A stretch of DNA of 63,911 bases, counting the filler, from Blastocystis sp. subtype 4 (taxonomy: Eukaryota): NCBI RefSeq assembly GCF_000743755.1. It is 13 parts of 13 records of this genome, joined end to end, with 100 filler letters (N's around TTAATTAATTAA, not from the genome) between each part and the next. Parts side by side here need not be neighbours in the genome. Positions count along the whole stretch, not along the records: positions 19,431 to 24,161 come from NW_014569053.1; 12 more parts are not named here. One strand, given 5' to 3'. Below the pieces are notes generated by a model. That model was not told the origin of the DNA, did no database searches, and saw only the letters and a program-made list of their open reading frames with translations. A program made the position numbers and the translations under genes. Positions 1 through 63,911 of this stretch are shown here, in pieces (position 1 is the first letter of the stretch; every line of letters starts with the position of its first letter).

Positions 1-373
1 TACACAAGCCACTTTATCAATTCAGATACGAAAGGGACGATGTGTTGCAGAAGGAGTGTTTCCTGTAACGAATGTTGGTGAAGTGGCTGAATATGAATGT
101 GCTTCTCAAGGAAGTTATGTGGGTACTCAGAAGCGTGCTTGTGTGTTAGGAAGTGAAGATGGAGAATGGCAGAAGGCATCTGGAGTATGTATGCCTATTG
201 TTGTTATTGTGATTGGTGTGATTGTGGTGATAATGATTATTGTTGTTGTGTTCTTGATGATGAGAACTGGAAAGAAAGCAAAGGCAGTGGGTGGAGTGAA
301 AGGAAAGAAATCGGTGAAGTCTGTGAAATCGCAGAAGTTTACAAAGACTTCGGTAAAGAAAGTGAAAGTCTAA
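1..373 (+). CDS. C-terminus of a large surface-protein family member (Cys-rich module, TM helix, Lys-rich tail), partial
   Basis: ORF 56..373 has a hydrophobic IVVIVIGVIVVIMIIVVVFL segment and a basic tail; TGTTTGTT at 390-397. Confidence 0.75.
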   Translation, partial: TQATLSIQIRKGRCVAEGVFPVTNVGEVAEYECASQGSYVGTQKRACVLGSEDGEWQKASGVCMPIVVIVIGVIVVIMIIVVVFLMMRTGKKAKAVGGVKGKKSVKSVKSQKFTKTSVKKVKV

Positions 374-498
374 TTCTATGAAGAGTGATTGTTTGTTGAA
401 ACTGATGTGTTATTGTACTAGAGAATGGTTATGAACTTGAATTCTAGACTTGAATGGATCCAATAGGATGTGTTGGGAATGTAACAAACTCTGGATTC

Positions 499-660
499 TT
501 AGTAACAGTTGTAGTTCTTGACAGTCTTCTTGGAAACCTTCTCCCTTGACTTCATCCACAGTTCGTTTCCTGTTACTAAGTGGATGAGCGTCAACACAAT
601 CACAATGATGATCACCAGAATCAAGATAGACAAATGAATCTTAAGATATTCTACCATACT
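499..660 (-). pseudogene. Degenerate TM + basic tail of a probable surface-protein paralog, cut at the viral terminus at 661
   Basis: ILILVIIIVIVLTL...KSREKVSKKTVK resembles the tail of the 1..373 gene. Confidence 0.45.
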
Positions 661-919
661 AGTAGTAGTGTTTTGACACATCACGTAAGATAAAAAGCAG
701 ACAAACCGTTTCCAATATAGGCCTTCAACTCTGGGTAGCTAACAGGGAAATGCCAGGCAAATGGAAGCCTCCTTTTACCATTTCAAGCCAACTTGTAGGT
801 CAATTAAAGTAATATGTGTGTCATGGTCTGAAAGTCAGTTCAACCAAAGATTGAACCAACTGTGTAGCAGTATGGGCAAATAAGGGCAAGAATTTGTCGT
901 TAAAGGAAATACTATTCAA

Positions 920-1925
920 TAATCATTCAAGGTAAACCATTGAATGGATCATTCACATGGGACAATCCTTATCGATTTAACAATCCATACATTACAATCA
1001 TCAAAGTACTATTCACACCTACTTCAACATCAGATGTTCTATTCTCAAACATTGATCAAATCAATACTGTTTCTAATAGTAAAGGAGAATCTGTTATGTT
1101 TGATAAAGGATACTATACTCTGTCTCAAGTTATCGTAATGCTCAATCAAATGCAATACATTATTCTCAATGTTCAATGTAATTACAAGTTTTGGATGTAT
1201 CCAGATGAATTCCAGTAGTTCAATCGATTTCTCTCAAGCATCTTATATCATCGATATTCTGGGTCTAAAAGAAAAGGTGTATGAAGAAGGTTCCCATACA
1301 GGAACTAATATCATTGATATCACTAGAAACAGAAAAGTGATTCAAGTATAGTCTTCACTTGTATGAACATGTGATTTGAAGATTGCCAACCAGAACAACA
1401 ATTGATTATTACAATGATCATTGATGACCTCAATCCAGATACTTGAATTCGATTGAAGAAGTGAATATTCCTATGATCAATCGATTTGATCGTATCTACT
1501 TTTCATTCAAGGATTTGGATGGTAATCTTATGCAATTGAATGGTGATTTTGAACTTCAATTGACTATTGATGATGGTATTCAAGACACACAAAGTGAAGA
1601 TGATTCATGTTCACAACTCTCTTTATCTCAAGGATGTAACGAATACAAGACAGAAGTGAAATTGGATAATCCACTTTCATTCAAGAAGTGTTCCATTTCT
1701 TCAATATCGATATACACTGATTTCCAGTTGTAGAATGTGAATGAAGAACAGATTGTTGATAATAGAACAGAACATTGAATAATTACAATTCCTCAGGGTT
1801 GATATGAGATTGAAGAATTGATATCAATGTTAAACTGTAGTGATGTGATGTTTGAATTGATATACAATGGTGAGAATGCCTTCAGAATATCTGCAAATTA
1901 CTTCTATACACTCGATTTCTCCTAT
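920..1925 (+). pseudogene. Penton/minor capsid protein-like relic with two tandem jelly-roll-like units
   Basis: KGYYTLSQVIVMLN, DITRNRKVIQV and FKDLDGNLMQLNGDFELQLTI align by eye to 20368..21051; second unit IPQG*YEIEELISMLN; stops and frameshifts. Confidence 0.65.
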
Positions 1926-1974
1926 CTAATCTGATTTCTCAAAACTAACTATCAAAGATGGCACAACCATCTTC

Positions 1975-2285
1975 ATCATAATCATCACCTTCATCTCTTC
2001 TAGTTCAATCATTCTCTTCAGAGATGGTATCAAAACAAGTCGATTGTTATCTTCATGATAGAAGATGTGTCTGGTTCGTACAGCTTTCATAAATGGTCCA
2101 TCTCCTACATCTATCTCTTGATTTGTCAATGAATTCAATACTCTTTTTCTTCAATTCTTCTTCTTTCTTCCATGAATCCGTTTTGAGATCCTATTTATTC
2201 CTTTTGAATACAATCTATAGTATGTCACTGACTTATACTCCATACCATGTCTCTTGGAATTGGGACTTGATATGTAGAATTTCAT
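1975..2285 (-). pseudogene. Relic homolog of the viral NPxT-repeat protein at 36541..36939
   Basis: NSLTNQEIDVGDGPFMKAVRT...EDNNRLVLIPSLK vs NPLTNREINVGDNSFMVAIRT...EDNNKLVLIPSLK. Confidence 0.8.
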
Positions 2286-2328
2286 ATTCCTTTATTCATA
2301 CAAAATGAAATCAAATATTGAAATGAGT

Positions 2329-2661
2329 TTAAAACTGATATACATCAAACAGGGATGTTCATTCATTCTTATCAATCATTCTCATCTGTTTCATATTCAA
2401 ATGCTCAAACTTACCAAACTTGTTATTGAACACATTTCCTGTTAAGATCAAATCTATTCTATCATTCTTCAAGTTCATCAATTTCACATTTATCAATTCA
2501 TTCTTGTTCTTATCATATAGTTTGGTTGAATCTGTGATGAAAGAAGTGATTGTATCATCCTTAATCTAATCATTCTTACAATCATTTGTATCACTCAAGA
2601 ATTGAATAACAATCTGATCATGTTTATTACTAGATACAAACTTGATGTAATTCTTCATTCT
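2329..2661 (-). pseudogene. Relic homolog of the viral SSB-like protein at 35994..36485
   Basis: KNYIKFV...QFLSD...TKLYDKNKNELINVKLMNLK...DLILTGNVFNNKFG...FDVYQF with one internal stop. Confidence 0.8.
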
Positions 2662-2999
2662 GTAAACACTATAAACACTACTTAGATGCCCTAGAGGGCA
2701 CTTTACGTCCACGCCATTCAGGCCTCGAACTAGTTCCCGAGTAATACTAATCTCCAGCGATTGTTTGACATTCATGAACCCAACCACTAGCTATCACAGA
2801 GATTAGGGTGATACCATTCAATGAAGAATAGTATCATTGTCACCCTTAATAACAACCACCATCGGGTAACATTATCTCAAATAGACATTCTTCCCATACC
2901 GTACCACATAGTCTAATTTGAGATAGTCGATGAACACCATTTCAATCACAAGAGAACAGAGTTCTTACATGATAGCAAACTCAAGGAATCCAGAACAGA

Positions 3000-4858
3000 G
3001 CCTGATAAGATCATGAAGCCCCTCAGGAAAATAATGAACAACACTACTACACAAGATATCCTGAATCCCTGTTGTTTACTACCAACAAGCAACTGACGGT
3101 AATTTCACCGCACAAAAACTCCTCAAGTAAAACCAGATAATAACTAAAAAAACATAACCAAAAAACAAAAAGCACACTCCATGAGACCATGGAATGAAAA
3201 AGGTGAACTCAAGGAGAAAGGCAAAAGGGTCGGTAAACAAAACTTGCTGATAAAGGGAGGAAACTATAGGAGAAAAGCCCGAAGACAGAAAAACTCCTGT
3301 ATAAAAACTCCCAAAACAATCCATATAAACAAAACGACCCAAAATCCATGTTGAGGATCGAGAACCGACCCTATGATAACAGGAACCCAACACCGATACT
3401 GATACCAATACCAATATCAGTATCACCACCACTCGCCAAAGAGCCAAGAACCATTACCATTTACCTATACTCAAAATTCAAGAACCCAGAGTCAAAACCA
3501 AGAACCAATGAACCAAGACTCAAGGGCCAAGAACAATGAGCCCATGAGCAGAAACCAGAACCAAAGAGCGAGACCCATAGAACCAAGGTTCAAGATCCCA
3601 AGACCATAACCAACTAACAAAGGATCAAGAACTAAGTACTATGAGCGAATCCAATACACCGAATCAAGGCTCCAAGAAACTATGGTCCGAGGGCAAAGGA
3701 CGAATGACGTGAACCATTTGGCAATACCACATAATGAGCCAGCATGAAAATGAGTCAATATGACTGAGTAAGGCTCAAGGGCAACAAGGAACCATTTATG
3801 AGTAATACAACATGAAGCAATGGTTAGGAGTCGGAGATCCAGAACGAAGACATAAGAATGAAGAATCAAGGACGAGCACGATGAATGAAGGTCCAGGTAC
3901 TAGAATACTCAGGTTGGTCAATAACAACTTCGAGAGTCAAAATCAGGAGCCAAAGAAGGAAGATAAATGAATAACAGCTGAAAGCCAAGAATCAAGGATC
4001 AGGAGCCAGGAATCAAGTTTCAAGGACCAAGAGTGAAACCAAATACCAAGAAACCTACCTAGACTCAAATCTCAACCCAAATAACCAAGACTCAAGGACC
4101 AAGAATCAGGATGAAGAACCAAGATCAATGAGTCAAAAACGAAAACCGAAATAACCAAGACTCAAAGACTTAGTTTCCAGATCCAAAAACAAAACCACCA
4201 ACAAAGGCTCAAGGGCCGAGCAAAGGCTCAAGGGCCGAGTTTGAAGAGCCAAAACGCAAACCAAGAAGCAGGACTGAAGAAGCAAAGAACAATAGCCGCA
4301 ACCAGCACTATGGTCCAAGGGTCAAGGACGAATGACGAGAACCATTGGGACAATATGATAGCGAGGTTGAAAAGGCAAAGAGTGATTAAAGAAGTAAGGG
4401 TGGAGGGAAGCAAAAGAGCCATTGATCGATAATACAGGAGGCAGAATGGAGACCCAAAGGACAAAAGCGAAGAGCCGAATCTGAATACAAAAATGAAGAA
4501 GTATGATGAATAATAACTTAAAGAGGCAAAATGAAGGACAAGAGAATGAAGATAAAGAGTTATGGTTGAATGCAAAAACGAAGAAGTATTAGGAACAACA
4601 AGTTAAGCCCAGGATAAAGGATGAAGGATGAAGAGTAAAGAAGAAGAACCAAGAAGTATGAGCCAAACAAGAGTACACCAAGACTCAAAGATCCAGATTC
4701 GAGATCAAAAACAAAGACCAAATAACGAAGAGTCAAGAATCAGGGACCAAGAGTGAAAAACCAAAACCAAGAGTCAAGGACCAAGAAGTATTAGTCAAAA
4801 ACCATAGACCAAGAACAAGGACTCAAAGAGCTGGTTTCAAGACTAAAACCAAGAGTAC
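3000..4858. repeat. Degenerate strand-biased short-repeat tract (ACCAAGA / CAAGGACCAAGA / GACTCAA units)
   Basis: Many imperfect copies; the ORFs here are low-complexity artefacts. Confidence 0.65.
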
Positions 4859-4958
4859 NNNNNNNNNNNNNNNNNNNNNNNNNNNNNNNNNNNNNNNNNN
4901 NNTTAATTAATTAANNNNNNNNNNNNNNNNNNNNNNNNNNNNNNNNNNNNNNNNNNNN
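4859..4958. other. Artificial contig spacer (N44-TTAATTAATTAA-N44). The same spacer recurs at 9685, 14513, 19331, 24162, 28944, 33723, 38507, 43265, 50316, 55092 and 59787
   Basis: Identical 100-nt N blocks with a six-frame stop linker; genes are cut off at each one. Confidence 0.97.
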
Positions 4959-4975
4959 AGGGATTAATTCATTTT

Positions 4976-5186
4976 GGAGTAGGAGGAGTAGGAAGAGTAG
5001 GTTGAAATTTCAATTAGACAAAAAGTTTTGGTAGAATTCTTGTTAAGAAATAGAAAAACCCAACCTACTCCACCTACTCCACCTACTCCAACATCAAATA
5101 TTCCTCATAATGAATCTATTTTATGGGCTATTCTAAAGAATGTTGGAGTAGGTTTGAAATTTGAGACTACTCCTGAAACCTACTTC
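4976..5186. repeat. Inverted iteron-like arrays GAGTAGG x3 / CCTACTCCA x3, plus further copies
   Basis: Direct reading: 4976-5002 faces 5063-5090 across an AT-rich spacer. Confidence 0.7.
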
Positions 5187-5599
5187 GATTATACTAAACC
5201 CTAATAACAAGAATATATTGAAAAATCCAAATTCTCCAATTCACTTCATTTCTCAGAAGTTTTAAAACATCGACACCCATGCCCATTTATCGACACCCTT
5301 AAAACAATCCTGCTAAATCTATTTGTTACCCCATAATCATGGTATTATTGAGACATTACTTAACAACAATCTCCCTTATTTCTATTCAGTTATATGAACA
5401 CCAAAATTAGACCATATTTTTGGTCACAGTTTTTTAGCGTTTGTTCGTCACACTGTTACTGCACCATCTTTTAGTGTCAGAAAGTTTGTTTGACTTTGTT
5501 CACATTTACTTAACCATTTTGCACTCCTTTTTGAGCGTCAGCTCAAGGAGGTGCGGCGCTTGCGCCGCGCCCTCCGCAGAGCACGCACGGCCTCAGGCC

Positions 5600-6049
5600 T
5601 CTGCAATTATTCGTATTCTCTATCATTACTCTTTGCTCATTCTTGAGCTTGATTATTGCTATTCATCTCTTTCAGTCTGGATTATCTAACATGAGATTCA
5701 TGTTTCAAGTTACTACAACTCTTCTTTCATTGATCATCCTATCTCTTTACCTCAATTTGGTCAATATGATCGAAATCGTAGTTGATTGGTCAATTGTCTG
5801 ATATCTAGAGTATGATTATGATGATATTACCTATCCAATTCCTTTCAATCAACTCTATAACTCCATTGATTCTCGTTATGTTAACTTTGGAAAGGATCAT
5901 GATTTGCCATCTTTTGTTCTTACTGGATCTATTCTTTCCTTTTCTGTTCAAGCATCTGATGTATTATTGATGACAGGAGCTACAGATAATCATGCTCTTG
6001 GTTCATTCAATTGTATGTATTCTATGATTCTTGTGAATCCATATGCAAC
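5600..6049 (+). pseudogene. DUF1647-like gene, 5' part interrupted by the hAT element
   Basis: LLMTGATDNHALGSFNCMYSMILVNPYA is paralogous to 9448..9684. Confidence 0.5.
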
Positions 6050-8720
6050 CAGACCTCCAAGTATTGCGGCAATCGGCAAGGCCAAGAATTGGCACCGACA
6101 CTGTGTCATTAGAATTGCCGATTACCGCAATTACCTAATGCTTCTTTTATCTGTAATTGATTGTTTGCAAACAACTTTCTTTAACTCAATTGTATTTAGG
6201 AATCAATGTCGTTCCTTTTTCTTTAAGATAATCATATTCACTCAAGTAGTGTCTCAGGAGAGCCAGTCTTCCACTTTTCTCACAACAAGTGGAATTCTGC
6301 TTAACTCGCAGTAAGCATCGAAGTGTATCTGTAGAAAGGCAGCTTCTTCTCGGTTGTAATATCAGACTTTGAACAGAAAAGGATCTCTCCACTGCTGCTG
6401 AAGATGCAACTTGACAAACCTGATCCCGATAGATAGTTGCTAACACTTGATATTTCCAGGAATTGAAGATAAAGTACTGATTAACAGAGATACCAATACG
6501 CGAGTCAGTATCTCCCAGATAAGTGAGAATGTCCTTATCTGCTATATTACAGAGACGATTGATCTCATTTATGGAGACGAGCGGATTCTTCGCAGTTAAT
6601 AACTTCCGAATGTCTTTCTTCACTAAATAGATGAACTTTTGCGTTTCAGGATCCAATGTTGTCTTCATATCTACCTTCAAATTGAGATGATCATAGAATA
6701 GACTATATAGATGCTTTGAAGTCCTTTTGAATAGCCCCTTGTCATCAATAAACAATTGACCATTATCTTTCTGATTCAGAAAGAATAATTCATCTCCTTC
6801 TTGGGCATGACTCATGTAATGGTCTCGAATACTTTTCAACAGAGGAATTACATTCATCTGAAGAGTAGTGTCAGCTTGACAAATAGCGATTCCTTGAACC
6901 AATGGTGAAGATAACATACTGCTCTCAGATGCTCCCTTCTATCAATCTTTCTCATTGAAGCCATGAATTCATTCTTCTTTTGTTTGCTATAGGCAGTAGG
7001 GTTCTGTTCCATATCCTTATATAAAGCTTTCATAGACTCATACAGCAAATAGAATCTTCTCATAACTAAAACTGCACTATACCACCGCGTTTTACAGTAT
7101 GATAGGAGTTTATATAGCTTTTTCCTCTTTCTCTTAGGAATCCAAAGATCAGGAGCAACAATACAACTATCGTTAGCATCACTATTATCGCTGGAGTCAT
7201 CTGAGTCATCCACTGAGTCATTAGGGAGAGTATTGTCTTTGATATCATTCTCCATACTCATATCATCAATCCATATGTGTTCCATTTCATTCCTTTCATA
7301 GAGTGATTCATGGACATACTGAACGATTGGTCCTTCATCAAGATTACCTATAGATAACCAAACGCTCCAAGAAATACTCCTATTCTCATAACACCAGGAC
7401 CACTCAAGGATCTGAGGAATTGGCTCAAACGGTGAGATTTGTTGGAATTCCATCATTCTGTTGTAGAGAATCTTGGAGGATAATACACAGGCATTTGCTT
7501 CACGCACCTAATAATGAGAGAGATAATCATCTATAACATTATTCCAAAGAGTCTTTAGAGGCTCCTGTTTCAACATCTTCTTGAGTATTCCATTCAGATA
7601 ATGTGATACACAAGGAATACGAGGTATACTCCTTCCACAATGAGCTTTCACAAAATCCTCGGTTCCTCGCATGACACTACAGTTGTCTGTTGCATAAGCC
7701 ACAACATCAAGACCCAGTTAACGCATTCACTTGATCAGCTATTGCCTTCCCAACATCACTAGATGCTCTTGTTTCCACTAATACTGTCCCAAAAGAAAAC
7801 GTTCACCCCTCTCATATCAATATCACTATCCGCTGCTAACACGAAATTGTAATAAGAACAATGATTCTTCCTCATCTCATCAGCAACTAGAGTCACTTTA
7901 AAGCCCATTAGTTGATTCACAACAAAATCCATCACCTTCTTTGCAGTATGAGGAAGCAGCTTATTACAGAATGTCGTTGAACTGACTCTACGAAATCCAG
8001 GCGCACAAGATTCCATGAATATTCTCCATTAAGGAGGATCCAACAGAGAGAGAGACAAATTGGCATTTGAAGCAAATAACACCAAATCATCATTGCTTGT
8101 ATCAGTTCGTTTCACGTAATGATCCATTGTTCCTTCCTCCTTATGACTCTAGAGGTTGTGAACGAATTACAATTATACTCGTTTCAAGATTTCATGCTAC
8201 AAACTACATCAATACTATTATTCATCATCTTAGTGTTGTAGGTGCTCACAATCTACTATTAACTCCATTCTAAAATGTTACATCCTTTATTGTAACTGAG
8301 TAAACGGAATAATCATTCGAGAAATGACTTTTGATATGGTTGATGCATTTCTTCTTATCCGCAGAAATCAGTTTCTTACATATGAAACCTGGAATTGAAC
8401 ATAGCATACAGTCATATACATGTTACTTTACATCTATTACTCTTTGAGTATAGAATCATCCTCTTATCCCCAGAGAATACCTCAATATACTTATCATCAG
8501 GCCTCTTCATAGGATCAGTAGCCATAGCTTTGCCATAATTGACTAAGATGGTCTGATACAATCTCCGATGAAGGCAGTTCCATTCCCCTTTTCTCTAAAC
8601 AAGTCTTTAGTAGTTCCGTTTGTCTGTTAACAAATAAACGATCTATATCATATTAATGGCGGCATTGCGGCAATCAGCACAGCATGTCAATACCCCATTG
8701 CCGCAATATTTGGAGGTCTG
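6050..8720 (-). mobile_element. hAT-superfamily DNA transposon
   Basis: 24-bp TIRs CAGACCTCCAAGTATTGCGGCAAT (6050-6073) and 8697-8720, 23/24 match; transposase inside. Confidence 0.9.
6186..8430 (-). pseudogene. hAT transposase, disrupted
   Basis: BED-like CMLC...H...H near 8330-8420; LVADE; ATDN; CVSHYLN; TRWYS; dimerisation motif ASSAAVERSFS; 30-nt intron 7508-7537; frameshift near 6900 and stops. Confidence 0.85.
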
Positions 8721-9447
8721 CTCCCCTTCTTGGATAAGTCTATTTGGGAATTCTGAACAAAGAGGAGGATATGTTTGGAAAATGGATTCAAAATGATACA
8801 CCAAACTACTTGACAAATACAGTGTAGTCGTCTCAGTGTATACATTCAACCTTTGCAATCAATCAATATCAATGTTCATGAATCTTTAGTCAGTAAACAA
8901 TCACAAATATCAATCCATAGTAGCATTAATACTCTTACTCTGTAATGCTATTCAATATGTGATACAACTCTTTGTGCAGTAATAGGAGTTAGAATATAAA
9001 GTGTTTTCTCTCGTAGTGTTCAGGCTTCTAGTGATAATTGTTTTCATATCGTTTGTTATTGATATGACTAGTATGAAGCAAAATAGATTATTCATTGACT
9101 GAAGAATAATTCTATTCTCATTGAAGATTATGTATTCAATAATATAATCGAATGGTATTGTATCTCATCACAGTTCTTATTCTTTATCTTAATTGCTTTC
9201 TCTCCAGATATCAATTATGTAGTAATCATCATATCAGTGAACAGTAGCATCATCTATTCAATTGATAGGAGTTGGGATGAGAAGGAAATCAGAGATAACT
9301 TTATCATCACTATTTGTGAATGCTTCAGTAAATAGTGGAGACAATGATGGATAATCACTACTAGAATATGATTATGAAGATATTAAGTATCCTATTCCAT
9401 TCAATGAACTTGTTGGAAAGAAAGAGAATCGTTATGTAGATTTCAAT

Positions 9448-9684
9448 GTGACGAGAGAAGGATTTCCTTCTTTCCTCAACTTTGGAGTTGTTCAAACTTC
9501 TCTCAATCCTGATAATGAATATGTAATTGTGACAGGTGCTTCACAGAATCATGTTCTATCGTTAGTGAATCTATTGTATTCCACTTTGTTAGCTAATCCT
9601 TATTCTCCTCTTGTCATTGTGGATTATGGAATCTATGAAGCTGGATTGATGTATCTACTATCCAATATTACTCAGATTCACTTG
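9448..9684 (+). CDS. DUF1647-like protein, partial
   Basis: VIVTGASQNHVLSLVNLLYS...PLVIVDYGI fits the VTAASxNH...YDLG pattern. Confidence 0.55.
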
Positions 9685-9784
9685 NNNNNNNNNNNNNNNN
9701 NNNNNNNNNNNNNNNNNNNNNNNNNNNNTTAATTAATTAANNNNNNNNNNNNNNNNNNNNNNNNNNNNNNNNNNNNNNNNNNNN

Positions 9785-10107
9785 ATGTAAGGTAAATCAA
9801 CGGCAAAATTATTGTCCCATATTGCTGGTAGGGTTGCTGACCATTGTAAGCCATTGTTAACGTGTGTCAATTATTTTGTGCTTCATTGTTGCCCATGATT
9901 TGACTTGAAATGGGTTGGATATGTTTCCAAATTATTATCAAAATGTCTGTCTTTTCGAGCTTGTTTATGGGCCTTTTTGTCTGCATTTTACTGGCGATTT
10001 TGTCTGGTAGGGTTAAGCGTGTATAGCTACCCAGGGTTGGAGGCCCATGTTTGCGACAGTTTGTCTGGATGAAAAAAATACGTAACATGCGTCAAAACAC
10101 TACTACT
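9785..10107 (-). mobile_element. Polinton/Maverick-like terminal inverted repeat (right end as written)
   Basis: Minus strand reads AGTAGTAGTGTTTTGACGCATGTTACGTA...CAGACAAA...GGGCCTCCAACCCTGGGTAGCTATAC. Confidence 0.8.
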
Positions 10108-10450
10108 TACTGGTTATTCGTATAAGTGATTTGGATTCGAGTCACTTGGATATGTGTGATTGTTATGGTGAATCAGTATCAATCGCTTCTGACATCTAAA
10201 TCAGCATCCGGTTAAGCGTGAATAGGAAAGTTTTTATCACTCAACTATCAAATTAGTACATACAATTGTCAGTATAAGGTGGCAACGCCTCCTCTCCCGA
10301 CCGAACCTGACAGCTATCAGGCATTTTGTAAGTCCTTTCTGTAGTTATTCTATTAGTGAATATGGTAGTGATGGTTTTTGTCATGACTTGATTATGTTCA
10401 ATGAAACATTGTGACTCCAAAGAATCAATAGGTAGTATCATCTTAAGTTC

Positions 10451-10749
10451 TTAGCACTCGCATATGGCCTGTAAGCACTTCACGACACCGAAGATGAAGG
10501 CAATAACAAGGAAGAGTCCCAAGAAGTAACCAATGAAATAGGCAACTTCTCCTTCACCAACATTAGCAAGAGTCGTATTCATAGCATCATCCTTAAGGTT
10601 CTCACAAACTGTTCCACCTAGAGATAAGAACCGGTGATCCTCCTACTGAACATGATAACAGACAAAAGTATGGACAGAATAGACATGGTAATAATAATAA
10701 AAGATAATATGACTCGAATGATAATGAATGGCGTTTCGTGCAGCTGCAT
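10451..10749 (-). CDS. Small membrane protein, hypothetical
   Basis: Frame ...EGEVAYFIGYFLGLFLVIAFIFGVVKCLQAICEC*; 5' structure uncertain. Confidence 0.35.
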
Positions 10750-11533
10750 TTTGTTATCTCATTTGTTACCCCTCCAATGAGGAATTAGAAATTGAAAGGT
10801 GATTCAGGAATCACTATGCCCAACGAGAGACACCAAAGGATATGAACGCAATACTAGTAGTCATATGGAGCGATATGGGAGATTCCAATCTGGATGTCAT
10901 CTTCAAGTATCATTGTTACTTCCTCACCAAACATATAACCATCATATTCCATTGGCAATACGTACTCCAGGGAATAAACCGAACTATCATTCTAGTTATT
11001 ACTCCAAGTTCCTTACAACCAAACGAACCTTTACACCAAACTGTAGTAACGAAATAGGCAACTACAAATGTCCCAAACTACAGCAAATGCAAAGGAGTAC
11101 TAACAATACCTATTATCTAGTTGTATAAGAACCAAGAGATTGATACAAATGGAAAAACGATCGGATTGGTATCATTCACTCCCAAGTCAGAATATGTGAA
11201 TTCGAAATGTTGAGATTTGTAGAGGCTCTGTATATCAACGTTCATCTTTCACTTCGTTAGGTTTCATTGATTATGGATTGTTCAACACATTTAGATCATC
11301 TCACTTATTATCTTGATACTATTAAATTCTATGTTCATATCACAAACCAATACGATTCTAAGAGTATGGATGTCCAGAAACAGTTATTGGTAGATTTACA
11401 ATCATCTGGAATCAACAAGGAACTGATTGGTTCCAGTTGTTCATCAATGATCTGGAATCATGTTAGAGAGGATCTTGCATAGGAACTGCCACAACAAACA
11501 ACATCAATTCATGATTAACATACAATTTTCATT

Positions 11534-12720
11534 CTAGTTCACATTAGGAACACTCAGTCCAGGAAGACAAATGTTACGAAGAAGATTTGAAGTAGTCTCA
11601 CTGAAAGGGAAAGAATGACCACACTTTTCATGAAGAACAATACTAAGTTCTCTCACACAAGAAGCAGAATAGCTCTCAGAAGGAGTTCTCAAAGCCTTAT
11701 CAGCAGCCTTCTCATTCATCAAAGCATATTCAAAGGCAAGCTTCTCATATTCAGCAAGAGCAGCAGCAGAGTCAGACTTATCAGCACGAATAGTTCTCCA
11801 TTTAGCAAGATGAAGAGGAACTTGATCAAGAGATACAGTGGAAGCAGAGGAAGCCTTCTTCAAAGAACGGAAAGAAGGAGCAGGAAATTCTCCAAAGAAA
11901 TCAGAAAGAGGAAGATCTCTGAAGGACATTATTTCCAAACTCACTCACATTCTGATCAGAAGTCTCAGCAACCTCCTTCATAACAGCATCTACAAGTTCA
12001 CCAATCACATCCTTGGATTTCTCTTCCGCATACACCATGAAGGCTTCATTCCAAAGAGAGGAAATACAAGTTCCCAGGGTCCAATAATCTCATCATTCGG
12101 AGGGCAGTTGATCATCCAACCATAGGGTTTATCATCATTAGCTGTCATTATGTTAATATCCCAGTCCTTAGGGAGATTCTTGGACTCCGAATAACAAGTT
12201 TCCATGAACCAAACCCACTTTCCATATAGTTTCTTCTTATGAACAGTTTTCAAGGAATCAAGCAATTGTTCTTCAGTGACATAATCCTCACCAACAACAA
12301 TGATACTTTTTGTACCATGATCAATGAAACAGGTGATACAGGGTCATTAGGGCCAGCAGCCAGAACCTTAGGATTCTCCTTTCCAGTATTAGCCTTCACA
12401 GTTTCAGTATCTCCAGAGAGAATAGCAAGAAATACTCTAAGATTGATATCCTTATCCGTGTAATCAATATGATCAAACCACCATACTTAGCCCAATCGCT
12501 ATCTTTATTATCTGCAGGATTTGTGAAAACTATCCCCTTGAAGGGATTCACATCTTTGTACACATCACTGTAATAGGTCAGATAGGTGATATTCTCAGGC
12601 TTGATTCCAGCTTTGATCATATCATCATAGAGACGACAAGTAAGCTAGAAATGAAATACGATTAGCAAAGAATACACTTTTAACCTAATAGTTCGTCCAC
12701 TCTTCTGTGTTCAAGTATCA
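11534..12720 (-). pseudogene. Legumain-like (peptidase C13) pseudogene
   Basis: GIKPENI...NPFKG, FMETCYS; frameshifts; NVN-TAG where the paralog at 55192 has NVN-TGG(W)NEICM. Confidence 0.75.
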
Positions 12721-12727
12721 TCCCATA

Positions 12728-13235
12728 AGTAATAGGTAATTGACATATGTTACGTACAAATCGTCACCAACATGGGCCTTCAACTCTGAGTAACCAAAAA
12801 GGGAAATGATAAGAAAATGGATAACTCACTTTACCATTTCCAGACAAACTGCTAGGATAAGAACAAAGTGAATGTGTTCATCATTCCATTCAATAAGAAG
12901 CATTAATCATTCAAGGCAAACCACAAAATGGATTATTCACTTCGGAGAATCCGTATCGATTTAATAATCTATTCATTACAATCATCATAGTACTATTCAC
13001 TCACTTCAAATGCTCTCTTTACCAACATCAATCAATCCAATATTCTCTTCAATACCAAGTGTGAATCTATATTATGTTTGATAAACGAAACAATACTCTA
13101 TCCACATCGTTGCTATGCTCAATCAAATGCAATACATATTATTCTCAACATCCAATGTTGACTCCATTTATGGTTGTATTCGCATTGATTCCAATTGTTC
13201 AGTTGCTTTCTCTCAAGCACCTGATACCATCGATA
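12728..13235 (+). mobile_element. Degraded Polinton-like terminus plus penton 5' fragment
   Basis: AGTAATAGG...TTGAC...GTTACGTA...GGGCCTTCAACTCTGAG, then sequence colinear with 920-1255. Confidence 0.75.
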
Positions 13236-13439
13236 AGGCCTGATGTCAGCTAGTATAAGACCTCATTACCATCTATCACTGAATGTGGATTATCTTGGAA
13301 TAACCAGTTGTTGATAAGGAGTCATTCTCTTCACACAATCTGGATATGAAGGTACCTTGATGTCAATGCAAGGATTGAATAGTGGAATAGAAATGACTTT
13401 TGGATTCAACTATTCATATGAAAGGATGACTAGACAACA

Positions 13440-13680
13440 CCATCAATGAGTTTCTGAGATGATTTGTTTCTTCGATTCTTGATGGTTATGGAGGATAATC
13501 AACGATGCTATGGATGAAGTGAGAGAAGTGTTAACAGAGTTGATGGTTATCATTTGTGAATGATGTGATTTGTAGCAGAGTTATGAAAGATTAGAAGATG
13601 CCTTGTCTAGTTTCATTGATTTGAGTCTTGAACGAGGAAGCAAAGACAACATGAGTGTATTGGTTATACTGTTGAATCAA
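13440..13680 (+). pseudogene. PP2C phosphatase C-terminal relic
   Basis: DGLWR and GSKDNMSVLVILL motifs with stops and frameshifts. Confidence 0.5.
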
Positions 13681-14612
13681 ACTCCTTTGTAAGAAATGGA
13701 ATTCAAGATGAGAACTAGGATTGATTCTGTGAAAATGGAAGCCCGATAAGAAAAGGATCGATTGAAGAGAGAGGCAAAGGAACAAAGCGAGGAGAATTGA
13801 AGAAGAACAGAGAATTGATAATGATAAGGAGATTTCTCTTGTTTGTTGATACATCATTTGAATCTGAGAATCAGGTTACAACTCATGACTTGGAACAAAC
13901 AGACTATCGAATGGACTAGACATAAGAACTTCGGCTTCGAATAAACAATTCAAGAGCAACAGCATCTACATCTTATCTTCAACTGTTAATCAGACTCGTT
14001 GCATTCAATTCATAAACATTCTCAAATGGCTTTAATGAGGAAGTAGTTATGGTAACGATATCAACTGAAGTGAGAACTGGTATATCTACTCTCAACTCAA
14101 TTCATTACTCATACTCTCCAAAACAACAGATCCAATGAATGAGAAACAAACGGGAGCTACATACATTGACACAAGATGATACAAGATGATTCAGATCTAA
14201 TCATCATTCTTGCTTCTATTCATCACTCTTCATTGTTAGAGTGTTTCGATAATTGAAAGGAGCTGTGCTATTCGATTTCGATCATCTCCCAAATCTCCTT
14301 GAAATGCTCCTTCAAACAGATATATGGATTGAAAACATGTCAGATCTGATTATTACTCCTTCATTCAATCATTACTCTCAAATTGAACTGAATGACAATG
14401 ACAGAATGAATAGCTTCCAATAGATATGGATTCAAGTGAAGGTAAGTCTTTCAATCATTTGTCACACTCATTCTCACCAATCAAATCAACATCATAAGCA
14501 TAATAGAAGTTANNNNNNNNNNNNNNNNNNNNNNNNNNNNNNNNNNNNNNNNNNNNTTAATTAATTAANNNNNNNNNNNNNNNNNNNNNNNNNNNNNNNN
14601 NNNNNNNNNNNN

Positions 14613-15695
14613 ATATTAGAATAAGTGACTGGTCATTTGGTGATTGAACAGAGTGGTGAACGAACAGATTTTGATTTTCAATGAAGAGTACTTAGTTGTA
14701 TTTCCGATTTCACAAATAGAAATCATCCTATCTCTTCTCTTTCTCTCCCTCTGTCTTTCAGAACAACAATTCTTCCAATCAACACAATTACCAGAGAGGA
14801 ATCGTGAGATACCAAAGACAATTGTATTAGTGAAGAAGAAGCGTTGAGTATTAGAAAGAACAAGAACAGCGATTGTATGTATTAGAAGAGGTCCTTGTAG
14901 TGAATATTGAATGGATGATAAGAATAGAAAGCAAAAGAGAAGTTGTTAGTAGAACAAGTGTTAGAACAGAATCATTTGAAAGAGAGTCTGAATACAAAGA
15001 TTTCTGAACTACAGAAAGAATTGAAGAAAGAAGAGAGTAGCTTGAGTTCTTTGAAAGCAGTAGTTTGATGTGTTTGATATTGAATATAGGAGTTGAAGGG
15101 ATATGAAAATGAATGGAATAGGCTGAAGGATGAGAAGCGAGTCTTGGGTCAGTCAGTGAAAGAAGTGAATTCTTCAGTGAATTGGAATGAGTTTGCAGAA
15201 GAGGAATATAATCGAATTTGTGATAAAGTGAGATATTGGTTGAAGGTTGTTGAAGTGAGAGTGAAGGAAGTGGATAGAGAAAGGAAGCGTATTCTCCAAT
15301 CAGTACGAAGTGATCCAGACATGAGAAAGATCCTGGGATTCTTGGAGAGTGTGTGGAGTAGTATTGGTTGGTTGAAGAGCTGGTTGTCAGAGTATGTTTG
15401 GAAGAATGTGAAACCGATTATGAGACCGTTGAATGGAGTGTGGTTGAAAGTGAAGGAGGTGATATGGAGGTGTGTATCGTGGGTGATAACAAATGGGATA
15501 ATCTTTGTGGATAGTACATGGTTCGTATTGTGTGAGAATCCTGCTGTAAGATCGAATGATGAGACTGAAGACTAGACACGCGATCATGCTTCTTTGTGGT
15601 TCTGGATGATCATGGGAATCTGGATATGGTTTATTGTAATTAGGATTCGTTGGTGTTATGGTCTTTTGAAGAGTCTTATGAACTGGGTGAAATGA
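14613..15695 (+). CDS. Coiled-coil protein with hydrophobic C-terminus, partial, spliced
   Basis: ORF 15093..15575 plus short introns; TGA overlapping the predicted cleavage site before TGTTTGTT at 15698. Confidence 0.5.
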
Positions 15696-15979
15696 ACTGT
15701 TTGTTGACTCAAATGAACCATTCTTTGTATACATAAATTCATCAAGAGTATTAAAAGAAACAAAACACGTCAACACACGCCAAAGAGATAACAATCACAT
15801 TCACAATACTCTTCAAAAATGGTTGTCACGTATTCACGATTTAGATGACTCCTCAAGCTATCGAAAACAACAATAATAACTGATTCCAGTTTGTTATTGA
15901 ATCTGACCCAAAATTGGAATTCCAGTATCTGACAACACGTTACTTCATCTTGGTTTCGTTCCAATTCTTCATAACTGTT

Positions 15980-18032
15980 ATGTATCCATATCAGAATCCA
16001 TCACTTCCAGTATGTTATTCTTTCCGCATCTCATTATGTAGCCATCTGGTCCGGCTTATGGGTATCCTCGTCCACAGCAACAATTCGGAGGTCCCTATCC
16101 ACAGGTATGTGCGTGGTTCGGTTTATTTCGATCCGGTAGTTACTAACATTTCTGTAGGCACCTGGATATCAGAATCCGCCCTATGGATACCAACCTACCA
16201 GTTATTCTTCTCCATATGGTGTGACTGGTCAGGTCAATTATTCCACCTCAACACCAACATACGTGACTGGTCCTGTACCTCCACCCAGAGGTGTTATTAA
16301 CGGTGCCTATGGTGCTCCTCAACCAAGATCGTATTATGGGGGATCAGGTCCTTCTGTACCTACTTCTATGAATTTCCAGTCTCAGAATATGAATCCTGCT
16401 GGAAGAAACCCTACTATGGGTTCCACTATACCAATGAGTCAGACTCAGCCTTTCATGACTCAGCCTTCCGTAACTCAGCCTTCTATGAATCAACCATTAA
16501 TGAATCAAGCTACTATGCCTCAACCGGCAACAAATCAGCAAATGGGTATGAATCCCGCGGGATTCATGCCTGGAGGTGCAAATCCTCTCCCCCCACCTGT
16601 TTCTTCCTATGATCCTAACCGTTATTTTGATCAGCATCCAACAGTAGGTCGCTCTTCGACTCCAACACCAGTCCAGAAGGGAAGTATTGCCCAGCAGCGA
16701 TTGGTATCAACAAACCAGAATCCCTCAATTACCCAGGATCCTTCAACTATCCAGAATCCTCCAACTATTCAGTCAAAGCCTGGTTCTACCAAAGTGAAAA
16801 AGGAAAAGAAGGAGTTTTATGATGTTGAGGTCGAGAAAGGGAGTAGATGATAATGATCAAGGTGATTGATAGATATCAAACGACTGAACGAACATGAAAG
16901 TATGGGAAAGTTGATTGAAGTAGCGTCTTCTGATTATTATCATAATGGAGGCTGGGTTATGGTAACAACACATCGACTGATTCTATTAACAGAAGATCAA
17001 AGTGGAGGTGTGTATTGGCCTCTTAAAACTACTTCCTTTGTTCAATTGGATTCGAATTTCTTCAAAGGATCAACATTTGTCTTCCAGTCAACAGTGGCCA
17101 ATGCTTCTAAGAGAAGTCTACGAATCAAAGATTCAAAAGAAGCTGAAGTCCTCCAGAGTTTATTCCTCACAAATCAGGAATTCCATGAATATGATACAGT
17201 GTATATTGTCAATCGAAATAACATTCTTGCCGTGTTTAGAGAGGAATGTACTACAGTCACTCGTTTTGCAGATGCTCTCTCCATTTGTAGTCATAATGCT
17301 AATGCTCTATTTATTTGGCTAGTGTCTGTTGTATGAATGAATGATTCTTTTCGAGTATAGAATAGTGTTCTTCCTTTAGTCAAACAGCAGTTACGTGCTG
17401 CTGCAAATGAATGGTCGAAATCTACAATTGGATCTGTGTCACTTGATGACTGTGAAATGTTAGATGTAATCAAACAAGGAAGTAGTGAAGAACAATATTA
17501 TTTAGAATTGGCTAAACAAATTGCACAATTCTTTTCAAAGAGTTCATTAATGAAGACATATTGTGGAGCCATTCCACTTCTTGACGCTTATTATTACTAT
17601 GGCAAGGTTACTGCTACTAATCTGAAATCTCCTAATGAATTTGTTAAAGCTTGCTCATTATTGACAGAAGACAAGGTGAAAGAGAATTCAGTTTATGTTC
17701 ATGTGATTGATGGAAAACAAGTTCTTTGTACTGGTAATGAATGTGAGATGAGAATGATGAGTAGAAGCTGCTTCATTTGAAAAGGTGGAAGAATCGATTT
17801 TGACCGCAATCGATCGAAATGGAGGATTTATTGCAAGAAATGCTCTTATTCGTCAGTTGGCGATGCCTGTTGGTGTCTGTGATAATATGATTCAGGTTAG
17901 TTTGAATCAATAGATGCTGATGTGTAGAAGGTTGAGAAGAGTGGTAAAATCGTACGAGATAATGACAGCAGAGATGTCTTCTTCTATCTCAACTCATTTG
18001 CTCGTGTATCCACGAAAGTGATCCCAGCTTGA
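15980..18032 (+). CDS. VPS36: ESCRT-II subunit Vps36 with long Pro/Gln/Tyr-rich N-terminus (spliced)
   Basis: GLUE-like GWVMVTTHRLILL; EAP30 motifs YYLELAKQIAQF, GAIPLLDAY, KSPNEFVKAC; C-terminal RDND...FFYLNSF. Confidence 0.75.
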
Positions 18033-18050
18033 GTTAGTAACAAACATTGC

Positions 18051-18822
18051 AATTCTCTTTCTTTGTTATGTCAATTTCAGGTTCAGTAAGAACAAAATGA
18101 CTCAATACGGCAAGAGAAGCCCCGATAAACATTCCAATAAACAGCATAAGCAAGCAAATCGTAATTGGTGAATTGTTTAGATATGTCGAAATGAAGGCAT
18201 CCAATCTCTACACATGTTATCAACTAGACTAGAAATCACTTTTGTAATTAACTGCAGTTTTGAAGGAACCATCTTGATTGGATGTGCTTCTACAAATTTG
18301 TGTCTAAAAATGAAAGCAATAAACAGTCCTAACGTCTCTAAAACAAATTCTGTAAATGCCTTGACATGACGAGGTCCATCATATGTCATATACTTGTTCT
18401 ACAATGAAAACAAATTGCATGTAGTACTCCAGAAATTAAGATGAATGTTGGATACGTCCCAATATTAAATTGCTTGGTAATCTTGGGATTCTTATTTCCA
18501 TCAATCTGCAGATCATTCAATGGCATTGCACCTACTGTTGCTACGCTATATCGATCACCCATTGCATGGTCAAATTCTAGCAAATCCTTCTTTAATTTCC
18601 TGCATTGTGAGCACCACTACAATGAAGAGAAGGAAATAAACTCACAGGCGAATCGAACATAACAAACCATTTGGTTTTGCTACCAGCCAAAAGGACTTTG
18701 TCAAAGAAATCATCATCCGTTAGTTCAACAATATCTATAGTTTAGAAAACAATCCAATTTCCAGTACCTGCTGATCCAACTGCAAGAATAAGAAATAGTA
18801 CATAAACAAATCTACGAATCAT
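18051..18822 (-). CDS. TMX-type thioredoxin-domain ER membrane protein (spliced)
   Basis: Signal peptide, WCSQC, FNIGTYPTF, YDGPR, C-terminal TM, ends KKEN if the stop is completed by poly(A). Confidence 0.75.
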
Positions 18823-18990
18823 CTCTCACTACTCAAAGGGACAATCTCATCATCGCTTTCTATAATCAGAAATGACAAAAGAAGTACCGATTCAGATCCC
18901 TCTTTCCCCGTGTAATTGTCATATTCACAATAACAACTTAAATCCATTGTCTTCTGCAACAAACAAAATACAATTCATATTGTGGGCATA

Positions 18991-19330
18991 TTACGCCTCA
19001 ATTTGACTCGTTCCAAAGAGAATCTTGAGTTTCTTTCCAATGTTAATTGGAGAGGGTGTTGTAACCATCTGATAAGGCTGGAAAGAATACGAAAACAAAG
19101 CGTTTCGAACTCCTACCTTGTTACCAACTGTTACCATTTTACTCAACATCATTCCCTTCTTCACTTCCCGTTTTCGAGAGTTTCTGTATACAAAACTGAC
19201 CATAGCATCATAGTACACATTACTAACAATTGCCACTTCATGAGCTGTAAACTTGATGGCTCTGAAGGCGACTTCTTCGGCTGATCCTAATGGGAAGAGT
19301 TTCGCTCGGAACCAGCAAGACCCATAATTG
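18991..19330 (-). CDS. Hypothetical protein, 3' part
   Basis: Open frame from the contig edge; TGTTTGTT downstream. Confidence 0.35.
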
Positions 19331-19430
19331 NNNNNNNNNNNNNNNNNNNNNNNNNNNNNNNNNNNNNNNNNNNNTTAATTAATTAANNNNNNNNNNNNNN
19401 NNNNNNNNNNNNNNNNNNNNNNNNNNNNNN

Positions 19431-20014
19431 TTCAAATCTGAATCAATTCCAAGAAATGATATCAGTTATACAGATAGTAATGGAAATACAACAATAATCA
19501 ATACAAGTGGTGGAATGAGTGGATTGATGACTCAAGACAGATACATTCAATTCATGAATGAAAGTTTTGCTTCAAACAACATTCCTATTGAATGGAAGAA
19601 AGGAGCAACTGGATATGAGATTAATTCTGATGAAGTATTCACACTCACATGTAATACACTTGATTCATCTTTCATTGGTCCTTCTAATCCAGTAAGTGGA
19701 TCAATATCACATAAATGGTATCTTCCTTATAATGATGAAGTTGGATAATACAGGTGCATTATATAGTGATAATCCTGTAGATATCACAAATGGTCTATCA
19801 AATATCAAATTGTATTGTAATGTAGTAAAGAGTAAAACAAAGCCATTGTTATCGAATATNNNNNNNNNNNNNNTACTATTATAAGAATCGTATTGAGATT
19901 CCTTGTTCTGATCAATTGGATCGTCTTGAATATGAATTTCGAAATGAAAAGGATGAACCATTATCATTCCTTGGTAACATCTATCTGTTGTTAACATTCA
20001 TGATTAAGAATTAA
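19431..20014 (+). CDS. Penton/minor capsid-like protein A (5'-partial, one frameshift near 19745, N gap at 19860)
   Basis: PVDITNGLSNIKLYCNVV and IEIPCSDQLDRLEYEFRNEKDEPLSFLGNIYLLLTF. Confidence 0.65.
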
Positions 20015-20026
20015 TGGTATTAGTAA

Positions 20027-20371
20027 ATGAACATAACATTCTCTCTAACATCATCCTATGAATACGAATTCAGTAGTAACAATCTGGTGAATAATGAAAT
20101 GATGATTGAACATATATCATTATGTTGTGAATCAGATGAATTGATAGGATCATGTATTGTATTGGATACAATCAATAATATGCAAGAACGTAAACAATCT
20201 CCATTGATTGTTATTAATGATGTGTATCAATCAGACAAAGTGAATATAATGGTTCCAAAGACATCAAAATGGAGATTCTTTGTGACAGACAAAGAAGGGA
20301 ATAGAATCAAATTGAATAGACGAGTAACAATGAATTTGTGTTGTTCCGTTTTTGATTGTAGAGATAAATGA
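20027..20371 (+). CDS. Short penton-like protein B
   Basis: C-terminal VNIMVP...RFFVTDKEGNRIKL...VTMNL parallels penton C-terminal strands. Confidence 0.5.
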   Translation: MNITFSLTSSYEYEFSSNNLVNNEMMIEHISLCCESDELIGSCIVLDTINNMQERKQSPLIVINDVYQSDKVNIMVPKTSKWRFFVTDKEGNRIKLNRRVTMNLCCSVFDCRDK

Positions 20372-21051
20372 AGCCTGTAAGTATAATCAATCATAACACG
20401 ATTATTCCAAAGAACAATAGTCGATATCGAGAATCATTCAATACAGTAATTCTACCAAAGGATAACATATACAAGATTACTTCAATAACATGTAAGATTG
20501 ATACAACAAGTCTATGGAACATTCGTAAGACAAACATTGTGCGTATGGTGAATAACAAGGGACAGAATATGACATATCATATTGTAGGAGGATATTACAC
20601 AATTGATGAGTTATGTAACAGTGTAGCTAAAACAATTGATGTTAATGAAGATAATCTGGCTTATGTGACATCAAATTGTGAATGTGTGGATTTGAGTGAT
20701 GCACCAGATGTAGCAAAGATATTGAAGATGGAAGAAAGGTTGTATAACTATGATGGTAAAGTACATACAAGTGAACCATATGATATAACAAATGGACAAG
20801 GTGTAATTCGTATCTACAGTAGTATTATGAAACAAACATTTGGTATTAAGAGTTCATTAATTGATAATTTGATTCATGTATCAATTGGTCTGAACAATAT
20901 CATAACAATAGACAATTTGAATATTGATGTGATTGATCAATCCAATTTGGATAGTATTGAATGGTTGATAACGGATATGAATGATAATCCAATATCACTT
21001 AATTCCAATGTGTATGTATCGTTTACGATAAGTTGTTATCCAAAGAATTAA
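20368..21051 (+). CDS. Penton/minor capsid protein C (single jelly-roll)
   Basis: GGYYTIDEL, DITNG..VIRIYSSI, LDSIEWLITDMNDNPISL..VYVSFTI, the Polinton/virophage minor capsid pattern. Confidence 0.72.
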   Translation: MKPVSIINHNTIIPKNNSRYRESFNTVILPKDNIYKITSITCKIDTTSLWNIRKTNIVRMVNNKGQNMTYHIVGGYYTIDELCNSVAKTIDVNEDNLAYVTSNCECVDLSDAPDVAKILKMEERLYNYDGKVHTSEPYDITNGQGVIRIYSSIMKQTFGIKSSLIDNLIHVSIGLNNIITIDNLNIDVIDQSNLDSIEWLITDMNDNPISLNSNVYVSFTISCYPKN

Positions 21052-21098
21052 TCATTGTTATCCAAAGAATTAATCATCATTATTCTTTCTATTAGTAA

Positions 21099-21383
21099 AT
21101 GATTATCAAAGTATCAAATTGTGAATATGATAAGCTTGATAAACTCCAATTGAAGAGTAACTCATTCACTCTATACATTCAATGTTTCAAGAAGTTCAAT
21201 AGTAGTCGAGATATCTATGAATTCAAAACAAATACTTCAAAAGTGTATGTGAGTAGTAGTAATGTTGTGAAGATGATTCCTGATTATGAAAGTCTAAGTG
21301 AGACATCAAGTATAGAAGATATCATTCATGAGGCAATTGAAGATAATGTGAGTATTGTGAAACTTGTGTTTATAGGTTATTAA
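21099..21383 (+). CDS. Viral hypothetical protein
   Basis: Intact 94-aa ORF preceded by the shared TATTAGTAAATGA motif. Confidence 0.6.
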   Translation: MIIKVSNCEYDKLDKLQLKSNSFTLYIQCFKKFNSSRDIYEFKTNTSKVYVSSSNVVKMIPDYESLSETSSIEDIIHEAIEDNVSIVKLVFIGY

Positions 21384-21418
21384 CTAAATCTTTTGTTTTA
21401 CTTTGTGTTTAATAAGAA

Positions 21419-22756
21419 ATGGAATCTGGATATGTAACTGAAATAGACACAACATTAGTGTCAATCAAGAACAAATTGCGTAAAATGAATCATATTAACC
21501 CTTATACAAAGAAGAGATTAACAAGAAGAACAAGAAATAGTATGAATGAAGCTACAACAATCGAAAAGAGTGTGAAAGAACATATATCAAATGAGAATGA
21601 TGATTATAAGAATGAACAATATCATAAGATACTGAAAGATTTGAAGGAATATATCCAACCAATGCAAAGTATTGATGAACAACTACAAGATTTGAAACAA
21701 AACAAAGAAAGTCTGGGTATTATGAAGTTTGATTGGGATGTTGATTGTGAAGATACATTCATGAATCAATTCACATTGATAATTGCTCCTTCAAAATCAG
21801 GTAAATCGTATCTAATCAACCAACTTTGTTATGAAATTCCACATTCTTTTGATAAGATTTGTTTGTTCATGGGTAAAGTGAGCTATCAGAACAAATGTCC
21901 TCAAGTTTTGAAACATGTTGCTAATTTGGCAGGAATCAAAACACAATGGATAAACACAGATAAAGATATGAAACCAGAATTCAGTGATAATTATGGATTA
22001 TGTTATGAAGAATTGAATGATGATGGTTCAAGCAATTTCATATACAATGATACAACATATCCATCAATCTACATATTTGATGATTTGTATACAAAGACAC
22101 CAGATCATTGGGTTGTGAATTTCATGGATACAATGGCATGTATGTCTCGTCATCGCAAAACATCCTGTTTCATTGCATTTCAAGGATTCTCAAGACTTAG
22201 TAACAAGATTATTGACAATTCTACAAGAATCTTTCTATTCTATGATATTCTAGGTCGTGAAGATTTGTGGAAGAAGATGAAGATTCCTCCTCCAACAAAT
22301 CTAAATCAAGTATTGAAGGATATTGAACAAGGAACTCATACTCGTTGGTATTACTTGGATGATTCAAATTTGGAAGAATATCTGCCTTATGATATTGCAT
22401 CCAAACAACAAGCTGTTAACAAGATGAAGAGTAAACTACCAAAAGCGATAACGGATGAACGGAAACGCAAAGAAGTTGAAGCAAAACAAAAGGAACTACA
22501 AAAGTTGGAAGAAGAATTGGGTATTTCAAAGGAACATACCACTTCTGTTAATAAGCCAAGAACATACAATCTGATTGATATCAAGGATGCTAAAGAAGTG
22601 AAACCAAAAGATTACACAAAATCGATATCAACGAAAGAATTTGAGTTCATTAAGAAGGTTAAACATGAAGATGGAGTTGAGGATTGTTATAATCAACAAG
22701 CTGTTAAAGTCAAAGTGAAGAAAGGATTAGGATTAAGAAGCAAATACAACTTATAA
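21419..22756 (+). CDS. A32-like FtsK/HerA genome-packaging ATPase
   Basis: Walker A APSKSGKS; Walker B IYIFDD; SRH arginine motif; FIAFQ...L...IIDN. Confidence 0.88.
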   Translation: MESGYVTEIDTTLVSIKNKLRKMNHINPYTKKRLTRRTRNSMNEATTIEKSVKEHISNENDDYKNEQYHKILKDLKEYIQPMQSIDEQLQDLKQNKESLGIMKFDWDVDCEDTFMNQFTLIIAPSKSGKSYLINQLCYEIPHSFDKICLFMGKVSYQNKCPQVLKHVANLAGIKTQWINTDKDMKPEFSDNYGLCYEELNDDGSSNFIYNDTTYPSIYIFDDLYTKTPDHWVVNFMDTMACMSRHRKTSCFIAFQGFSRLSNKIIDNSTRIFLFYDILGREDLWKKMKIPPPTNLNQVLKDIEQGTHTRWYYLDDSNLEEYLPYDIASKQQAVNKMKSKLPKAITDERKRKEVEAKQKELQKLEEELGISKEHTTSVNKPRTYNLIDIKDAKEVKPKDYTKSISTKEFEFIKKVKHEDGVEDCYNQQAVKVKVKKGLGLRSKYNL

Positions 22757-23158
22757 GTTGTATTGAACTAATGGATCAATAGCATCATGTGTAAACAAAT
22801 GTAGTAATGCTAGATAACCACAATTGTTTGCAAAGATGGATTGATATTTCACTTTGTTTGTACGGAATATTCGATTTGTATCCGATAATGGAAACTTGTT
22901 CAATGTTCCAAATGAATCTTGATAATTCAATGTACCATCTCCTTCTCTAAAACAACTAACATAATGTCCATTGTTTGGATCATTCTCAAATGGTATGTAA
23001 ATGATACAATTTGATGGTTCTTTGTATTTGTTAGCCAGTTTCTTATATTGATCCAATTCTAGTACTTTGAAATCTGGAATTTGAAGTGTTTTAGCAAGTT
23101 TTGTTATTTGAGCAAATGTTAATGGATTTGTATCTTCATTTAGATATCCATAAGTCAT
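22751..23158 (-). CDS. Adenain-like (CE clan) capsid maturation cysteine protease
   Basis: GHYVS (His), YQDSFG (Asp), YQSIFANNCGY (Gln, Cys). Confidence 0.88.
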   Translation of the reverse strand: MTYGYLNEDTNPLTFAQITKLAKTLQIPDFKVLELDQYKKLANKYKEPSNCIIYIPFENDPNNGHYVSCFREGDGTLNYQDSFGTLNKFPLSDTNRIFRTNKVKYQSIFANNCGYLALLHLFTHDAIDPLVQYNL

Positions 23159-23166
23159 CAATTGTT

Positions 23167-24161
23167 TCAATACACCTTCTTTCGTCTTGTTATTACTGAT
23201 GCATGGATTTGATTTTGATTTTGTGGTAGAGCAGTCAGAATGCGTTTCTTTTTTTCGATAACTGCTTCTGTATCATTTTGGAGATTATCAATATCATAAC
23301 CAGATCCTTGTTGTTGTGTAGTACCATAACTAGCAATTTGATTAGCCATCTTATTAACACTTCCTTTAGCCATATCACCAACAACATCTGCTATTTCTTT
23401 CATTGTACTCGATCCAGTCTTATCTCCAACATATTGTACACCCTTGTTAATGTAATCTCCTGCAGTTTCAACAGCAGAATGTAATAGAATATCAGTAATA
23501 GGTTTCAACTTATCAGCATTATTACCATACCAAGATTTGATACTATTCCAAGCCTTCTTCATTGTATCACCAAACTTTCCAGATCCAACTCGAATAGCAC
23601 CACCATCACGAATAAGATTCTTTCTTTGACGTTCAATCATTTTCAAAGTCTTTAACATTTCAGGATACTTATCAGGTTCAACACCATCAATGAATACTGC
23701 AGCTGCTCCACCTAGTTTGATAGCACCACCTGAGTATTTCTTCCACCTTGGGCTTTCGAACTTTCCTTAATAGCAGATATGATTTGAGGAGCCATTTGAA
23801 TAAGTGTAGGTATAACTGTTGCAGCTAATGCACCAAGTGCTCCTCCTTTCTTCAAACCATAAGTTCATTCATCAATTGTTGTTCATTGAATGCTAGTGCT
23901 CCACCTTTGTTATTCATGCTTATAGCACCACCTTTGGAATAATTTCTGGTATTTCCAAATGAAAAGGCACCAGCTGTATTATTGTTCATACTAATTGCAC
24001 CACCTACGGTATTACCTGAAATACTAGAGGTATTTCTACCACCTTTGGATCTAGTAGACTTCTTGGTTTGATAATTACCTTCAAGTTTCTTATGCAGATT
24101 AAGTGTCTTTCTACGATCAACAATACTTCCGCTGTTTTGTTCACGAAAGTCGGGTTCACCA
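23167..24161 (-). CDS. Putative virion core precursor with repeated GG-A/R sites (5'-partial, frameshifts near 23860 and 23732)
   Basis: Manual translation gives 7 GGA and 2 GGR sites, amphipathic segments and a basic C-terminus TRRKKVY. Confidence 0.6.
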
Positions 24162-24262
24162 NNNNNNNNNNNNNNNNNNNNNNNNNNNNNNNNNNNNNNN
24201 NNNNNTTAATTAATTAANNNNNNNNNNNNNNNNNNNNNNNNNNNNNNNNNNNNNNNNNNNNA

Positions 24263-24340
24263 CTCTGTGAGGACCTCGAGATTCTTCAGACTAAGAAGAT
24301 GACCAATCCTTGGAAGAAGCATGGAAACATTCCTCTGTAA
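24263..24340 (+). CDS. PCCB: Propionyl-CoA carboxylase beta chain, C-terminus only
   Basis: LCEDLEILQTKKMTNPWKKHGNIPL*. Confidence 0.8.
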   Translation, partial: LCEDLEILQTKKMTNPWKKHGNIPL

Positions 24341-24398
24341 GCGCAATTTGGACCATGTTTGTTAGAAGTATTAAGTGCTGCATCCGCAACAAACAGCT

Positions 24399-25026
24399 CT
24401 AACTCCTTAAACTGTTCATCCAATCCAAAGGGTACTTCCCCTCTCTATCCACAATATCTAATTGAGCACCATGATACACTAAAAGCCGAATAATGTCTAT
24501 TTGATATACAGATTATTCATCTCACCATCGCGATTCTTCTCCTCTGCATAGTGAATCGGTGTTCTACCCTTTGAATCCTATTTGTTACTACGAAATATGT
24601 TCAATTTACTCTGCAGTTCACGTCTGCTTTATGGTCAATAAGTAAATGGATAATGTCACTATGGGCATCTACGAAACAATAAAAGACTATATCTACCTGA
24701 ACATGCATAATGAAGTGCAGAACACTGATTATGGTCGACAACATTGGGATTAGCACCATGCTCAAGTAAATACTGGACAGTCTATTATAACACGCTTTTA
24801 CGGTCCTCACTTCTTTTCTATTATTCCGTACAGCTACAACTCAAATGTGACAATCATAGGAACCCTCCATAAGCATTGTCAAACCATATTCATCTTGCTG
24901 GTTAATAACGGCTGATGGGTCAGAAACCTAGACATCACAAGAAAAACGAAAAGATGCCAGCTTCAACCTATCATCAATGGATAAATACTCTCCGTAGGCA
25001 GCAGCACTAAATAGATCCGTTTCCAT
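24399..25026 (-). CDS. Small ankyrin-repeat protein (spliced)
   Basis: LFSAA, SVLHF, IIHLLIDHKADVN, GRTPIHY, GKYPLD. Confidence 0.7.
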
Positions 25027-25082
25027 GGGAACAAACAAGAAAAGTAAAATCGCACAATATATAAAAGACAGATCACATTGGG

Positions 25083-27462
25083 TTAAAGATGAATCATGCT
25101 TTGTCCATTCCCATCCTTCTGTTGTTTTGCAGTCTGTGTAGCGGCACTCATCAAGGATTCCCATTTGCTATTTGTCAGCAATCCCCAAAGCTATTACCCA
25201 GTACTGTCTGCCGGTGCTGGCGAAAGACTGCGACGCAGAGCCAGAAGAGCTTGATATCCTTCATCCTGCTGAGGTATAGGAGTGGTTTCGGAAGGTCCAG
25301 ATAGCTGGGTAGTTTCAAGCACTGAGGATTGGGTAGGTTCCATCTATTTGAGAAAATATCGGTTGAACCTACCTCTCGAGGAGTCACAGACCGGAAGCGC
25401 TTCTCGCCCTCAAACCCTTCATATCCATGAGGAGTTACAGGAATTGAATATACATCATAGTAGTTCTTCTGTGACTGCATAGGAATGAATGGCATTGAGT
25501 TCGGATAAGTTGACATCACAGGCGAATAGGAGTAGATAGGACTCATGGTTTGTACTGGAGGAGACAAGGAAGGTTGCTGCATGGAGGAATAGGGGGCATA
25601 TCGTTTGGTTGATACCGATACAGGTGGTTGCTGAAGCTTCGGCTGCCATTGAGGGTATTGGGTGTATTGCATGTAAGGATATGACTTCTGAGAGACTTGA
25701 GGAGATTGGGGATATGCTCCCACAGTAGGTGAATGAATAGGTGTTAGATTCATGGAGGGCTGCAAAGTCTTATCAGTCTGGCGAGAAAACGAATAATCGG
25801 AATGAGATGAAGGGCATCTGAAATTGAAGATTTCCTTCTCAAAATCAATCAGATACTTGTTGTAACTAGAAATGAGAGACAAAAGTGGAATGTACATCTT
25901 CTTCAGTCGATAGGAGGCGGAGGTCTCAGTAGGAGAATAATTATCCACTCCACGATAGATGCGAGACCATGTGCCTTCCTTCTTGATGACATTCTCGCAA
26001 CCTCCATGTGCAGTGACTTCGCGGAAGAGTCGATAGAGATCAACTTCCCGCTTCCCCAGCATAGGCTGCTTGAATGTACCCTTGTTACAGTTTTTGATAA
26101 ACATCTTCAATCGATACATAAACTCTGCTTGTTCACGCATGTAAGTGGGAGTATGGATGGCGATATTCACTGTGTAATTGGACATGATGTTCTCAGGGAC
26201 ATTGCAGTTGCTGTATTTGGGATCCCAAATGTTCATACTACATTCGAAATTTGGTAACATAGTTTCCTCAAGAGAGCTACATCTTACAACCACGTCTAGA
26301 AATACATTGGAACGGCACGCTTCTTCTGGCACTTGCAACATTCGATGTAGTGGGTGGCGATGGACATGTCCCGACGATGATTGCTGACTGTCATGCAGTT
26401 AACGCCAGTCCGTAATACCCCATCCTCCTTGCTATCACCTTGTCCTCCAATCATAGGTGATTGGGATTGGGAAATGGAGGAAGAGTGAGGGTGCTGGATA
26501 GTAAGATCGACGGGTGAGTGGGGGATGGAGGTCTGCAGATGAGAAGAAGGAGAGAAAGTGACGATAGGACGTTCCGAAGCCGGGGAGATGGGGACAGGTG
26601 TGGAACTCTCACTTTTGACGACTGATACCGGTGCCGATTGATGAGAGACCGAAGTGCTCGCGGCAATAGGATCTAGGACTGAAAGATCGTTAAATGAGAA
26701 GAGATCCGAAAAATCAGGAGCAGGACACCCACTCATAGACATGATAAAGCTGTTCCACGCCGTCCGATACTGCTATAAATGAAGACAAGGACAAATAACT
26801 ACATTACAGAAAGGGAGTGAACAGCTAGAACTAACACACTGACGACTGTGAACTAAAAGAATCATGCGCAATATAGAGCACATTTTGCACTGCGTATCTG
26901 TACAAATAGAAGCATGACTAAGATCTCGCTTCAAAGGAGAGCACCAAGGATAGGAACAATGATTCAGTTGTTCGGAACATTCTGAAACGTGTTTCAGTTC
27001 AAAGAGGAAGCCTCGAACAATCGGTCGAGCTTCCTGCATCACTGCATACAAAAATGGAACAGAGGAAGTGGAAACTGATCCATCTGCTAAACGTACATTT
27101 ACCACTTTACCTCTCGTGAGCATTTCATGGACTATAAGTGAAATGACAAATCTAAACTAACGGCTCATGTAACCACCACTTCTACATTCAGAATCCTGCG
27201 TCGAAGTAGCATCTCCACTGTTCTTAATATATTCAGGAAGAGAAATTTCGGGTATGCTGTTTAAAGAATCACAACGAAGGCGACTATCTCCGACTGTTGC
27301 AGAATTGGTTGTCATTCCATCTTCATCCACTTCTGACCCTTCTTCTTCCACTAGACTTACCGTAGAACGATCGACTTGTTGTGGAGTATCTTCTTCTTCC
27401 GTTTGTCTTGTATCACCATTCCTTTCCTCTACTCCGTTCATGGAGTCTTGTTTCAACGACAT
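25083..27462 (-). CDS. TAZ zinc finger + CW zinc finger + ARID domain protein (spliced)
   Basis: ORFs 27157, 26773, 26296 and 25175 join through 29-30-nt GT-AG introns; HxxxC TAZ repeats; IECCKCQKKR...FECSMNIWDPKYSNC; VDLYRLFREVTAHGG. Confidence 0.8.
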
Positions 27463-27689
27463 TCAGAAATACTCTACGAAAGTGTAAGCACATTATTAGC
27501 CAACGTAAATAACAATTCCTACAAACTAATAAGATGGAATAACGGTTGAAGTGGTTTTACAAAGACACTTTTTAAAAACCTAGTGCCTTTAACACACTAT
27601 CCTATCGTATCAACGTAATATTATGGTGATTTCATACACCAATTTTTGATCTATTTGTTACGATTGTCTAACAATAGGGAAAAAGAAAA

Positions 27690-27762
27690 TGGATAATACG
27701 GGCATCGATCCCGTTACCTATCGCATGCAAAGCGATCGCTCTACCATTTGAGCTAATTACCC
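27690..27762 (-). tRNA. tRNA-Ala(TGC)
   Basis: Cloverleaf, anticodon loop TTTGCAT, G3:U70 pair, downstream T-run. Confidence 0.93.
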
Positions 27763-28849
27763 ACTTATTCTCTTTCTTAGATTGAACCTAATAAGAGACA
27801 TAGAAGAAGGTGGAAACATAAGAAATGCTTTGTTGCAATTGTTTTGTTCATGGATATATCTGTTGCAACTGTACTGTAGGTGATACAAAGGATAATTGTT
27901 GTTGGAATAATGACAAGAGGATGGCATTAATTTGCGCTGACAACCAGTAATTTGAGTTGGGACTGATGATATTTCTAGAATTGGATCATCATTACTGATG
28001 ATTTCTTTGCTGAGTTATCTTAAGCGGAATCCTGAGAGTCATGTGGTTTTGTTGAAGCACAAGTAGGGACTCGATTGAGTCATTTCCCATAGGCAGCAAG
28101 TGGATTCATTCCGTGTTCTGTTTCTTGATGAAAAGAGTATTTCGGATGCTTGTCTAAAACGAATTCACATCAAGTAGATAGCAAGATTCTTCTTCTAGCA
28201 TAGATATCTCTCTACATATCATGAAGTTAACAAATTCATTGTTGCTGCTTCGGCTGGATATCATTTTTCCTTAATTGCTATCGATAATTGGAATATGTTC
28301 TATGAGTTTGTTGATGGAACTGAATACAGAGATGACAGTATGTTGGAACGAAATAGAACTATTGCTCTTTTGAAGCAATGTGGATGCCCTGTTCGTGTTG
28401 TCGATAATGGATTGACTCTCTCTCGTCTTCGACAAACTGAGAATGTTATTCGATACTGGTTTGAGGATGTGTTTGTGGCTCGGAGTTAGATTGTTGTTGA
28501 ATGCTTATCAATAGGGAGAACCGTTTCGGATTATAGCCTGACAAATCTCTTTGGCAGTGAACAAGATGGTCATCCAATGGAATGTTCGTTCTCTGCTGAC
28601 CATATTATTGCTTTTAGTGGTCTTAGTAACCACGACTAGGGCATACATCGTTGTAACTCTATTATCACTCCATTTCACGACTTCTTGTCACTACAAGGTG
28701 GTGACAGAATATTCTATCCACTTTTCTATGTTTGTTCACAGAACCGCGGAATTGATGCAATAGTCTTTTTGTATTGTCCTTTCACAGTATTGTTCAAGTA
28801 AGTAATTTACTTTTTCATTCATGTTGCATTCTAAGGATCTGTAGGATAA

Positions 28850-28943
28850 ATGAAGCATAACAACGTTTTGCCTAATGCTCACTTCAAGAAGGATTGGGAT
28901 CGTCGTGTGAAGACTTGGTTCGACCAAGCTGGACAGAAGAGAC
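28850..28943 (+). CDS. RPL13: 60S ribosomal protein eL13, N-terminus
   Basis: [30 protein letters not shown]. Confidence 0.9.
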
Positions 28944-29168
28944 NNNNNNNNNNNNNNNNNNNNNNNNNNNNNNNNNNNNNNNNNNNNTTAATTAATTAAN
29001 NNNNNNNNNNNNNNNNNNNNNNNNNNNNNNNNNNNNNNNNNNNAACAATGTCAAATAACTTGAAGAGTGTATTGCAATAGACTTATTCTTTGTGAGTTGC
29101 TTCTCTGTTGTTTTAGTCCTGTTGGTTGTTTGTTTGGATGAATAATGAGGAGTAGAAGTGAATTGGAT

Positions 29169-30282
29169 ATGTATAGAACTGGTCTGAGGAAGTGTTTTGG
29201 ATTCACAGGACAAGGATCTCAGTGGGTTGGAATGGGACGATCATTGGTACAGAAATATCCAGAATTGTTGAAAGTGATTGAAGAAGTGAATTCGGTACTG
29301 GGCTATGATTTGTCAACAGTTATGTTTGAAGGAAGTGAAGTTTGTTCTGGAAAGATTATTTGATGTGTCATAGAGTGAATTGAAGAACACTCGTAATTCT
29401 CAACTCGCAATCTTCACTTATTCAGCCATGATTTTGGAAACTATGAAGGTTCTAGATTGATTCAGTAATGATATCTAGAAGAAAGAATGTCATCCAATCT
29501 CTGATTCCACAACATTGTTGATGATGGGTCATTCGGTTGGAGAATATACTGCTCTGTATGCTGCAGAATCGCTAAGTCTTCATGATTGTGCCGTTTTGTT
29601 GGTACTACAACAAGGTTGATCTTATGAATAGAAGAAGCGAGCTGATGTGATGATAGATGCTTGCAAAGGAATTGACGGTGGTATGATTGCTGTTCTATTC
29701 TGTCCATTACCTGTATTAATGAACCTGGTCTCGGATTTAGCAAAGGAAGGTTCTTTGTGTGAAATTGCGAATATCAATAGCCCAAAGCAGATTGTTGTTA
29801 GTGGAGAGAGGGGAGTATTGGATGAACTAACGCGACGACTCAAATCAGGAAAGGAGACCAGACGGTGTAAAGTGATTCCTTTGAATGTCAACTATCCATT
29901 TCATTGTTCAGTTATGAAACTAGCTACTCTTGAACTGGATCAATTCGTTCATGACAGTCTTCAGAGGCATGATATTGAGCTTCGGGATCCTAAGATTCCT
30001 GTATTGTCCAACGTCGATAGTTACCCTGTTTGGTAGTATTGTTGATGTGATCTCCAGATGAGAACAAAGGAGGATGTAATTAATCGGATTGGAAAGCAGA
30101 TATGTAGTCCTGTACTTTGGGAGAAGTGTGTTTGTGAAGCAGTAGAACGAGGTATGAATCAATTTATCGAAATTGGTCCAAAACCTGTTCTTGGAGGACT
30201 TGTTGGTACGGTCAATAAACAGATTGAAGTAATGTAGATTGTACACTTGGAGTTCAATCATAGTGAAATGTGTGACATTTAG
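29169..30282 (+). CDS. MCAT: Malonyl-CoA:ACP transacylase (spliced)
   Basis: FTGQGSQWVGMG, GHSVGEY, ANINSPKQIVVSG, PFHC, EIGPKPVL. Confidence 0.9.
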
Positions 30283-30468
30283 TTTGTTTATCTTTAATGG
30301 ATTGTTATTTATATATAATCTATGTTTGTTTGGACAAATAGGAATGATGAGTGTTTTCTGAAAAGTGTTATTGTGTCTATCACTCACATTTGATGCAACA
30401 AGTGAAATGACAATTTTCATCAAGGCATCTTCGCTCATTGTTTCTCAAAGAAGAGTAATAGGAAAGCA

Positions 30469-32940
30469 ATGAATATGCTAGAGAAACTTAAAAAGCTGGG
30501 AAAACCAGAGGTGGAAGTAAAGAAACGTCGTCCAACAAAGAAGGTCCATGTTCGTTACATTGTTCTATTTGTAATTGAATAGGACAAATCAGCAAAGTGG
30601 GCATTGAGATTTCCATCTACACCCTACGATAAGTATATTGAGGAGGGAAGAGGGATTTCGTCAAGGAAGAGAGGAAATGCTTGGTTCGAACTGAGTGGAG
30701 GAAAAGAATTGCGTGATCAGAATGGGAAGGAGTACTATAACCGAATTGTCAAAGAATCTGCTGCTGATACGACTAGTAAGGATGCAGTTCAGATTGAAAA
30801 GGATCTAATGAGGTAGTTCACTGTGACTGTATTCAGTATAGGACATCTATACGAGGAAAGGATGTAATGACACCTGAAGACGTTGAAAACTTAAGGGAGG
30901 TATTGAAAGCTGTTGCTTATGAGATGAGATGTTGATATTCGGGAGTAGAATGATTATTAGTGGAGGGTGGTTATTGTCAATCGATGAACTTCATTGCTGC
31001 CCTTCTACTCATGTATATGGACAATGAATTAGCATTCTATACTCAAGTATGTCTGACTCGAAATCTGTTCAATGGATATTTCACAGATGAGCTGGTATCG
31101 ATAATTGAATTCCCTAATCCTAGTTTGGAATGCGTGTTGATGAACGTATATTTACGTATCTCCTTGCAGAGAAGCTACCTGAATTAACGGACCATTTCAG
31201 TGAATGTGACATTTCTCTAACCAATCTCACATTCCATTGGTTCCTCTGTCTGTTTATCAATGTATTACCATTAGAAGTGACAGAGTATATTTGGTAATCA
31301 TTGGGAGGAAGTTTCATTCTAGGGATCGTATTTTCTACTTCGGGTCTCATGTGGTGCATGCATCTGCTATGTCCATCTTCATTCATTATCAGAAGGAATT
31401 AATGCGTTTATCGGATTTGGAAGAAATTGTAGTGTTTATGAATGGTAAGTTCATGGGTCAAGAATGAAGTGAAGAGAAACTGGAACATACTCCAGTTGAA
31501 ACATTTAGTAAGATGGATACCCTGGGTATCACCCTACCTCGTATTCGAATCATGCGTATTGATTATGCTGAGACATTAAGGTAATAATAGAGGAGATGAG
31601 TTAGTGATAGAGAGGAAGAATCGATGATGAAGAAAGAGATGGCTCGTACTGTTTCTATGTCAGTAGGTCGTCAGATGAGTATCCGAATGTCGATGACTCG
31701 TCTTGTATCGACTGTAAGATTCTTGGGGAGTAAATGATATATAGAAAGCTTTGAATGATCCTTCATTACAAGCATCAGATCTACAACTCTCATTGGATGT
31801 AGTAATGAAGATCAAGGAGGCAGTGGGCGAATATGTGCTTCAACATTGTGCAGAGTCATTTGGTGTGAGTGTGGAGAAGTTGAATAGCAAACAGATTCGT
31901 GATTATTGTTATGCTGGATTCAATCAAGATGAGTTCATTTCAGTAGGACTAAGAATAATGACTGAAGACTAGTTATGGTCATTGTTGATGCGAAAGGAAG
32001 TTATTCCTCTTCAGAATACCAGTGTCTGTGTTGAACTGTTCAAAGAGTATCAACGGACACGAAGCTCGAGTCTGATTGTGGATATTCGTGAAGTGTTAAT
32101 TGGACTAATGTTCTTGGTACAGGAGAAGGTCGATGCCTATGTTCGCTTGTTCTACTACTTCAGTGTCTTTGATTTGAAGAGTGAAGGGGTTATTAGTCGT
32201 TCTTCTGTTCATGATTTGATCACTGCTGTGTATGTGTTCAGTGATCGAGTCATTGATAGATATGAGAGTTGTCATGAAGTGACAGATGTCCAGCGTGCTG
32301 CTGACAAATATGTGAATATTATATTTGCTGTCAATACTCAATCACCAGATGTGATGTCTTTCCAGGAGTTCCGTAGTCTAATTCTGATGCAACCTCAGAT
32401 TGGAACATTTTTACAGCTGGTCGATTTGCAGGCTGAAGAGTATGTTTGAGGAAGAATGATAAGATAGGAGTGATGAGTCATTATCTCCCATGTCCAGTGA
32501 TGAGCAGATGCGAACTCCTTCAACTGATCTGCTTCATTTGGATGAACTGCCTCCTGTATTGGCCCAACATCCTTTTGTTCAGTCTGCCAAGGCTCTACCT
32601 GAAACCATACAACTGGATTTAGGTTCATTCTTACAGGACATGGCTGTGATTGTTCAAGAGAGAGATCAATTGAAGAATGAAGTCAATAAAAGTCCGGATA
32701 TTTGGAATGGAATGATATGTAGGTGTGGGTCCTTCAGCATATCGTGATTCGATTCGTAAGTCGATTCGATTATCATCCAATCGATTGCTAAGTGTCCCCC
32801 TTACTGGTTCAAGACAGATACATACAGAGAGCATGGAAATGATTCGTGAAGAGGATGACGATACAACTGGATTGCAGCGAGATGCCGTAAAGCCCGTGAA
32901 ATCTGTAGACGTGAAGATGAGTGTAAGAAGAAGAACTTGA
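30469..32940 (+). CDS. TBC-domain Rab GAP with EF-hand-like region (spliced)
   Basis: QIEKDLMR, GYCQSMNFIAALLL, WFLCLF; FSVFDLKSEGVIS. Confidence 0.82.
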
Positions 32941-33057
32941 GAATTGTTTGTTAGTAAATAGGAAAACTATACAGGACCCAATAGAAAACAGTACCATATA
33001 TTCATTGGAGTCCTATTTGATGAATCCTTTTTGTTCGTACACGCTCAAACAATAGTT

Positions 33058-33722
33058 ATGGAATCTCAGAATCCAACTAGAGATGTCAACCTTTTGAAGC
33101 CTCTTCCATTTAATGAGGGAGATCGGTTTTTCTTATAGAATGGGATGATAGATTAGGCTTTCTATTCTAAGCAGACAGCAAAGTGTCGCTCGTATAAATG
33201 CAATTCCTACAAAGAAATTGTTGTTCCAAATTTTGGTTTTATGACTTTGTAGGATCATCAATGACACGAAAGCCAATGAAAAGGAGAACTTTGCTTCAAA
33301 TTGTGTAGTGACATCCAAATATACGTGGTGGAACTTTCTTTTGTTATTTTTGTGGGAAAACCTTAATCCTTGGAATAAGTTTGCTAACTTTTATTTTGTT
33401 TGCGTTGCTATTTGCGAAGTAAGTTGAATAACATGAATAACAGCGAAGTGTATTCCTCAGATTTCAATTACCAATGGTAAGCCCGAATCATTGACTTCTC
33501 TATTATTTGTACTATGTGTAGAGGCGATAACCTCAAGTAGGAAAGGGAATGGAATGTGATGTAGTTCGTGAGGATTACAATCGTCACCAAGCTGATAAGA
33601 AATCCAATAACAATCTAGTTGAAGTGTTGAACAAAGAAACGAAGCAATTCGAGAAGAGAGCTCAGGGATCCATTCTTGTTGGGGATATTGTGAAAGTGAA
33701 TGAGGGAGATATCTTTCCAGCG
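33058..33722 (+). CDS. P4-type ATPase (lipid flippase), 5' part
   Basis: SNCVVTSKYTWWNF, ANFYF, VGDIVKVNEGDIFPA. Confidence 0.85.
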
Positions 33723-33822
33723 NNNNNNNNNNNNNNNNNNNNNNNNNNNNNNNNNNNNNNNNNNNNTTAATTAATTAANNNNNNNNNNNNNNNNNNNNNN
33801 NNNNNNNNNNNNNNNNNNNNNN

Positions 33823-34383
33823 GAAGTACTGAGTATTGTATGAAGTGATAGAAGAAGATCCGAGAATGATTGATATCCATTGATTATCATTGAATGAATT
33901 CATAAACCAATTAGGATGATAACTATCACTGTATCTCCAAGTATCATTCTTATTGATAGGAGAATACAAACCAAATTGATAACTCTCTTGACTAACATAT
34001 CTACTCATAATGTTCTTGAAGACAGTATTATCATTGATATCATTCACTGAGATGAATCCAATATTAAACCATCCCTCACTAGCTGAATCTTTCATGATAA
34101 GAGTATAGATATGATTAGAAGAAGCATTCAAACAGACTTCATACACATAATGTTCCCAACCACTACTAAATGAAGGAGAAGTGAATAGAACAGAAGAACC
34201 AGATACAATCTCAAATGACTCTCGATTAGGATAATCGCCAGTTCTCTTAGTGATCATAGCATAATCTTGATTAGATGAACATTGAATAGAGTAAGAAAGG
34301 ATAACTAGAAATGAGAGTAGAATGAAGAATGAAACAGAATGAGAAGAATAGAATGAGATGATTGATACTACAATCAACAACAA
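33823..34383 (-). CDS. Large surface-protein family member, 5' part
   Basis: LYSPINKNDTWRYS...FNDNQW motif shared with the 43390 and 59887 genes. Confidence 0.7.
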
Positions 34384-35600
34384 TCATATCAAGAAATATA
34401 TGGATGGATGAAAACTAACTGACAAGAATCCTGTTATTATCAGTAATGGATGTGATAGATATGCTATTGATGATTATGAAATATGAATAGAATTGATATG
34501 ATATGAGAGTGTAGATATAAATGGAAACATCAGATGTAAGTAATGTTATATGAATGATGATAATGATATTCCCGTGATTGTATTCAGTAATATTGAATAG
34601 GAATGAAAAGATGATAGTAGAATATAGTAGAATAGTGAGATATGAATGTAAGTGAATGTGGATTGAAATGAATGAAATGGGCTAATGTGGAATGGCGTAA
34701 TTGGGGATCCGAATTGTGGTAAGAATGAAATGAATGTCGTTGCGCTGTAATGTAATTGTATGAGTAACACAGAATTGATAGTGTTTGATTGTGATATTGG
34801 ATTTGATGAAAGGATAAGGATAATATGAGTGAATGATTGAAAGAATGTGATAATTGATATGTTTGTTGTAGTTATGATTGTTTGAAAGTAATGTGTTTGA
34901 TATGAGTTAGTATGTGTTGATTGGTAATTGATATGATATGAGAATGGAGATGATTCCAGTAGTCTGATGATAACAGATAATCGAATGTTTCTGGTATTGA
35001 ATAATCAGCCATTGATGAATTGAATTGATTCCCGTGAATCAGTTTTAGGTAACAGTGAATGGAAATACAGTTATATTCATATCGAATAAGAAAAATGAGT
35101 GATGATAAGAGAATGAAAGTAGATAATGTTGAATCAATATCAAAGAAGATGAATGAAGTAGAATGGAGAATGAAGTGGAAAGAAGTAGTAGTAATTTGAC
35201 GTAAGTTACGTATTTTTAAGAAGGCAGACAAAAGGGCAAGAAGCGGGCCTTCAACCCTGGGTAGCTATACAGGCAAAAAGGTAGGTAAAAAAGCCACAAA
35301 CGCAGACAAAAACGAGACAAAAAGGCAGACAAAATGGTCGCAAAAGGCAGGAAATCTAATTGAAAAATGAAATGGTAACGTAAAAGACTCTGAAAAACAC
35401 TCAATAAACGTACGAAAATTGGAAACATATCGAACCGATTTCGAGTCAAATGATGGGAGAATAAGAACGAAAATGTTGTCAGTAATCTTGTGGCAGTGGT
35501 TGGTAATCTTGTGGCAACGGTCATCAAAGTGAAAGAGTCCTTTCACCAACCAACAAGCTGCTATGCAGCTTTGATGAGCTTCCATAATCTTATCACAATC

Positions 35601-35954
35601 ATGTTGTTTGATTGTAATGAAAGATTTCTCACATTAATAAACAGTATGACATTTCCTAATGATATGATTCAACGATTCATTTCACAAATGATAGATCACA
35701 TCTTAACAACATATTCATCTCATATACCAGATTCATTTGTTGTTAATGATAAACTACTCTATACAATGATTCACAACTATGGACAACATGTTAGTTCATA
35801 TCCATTTGATGGTTATTATGTTCATGTTAGTAATCAACGATACAAACTACTCTTATCAGAATCATCATTCTGTGATTATGGTATACACATAATGAAAGAT
35901 TCTGAATCATCTGATACACCACTTGATTGTTCAAAATGGAAGTATCAACATTGA
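35601..35954 (+). CDS. Viral hypothetical protein
   Basis: First ORF after the TIR; start codon uncertain. Confidence 0.45.
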   Translation: MLFDCNERFLTLINSMTFPNDMIQRFISQMIDHILTTYSSHIPDSFVVNDKLLYTMIHNYGQHVSSYPFDGYYVHVSNQRYKLLLSESSFCDYGIHIMKDSESSDTPLDCSKWKYQH

Positions 35955-35993
35955 TTTCGGAATGATGATTTCCTTTTCTTTTCATATTACTAA

Positions 35994-36485
35994 ATGAGCA
36001 TTGTTTCACCCTCTTCTATTGATATTCAGAATGATCAGCTAGATGTTACTAGCAAGGGCATTTCTCATAACAACAAGACTATCTATCTCAAACTATCCAA
36101 TGTTGCAGTGTTGTTTGGAGGTGATAATAAGCAGTTTGAATCGAATCCTTCCAAAGTGAAGAAGTACATCAAGTTTGTACCAACTGTTGCTAATGATTAC
36201 AAACTACTCCAATTCTTAAGTGATTCAAATATGAGTAAGAATCATTGGATTAATGATGTCACAGTAACTGCTTATATCAATGAACATACAAAGTTCTATG
36301 ATAAGAACAACAAAGAAATGACAAATGTGAAGTTAATGGATCTTAAGGATGGTACTGTAGATTTGATATTGAGTGGAAGTGTGTTTAAGAACAAATTTGG
36401 TACATTTGAAAGATTGATTGTTCGACAAATGCGTATTATTGAAAAGACTGATAGAAGATCATTGTTTGATGTATGTCAGTTTTGA
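35994..36485 (+). CDS. Putative OB-fold single-stranded DNA-binding protein
   Basis: TKFYD...VDLIL...FG...VRQMRI resembles T7 gp2.5-like SSBs of large DNA viruses (by eye); homolog at 2329..2661. Confidence 0.5.
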   Translation: MSIVSPSSIDIQNDQLDVTSKGISHNNKTIYLKLSNVAVLFGGDNKQFESNPSKVKKYIKFVPTVANDYKLLQFLSDSNMSKNHWINDVTVTAYINEHTKFYDKNNKEMTNVKLMDLKDGTVDLILSGSVFKNKFGTFERLIVRQMRIIEKTDRRSLFDVCQF

Positions 36486-36540
36486 ACTTTGAACTTTGAA
36501 CTCAATTTTGAATTCTTATTTTCACTTTGTATTAATAAGA

Positions 36541-36939
36541 ATGAAATTATACGTATCAAACCCTATTTTCAACAAACGACCAATTGAATATAGGTCTGTG
36601 ACCTATTATAGGTTAATCTCGAAGGGATATAAGTATGAACTTGAAAGTGACACATGGACTAAAACAAATGTTAAAGAAAGAAAGAAAGTGATTAATCCAT
36701 TAACAAATCGTGAGATTAATGTTGGTGATAATTCATTCATGGTAGCTATACGTACAGGATACATTCTATATGATGAAGACAATAACAAACTCGTATTAAT
36801 ACCATCATTGAAAGAACTCATTGAGAAAGAAGAACGACATTATGTTGATCCATTCTGTTGTGAAGATTCAGATGATTCTGATTTTGAATATGATTGTGAT
36901 GAATATGATTATGATGAAGATGGATGTATAGATTTCTAA
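36541..36939 (+). CDS. Viral protein with NPxTxRxI repeats and acidic tail
   Basis: NPIFNKRPI...TYYRL and INPLTNREINVG resemble the viral 2-Cys-adaptor-type motif. Confidence 0.65.
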   Translation: MKLYVSNPIFNKRPIEYRSVTYYRLISKGYKYELESDTWTKTNVKERKKVINPLTNREINVGDNSFMVAIRTGYILYDEDNNKLVLIPSLKELIEKEERHYVDPFCCEDSDDSDFEYDCDEYDYDEDGCIDF

Positions 36940-37039
36940 CCTTAGAGGTTGGAGTAATTCACTTTGATTTAAAACTAAAGAATGAAATACATAATAAGTT
37001 CAAATTTCAAATTTGTTTTTTGTTTTGTATAATAAAGAA

Positions 37040-38506
37040 ATGAATACAACTCTGAATCCAGAAACTGGACGTAAAGTGATAATTGGTGGACCAACTTATA
37101 GAAGAATGGCTAAGAAGTATTATACTGATAGAAATGGTGAATTGTTGGATCAATACTAATAGAAATGGTCAATTGTTGGATCAAGTGAAACCTACTGCTA
37201 ATATGAGTGTACAAACTACGAAAAGCAGAAAAGGAAGAGTTGGTGTGAAACATCCTGAAACAGGTAAAACTATGTATGTTGGTTCGAAAAGATGGAATAT
37301 GGAATGAAGTGTATCATATGTATAATTGGGATGGTAAGAATAAGAAGTTCACAGATAGAAGACAAACTCCTTTATCACAATATGAAGGAAGTGTATGGTA
37401 AGAATAAGAAGTTCACAGATAAAAGAGAAACTCCTTTATCACAATATGAAGGAAGTGTATCATCACGTCGTGAATATCGTAAACACTTTGCAAACATATT
37501 CAATGATATGATAAGAAGAAAGGGATATGAAATGGTTAACTCTGATATGGGATATACAGTTGAGTATTTCAATCTTAATGGTAAGAATAATGTGACTTTT
37601 GCTGAACAAAGATGTGGTAGAAAGATGTTGAAGAAATATGAACATAAGCTTCATAAAGGTGTATTTGAAGTTCGTAAACGAGGTGAAGATGATAATGATT
37701 TCAATGAAGTGAATAAGTTGAATCTTCGAGAAAGAGTTGTTGGTGGATATGTTGTTGAAGAAGATGTGGATGTGTTTAAGAATAGAATGAAAATGTTCTT
37801 ACAAAAAGGATATGGAGGAAACAAACTTACAAAAAGGATATGGAGGAAACAAACAATTCTTGGTAAGTATCGAAACTACAGATTTGTTCATGAAAGAAGA
37901 AACAGATAATGAGATAGTGATGGAAATCGTTCAATAGTGTATTGTGCGAAAATGATTAAAGATGATCGTGTTGCATCAGAACGAATTCTGAAAGTGGGTA
38001 ATGAAGATGAATTCATCAAATGTTTCCTTAAGTTCTATCAAGGAGCAATTGAAGGAGTTGAAATGATGGGTTCTGGATGGCAATATGTTGGAAATCTTGG
38101 TGTACAAATGAATCTGTTGCCTTTAAAGGTATATGTTGGATCTGCTATTAAAACTCCTGCTATTCTTGGTGAATGTGTTGTTAATCCTTGTATCAATGAT
38201 AATCGTTGTTTACAACGATGTTTGATACTTGCTTATAATGGTTCATCGATTATCAAGAATTGTAATACTACAAGAGTATCTGGTTATAGTAAGTATTGGA
38301 ACAAACCAATCAAGAATCCTGTATTTGGACATACAATACTTGAAATTGAGAATGTTCTGAATCTTACTGATAATGAACCATTTGTTGAATGTGAAGAGAA
38401 GTTTGAAGAATTGGAGAATCTACTGAATGTTTATATCAACTGTTATGAAATGCGAATGTTTGATGGATTTGATATGAAGAGTATGGATGAGAAGAATCTT
38501 GAAAAC
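37040..38506 (+). CDS. Protein-primed family B DNA polymerase, N-terminal region (frameshifted by tandem duplications, 3'-partial)
   Basis: GSGWQY...GSAIKTP...VVNP.INDNRCLQRCLILA...FEELEN..NVYINCY matches the N-terminal domain of Polinton pPolB; catalytic motifs lie beyond the contig. Confidence 0.68.
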
Positions 38507-38607
38507 NNNNNNNNNNNNNNNNNNNNNNNNNNNNNNNNNNNNNNNNNNNNTTAATTAATTAANNNNNNNNNNNNNNNNNNNNNNNNNNNNNNNNNNNNNN
38601 NNNNNNT

Positions 38608-38826
38608 GTGATTCAGGCAGAGGGAGAAGCTGAGGCTGCTACGTTGATTAGTGATGCTTTGAAGGAAGCTGGAAGTGGTGTGATTGAAGTACGTCGAATT
38701 GATGTTGGATTTAAGAAGGATCATGAAGTATAGGCTGCTCGTGACATCGCAAATACACTAGCTCGTGCTCCCAATGTCACTTATCTTCCAGGAGGAAAAG
38801 ACAATCAGTTATTATTAGGTATTTAG
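38608..38826 (+). CDS. PHB1: Prohibitin, C-terminus
   Basis: IQAEGEAEAATLIS...EVRRID/AARDIANTLARAPNVTYLP; 30-nt intron. Confidence 0.85.
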
Positions 38827-38859
38827 AGTGGGGTAATACTGTTTAAGAATAAACATCAT

Positions 38860-40635
38860 ACATAACCAGTTTAGCCATCTTGACCTTCCAATCAGAGAAG
38901 GGGAAATACATCAATGGGAAGTCATAAATCAATGGAATACCAGGCCATTTCGTCTTGTAGACAACAGGCTTTCTAATGCATAATACAGACAGACCATCCT
39001 TACAAATGAGAGAAGGTTTCGAAGGAGTATTTGCCATGATAACGACCCATGCCACTCTGGCCCACTCCTCCGAAGTACAAGTCAGGATGAACAACATGCA
39101 ATCTACAGCTCAGTGTCTCTTCATCATGCCTACAAACAGTTGTTCACAGTGACACCACCAGAGTCTGTAGCAAATGTGATATCTTCCACTTCACTACGTT
39201 TATCAGAGAAAATGTAAATAGAAAGAGGTTTTTCACGAGCGTTACAAATAGCAATAGCATCATTATAAGAATCCACTGCATACACAGGAAGAATGGGTGA
39301 AAAGAGTTCCTCTGTCATCAATGGACATGTCAAATCCTTCATGCGCAATACAGTAGGTGGAACGAACAGTGTTTCTGGTTTGAATTTGTTCTTTCCTCCA
39401 ATAATCACTTCTGAAATGGAATTCTCCGAATTTTCATAGAAGTCCACAATTGTATCATAATGACGCTGATCCACAATGTGACCAATCTGATCCTCTGCCG
39501 ATTCAAAACATTCCTTCTCAACACGACGTACAGCATCATAGAAAGCTTCTTCCACATCTTTTTCCACCAACACATAGTCGGGAGAAACACACTGTTGACC
39601 TCCATTGAAGGTTCTGCAACAGAGAATACGCTTAGCTGCCAAATAGAGATCTGCATGCTTTGTTACAAATACAGGATTCTTGCCTCCTAACTCCAGGGTC
39701 ACAGGAGTGAGGTTCTTAGCAGCCTTTTCCATAATCACACGACCAACCTTGTGATTTCCCGTGAAGAAGATATAATCGAACTTTTGCTCCAATAGGGCTG
39801 AAGTTGTATTTCGATCTCCTTTCATCTCAGAACCCAGAACCTGAACAATCCTACATATGAGAGAGTAACACCACACCGACGTTGGATCTAAATACTGACG
39901 AATGAGCTTCGAGATCAGCTTTGAACATGTTGGAGAGATATTTGAGGGTTTCACAACAACCACGTTACCTGCACAAATAGCAGCAGCCAGTGGCATGAGA
40001 CATAACATGAAAGGGTAATTCCATGTACCAATGATCAATGTCACGCCATAAGGTTGAGGAACGAGATATCCTCGAGAAAAGAGAGTGATCAACTTGCGAT
40101 CGTAGCAACGAGGAGTTGACCAAGAAGGAAGATTCCGAATCAACTCTTTGATGTCTGAACGAACCACACCAATGTCATAAACAAATCCCTCAAACTCATT
40201 GCGATTAAGATCTGTCTTCATTGCATTCAGAATCTCGTCCTGATTCTCCTCCAACATTCGTAGCATTTGATTCAACTGCTCTATTCTCTTTTCAATCGGA
40301 AATGTTCTATTTTGTTGGTCCCTGACCTGAATCTTACTTGTGAGTGAAGAAGGATTCTCTCATCTCCTTTACCAAGAGAGGAATTTGTTCAATTGTAACT
40401 GGATTCGTTTTTCCCACAATCTTCCAGTTCTTATCTGGAGTCACAGGGACATCTTTCAATCTAGACTTCATAAGTACTGAATACATAAACATATTTCGTC
40501 GTCTCCACGAGTCAAATTTCAGCAATCTGTATAGAACTGAGAGACCCAGGATAACACCAACTGTACCAAGTGCTCCAATCCAATAATCGTTTATCTATCA
40601 ATAATATGAGCTTGAGTGGTCCATACTTCAATCAT
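38860..40635 (-). CDS. Aldehyde dehydrogenase family 3 (spliced)
   Basis: [30 protein letters not shown]. Confidence 0.9.
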
Positions 40636-40789
40636 ACTAACAATCTGTTCAATGAAGAAAAAGAATAAGATGACGTCATCAAGTCATCTAATTCCCCCTT
40701 CGTACGGAGTACAATACTACCGCGGGAATTAGATTATCAATTGTTGATGAACAATCGGATTAAATAATGAATCTCCTAACAAACAAGAA

Positions 40790-42035
40790 TCAAAAACTTC
40801 GATACTTATCACTTTTCAAATGAATGATAGCTGTTGTCAAAAGATACTGAAGCTGTTCGATGTTCACAAAGATATCTCCAGCATAGAGGACATCCAAGCA
40901 CGCACGAATTGTGGATTCTCCATTAGCATTGATTCGATTCTTACACTCCGGAGGAAAAGGAGTACTACTATTGTAGACACCAATATAGTGAACTCTAGAC
41001 ATCTCGCACAGAGTGTCAAAAAAGAAACCTCCAACATGCGGAGGCGAATACGAAATAACGACACTTCCAGGCAACATATAAATGACATTAGCAAATCCGG
41101 AACCCAATGCACCAATAAAAACGTCTGTCTTCGCCAATGTGGCGATTTGATCCGATGGTTTCATCAACTCCAGCTTCTTCTCCATGTACAAATAGGACTC
41201 CCGATTTCGATTAAAAAACTGTCTTACCTCGTCTACATTGCTGATTGCACGACCAGGCAAGTTTCCATGAACAGCCTCTCTCAAGATAACAAGAACAGAA
41301 GGAATTGTGAAGGAGGAGAAAGAAATCCGAGTATTAAAATAACGGTAGGTTGCTGAACGAACTGTATCCACCTCAGCTATCGATGTGAAAACACCTCCAT
41401 AGAAATAACTGGAAATTCTGCCAACACCAATCTATTCCATAATTCGTCCTATTCAATCAAACAGCATGTCGAAAACAAATAAGTCCGTCTTTGTCCATCA
41501 TCGCCATGTCCTCCATGAACACTGATTTAAACAGATTCTGCTTTGGAAAAAGGGATTGCGTAACATCGATGTAGCTGAGAATCCAAGGATAGACAGAATC
41601 ACGTTGATATTGTAGAAAGTAGATGGTATTAAGAGGAGGATATAAGGTGCGATGATCAAGATAGTGATACACAAAATTGAACACTTCCATGAAATGGGCA
41701 ATATTGCGATTTGAATGGGACATTATCAAGTAACTACCATCAGACTCATCCCAATATCCTGTTGATGGAGGCTTTGATTTGACAACTTTGAAATTCCAAG
41801 ACTTCTGAGGAAAATCTAGGAGTAAAACAACCAACTCACACAAACTCTCAGGAAGACTCTTCGTCGAAACTTTCTTATCATCTAACGAGTACAAGTATGT
41901 ACAACGGTTATAGATGTCATAACACACATTATTTAAGTTGAGCAATCGGACACCCAACACACTTTCAACCATTCGAATGGAAGAATATGGTCCTTTTTGT
42001 GGATCCAGAAGTCTGTTTCGCTCCAATCTAGACAT
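40790..42035 (-). CDS. GT61/DUF563-like glycosyltransferase (spliced, 5' end uncertain)
   Basis: NIAHF; QIATLAKTDVFIGALGSGFANVIYMLPGSVVI. Confidence 0.7.
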
Positions 42036-42472
42036 GAATCACCATCAACATACCTCACTCCTTTTTTTCAAAGAATGCTATCTGTTTCTTTTCAAGACGA
42101 CTTCTCCTATAACTAATGTCATTCAACGACAAATCACCAATTCTCTATTCGATAATCGACATCTCCATCGAGATCCATTTTAACAGAGTCATTAATACAA
42201 TAGTTACTCTCCTCTTCCTCAGAGTCTGCAATCACGTCTGATTCCTCGATATTATCCTTTAGATCGCTTGTAATACTAAAACTTAGTCCAACGACAACTA
42301 CTACTACAGACTTGTGCAGGCGAGTGTCAAACGAATGTTAATAACAGTTCCGATACATATCAAAAACCCGGTGAATACGATATACACCTTTATTAGATTC
42401 AATGGCATCTTGATTGAATGAGCATCGACCTGCAATTTGTTAAATGAGAGTGATTTGATATTAATACTTAGA

Positions 42473-42544
42473 GCGTCAATGGTCTAATGGTTAGGATTCT
42501 ACCCTTCCAAGGTAGAGGTCCGGGTTCAATTCCCGGTTGACGCA
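42473..42544 (+). tRNA. tRNA-Gly(TCC)
   Basis: Cloverleaf, anticodon loop CTTCCAA, GGTTCAATTCC T-arm, downstream T-run. Confidence 0.93.
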
Positions 42545-43364
42545 TTTTTGTTTTTTCATCCTTTCTTATTATATCCACAACATTAGTATCTCGGTTTTCC
42601 ATCCATTCTTTCGTTGTTACTCACAATCGTCCGTTTACAACAAACACACCACTATTATACAGGTTAAACTTATTGAGTCTTAGACTTATCGAATTCTGCA
42701 CGCAACTGTGTACAGAAGTCGTCATTCTCATTTGTCGTATCCCAGTTGTCTTCCCAATGAATAGAATCTGAAAGACTTATTTCACTTCGTTTCCAATCTA
42801 TTAATTACATTTAAAAGACGAAGTTCACCATCCCGTTCGAATTCTTCAAACTCGTCGTCTTCCTCCGCCCTTTCCAAATTAAACACTTCTTTCGTTGGTT
42901 TCGACTGATCTGGTTGCATTCTGCTCTTAGTAGAAAAAGTATGTGATTGTCCAATTGACGGGAAAGTTTGTGCATCATCTTTTCAGCTGGTTAAACATCC
43001 GTTTGTTGCGTTTCTTAACGAAGTACCCATCATCATCTTTTTGTTCTCAAATTTCGTGTATGCTCTTTTGGAATCGCTTTCAATGTATTCTGATGGTTTT
43101 CGCAATAATAACTATCCTATCTCTGTACTCCGGTTTACCTTCTTAGTATTGCTACACACGATTCCGCTCATGCTATTCATGGATATAATGAAAGAGTACC
43201 AACTAATCGAAACACAATCAGAAATGAGGAAACAGAACTGTGTCTTAGGTCGCCAAGTATGCAANNNNNNNNNNNNNNNNNNNNNNNNNNNNNNNNNNNN
43301 NNNNNNNNTTAATTAATTAANNNNNNNNNNNNNNNNNNNNNNNNNNNNNNNNNNNNNNNNNNNN

Positions 43365-46300
43365 TGGAGTTGCTGGATATGCTTTTGGTTTGAAGTATCC
43401 TTCTTATCCTACTGAAGTACCTACTACTGAGTTACCTACCACTGAAGTACCTACTACTGAGGTGCCTACTACTGAGGTGCCTACTACACCAATTCCTACT
43501 ACCCCAGCTCCAACAACTCCAATTCCTACTACTCCTGTTCCAACAACCCCTGTTCCAACTACACTAATTCCTACTACTCCTGTTCCTACTACTCCAATTC
43601 CAACAACTCCAGCTCCAACTACACCAATTCCTACTACTCCTGTTCCTACTACTCCAATTCCAACTACTCCAGCTCCAACTACACCAATTCCTACTACTCC
43701 TGTTCCTACTACTCCAATTCCAACAACTCCAGTTCCAACAACCCCTGTTCCAACTACTCCAGCTCCAACTACACCAATTCCTACTACTCCTGTTCCTACT
43801 ACTCCAATTCCAACAACTCCAGCTCCAACAACACCTGTTCCAACTACTCCAGCTCCAACAACACCAATTCCTACTACTCCTGTTCCAACAACCCCTGTTC
43901 CAACTACTCCAACCCCTACTACTCCTGTTCCAACTACACCAATTCCTACCACACCTGTTCCAACTACTCCAATTCCTACTACTCCTGTTCCAACAACACC
44001 TGTTCCAACTACTCCAGCTCCAACTACTCCAATCCCTACCACACCTGTTCCAACTACTCCAATTCCAACTACTCCAGCTCCAACAACACCTGTTCCAACT
44101 ACTCCAGCTCCAACAACACCAATCCCTACCACACCTGTTCCAACTACTCCAATTCCAACCACCCCAGCTCCAACAACACCTGTTCCAACTACTCCAATTC
44201 CAACTACTCCAGCTCCAACTACTTCAACCCCTACTACACCAATCCCTACTACTCCTGTTCCAACTACACCAATCCCTACTACTCCTGTTCCTACCACTCA
44301 GATCCCGACAATGCCTCCTGGTTGTAAGTCTCTTTCATTCCCTATTAAGATTGAAAAGCTGACAGGGAATGGTTATTTTTGGGCAGAGAATATCTATCTC
44401 TTCGATACAACTGCTGATACCAACGATATTACCAAAGCAATGTTCACTGCCGACAGCTTCACCTATAATGATACATCTCTTATTGAGGCGGAGGTGAGAG
44501 AAGGTACAGTTCAAGGTACTGAGAATTGTCTCTACAGTCTTGTGTTAGTGGCGCAAGAAAACAGTGCATGGGCTGATGGTGGAAGCGTCACAATCTATGG
44601 AGCTAATGGCAACGTTATCTTCAAAGGAATAATGGCTGAGAATACCAAAGAATCATATCAGCTCTCTCTCTACTCACCTATCAATAAGGGAGAGGAATGG
44701 AAGTATTCTGCTACAGTGAATGATGGTTGGTCTCTCCCTGAGTATGATGATTCACAATGGGATTCTTCTCTCTTGCCTCATTCTGGTGAATCTGTACTTA
44801 CTGAGTATTATCGGAGATCATTTGTTGGTGTTCGTGGGATGGCTGCTATTGACATCGAGTTCCAGTATATGGCTGGTATTGTTGCTTACATTAATGGTGT
44901 CGAAGTCTATCGTGACAACATGCCTGAAGGTCCCATTGATAGCAGTACACCTGCTAATGGTGAGTATGCCTCTTTGGACTTTCATGGTATTATCAAGCCT
45001 GCCAATGTTATCGAGAAGACTGACTCAGTTCTGGCAGTGGAACTCCATTACATGAGTCCTGTCTCTCCCCAAGCATTCGATGCCTTCCTTTCCTATTTGG
45101 CTGGAATCTCTCCAGCTGTTAACTGTTTTGTGTATCCACACAGCATTTCAGTCAGTGGTTCTTCTAATGGCCAGGCAATCGTTGATTGGAATAAGTATAG
45201 TTCCTGGAACTCTAATTCCTTCCCTGATTCTGTTGACTTTACGTTCTCTACATTAGCTTGGATAAACGGCTTGCGTATCTATCATAACTATATGAGTGAT
45301 AATCCCTCTTCCTTCATATTCACTGTCACTGAAGGAGGTTCTCAGTCAGAGATTCTCAATGCTAATGAAATCAGTCGATATGAAACTCAGTACAGTGTAT
45401 GGTTCTATTCAGATACAATCACGAAGGCCCAATCATTCGGAGTTACAATCGAGTCGGAACACACTACTGTTATCCCTGAGCTTCAATTCTTGGTATGTAA
45501 CCATGTGAGTCTCTCCTACCCTCAATCATCGTATTCTGTCATGACACGACAACCTGTCCTAATCCAGCCTCAGCTCTCTCAAGTCACCGAATGTACTATG
45601 ACCCCTTCCCTACCTACTGGACTTACTCTTGGCTCTGATTGCACAATCTCTGGAATGTTGCCTTCAGCTTCTTTGGATTCTTCTGAGACTATCTACACTA
45701 TCACTGGAAAGATGGGCGAGTACACTGTTACTGATACAATCACTTTTTCTTTCATTCCTTGTACTGAAACTCTTCATGTAACTAAACTGTTTAAGAGCCT
45801 TGATGATGATGAAGAATTCCAGATCCTGAATGCTGCTACATCTGAAGTCTTATTACAAGGTAGATCAAAATCGAATGGAAACGATTATACATTGAACACC
45901 TATTTGTGTCTATCTGCTCCTATCAAGGTTATTTTAATGGGTACCACTTCTTGGGAAAAGGAGGCTTATTTGTATATCCACACTGTTCTTCCTGATGGAG
46001 AGGAACAATTGATATTCAAGGGATTGTATGACAACATGTACCAAATGAATCAGAGTGAGTTTATCCTTAATGATTATTTGATTACTGATGGAGCTACATG
46101 GAGTTATTTGATCAATGAAGTGCCATCAGATTGGTTGAGTGTTGACACTTCCTCATGGTCAACAGGGTCACGTGGATCCTTTACAGGACCCAGTTCAATT
46201 CAGTTATACAAACGACCTTTTTCTGTTCTTTCCAAAGCTGATACTTCTGGTATTATTCTCTCGATTCGTTATCAAGCTGGTTGTATTGTGTATCTGAACG

Positions 46301-48501
46301 GAAATGAAGTTTGGAGGAATGGAGTGACTGGAGATCTTAGTCCCTCTTCCAGTTCAACCAATGAGTATACAGAACTGAAATATCGTGTGATCACTCTTTC
46401 AGCAGACTCTCTCGTAGATGGAGAGAATATGATTGGTATAGCAATTGTCACCAGTTCTATTGAACAGACCCCTGTTTTTGATGCAATGCTTCGATTGATG
46501 GGTCCTGATCCTGAATCTCATATCTGGGAATTCACTGGATCTCTGAGTGGTAGTTTAGAAGGAGAATTCCATTATCCTTTTGACCAGTATGAAGGAACAT
46601 TCTTACGAGGTGATGGCAATCCAAATTCTCTCATTATCGTTCTAGCAAATGATCGTAGAGAATGGATAGCTTCTGTGATGATTCAAAGCTATTTAAGTGA
46701 TTCCTATAAAGGTGCTGAGTCCTTCTCACTGTATGGTCGAAATTCAGATACTGAAGAATGGATACAGATCACAAGTGTAAGCAGTCTAACATATCCATCT
46801 TATGGATACAAGAATGTGAAGTATTTTGAGAATAATCATTCATTCAATCAATTTAAGTTCGAAAACTTCACATTCTTGGGTAATTCGACTGGAGCTGTTC
46901 AGTCTCTTGATCTGTTCGCTGTTAATGTTATGAATAACTTTGAATTCCCTTCTCCCATTACTGCGATTGCTCCTGCTGAACTTACTCCTATCACTCCTTT
47001 GAGTTATGGTTTCTCAGATTGTTCGATTGAACCATCGCTTCCTTCAGGACTTACGATGGATGCATCATCATGTACTATCACAGGTACTGTCACAGTACCA
47101 CAGTCCATTACATATACTGTGACAGCACATAACTACAAGGCAGAGGTTGTAACAGCATCCTTCTCTCTTGTGGTTGAACCGTGTGTAGGATCAAAAGGAC
47201 TCATTACCATTGTGTATAAGCCAGATCCCTATGCTAACGAGAATGGATACAAAGTATTTGCTGGACGAAGCACATCTGGTATTCCAATTCGTTCTGTGGA
47301 TAGCCTCCCTAATGGCATGAATTACTATGAAGTAGCACTCTGTTTGGATGCAGGCATTTATTCACTCCAGACTACAGATTCGTATGGCGATGGTATGAGT
47401 GGAGCTACTGGTTATAAGCTGATGATGGGTTATGGAAAACCAATGACTGTGGATGTGATGATGATGGAAGGTAATGAAGTGACTTCTGTGTTCTCAACTT
47501 ATTATCCATTCGAGCTTGAATACACAGATTGGAAGGTGATACAGAGTGATGTACCAAGTGATTGGAATACTGTGAGTTTCGATGATTCCACTTGGAACAC
47601 ATACAAGGCTGCTGCCATTCCTTCCACTTCTTCAATCACAACATATATCCGAAAGAGTTTCACAATGAGTGGAGTGAATGATTACCAAGTGTTGAATGTT
47701 CAAGTGAAGTATATTGGAGGGGTGGCTGCCTATCTGAATGGAAATCTGGTTGCTCGATTCAATCTGGCTGAAGACTTTGATTCCAACACAGAATCTCTGG
47801 CTTATCACAATCCTGGTGTGTTATCAAAATTCCATGTGATTTTGGCAACATCCGGAATTGAGGAGGGCAGTAATGTATTCAGTTTCGAGATTCATCGTCA
47901 TTTGGGTGGTACTTCTACTGCTCCTGTTGTGTTTAATGCTACTGGAGTATTTGGAGTTGAAGACTGTTCTACTGTTGTTGATTCTTATTCTTCTCTCACT
48001 TCTGATTCCTATAATTCTAATACTCTTGCTAGTATCATGAATTTGGATAGTTTCACCTTTGATGGTAGTATAACTGGAGCAGGTTATGTCGAATGGACTG
48101 TTGAGAATCTGGAAGGAAGCAAATGGAATTCTCTCATAATTCTGGGTGAACCAACTGAAAGTGATTTCATTATTGATGGCTATTATTCTGAAACAGAGAA
48201 GCGAACTCTTAAGTCCATCGCTTCTGCTAAGATTTCGAAAGCTAAGATACGTCAACCAGTATCTTTAGCTCTTCATGGCTTCTCTAAGTATCGTTGGGAG
48301 CCTACGAGTTTATCTTCTAATGTTTATTCTATCCTAGTGGCTTATTGTAAACCAGCTAGTTCTGGATGTCCTGCAGTGAATGAGTATCCAGCTGTAGATG
48401 AGGGAGAATTATCTCCTGGTCCTTGTGCTTCTGGTGCTGCGTATTCATATCGAGAATGTACTGGAGGCATGTTAGGAGATATAAAGGATGATACGTGTTA
48501 A
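43365..48501 (+). CDS. Large surface/secreted protein: mucin-like stalk, three galactose-binding-like modules, He_PIG-like Ig repeats (5'-partial)
   Basis: 1703-aa ORF; three Y..G...YxNGxxV.R modules; LPTGLTL and LPSGLTM Ig-like motifs. Confidence 0.8.
43408..44310 (+). repeat. 15-bp coding minisatellite, PTT(P/E)(V/I/A) about 60 times
   Basis: Direct reading. Confidence 0.95.
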
Positions 48502-48924
48502 CCTTATGGTGTGTAGTTATGTGAGGATACTCCTAATGTTTGTTTTAGTCTTTTTATGGTGTTTTTGCTTAGTGAACCCATTTTCTTCGCTTTTCGATCA
48601 TTTCTTTTTCACTGAATCTAATCGCGGAATTATACAGAAGCATTGTTAACAATAATCTTCTTTTGTTTCATCGGAAGCAACTAGAATTGATTTTATTAGC
48701 TGTTTTAAGTATCTAGTAGTCACTTCTATTCATAATAGTGTATGTCCTCAGTTTCATGCTTTTGATGAATTCTGTACATTGTACAGAGAGTGAAGGAAGG
48801 GATGCACAAGTATCATCGGAATCCTCTGTAGAAACAAACCGTATCGTTCGTTGTAGGGCTACATGATTAGAAACAGNTATGCAGCTGAAGTAATGATTCT
48901 CGTTTAGAAGGTGTTTCTCGTTTA

Positions 48925-50315
48925 TTGAAAGAACTACTGGACTCAGATAGTGAGAAATCACCAAAGGAAAGGTTTCGTAAGAAGAACAAGATTCGAAAGC
49001 ACCGTAATGAAGAACGAGAAGAACATCCGGAAGTAGATACAAAGGATACAATAGAAGTATTGGATAAATTGGGAAGAATGGAAATCATTATGGATAAACG
49101 AGGGGGGAAGTCCCGACTTGGTAATCTGCGAAAGAAGCATTTGAAAGTGTCAGACAAGCAAAGTGTAAACAGTGGTCCATCAGTGAAGGAAGATTTGGAG
49201 TCGATTCCTGAAACTACTGAAGCCTCAACAACAGAGTCGTTAGACGATATTCCGAGCTTAGGTCCCCTCAATGATTTGGATCCTAATGAGGATGCAAACG
49301 ATTCTGATATTGCTGACGAAGACATTCCAAGTCTGAAAACCTATCATCCAGCGAAGCGATCATGCCCTGTATTTCTTCATCCAGAGGTGCACCGCCAGAC
49401 TGTTGATATCCATCCTCTAATCACTGACAATGAAATGTATTCCATTCAATGTGTCTTTGTGAAGAAGACCGAATCAGTACCTTCAGAGGACTATCTCCTA
49501 ATGAGTCTTATTCATAATTCGCCAATATTGCGTTCGATAGAGGATAATCCAATCATTACTCTTTCTGGCCCAGAATTGGCTACAGTAAAGCAAGTGGCGT
49601 GCATGGTTGCATCTTCGGATTTTTCATACTTTCCCGCCATTATTTTAAATCTTCCACTTGATGTTGAAGAGGAATCACCTGATCTCACAGTTTTCATAGA
49701 ATCAGAATTCCCTAATTCAGTCCAATATCGGGTTGATACCACAATTCCTTGTTTTCTTTGGTGTGCTCCATTTCTGGTCGATTCTCCTCCCCCATCCGTC
49801 ACAGAACTCAAGCATTATCCAAAGAGATACTTGCGATCTCAATGGTCATTCACTCATGATCATCTCCAACCTGAATCTCTCTATGACATGTATTGTTATG
49901 CTGAGAGTGTAAGGGGGTCACCAATGAAGATTTCATTAGAGAAAACCAAAGCGCCGTTTGAAACTCCTCGAGGTGGAGTTACATTTGATTATTGATATTT
50001 AGGCGAAATGACTATTGAAGGATGGTCTCTCACATCACAGGCTCTCCATTTCTCGATTCGTAGCAATCTTGATAAGACACCTGTCTGTCGCTTGAATGGA
50101 TATTTGCCTGCTGACTCATCGAACTTGTATCCACAATCTTTCTTCTTTCCTACTGTAAATGAGGATAAGAATCATTTGGATTGTAACATTATCTATGATA
50201 CTGTGGAGTATCATTATAGTCGAGATTTTGATCTGAAATCAAGATCAAATAATAGTGCCTTTTTCTGGATTCTGTTGTTTATGATATTACTATTAGTTCT
50301 CATAAGTCTTATTAT
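48925..50315 (+). CDS. Hypothetical membrane protein (spliced, partial)
   Basis: 356-aa and 119-aa ORFs separated by a short probable intron; C-terminal TM. Confidence 0.55.
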
Positions 50316-50467
50316 NNNNNNNNNNNNNNNNNNNNNNNNNNNNNNNNNNNNNNNNNNNNTTAATTAATTAANNNNNNNNNNNNNNNNNNNNNNNNNNNNN
50401 NNNNNNNNNNNNNNNTCAGGTACTTCTTCGAACCCAATCTAAATCCCTTGTTTGTAATAAACACTCT

Positions 50468-52968
50468 CTAGATCACAAACAGAGCATCCTCATCATCCTC
50501 TTCTGAAGTCTCTTTTTCCATTGTTTGTTGTGATACACCTCGTTTAGATCTCGAATTCTCACCTTTTCCTCCTCGTTTCACTGATCGTCGTTTTCCTTGA
50601 CAAACTAAGCTATCTCCAGACGCAAAGGTATTTGCTAAGAGATGTTCACGATTATTATACTTGCGAGTGAATGAAGATCGAACCTTACTATCCACCTCTT
50701 CAAATCTACTCTTTGTTCCTTCCCATGGATATCCATTCAAACAATCAATCAGATCCTCTCGAGTTAATCCATATTCATCCAATCGGTCAATACACTTTTC
50801 ACTCTATCCTTCATTCGAACCTTCCATTCATACATCACCATTCAACAAAGGACACAGTAAGTATTGATTCAACACTTCACTATAATCCAATGCCACAGTA
50901 CTTCGACTAATACTCGTATGACTGGATATATGACTGATCAATCCCAACATCAATCGTTTCGCTTTTCCCATTCGTGAATTCTTGCCATAAAACTGAGGGA
51001 ATTTAGTAAACACAAAGGATCCTGAAGCATAATTGGCTGCTCGTATTGTCATGCACGCTACAGTAGGAAGCAAAGACCATCGCTATGGATTAGAGATCCT
51101 ACCATGACACACATTCTCACGTCGCATTATCGACTGAAATCGTTCTAGATCACAAATCCCATCAGCTGCAGCAACAATGACATCCATAACCCTGTCTTCA
51201 GAATAGTGTTTACTGTGAATGGAATCAAGATAGTTCTGTTCAATGATAAGTGGAGTCATCTCATAATCATTATAGAACATAGAATAACGGTCTGATAAGG
51301 AGTGGTTGGTTGCTCCCACAAGAAGTTGTTTGGCTATCTGAAATCCACTCTGGGATAGAAACGTATCGATGGAGAATGATGGTAATAGACTATCAATAAC
51401 TGAATTGGAGCTAGAAGAAATGATTTGAAGCTTGTTGAGACTCTGTCGAATATCTCCACCTGCTGCTTCAACTAGAAGTGTAAGTTGATCAACAGTGAGA
51501 GGAATCGATTCTTGGTTACAGATATATTGGAGACGATGAATAAGATCTGATCTACAAGTAACAGAATCCATCCAATCATACTGTGTAGGCTTACTGAATG
51601 TAAGATCATAGCATGAATTAGCCAGAGAACGTACTTTAGGACTTTCACGATCATTACAAATACAAATGATTGGAGTTTGTGTTGTTTTGATGATTCTAAT
51701 TAATTCTTGAATCCCTCCACGATCACCTGTACTCATTCCATCCACTTCATCCATAATAACCACTTTCTGTGTATGATAAATTGATCTAATCATGATCAAT
51801 CTTCCAAATCCTACTGAGTCAACACACTATCTCTTAGTGCCTCTCGGATCTTACTCATACTCCGTTTATCACTTGCATTCAACTCGATAACCTCACGTCC
51901 CTGTTCCCTTGCTATTAGGTGAGCTGTAGTAGTCTTCCCAACTCCTGGAGGCCCACTCAATAAGGCTGCTCGGGCTCCTGGGTTTTGTCTATTCCATTGA
52001 ATGACAGTCGTTTCTACAATGGAAGTCAAAGTGTACATGTACGGTGAATGTGAACATCATCCCATTCTTTCAACCACAATTGGAGATTTGCGATGACTTT
52101 TGGATTTCCAATAATCTCCTTGAGATTGTGCGGTGCATACTTTACGGTAAGAAGGGATGAAGAGAGAGCAATGTGATCTTTCATCAGTTCTTGTTCAGTA
52201 AGCAGTTCATTCTGTTCTTTCTCTTGTTTGATGGCTTCATACTTGGATGCTCCTTCAGGATTGCTATCTCGAATCATCTGAAGCAGGTCATCCTCGTTTA
52301 TAATCTTCACTCCCTTTGCGATTGCTGCCTTGTACTTCGAACCCTCTGTGATTGGACGACCATCCTCCATCTCAAAACCCGCTACAAGATACTTTGTTTT
52401 TCCACTGACTGCGGAACGTTCAATTCTAGTGTTAAACCAAGCTTCGTTCCCTGCCCTCCATAACGAGAAATCAATTCTGAGACTTCTTCGCGAGTCAAAC
52501 TTTCGTTTAATCCAGTTAGAACAAAAATAATTCCTTCGAGACACTGTGGCTTTCCTTCCGGTATCGGTTTGCTTCCATGTCGAGGAGGATCACGTTCGGG
52601 ACCAAGCCACTTTGGTCTGTAACCACCAGATATCTTCCTCTTTTCCACTTTTTGAGGTTTAGGCGTCACAGTATCTGAGGCTGATTCTGCTTTCGTCCGC
52701 GAGGTAGCTTTAGATGACCTTTTCTTCTTCTTTGGAATTTCTTCTAGTTCGTCTTCATCCACAATGAAGTCCTTCAGATCATCTGCATCTTCCTCTTTCT
52801 TCGCCTTTGTTTTCCTTGCTTGCCGGCGTTTAGGCTTCTCAATAGGTTGTATCTGTTCTTCCATAGAATCTTCATCACTTCTACATTCAAATCCTATTCT
52901 TATAGATAGTACAAGACTGCCCGAACTGCCTTTCCTTTTTTGGTCTGTCTTGGCGACATTCTAGACAT
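50468..52968 (-). CDS. RFC1: Replication factor C large subunit (spliced)
   Basis: BRCT (FVLTG...GG...SGKTKYLV), [28 protein letters not shown]. Confidence 0.93.
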
Positions 52969-53289
52969 GAGTTGGTTAGATACTCCTTTACATGTTGTGA
53001 ATCTCTTAGAACTACGAAGAGTTTCAAATTCACAATCTTTATTAGAATCACTTGTTTCTTGTGATGTCTTCTGAGGGTCTTAGAACTGAAGTTTCCACTG
53101 ATATTCTGCTCTATGAGAACAAGGAAATGGGTGGAAGTGGAGTAGTCTTTGTTGTAGTGTTGTTTGCTGAATCGGTGACAACTAGGAAAATATTCCAGAG
53201 TTTTGTCAGAAGGAGCGCATTTCTGTTTCCATTCTGTATTCAGTATGTCAAGTTTTGCAAGAGTAGGTGTTTTTGATACCCGCTTCTTA

Positions 53290-53836
53290 TCTTTCAGTCG
53301 TTTTAGCAAATTAATCACCAGCACAGATCGTACATGGCAACTGATTCTGAATAGTATCAGCAAAACGAAAGAGGAGATATCGACTCTGGAAGAGCTGATT
53401 CGAAGGAAAGTATTTGATATTTAACGATCTAAGGGCATAGGATGCTGAGGAAGAAACAAAATCGTTCTTTAGCGTTGCTCCTCTTCTCTTCCTGGAATCT
53501 ACCATTCCTCCTCAGGACAAGTGTTATGTGAAGTTGAGTGTATTCATAGTGACTTTTGTGTCAACGATAGAGTACTGTGATTGTGGAAATGACCCTGGAT
53601 GAAGCCTTAAAGTTCGCCAAAGAAAAACACGAGCGCTTAGTAAAGAATGAAGTGAGTCCATGGAATGGAATTGATCTGTAGGACATATTCCATAAACAAT
53701 ACAACTACTATCGGGACCAAACTACCATCCTGACTTTGAATATGAATCGCTGTCTTGCATTCCTTCAAGATCAAGTTGATGTGTTTTTATGCTTCTTATT
53801 GTTTAGATTGCAAAGGAAAAGAAGGAAGGAAAGTGA
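53290..53836 (+). CDS. Prefoldin alpha-type subunit, PFDN3-like (spliced, start uncertain)
   Basis: VEMTLDEALKF, RDQTTILTLNMNR. Confidence 0.5.
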
Positions 53837-53907
53837 ATTGAGTAGTTATTAATGGATTGTTGTTTGTTGGAGTTTCTACGTTTCCCCAGTATTGTTTCCT
53901 TTGAACG

Positions 53908-55091
53908 ATGTTTGTGAGTCGAGTTGCCACCATGAGACCAGCTGGACTGGCTAGAATGTTTGCCTCGTCCATCAAGGACTATCCAATTGATGGCTTTTTC
54001 AATGCCAAGTCCTATGCCATTGTTGGTGCCAGTAATAAGAAGGGCAGCCTGGGTTATATTATTGCCGAAAACTTTGTGAATAAATACAAAGGTGATGTTG
54101 CTTTTGTGAATCCCAAAGGTATTTGTCTTCTTCTTGCTGGTTTGACGATTTAGGAGGTGAAGTATTTGGAAAGAAGATATATAAGAGCATCCAAGAAGTG
54201 GGTCACGAAACACAAGGAGCTGTTGTTGTTGTCGCGGCGAAATTTGCAGTTCAGTCAGTGAAAGAGCTTATGGAAAATGGCGCCAAGTGGATCACTGTCG
54301 TTACAGGAGGTTTTGCTGAATCCAAGACGAAGGAAGGAAAGGAAGCTCAGGTGAGTGAATATGGACTTGGGTAATGGTTAGCAAGCTATTGTCGAGTTGG
54401 CTAAGAAGTACAACTGTCGTATCATTGGACCGAATTGTATGGGCGTTTATGATCCAAACAGTGTTGATACTATGTTCCTTCCAGAAATCGGGTATTCCAT
54501 TTGGGTGTTTGCTCACAAATAGACTTGCAAAACCTGGTTTTGGTCCTGTTGGTATATTCTCACAGAGCGGAGCCCTTGGAGTAACAGTTCTGAACGAATT
54601 AGCAGGCCGTACGAATGATGAATGGATATCCAAGTTTATCTCATTTGGAAATGCCTGTGATGTGGATGAGATTGATGCTCTTCGTTATTATACCTCAGAG
54701 CCAACAATTAAGCAGATCTGGGCGTATCTTGAAGGATTCCATAATGGTCCTGAATTCATGAAGGAGGTTCGTAAAACCACACAGGAGAAGCCTGTATTGT
54801 TGATCAAGGCGAATCGTGGTGCAGCAGGTGCCAAGGCCTCAGCTTCACATTCAGCTTCACTGGCTGCCAATGATGCTGTGTGTGATCAGCTCCTTCGTAA
54901 TGTAGAGAATGATTGTGAGTGTAAGAGATAGAATGGAGTGATTCGTTGTGATGTGTGGAAGGATCTTCAGAACATTGGTACTGTTCTCCGTCATCAGTCA
55001 CTGCCTCAAGGCCGTCGTATTGCTAGTGAGTGAAGATCATGATGGTTCATTGTTAGTTGTTACTGATGCAGGTGGGTTTGGTGTCTTGATT
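53908..55091 (+). CDS. Acetate-CoA ligase (ADP-forming) family protein with predicted mitochondrial presequence, partial
   Basis: AIVGAS, GGFAE, IIGPNCMG, SQSGALG, SFGNACDV, ASHSASLA, DAGGFGV. Confidence 0.85.
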
Positions 55092-55191
55092 NNNNNNNNN
55101 NNNNNNNNNNNNNNNNNNNNNNNNNNNNNNNNNNNTTAATTAATTAANNNNNNNNNNNNNNNNNNNNNNNNNNNNNNNNNNNNNNNNNNNN

Positions 55192-55277
55192 GTGAGACTA
55201 CTTCAAATCTTCTTCGTAACATTTGTCTTCCTGGACTGAGTGTTCCTAATGTGAACTGGAATGAGATTTGTATGTAA
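55192..55277 (+). CDS. Legumain-like protease, C-terminus
   Basis: ETTSNLLRNICLPGLSVPNVNWNEICM*, near-identical to the 11534 pseudogene. Confidence 0.7.
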
Positions 55278-55478
55278 ATCATGAATTGGTTTATTGTTTG
55301 TTTTGGAGTTCTCTAGTTTTTGTGTTTTTCTAGTTATAGAACTGAGTAACTATCATGATTACAAACACTATTGTATTATCCATTTGTTCAATAAACCCTC
55401 TATTAGCACAATACGATCATGTTTCCTAAACCACGGGGATTTCTAATTATGTATTTCTGTCCATACAAAAGCAGGATT

Positions 55479-55851
55479 ATGAGTACTGAGGCTACCGATC
55501 TTAGATATATTCCTACAGCAGCTGATCTCTTTGCTGCTGCAACAATTATTGAAAAGAGATGCTCAGAGCAGAACATTGCCTTTATGGAATGCAAGACAAA
55601 GTGTGAGCATCCAAAGGAATGTCTTGCTCAAGCTCATGATGTACAAGAATGTGTTCTGGATACGTACTCTGTTTCCACCATTTCTGAGAACTAGATTGAA
55701 GGTTGTAAAAGAAAAATGTCCTATGGAGTTTTCAGCCTTTTCAGGATGTCTTGATCGTTATAACACTCGTTATGAAGATTGTCGCAAGACTCAGAAGAAG
55801 TTCATGGCTTGCTGGACTAAGGAGCCTGTCACGGAGGAGAAGGAGGAATAA
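55479..55851 (+). CDS. NDUFA8: Complex I subunit NDUFA8-like (CX9C repeats), one intron
   Basis: LFAAA...C..QN..FM.CK....P..CL......C; CLD....Y..CRKTQ..F..C. Confidence 0.8.
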
Positions 55852-56604
55852 TGCAATTATAGATCTTACTATTTCGTCAGTTTGTGAAAACAAACCCATT
55901 CCACTAAATGACCTAGTAAATATTCATATAACTTTTTGCTTTCAAGGCCCGCTTCTTTTTCATCAGCTTCTGATTATAACGTTCACCATAATTCTCTCCT
56001 TTATTCTTGTTTTGACTCTGCCGACGATTCTGTTTCGCTGAATTCTCTCTCTTCTTCGATCTCTTTAGCTTCTTCAAGAAACGCTCGGACATTTGCTCCT
56101 CCTCATTGTTCTTATCCTCCAATACTTCTTCATAGGCTGTTAGAATGTGCTTCATAAATAAATTGGACTTTTTCACTTTCTCTTCCACGTCATGGTTGGT
56201 CGAGATTTCTCTGCATGCATCCATCAGAGCACTCATGTCAAATGAAGTCGAGTCCAGATTCGTAACATCAATATTAACTTCATCATTTGTTGTCTGTTCT
56301 GCAACCTATCAGTCATTAACTCCCATCTATGCAACGCGTTGAAATGATACCAGAGTCTGAGCTGCATCACTGGGAACTCCACAACCAGAAAGAGCATTAA
56401 CTAGGTCACAGAACTATCAATAGCCTCACTTAATGTATCAAAATCAGTATCCATTACTTGAGAGTCAAATAGGAAAACCAGAATACCCAAAATCAGGAAA
56501 CTCTGAGGAATTGAGAAAAACACTAATATTAATGGAATCCAAACCCATCTTCTTTCTGGAATTCACAATCTCGGTGACCTTCTCATAATCGTTGATACAC
56601 ACGG

Positions 56605-57958
56605 ATGGATAAATATATACAGCTGGAATCAGATGAAAGTGAGCGATGTAAGTTAATTTATAATATACAGACATTTTCACTGACATCATTGAAAGGTTGG
56701 GAGCAAAAAATGTGCAGGTATGATACTGAAGTGATATCCTATTTTAGGTATCTTCCCTTGAAGCTATTGATGAAGATTGTTTGACTCCATTTGAAAAGAT
56801 ATATGGAGCCATCCTTTTGTTCCCCTACACAAAGAAATACGTAGAAAGATCAAAGGAGCTCTTCCAACTTGATCCTTCTTCCCTTCCTGGATTGTCTTTT
56901 GTTCCTCAAGTAACCCTTTTTGGTTTCACTCAGAGGTAGGTAAATGAGAATTCGTGTGGAATGATGGCCATTCTTCATGTTCTCTTGAATATCAATGATA
57001 GTACTATTATCGGACAGAGACTTTCGTCATACAAAGATTTTTTTGAGGGTGTAACAGCAGACATTCGAGGAGAATCTATTGCTCATGAAATCGACCTGAT
57101 GGAAATCAACAACGATTATGAAATGCATCATCCTATTGTTCTGACAAATACAGATGAAAGAAATGAAGTAAAACTAGGAATATGCTTTCATTATAGAGTA
57201 ATCACTATTGTGCATTTGTTCCATACATGAAAGTTCTCTATCAACTTGGTATGTCTCGTAATGTTTAATGAAATGTAGATGGAATGTTAAATGGTCCTGT
57301 GGTGTTAGGTAGTTTTTGAATCTGTTATCAAGAATAGAAAGTTTTGACACAGAAGTACAATATCGTCAAGCTCTGATTTCCACTCTACAGACTCGTATTC
57401 ATGAGGTCTTGGGGTTCGCATCACTCTCTTTTCTAATTCGTAGAGATGATCCAAATTCGATGAATGTTGCTGTCTTGTTGGTCCATGAGAGCTTTTTATC
57501 CCAATACAAGCGTCGCTTAGATGCTGAACAGCGAACTATTTCTGAATTGCGGATGCAACTGACAACATGTTATTCTTGAACAGTTGAATTAGTTATTTCT
57601 AGGTAATAGTCCTGTTTTTGAGGCTGAACTCACTATGCATGAAGTAGAGATGATGAATACTTAACATTATAGAATTTAGCAAAGGAGATTCTTGCTGATA
57701 TTGAAAGTGAACAGGAGAAAGTGAGAGATCGAAAAACAGAATGTGAATTGTAGGATCAAAGAGTGGATTAATACTAGAATGCGAATGAACTCTATTCCTT
57801 TCCTTAATGGATTATTGAAAGAATATGTATATGATGCAATGAAGAAAGGACAATATAACACTCTCGAATTTGATCCTATCTTTATTCGACATTATGATGA
57901 TACCGGATCAAGCTTCGAAGACGGAACTATGGAAACGGATGATCCAAGTTTGGAATAA
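56605..57958 (+). CDS. Ubiquitin C-terminal hydrolase (C12, UCH37-like), spliced
   Basis: LESD, NSCGMMAILHVLLN, FHY, C-terminal NSIPFLNGLLK. Confidence 0.75.
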
Positions 57959-59099
57959 TCGTGTGTTTGTTGACATTTGCGTGTTGCTTTTATGGATCCA
58001 TTTTTACTATGAGTCCTGGTATCTACTCTGTTAGAATAGCTCTGCTCATTATTGTCATTCTCACTCTAGTGATGGAATGCCGTGTTCTCAACACACGGAT
58101 ACTCCTCTATCCGCATATTCTTGGAATTGAAGCTATTAATTTGCGTAATAAAACTCTCATTTTCGTGTAAGAATGTGATATTACTTCAATTCAGGTGGGT
58201 TGCCTTATGTATGACAATTCTCCTATTACTAAGTGTTTGATATGCTCGATATTATCTATATAGATGCTCCATCGAGAGAATCTTGTCTCCATACTCACTT
58301 CAAAATCCACTAAGACTGATTCAGTTCTTCTTATTTCCTGGCTTTCTGCCAATGTATCTACTCTAATAGGTTCATCAACTAGATTATAGGGATTGCCCTT
58401 GCAGTTCTTCTAAGTCGTACCAGGAGGTTTGATGGAGATAACATACTTCTCTCTCCAAAAAGAGAATCAATTGACTAGTCTCTCTACAATTCCACATATC
58501 ATGTCAATTTTGGTGTGTATTCTTTGCGTCATTGTCAAACTCCTATAGTGTAACTTCTATCTGATTAAACTGGTCTTTGTTAATACGCAATAATATGAGT
58601 GATGAGAAAGAGCCTACTACTCATCCGAGAGTGAGCCCGTTGTGTCTACTATTTCTTCTCATTTTATAGTACAATCACATATGCACCTATTAAAAAAAGG
58701 ATTCATACCGATATGACATCGATTGTTGTGGGTGATGCTCGAAAAGTATTATTTGGGTATGCAATAATATTTTCATCATTCCATAGTTCCGGAAAGCATC
58801 GTCGGACTGGAGTTCTGTTTAGAGATGATTCGTCTACAGAGTAGAAGTATTGAATGCAACTCAGTAAGTAGATGTAATGATGGAGAGGAAGCTGTGGAGT
58901 CGAAACAGAGAACTGTTGAGAGTGTTAATAGACGAATGGTGTGTCTTCAAGTAGCCGCCTTCATTTTTGATAATATTCCATCGTACGTCAGTTCGCCCCA
59001 CTAATAGTCAGAATCTCTCCTCTCCAACTCAAGTCATCTCTTCCTATCAAAAAACGTGTCAAATGTACAATGAAGCTAGGGCATGACCAGTACTTAGCT

Positions 59100-59635
59100 G
59101 TCTTTGCGAATCTAGGAAAGCGAAAAGATCTTAGTCATTTAGCTGAGCCGCCAGAAGATGGTTCCCAATTTCGTCTCTATTAATGTGTAGCATTTGATTT
59201 GTTTTGCCAATATTGGAAACAAGATGGACGAACAAAGCACTTTTCAAAGACTGTACTACAAGAGAATTGGGCCCGATTGAGTAAGGAAGAGAAAGAACAA
59301 TACGAGAGACAACTGGAGAAGGTGAAAAAAGTGTACAATAAAGAGTTTTGTCAGAATGAAGAAAAGAAGAAGATGGGTGTAGGTGCTATAGAAAGTCTCT
59401 GACTTAGAACCTTCCTTTGTATGAATCAAGGACGATCACTGATCTTTCTGAACTAGAAGCAATACTTGGGCCGATGTCTCTACGGCGCACCTTCTCTGGA
59501 TATCGAACAGTTGCTGGTCAGATCCCTGTGGTGGTGGAAGTATATCCTCCATTGAAATTAGTATACGACGAGTCTGATCAGTCACTTCAGTTTCACTTTT
59601 CTGTTTCCAATCAAAAGGTTTATTCTATTTGTTAA
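59100..59635 (+). CDS. HMG-box protein (3' exons; start uncertain)
   Basis: AFDLFCQ...ENWARLSKEEKEQYE. Confidence 0.6.
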
Positions 59636-59886
59636 CAGTACTCTCTATGTTCATTTCACTTTCCTCAATTTCTGGATCTCATAATTGAACAAACAATGAC
59701 TTATAAAAGGATCTAAGCCTTAATTCCCTTAGGCTGTTGTTGTGTGATACAGTGAATGTTACCTCCTCCCAGAATCACTTCACGAGNNNNNNNNNNNNNN
59801 NNNNNNNNNNNNNNNNNNNNNNNNNNNNNNTTAATTAATTAANNNNNNNNNNNNNNNNNNNNNNNNNNNNNNNNNNNNNNNNNNNN

Positions 59887-61824
59887 AGACCAACCTGATG
59901 TATCATCACCAAACCAATTGGTAGGCACTTCACCCATCTTATAATACCATTGTTCTGAATGATTGATAGAAGGACGACGAAGATACACATTGTGAACATT
60001 GCCCTGATTACCATCATATCGTCCTTTTACAATCATTTCCTGCTCACCTTCAGGAAGCATGTAGTACATGTAATAATATGAACCAGAATACCAAGAAGAG
60101 GAAGTAGAATAGAAGGCCACATCAAATCGATCAACATTGAGACAGAGATAATGAATCCAATTCTTGTTAGCTGTATGAGAATGGCTTGATCGAATCTCAT
60201 ATACAATGTCATTATTAGAAGAATCACGAATTCTGAAATACTCATATTGGGGATTAGCCACGTAAGTTCGAACAATCTTGTAAAGAGTTCCAGCGCACTC
60301 AGTAAATCCAATGGTGAGGGTGGTGGTAATAGAAGGAGTGACCATTGTTGATGTGACAGTGTACTGTTGGGAACCCAGAGTACTGGAAATACCAGAGATA
60401 ACACAAGTATCAGGATTCATAGTAACTCCTTCAGGGAGGGCAGGCTGAATCGAACATCCATAGTATCCATAAATCTCAGGTTCAATCTTAAACTCTTCAT
60501 ATCTACTGTAGAAGGAATAGGATGTTTCAGGATACTCAATAGTAGTAGGAGCAGGACGATTGCAAACAAGGAATTGGAGTTCATTCACATAAATAGAAGA
60601 TGCTCCCACTCGATTTGCTGTCATACGAATGAGTTTATGACGACCAGCAGCAAACACAGAGTTCCACTGTCTCCACTTACTCGATGAGTAAACACCTCCT
60701 TCTGCCTGAAGAATGGTCGACCAGCTGCTTGTAGAAGATAGAGTTCCTTCAATCAAGAAAGAGGTTGCATGGAGCGAAGAACTTGTATAAGGCCAGATAC
60801 GAACAGAATTCACCATGGGAAGAGAAGCACCCTGGAATTCAGCTGTCAGTATTCCAGCAGTCACAGAAGAACTACTAACATACGTATAAGACGAATAAGA
60901 CCAAGAGAAAGCATGATCAGGATTTGTGAAGGTAGAACTAGTGGCCGTAACATCGTTCGGGACAACAAAGCAGGGATTAGCATCATCATAGCCAGCATAG
61001 AAAGCAAGGAATCCATTAAATTGAATTGTTTCTGAATAACTAGTATCCATGAAATGCATTTCAACAGCCAACACACTGGAAGAACTCTCAGCCTCAAGAG
61101 AGGAACGAATCACTCCATGATAGTCAAAGGATGTGTAGCCTCCTGTAGCAAGAGTGGAACTTGTAGGTTCTCCATCAGCCATGTTATCACGATACACTTC
61201 AACTGCATTGATATATGCAACAATTCCATAACGATACTTCAACTGCAACTCAATCGCAGCCATTTCACTCAATCCAGCAAATGACTTGCGAAAGTACTGA
61301 GTTCCTGTAGCTTGAGTCGTTGTAACACCAGTCATAACATCAGTCCAACCAGCATCCGGATAACTCGCATCCTTCCAGTTTCCTGAAGCAGTAGCGGTGT
61401 ACTTCCAAGTATCATCCTTGTTGATGGGAGCATAGAGAGATAATGGCTGGGTCTGAGTACGACTGGTGGTCATCATGCCCTTGAACACACGATTTCCGTT
61501 AATACCATAAATCTCCAGCCAGGCCTCATTAGACCAATAAGAGGTAGTATCATACATTCCAAGAGTGTACTGGCTGTTAGTAGACTGCTGAATGCAAGTC
61601 TCGATAGTACGAGTCTGCGAATTCGTAAGCGAAGGAGAAGAGTAAACAGCTGTAGTTCCAAAGAGAATCTTAAAAGATTCCTGACTGGCTTCACCCATAG
61701 TCTTCTTCACAAACTTCACATAAACTTGGTTACTAGCGCAATTAAGAGCTGCTGTGAGAGATACTATTCCTCAGAACCTTCACAAATCCATACAGATAGC
61801 AGCTATGATAATGAGAGACTTCAT
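59887..61824 (-). CDS. Large surface-protein family member, 5' part with signal peptide
   Basis: MKSLIIIAAILSLTAA across a 30-nt intron; colinear with the 43390 protein. Confidence 0.8.
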
Positions 61825-62964
61825 GAACAAAAAGAAATAATGATAAGTTAGTCGCTAAGCGGGAAGTTACAAAAAATAAATGAATTCTAATAGAATGTAC
61901 GACCAGTAATTCAATAGTATGAATAAGCATCACTGCTAACAGTAACACAGAACTAACAGTTCAACTTACCAAATAGAATAACAATGTTACCAGTGTAGTG
62001 AAGAGCTAGAACACTCTCATACCTCTTCACAACTGCAATCCATCTGTCTATTCCTAATAGCATATAAAACGATTGTAGAATCAAGTATTTGAACGCCGAA
62101 TCAAAGGGAAGATATGGATAGATCATCATTCTAAATAATAGAATTAAGATACTACTCTTGTTAAACGATCAAATTAAGTAATGAATTGAAACAAAGAGTG
62201 AAAAGTAAGAATCTTTTACATCTGTCTTTCAGGATATCCATATTCATGCAACAGGAAAACACTAGAAAGGGAGAATGGTAACTACGAATCGAAGCAACAA
62301 ATCGATCCCATAGTGATAATGACACACATAATAACACGTTCTCCTTCAATCGTTGGATGAACGAAATATGAGCCAATGATAATCAATGTAAGAAATGATT
62401 GGTTACATGACTTACTTGCATAGTTATCCACAGATTATGATTATCAAGGAGATAATACTGTAAGCCACCATCAAATCTGGAATAACGACTTTCAACAACA
62501 TGCACTTCCAACAAAGCAATTTACTATATAGACATCCTAATAATAACAACTAAAACTTCTATTGAGCTCCAAAATCCTATTATCACTTCTCTGAGTGAAA
62601 CCTCACTGTCATTCTTCTTACTAAACTAATAGTGGATCCTACATTTATTTCGACCATTAGGACATTCCAAGTTAAGCATTTCCTATCATTCCGAAAATGG
62701 TACTACAAATGTTTCTAAACTATCTGTTTCTTACAATTCTTCACATACAATCAAAACATCACATCTTAATAAACTCAATAAAACTCTAACACAGACTAAC
62801 CCAATATCACTTCAATTCATTCAAATCATTCATATCATATCAATTCAACACTCCTTTCATTCACACAAAACAGTTCACATCATCTTTCTATTCAATTTCA
62901 TATCAAATCCATCTTTCAATATCAAACAATCAATTTCATAACAATTCTATACTCACTTCTTAAC

Positions 62965-63755
62965 ATGACAGAAACCGACCTTCTCATTGATCCCATTTCT
63001 AAAGAATATGATCTTGTAAATACTCAAATTCAATACTATCATTATCTAGAGAGAGCGTTTAGTTGAACTTCCTACTCTTTACGATATTCTAGGAGTTAAT
63101 AATATTGATTATGTATAAATCATGTTATGAATTCAATGAAAGGGATTTGATAACAAAACTGCGTTACTGAAACTACAAAGAGAAGGGTTCAATAAGGTTA
63201 CTCCTCCTATCAATTTGCCTTCATGGATGTGTTGTTTGCTTCCTTGTGTGAAAGCACTTCGTTCAACTCCTTTCTTTCTCTTAATAATAGCTCGAATGAA
63301 ACAATACAATTCTATGTGTCCAACTACAGCAAGAGTTCTTCGAGAAGGTCGTGTTTTGGTTCTTGATGCTGGAGATTTGGTTGTTGGTGATATTGTAATT
63401 GGTCTTTTATCTCATTCATCTTGTAGATCTTTCTTAAGCCAGATATGATAGTTCCTGCAGATTGTCGCTTAGTGGCCTGTAGTGAGCATATTCAAGTAGA
63501 TCGTTCATTCTTCTTTTCAGAGAATCCAATTATGGAATGTTATTCTTCAAGGTAGGAGTGAGTTCTTGTGTGAGAGTTAGTTTGTCTCCTTCTCACTCAA
63601 CTCATTTGTTCTATCAAACTGATTTGTGTTTCATGGCAACACGAGTGATAACTGGAGAAGCAAAAGCACTTGTACTTCGAACAGGAGATAACACATTTTG
63701 GGGTCATTTGTGTGCTTATAAGAGGAAAGAATCATTCTTGTTGAATGTTTGTTGA
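62965..63755 (+). CDS. Truncated P2-type ATPase-like protein (N-terminal and actuator domains only), spliced
   Basis: EGFNKVTPP, ARVLREG, LVVGDIV, VPADCR, CFMAT, RTGDNTFWG, then stop and TGTTTGTT. Confidence 0.65.
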
Positions 63756-63911
63756 CTGTTTCATACTTGGAATTATGTCAATCAATCTCAATTCTGTTTC
63801 AAACAAACAGTGGAGTTATGGACTTTGCTTACTTGGCACGGACAGTGCTGTTAATGATACCGACAGCAACAGTCTGTCTCATATCACGAACAGCGAAACG
63901 ACCAAGAGGAG

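Follow-up and report, generated by a model that had tools for sequence, protein, structure and literature searches.

In Blastocystis subtype 4, an integrating Polinton-like virus probably makes its maturation protease as a Gag-Pro-like extension of a core-protein precursor, a conserved run of A's (A7-8) being the predicted site of a programmed -1 shift. Both genes lie at positions 19431-24161 of the window, i.e., the whole 63,911-nucleotide stretch of DNA analyzed here, which is made of 13 separate contigs joined by N-linkers. The contig spanning these positions represents the module for virion assembly of this Polinton-like (MELD) virus (Table 1). The virus itself is not new, since its type has already been published (Starrett et al., 2021, PMC8502044) and relatives exist in GenBank. 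What appears to be novel, as judged from sequence comparison, is the expression mode of the protease, which would be previously unreported: no mention of a core-protease frameshift was found in the excerpted text of that paper.

The module contig has 99.3% identity with contigs from gut metagenomes (aligned with locus L007, it shows 33 mismatches over 4681 bases), and these same near-identical contigs carry a terminal repeat together with a double jelly-roll (DJR) major capsid protein (MCP), an rve integrase and a protein-primed polymerase (pPolB). The candidate MCP, a 425-aa ORF of L007 lying outside the window contig and modeled at pLDDT 61, superposes on the faustovirus MCP with a Z of 15.7 (rmsd 4.4, 295 aligned); its best 14 structure matches are DJR capsid or scaffold proteins, with Foldseek E values down to 1e-10. 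Z reached 14.3 with mavirus and 14.2 with Sputnik, a spread that does not settle virophage membership, for which Roux 2023 uses virophage-specific MCP, ATPase and protease HMMs. The integrase of L007 matches Pfam rve at E 4.7e-11. The pPolB has no Pfam match; L029 and L036 preserve its exonuclease and polymerase motifs, and L007 contains its C-terminal part. Furthermore, a common terminus lies ahead of both left-arm and right-arm genes, and no locus compared shows both ends, nor the two flanks between which a 6-bp target-site duplication would be read. Pfam and PDB sequence searches left the ATPase, protease, penton and MCP unnamed (the penton ORFs found no match among PDB sequences), and IMG/VR scans with ATPase, protease and MCP queries gave no matches.

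Host genes in the window group with Blastocystis subtype 4 proteins, and host-virus junctions with differing flanks are present, in agreement with the integrated virus family proposed in an earlier note on this DNA. That the module contig stems instead from a free viral genome picked up when the culture was sequenced seems unlikely; it has no host junction and many relatives are stand-alone contigs of 19-24 kb, but host-terminus junctions occur in the window, in L007 and in L005, an additional flank is seen in run X10, and in X3 the depth is even along the element and comparable to that of host-flank contigs (11 vs 8, which gives no copy number). A free genome would in any case be compatible with the frameshift, as it concerns the state of the virus and not its identity. 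The earlier note had also linked the pieces at 661, 10107, 12728 and 35184 to the module; this linkage is an artefact, because the window strings together unlinked contigs. The first and third of these pieces are indeed relics, as it held, while the second is a near-identical terminus cut by the contig end; and the arm with terminal repeat and polymerase read at 35184-38506 does hold a terminus and a right arm, albeit of a more diverged subfamily and with the 5′ part of the polymerase broken.

Table 1. Features of the module contig and of related pieces elsewhere in the window.
Positions	Strand	Feature	Basis or remarks
661..2665	.	Internally deleted relic	Separate contig: terminus, 5′ part of large penton gene (~80% identity), then two right-arm genes on - strand
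9785..10111	-	Host junction and near-identical terminus of same virus family	Separate contig; 92% to L007, 99% to L006
12728..13234	+	Short degraded left-end relic	Same contig as 9785-10111
19431..20014	+	C-terminal part (residues 821-1019) of 1019-aa multi-penton-domain protein	Cut by contig start, frameshifted near 19740, N-gap 19860-19873
20027..20371	+	114-aa conserved beta-rich ORF, possible minimal jelly roll (weakly supported)	Conserved in 10 ORFs
20368..21051	+	227-aa predicted single jelly-roll penton (minor capsid protein)	ESM Atlas and homologues
21099..21383	+	94-aa conserved ORF	ORF conservation
21419..22756	+	A32/FtsK-type genome-packaging ATPase, 445 aa, intact	Walker motifs, fold match
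22743..22764	.	22-bp perfect palindrome	Stop codons of ATPase and protease overlap within it
22751..23158	-	Adenain/Ulp1-type cysteine protease domain (His-Asp-Gln-Cys)	Motifs, Atlas
23159..23248	-	Stop-free -1 frame linker	Overlaps last codons of core gene, continues into protease
23249..23255	-	Conserved A7 run (A7-8 in relatives), predicted frameshift/slippage site	Sole A/T run of at least 6 in contig
23167..24161	-	GG-A repeat core-protein precursor (338 aa in L007)	Contig end cuts off 5′ end; frameshifts near 23734 and 23860
35184..38506	+	Host junction, terminus, right arm of diverged subfamily, broken pPolB 5′ part	Separate contig; terminus 74% identical to L007

The packaging ATPase carries APSKSGKS at 21785, IYIFDD at 22067 and SRH at 22145, and its best PDB fold match is the STIV2 B204 packaging NTPase (E 1.6e-3, short of E 0.001; probability 0.98); a wide VIA search with the full ATPase model was uninformative, its results being filled by the N-terminal helices. 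The protease displays His64, Asp81, Gln106 and Cys113, its motifs are kept in 76, 74 and 64 of 79 near-full-length homologues, and it reaches Atlas values of 0.94-0.97 to Peptidase_C5 clusters, a related sequence being DAD57292.1, “protease [MELD virus sp.].” The 227-aa predicted penton has 66 homologues and an ESM Atlas value of 0.97 to viral clusters, one of them with Sputnik V18/19 PF21507 on 26% of its members. The fragment at the contig start is 97-100% identical (tblastn) to the 1019-aa ORF of L007, its product matches a penton profile (HHalign 99.4%), and a relative's cluster includes DAD57286.1, “putative penton capsid protein [MELD virus sp.].” The 114-aa ORF shows a weak similarity to the penton profile (HHalign 39.6% over 28 columns).

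The earlier reading of the contig as a Polinton-like morphogenesis module is supported by the MCP, integrase and pPolB linked in near-identical contigs, and its three ATPase motifs, its His-Asp-Gln/Cys protease, its GG-A repeat ORF and its overlapping genes (20368-20371 and 22751-22756) were all recovered. Of its three penton-like ORFs, the 227-aa predicted penton has support, another being the broken tail of the 1019-aa protein and the third, of 114 aa, only weakly similar. It rightly took the ATPase as intact but overlooked that the structural genes of this copy bear three frameshifts (near 19740, 23734 and 23860, as compared with all five near-identical relatives examined), which, if real, would leave the copy unable to build particles alone. 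It also missed the frameshift link between the core gene and the protease.

The protease is likely made only as a frameshift fusion to the core protein because its gene sits behind the conserved A run. At 22 of 22 junctions (the 21 loci with both genes, plus the window) its reading frame is -1 relative to that of the GG-A core gene upstream. From the A run to the protease motif this frame has no stops in 734 codons (17 distinct junctions), compared with 533 in 4866 codons (11%) upstream in the same frame and 68 in 746 in the +1 frame; it is closed 4-15 codons ahead of the run in 21/22 junctions. The spacers come in 10 distinct lengths, from 11 to 113 nt, all of them 2 mod 3. The heptamer is A_AAA_AAG in 17 junctions and A_AAA_AAA in one, the other four having the imperfect, non-canonical G_AAA_AAA.

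The run itself is retained across lineages down to ~43% ATPase identity. A5+ runs are rare in the coding DNA (118 vs 233 expected; in L007 alone, 4 vs 39.6), and seven of the nine A7+ runs in long ORFs of seven loci are the junction site. AAA-AAA is retained even in L020, L023 and L024, where AAA makes up only 18-25% of Lys codons. A codon-resampling null gives 2e-9 over six lineages, which share ancestry, and is weak when lineages are taken one by one (0.42 for L001, 0.27 for L020). No shared downstream RNA fold was seen in single-sequence folds (-5.6 to -19.8 kcal/mol), computed without a shuffle control and with pseudoknots left out. RNA contigs across the junction hold, at contig level, solely the genomic A8 allele; contigs from RNA libraries span portions of the module at a depth of 2-8 and, since they may be DNA, we do not claim expression.

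Could the protease be an ordinary separate gene whose translation starts at an internal Met, or at a near-cognate codon in loci without that Met, either on a dedicated transcript or after reinitiation? The open frame and the A run would then be incidental to a conserved promoter or lysine stretch. The window copy does have an ATG of its own at 23158, of 20 database proteases extended upstream 19 retain the Met that follows the motif, and the GenBank “MELD virus sp.” (TPA) protease is annotated as a stand-alone 141-aa gene. We regard this as rather improbable, for it leaves unexplained the ten frame-preserving spacer lengths and the stop-free 734 codons, and does not account for the retention of AAA-AAA where that codon is scarce nor for the loss of Met in nine loci, a usable start being absent from L001-L008 and the conserved Met substituted in L035. 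In addition, conservation extends to residues upstream of this Met, even in a homologue of 39% identity. Longer protease-bearing proteins are weak evidence either way: the two found are garbled gene calls, and no natural in-frame fusion was among them.

Short introns are numerous in Blastocystis, and contigs would drop minor forms, so that a small spliceosomal intron might be thought to join core and protease. This is very improbable: the AG after the A run falls in different codon phases among lineages, two RNA-library contigs cross the site unspliced and without a joint, and splicing has no need for an entirely stop-free linker. A crude count of intron motifs did not separate host from viral contigs. 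As for cellular ATPase and SUMO-protease genes resembling viral ones by chance, with no MCP or pPolB linked, which the earlier note had named as the opposite outcome, the missing Pfam matches of ATPase, protease and penton would fit, but the reading is refuted by the DJR MCP structure matches, an integrase and a pPolB are linked as well, and homologues are named as MELD virus proteins, leaving it practically no credence.

Under the frameshift reading, most ribosomes would end the core precursor at its own stop, yielding a basic tail terminating in VY, and a minority of products would change frame at the A run and read on into the protease. Within recoding, a ribosomal slip on A_AAA_AAG is slightly favored over the addition of one A by the RNA polymerase. 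Either event would give the same protein. The fusion would then enter particles in a constant, small proportion to the core protein. By analogy with retroviral Gag-Pro, the protease may cleave the maturing precursor at its GG-A-like repeats, of which there are 8-10, and the ATPase would load the linear genome into a DJR capsid with penton vertices.

In retroviral Gag-Pro(-Pol), a structural polyprotein is followed by a maturation protease in the -1 frame, made at sub-stoichiometric level. The arrangement proposed here is alike in the polyprotein, the frame and the predicted low protease level, although it belongs to a dsDNA jelly-roll virus with a cysteine protease, without a stimulatory structure seen and without homology. 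A further parallel is offered by the adintoviruses, for which the consulted portion of Buck et al. (2024, PMC11071296) describes Penton and Hexon-Adenain (“Hexain”) slippery fusions predicted with KnotInFrame: there too a proposed -1 frameshift joins adenain to an upstream structural protein, but the partner is the hexon and the hosts are animals, whereas here the partner is the core precursor and the evidence is comparative, over about six lineages. Membership in the adintoviruses as defined by Buck was rejected, the host genes being those of Blastocystis subtype 4 and not of an animal.

A vOTU domain in pPolB is a feature described for Polintons (10.1101/2024.03.18.585575). With Polintons (Polintoviricetes) the virus shares pPolB, RVE integrase, DJR MCP, a predicted penton, packaging ATPase, Ulp1-type protease and AG-starting termini, and differs in the additional 1019-aa multi-penton protein and in the GG-A core precursor with the protease in its -1 frame. 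It resembles the Blastocystis MELD virus of Starrett et al. (2021, PMC8502044) and the GenBank TPA “MELD virus sp.” (DAD57286, DAD57290, DAD57292, DAD57293) in host genus, in having pPolB and integrase and in its divergent virion proteins. Compared with the GenBank TPA entries, the ATPase is 60% (A0A8S5L5U9) and the MCP 70% identical, and the subtype-4 lineage forms a different clade. GenBank mislabels the MELD virus ATPase as an SRP receptor.

A family of integrating DJR DNA viruses of Blastocystis, a gut protist of humans and animals, probably makes its maturation protease in Gag-Pro style, by slippage on a bare A7-8 run kept across lineages while homopolymers were purged elsewhere, and the unshifted basic tail with its VY may resemble the adenovirus pVIc activator peptide. 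The annotation of Polinton-type viruses treats the protease as a free-standing gene. A conserved core-protease fusion, if true, would show how such a virus sets the dose of its protease and loads it into the particle, would make a DNA virus convergent with retroviruses, and would provide a compact and directly testable recoding signal in a eukaryote. Since Blastocystis is culturable and intact alleles occur in several DNA runs, it also lends itself to asking whether Polintons that have integrated still give rise to particles.

Since the window joins 13 separate contigs, mostly of about 4.7 kb, through N-linkers, adjacent contigs are unlinked. Of four host ORFs queried, two were found in the collection, and both group with Blastocystis subtype 4 proteins. 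The ATPase, protease, GG-A repeat protein and gene overlaps that the earlier note had described in one of these contigs were all confirmed, and a metagenome scan recovered 38 related loci. Identity to the ATPase of the contig is 100% in L001-L007, and over 4681 aligned bases L007 shows 33 mismatches to the contig. The virus is almost certainly of a known kind: GenBank 'MELD virus sp.' proteins belong to the clusters of the contig's relatives, and the accessible text of Starrett 2021 (PMC8502044, 10.1101/697771) describes MELD viruses from Blastocystis datasets that carry PolB, an integrase and divergent virion proteins. The word 'Blastocystis' is absent from the main text of PMC10120064.

Features of the window and of related metagenome loci
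Sequence	Position	Feature
Window	19431-24161	one complete contig, GC 0.316
Window	near 19740	frameshift, large penton
Window	near 23734 and 23860	frameshifts, core
Window	23249-23255	A run of core
Window	23933-24062	GG-A repeat block of core; copies 99% identical elsewhere differ here in repeat number and sequence
Window	22743-22764	palindrome at gene junction
Window	661, 10107, 12728, 35184	termini
Window	6186-7456	overlapping ORF pair; hAT transposase dimerisation domain in the downstream ORF (Pfam 9.9e-09)
Window	43365-44100	15-bp tandem array upstream of 1396-aa Ig-domain ORF
Window	3400-4858	degenerate purine-rich repeat tract, contig end
Window	11505-11601 and 55192-55288	97-nt inverted repeat, 96% alike, on separate contigs
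L007	1-1320	host flank, then terminus
L007		order after terminus: 1019-aa ORF, 114, 227, 95, ATPase, protease, 338-aa core, 868-aa ORF, 425-aa ORF, 369-aa ORF, integrase, two small ORFs, polymerase
L007	8890-11496	conserved 815-893-aa ORF upstream of core, same strand
L007	12942-12962	palindrome at gene junction
L029	11874-11894	palindrome at gene junction
L036	11076-12326	416-aa ORF adjoining ATPase
L036	11012-11032 and 16911-16938	palindromes at gene junctions

The 425-aa ORF of L007 is modelled as a double jelly roll (Z scores: faustovirus major capsid protein 15.7, mavirus 14.3, Sputnik 14.2), its BFVD matches are mostly capsid proteins, and the integrase matches Pfam rve (4.7e-11). The complete motif set of a protein-primed polymerase was found in L029 and L036. 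The top PDB match of the ATPase model is the STIV2 B204 packaging NTPase, at a modest score (E 1.6e-3); GenBank DAD57293.1, a MELD virus packaging ATPase, is wrongly labelled 'signal recognition particle receptor'. The protease matches Peptidase_C5 clusters (Atlas), and its motifs are kept among 79 homologues of at least 110 aa (His 76/79, Asp 74/79, Gln/Cys 64/79). For the 227-aa ORF the Atlas gives a lead to Sputnik V18/19, and a profile alignment, three of whose eight rows were originally found via the penton profile, shows its homology to the 1019-aa protein (99.4%). A relative of the 1019-aa protein carries a penton annotation, and the 114-aa ORF is only weakly similar to the penton group. 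A relative of the 815-893-aa ORF is labelled 'mediator complex subunit 30' in GenBank. The 416-aa ORF of L036, a genome that already carries a protein-primed polymerase, gave no match in Pfam and PDB searches; its motifs are reminiscent of transposon-virus-type family A polymerases. The order and orientation of gene blocks (penton group, ATPase, core-protease, MCP) vary among L007, L029, L036, L013 and L020, yet core and protease are neighbours in 21/21 protease-bearing loci. The palindromes, perfect or nearly so, could be transcript-end signals or scars of module recombination.

Compared with five relatives, the contig carries one penton and two core frameshifts. Long contigs of four DNA runs, aligned to L007, span both core sites without the gaps, and RNA-library contigs carry L007-type letters; the breaks are therefore specific to this copy or assembly errors. 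Core ORFs of L001 and L004 are likewise split around the GG-A repeat block. Depth is flat across the element (9-12 in three of the runs and 53-86 in the fourth) and in run X3 is close to that of host-flank contigs (8), which, though depth is no copy number, suggests few full copies. Repeated integration is supported by the differing host flanks that adjoin the termini in the window, L007, L005 and run X10.

A conserved core-protease recoding signal, which appears to be previously unreported, is probably real. Upstream of the protease, the two remaining frames were checked in all protease-bearing loci (21 of 38) and the window; L036 has core and A run but is truncated within the protease, and 16 further loci contain neither. 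The protease lies at -1 relative to the core tail in all 22 junctions. Each junction carries an A7-8 run, which sits 24-30 codons upstream of the core stop (ten loci measured), and between it and the conserved protease motif the -1 frame holds no stop in 734 codons (17 distinct junctions), against 533/4866 in the same frame upstream of the run and 68/746 in the +1 frame. The -1 frame is closed 4-15 codons upstream of the run in 21/22, the exception being the GC-rich L020 (87), and the spacer takes ten distinct lengths, all preserving frame. Synonymous-codon resampling of the core tail gave a joint probability of 2e-9 over six chosen lineages, with 0.42 and 0.27 for two of the six taken singly. 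A tree of 15 core sequences separates L023-type, L029-type, L013-type, L020, L007-type and L035 groups, whose ancestry is still common. No Met precedes the catalytic His in the protease frame of L001-L007, and in L008 the nearest is just two residues before it. Long ORFs, counted in seven loci, are depleted in homopolymers (A5+, 118 observed vs 233 expected; T5+, 32 vs 70), yet 7 of their 9 A7+ runs are the junction site. In L007 AAA makes up 53% of Lys codons but begins just 2 of 25 Lys-Lys pairs, both at the junction site.

Several observations count against recoding: Met is retained at the protease start in 19/20 (most lineages), the window copy has its own protease ATG, the heptamer is imperfect in four loci, and no stimulatory fold shared among the junctions was seen. 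RNA contigs show only the major form; a minor shifted form would be invisible in contigs. As to how a shift would arise, polymerase stutter is favoured by the variation in phase, the lack of structure and the depletion of both A and T runs. Ribosomal slipping is favoured by an in-phase A_AAA_AAG or A_AAA_AAA heptamer in 18/22 junctions. Ribosome sliding on AAA codons is documented in the accessible parts of PMC4363877 and PMC4552401. The closest precedent, from the accessible text of Buck 2024, is the slippery Penton and Hexon-Adenain fusions predicted in adintoviruses (PMC11071296). For these viruses, the mainly openly accessible literature, whose supplements may bear on the point, gave no report of a core-protease frameshift; accessible parts of PMC9952930, 10.1101/2024.03.18.585575, PMC4409740, 10.1101/2022.05.25.493380, 10.1101/2024.03.23.586382 and PMC10675990 were also covered.

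The core tail bears conserved basic residues and VY, and most copies have 8-10 GG-A-like sites per core protein (range 4-10 among 11). This tail recalls the adenovirus peptide pVIc, and the cleavage rule for the sites is drawn by analogy from the adenovirus and ASFV proteases. A minority -1 shift would produce a core-protease fusion that may be packaged alongside core, whose protease would then cleave core at the GG-A-like sites.
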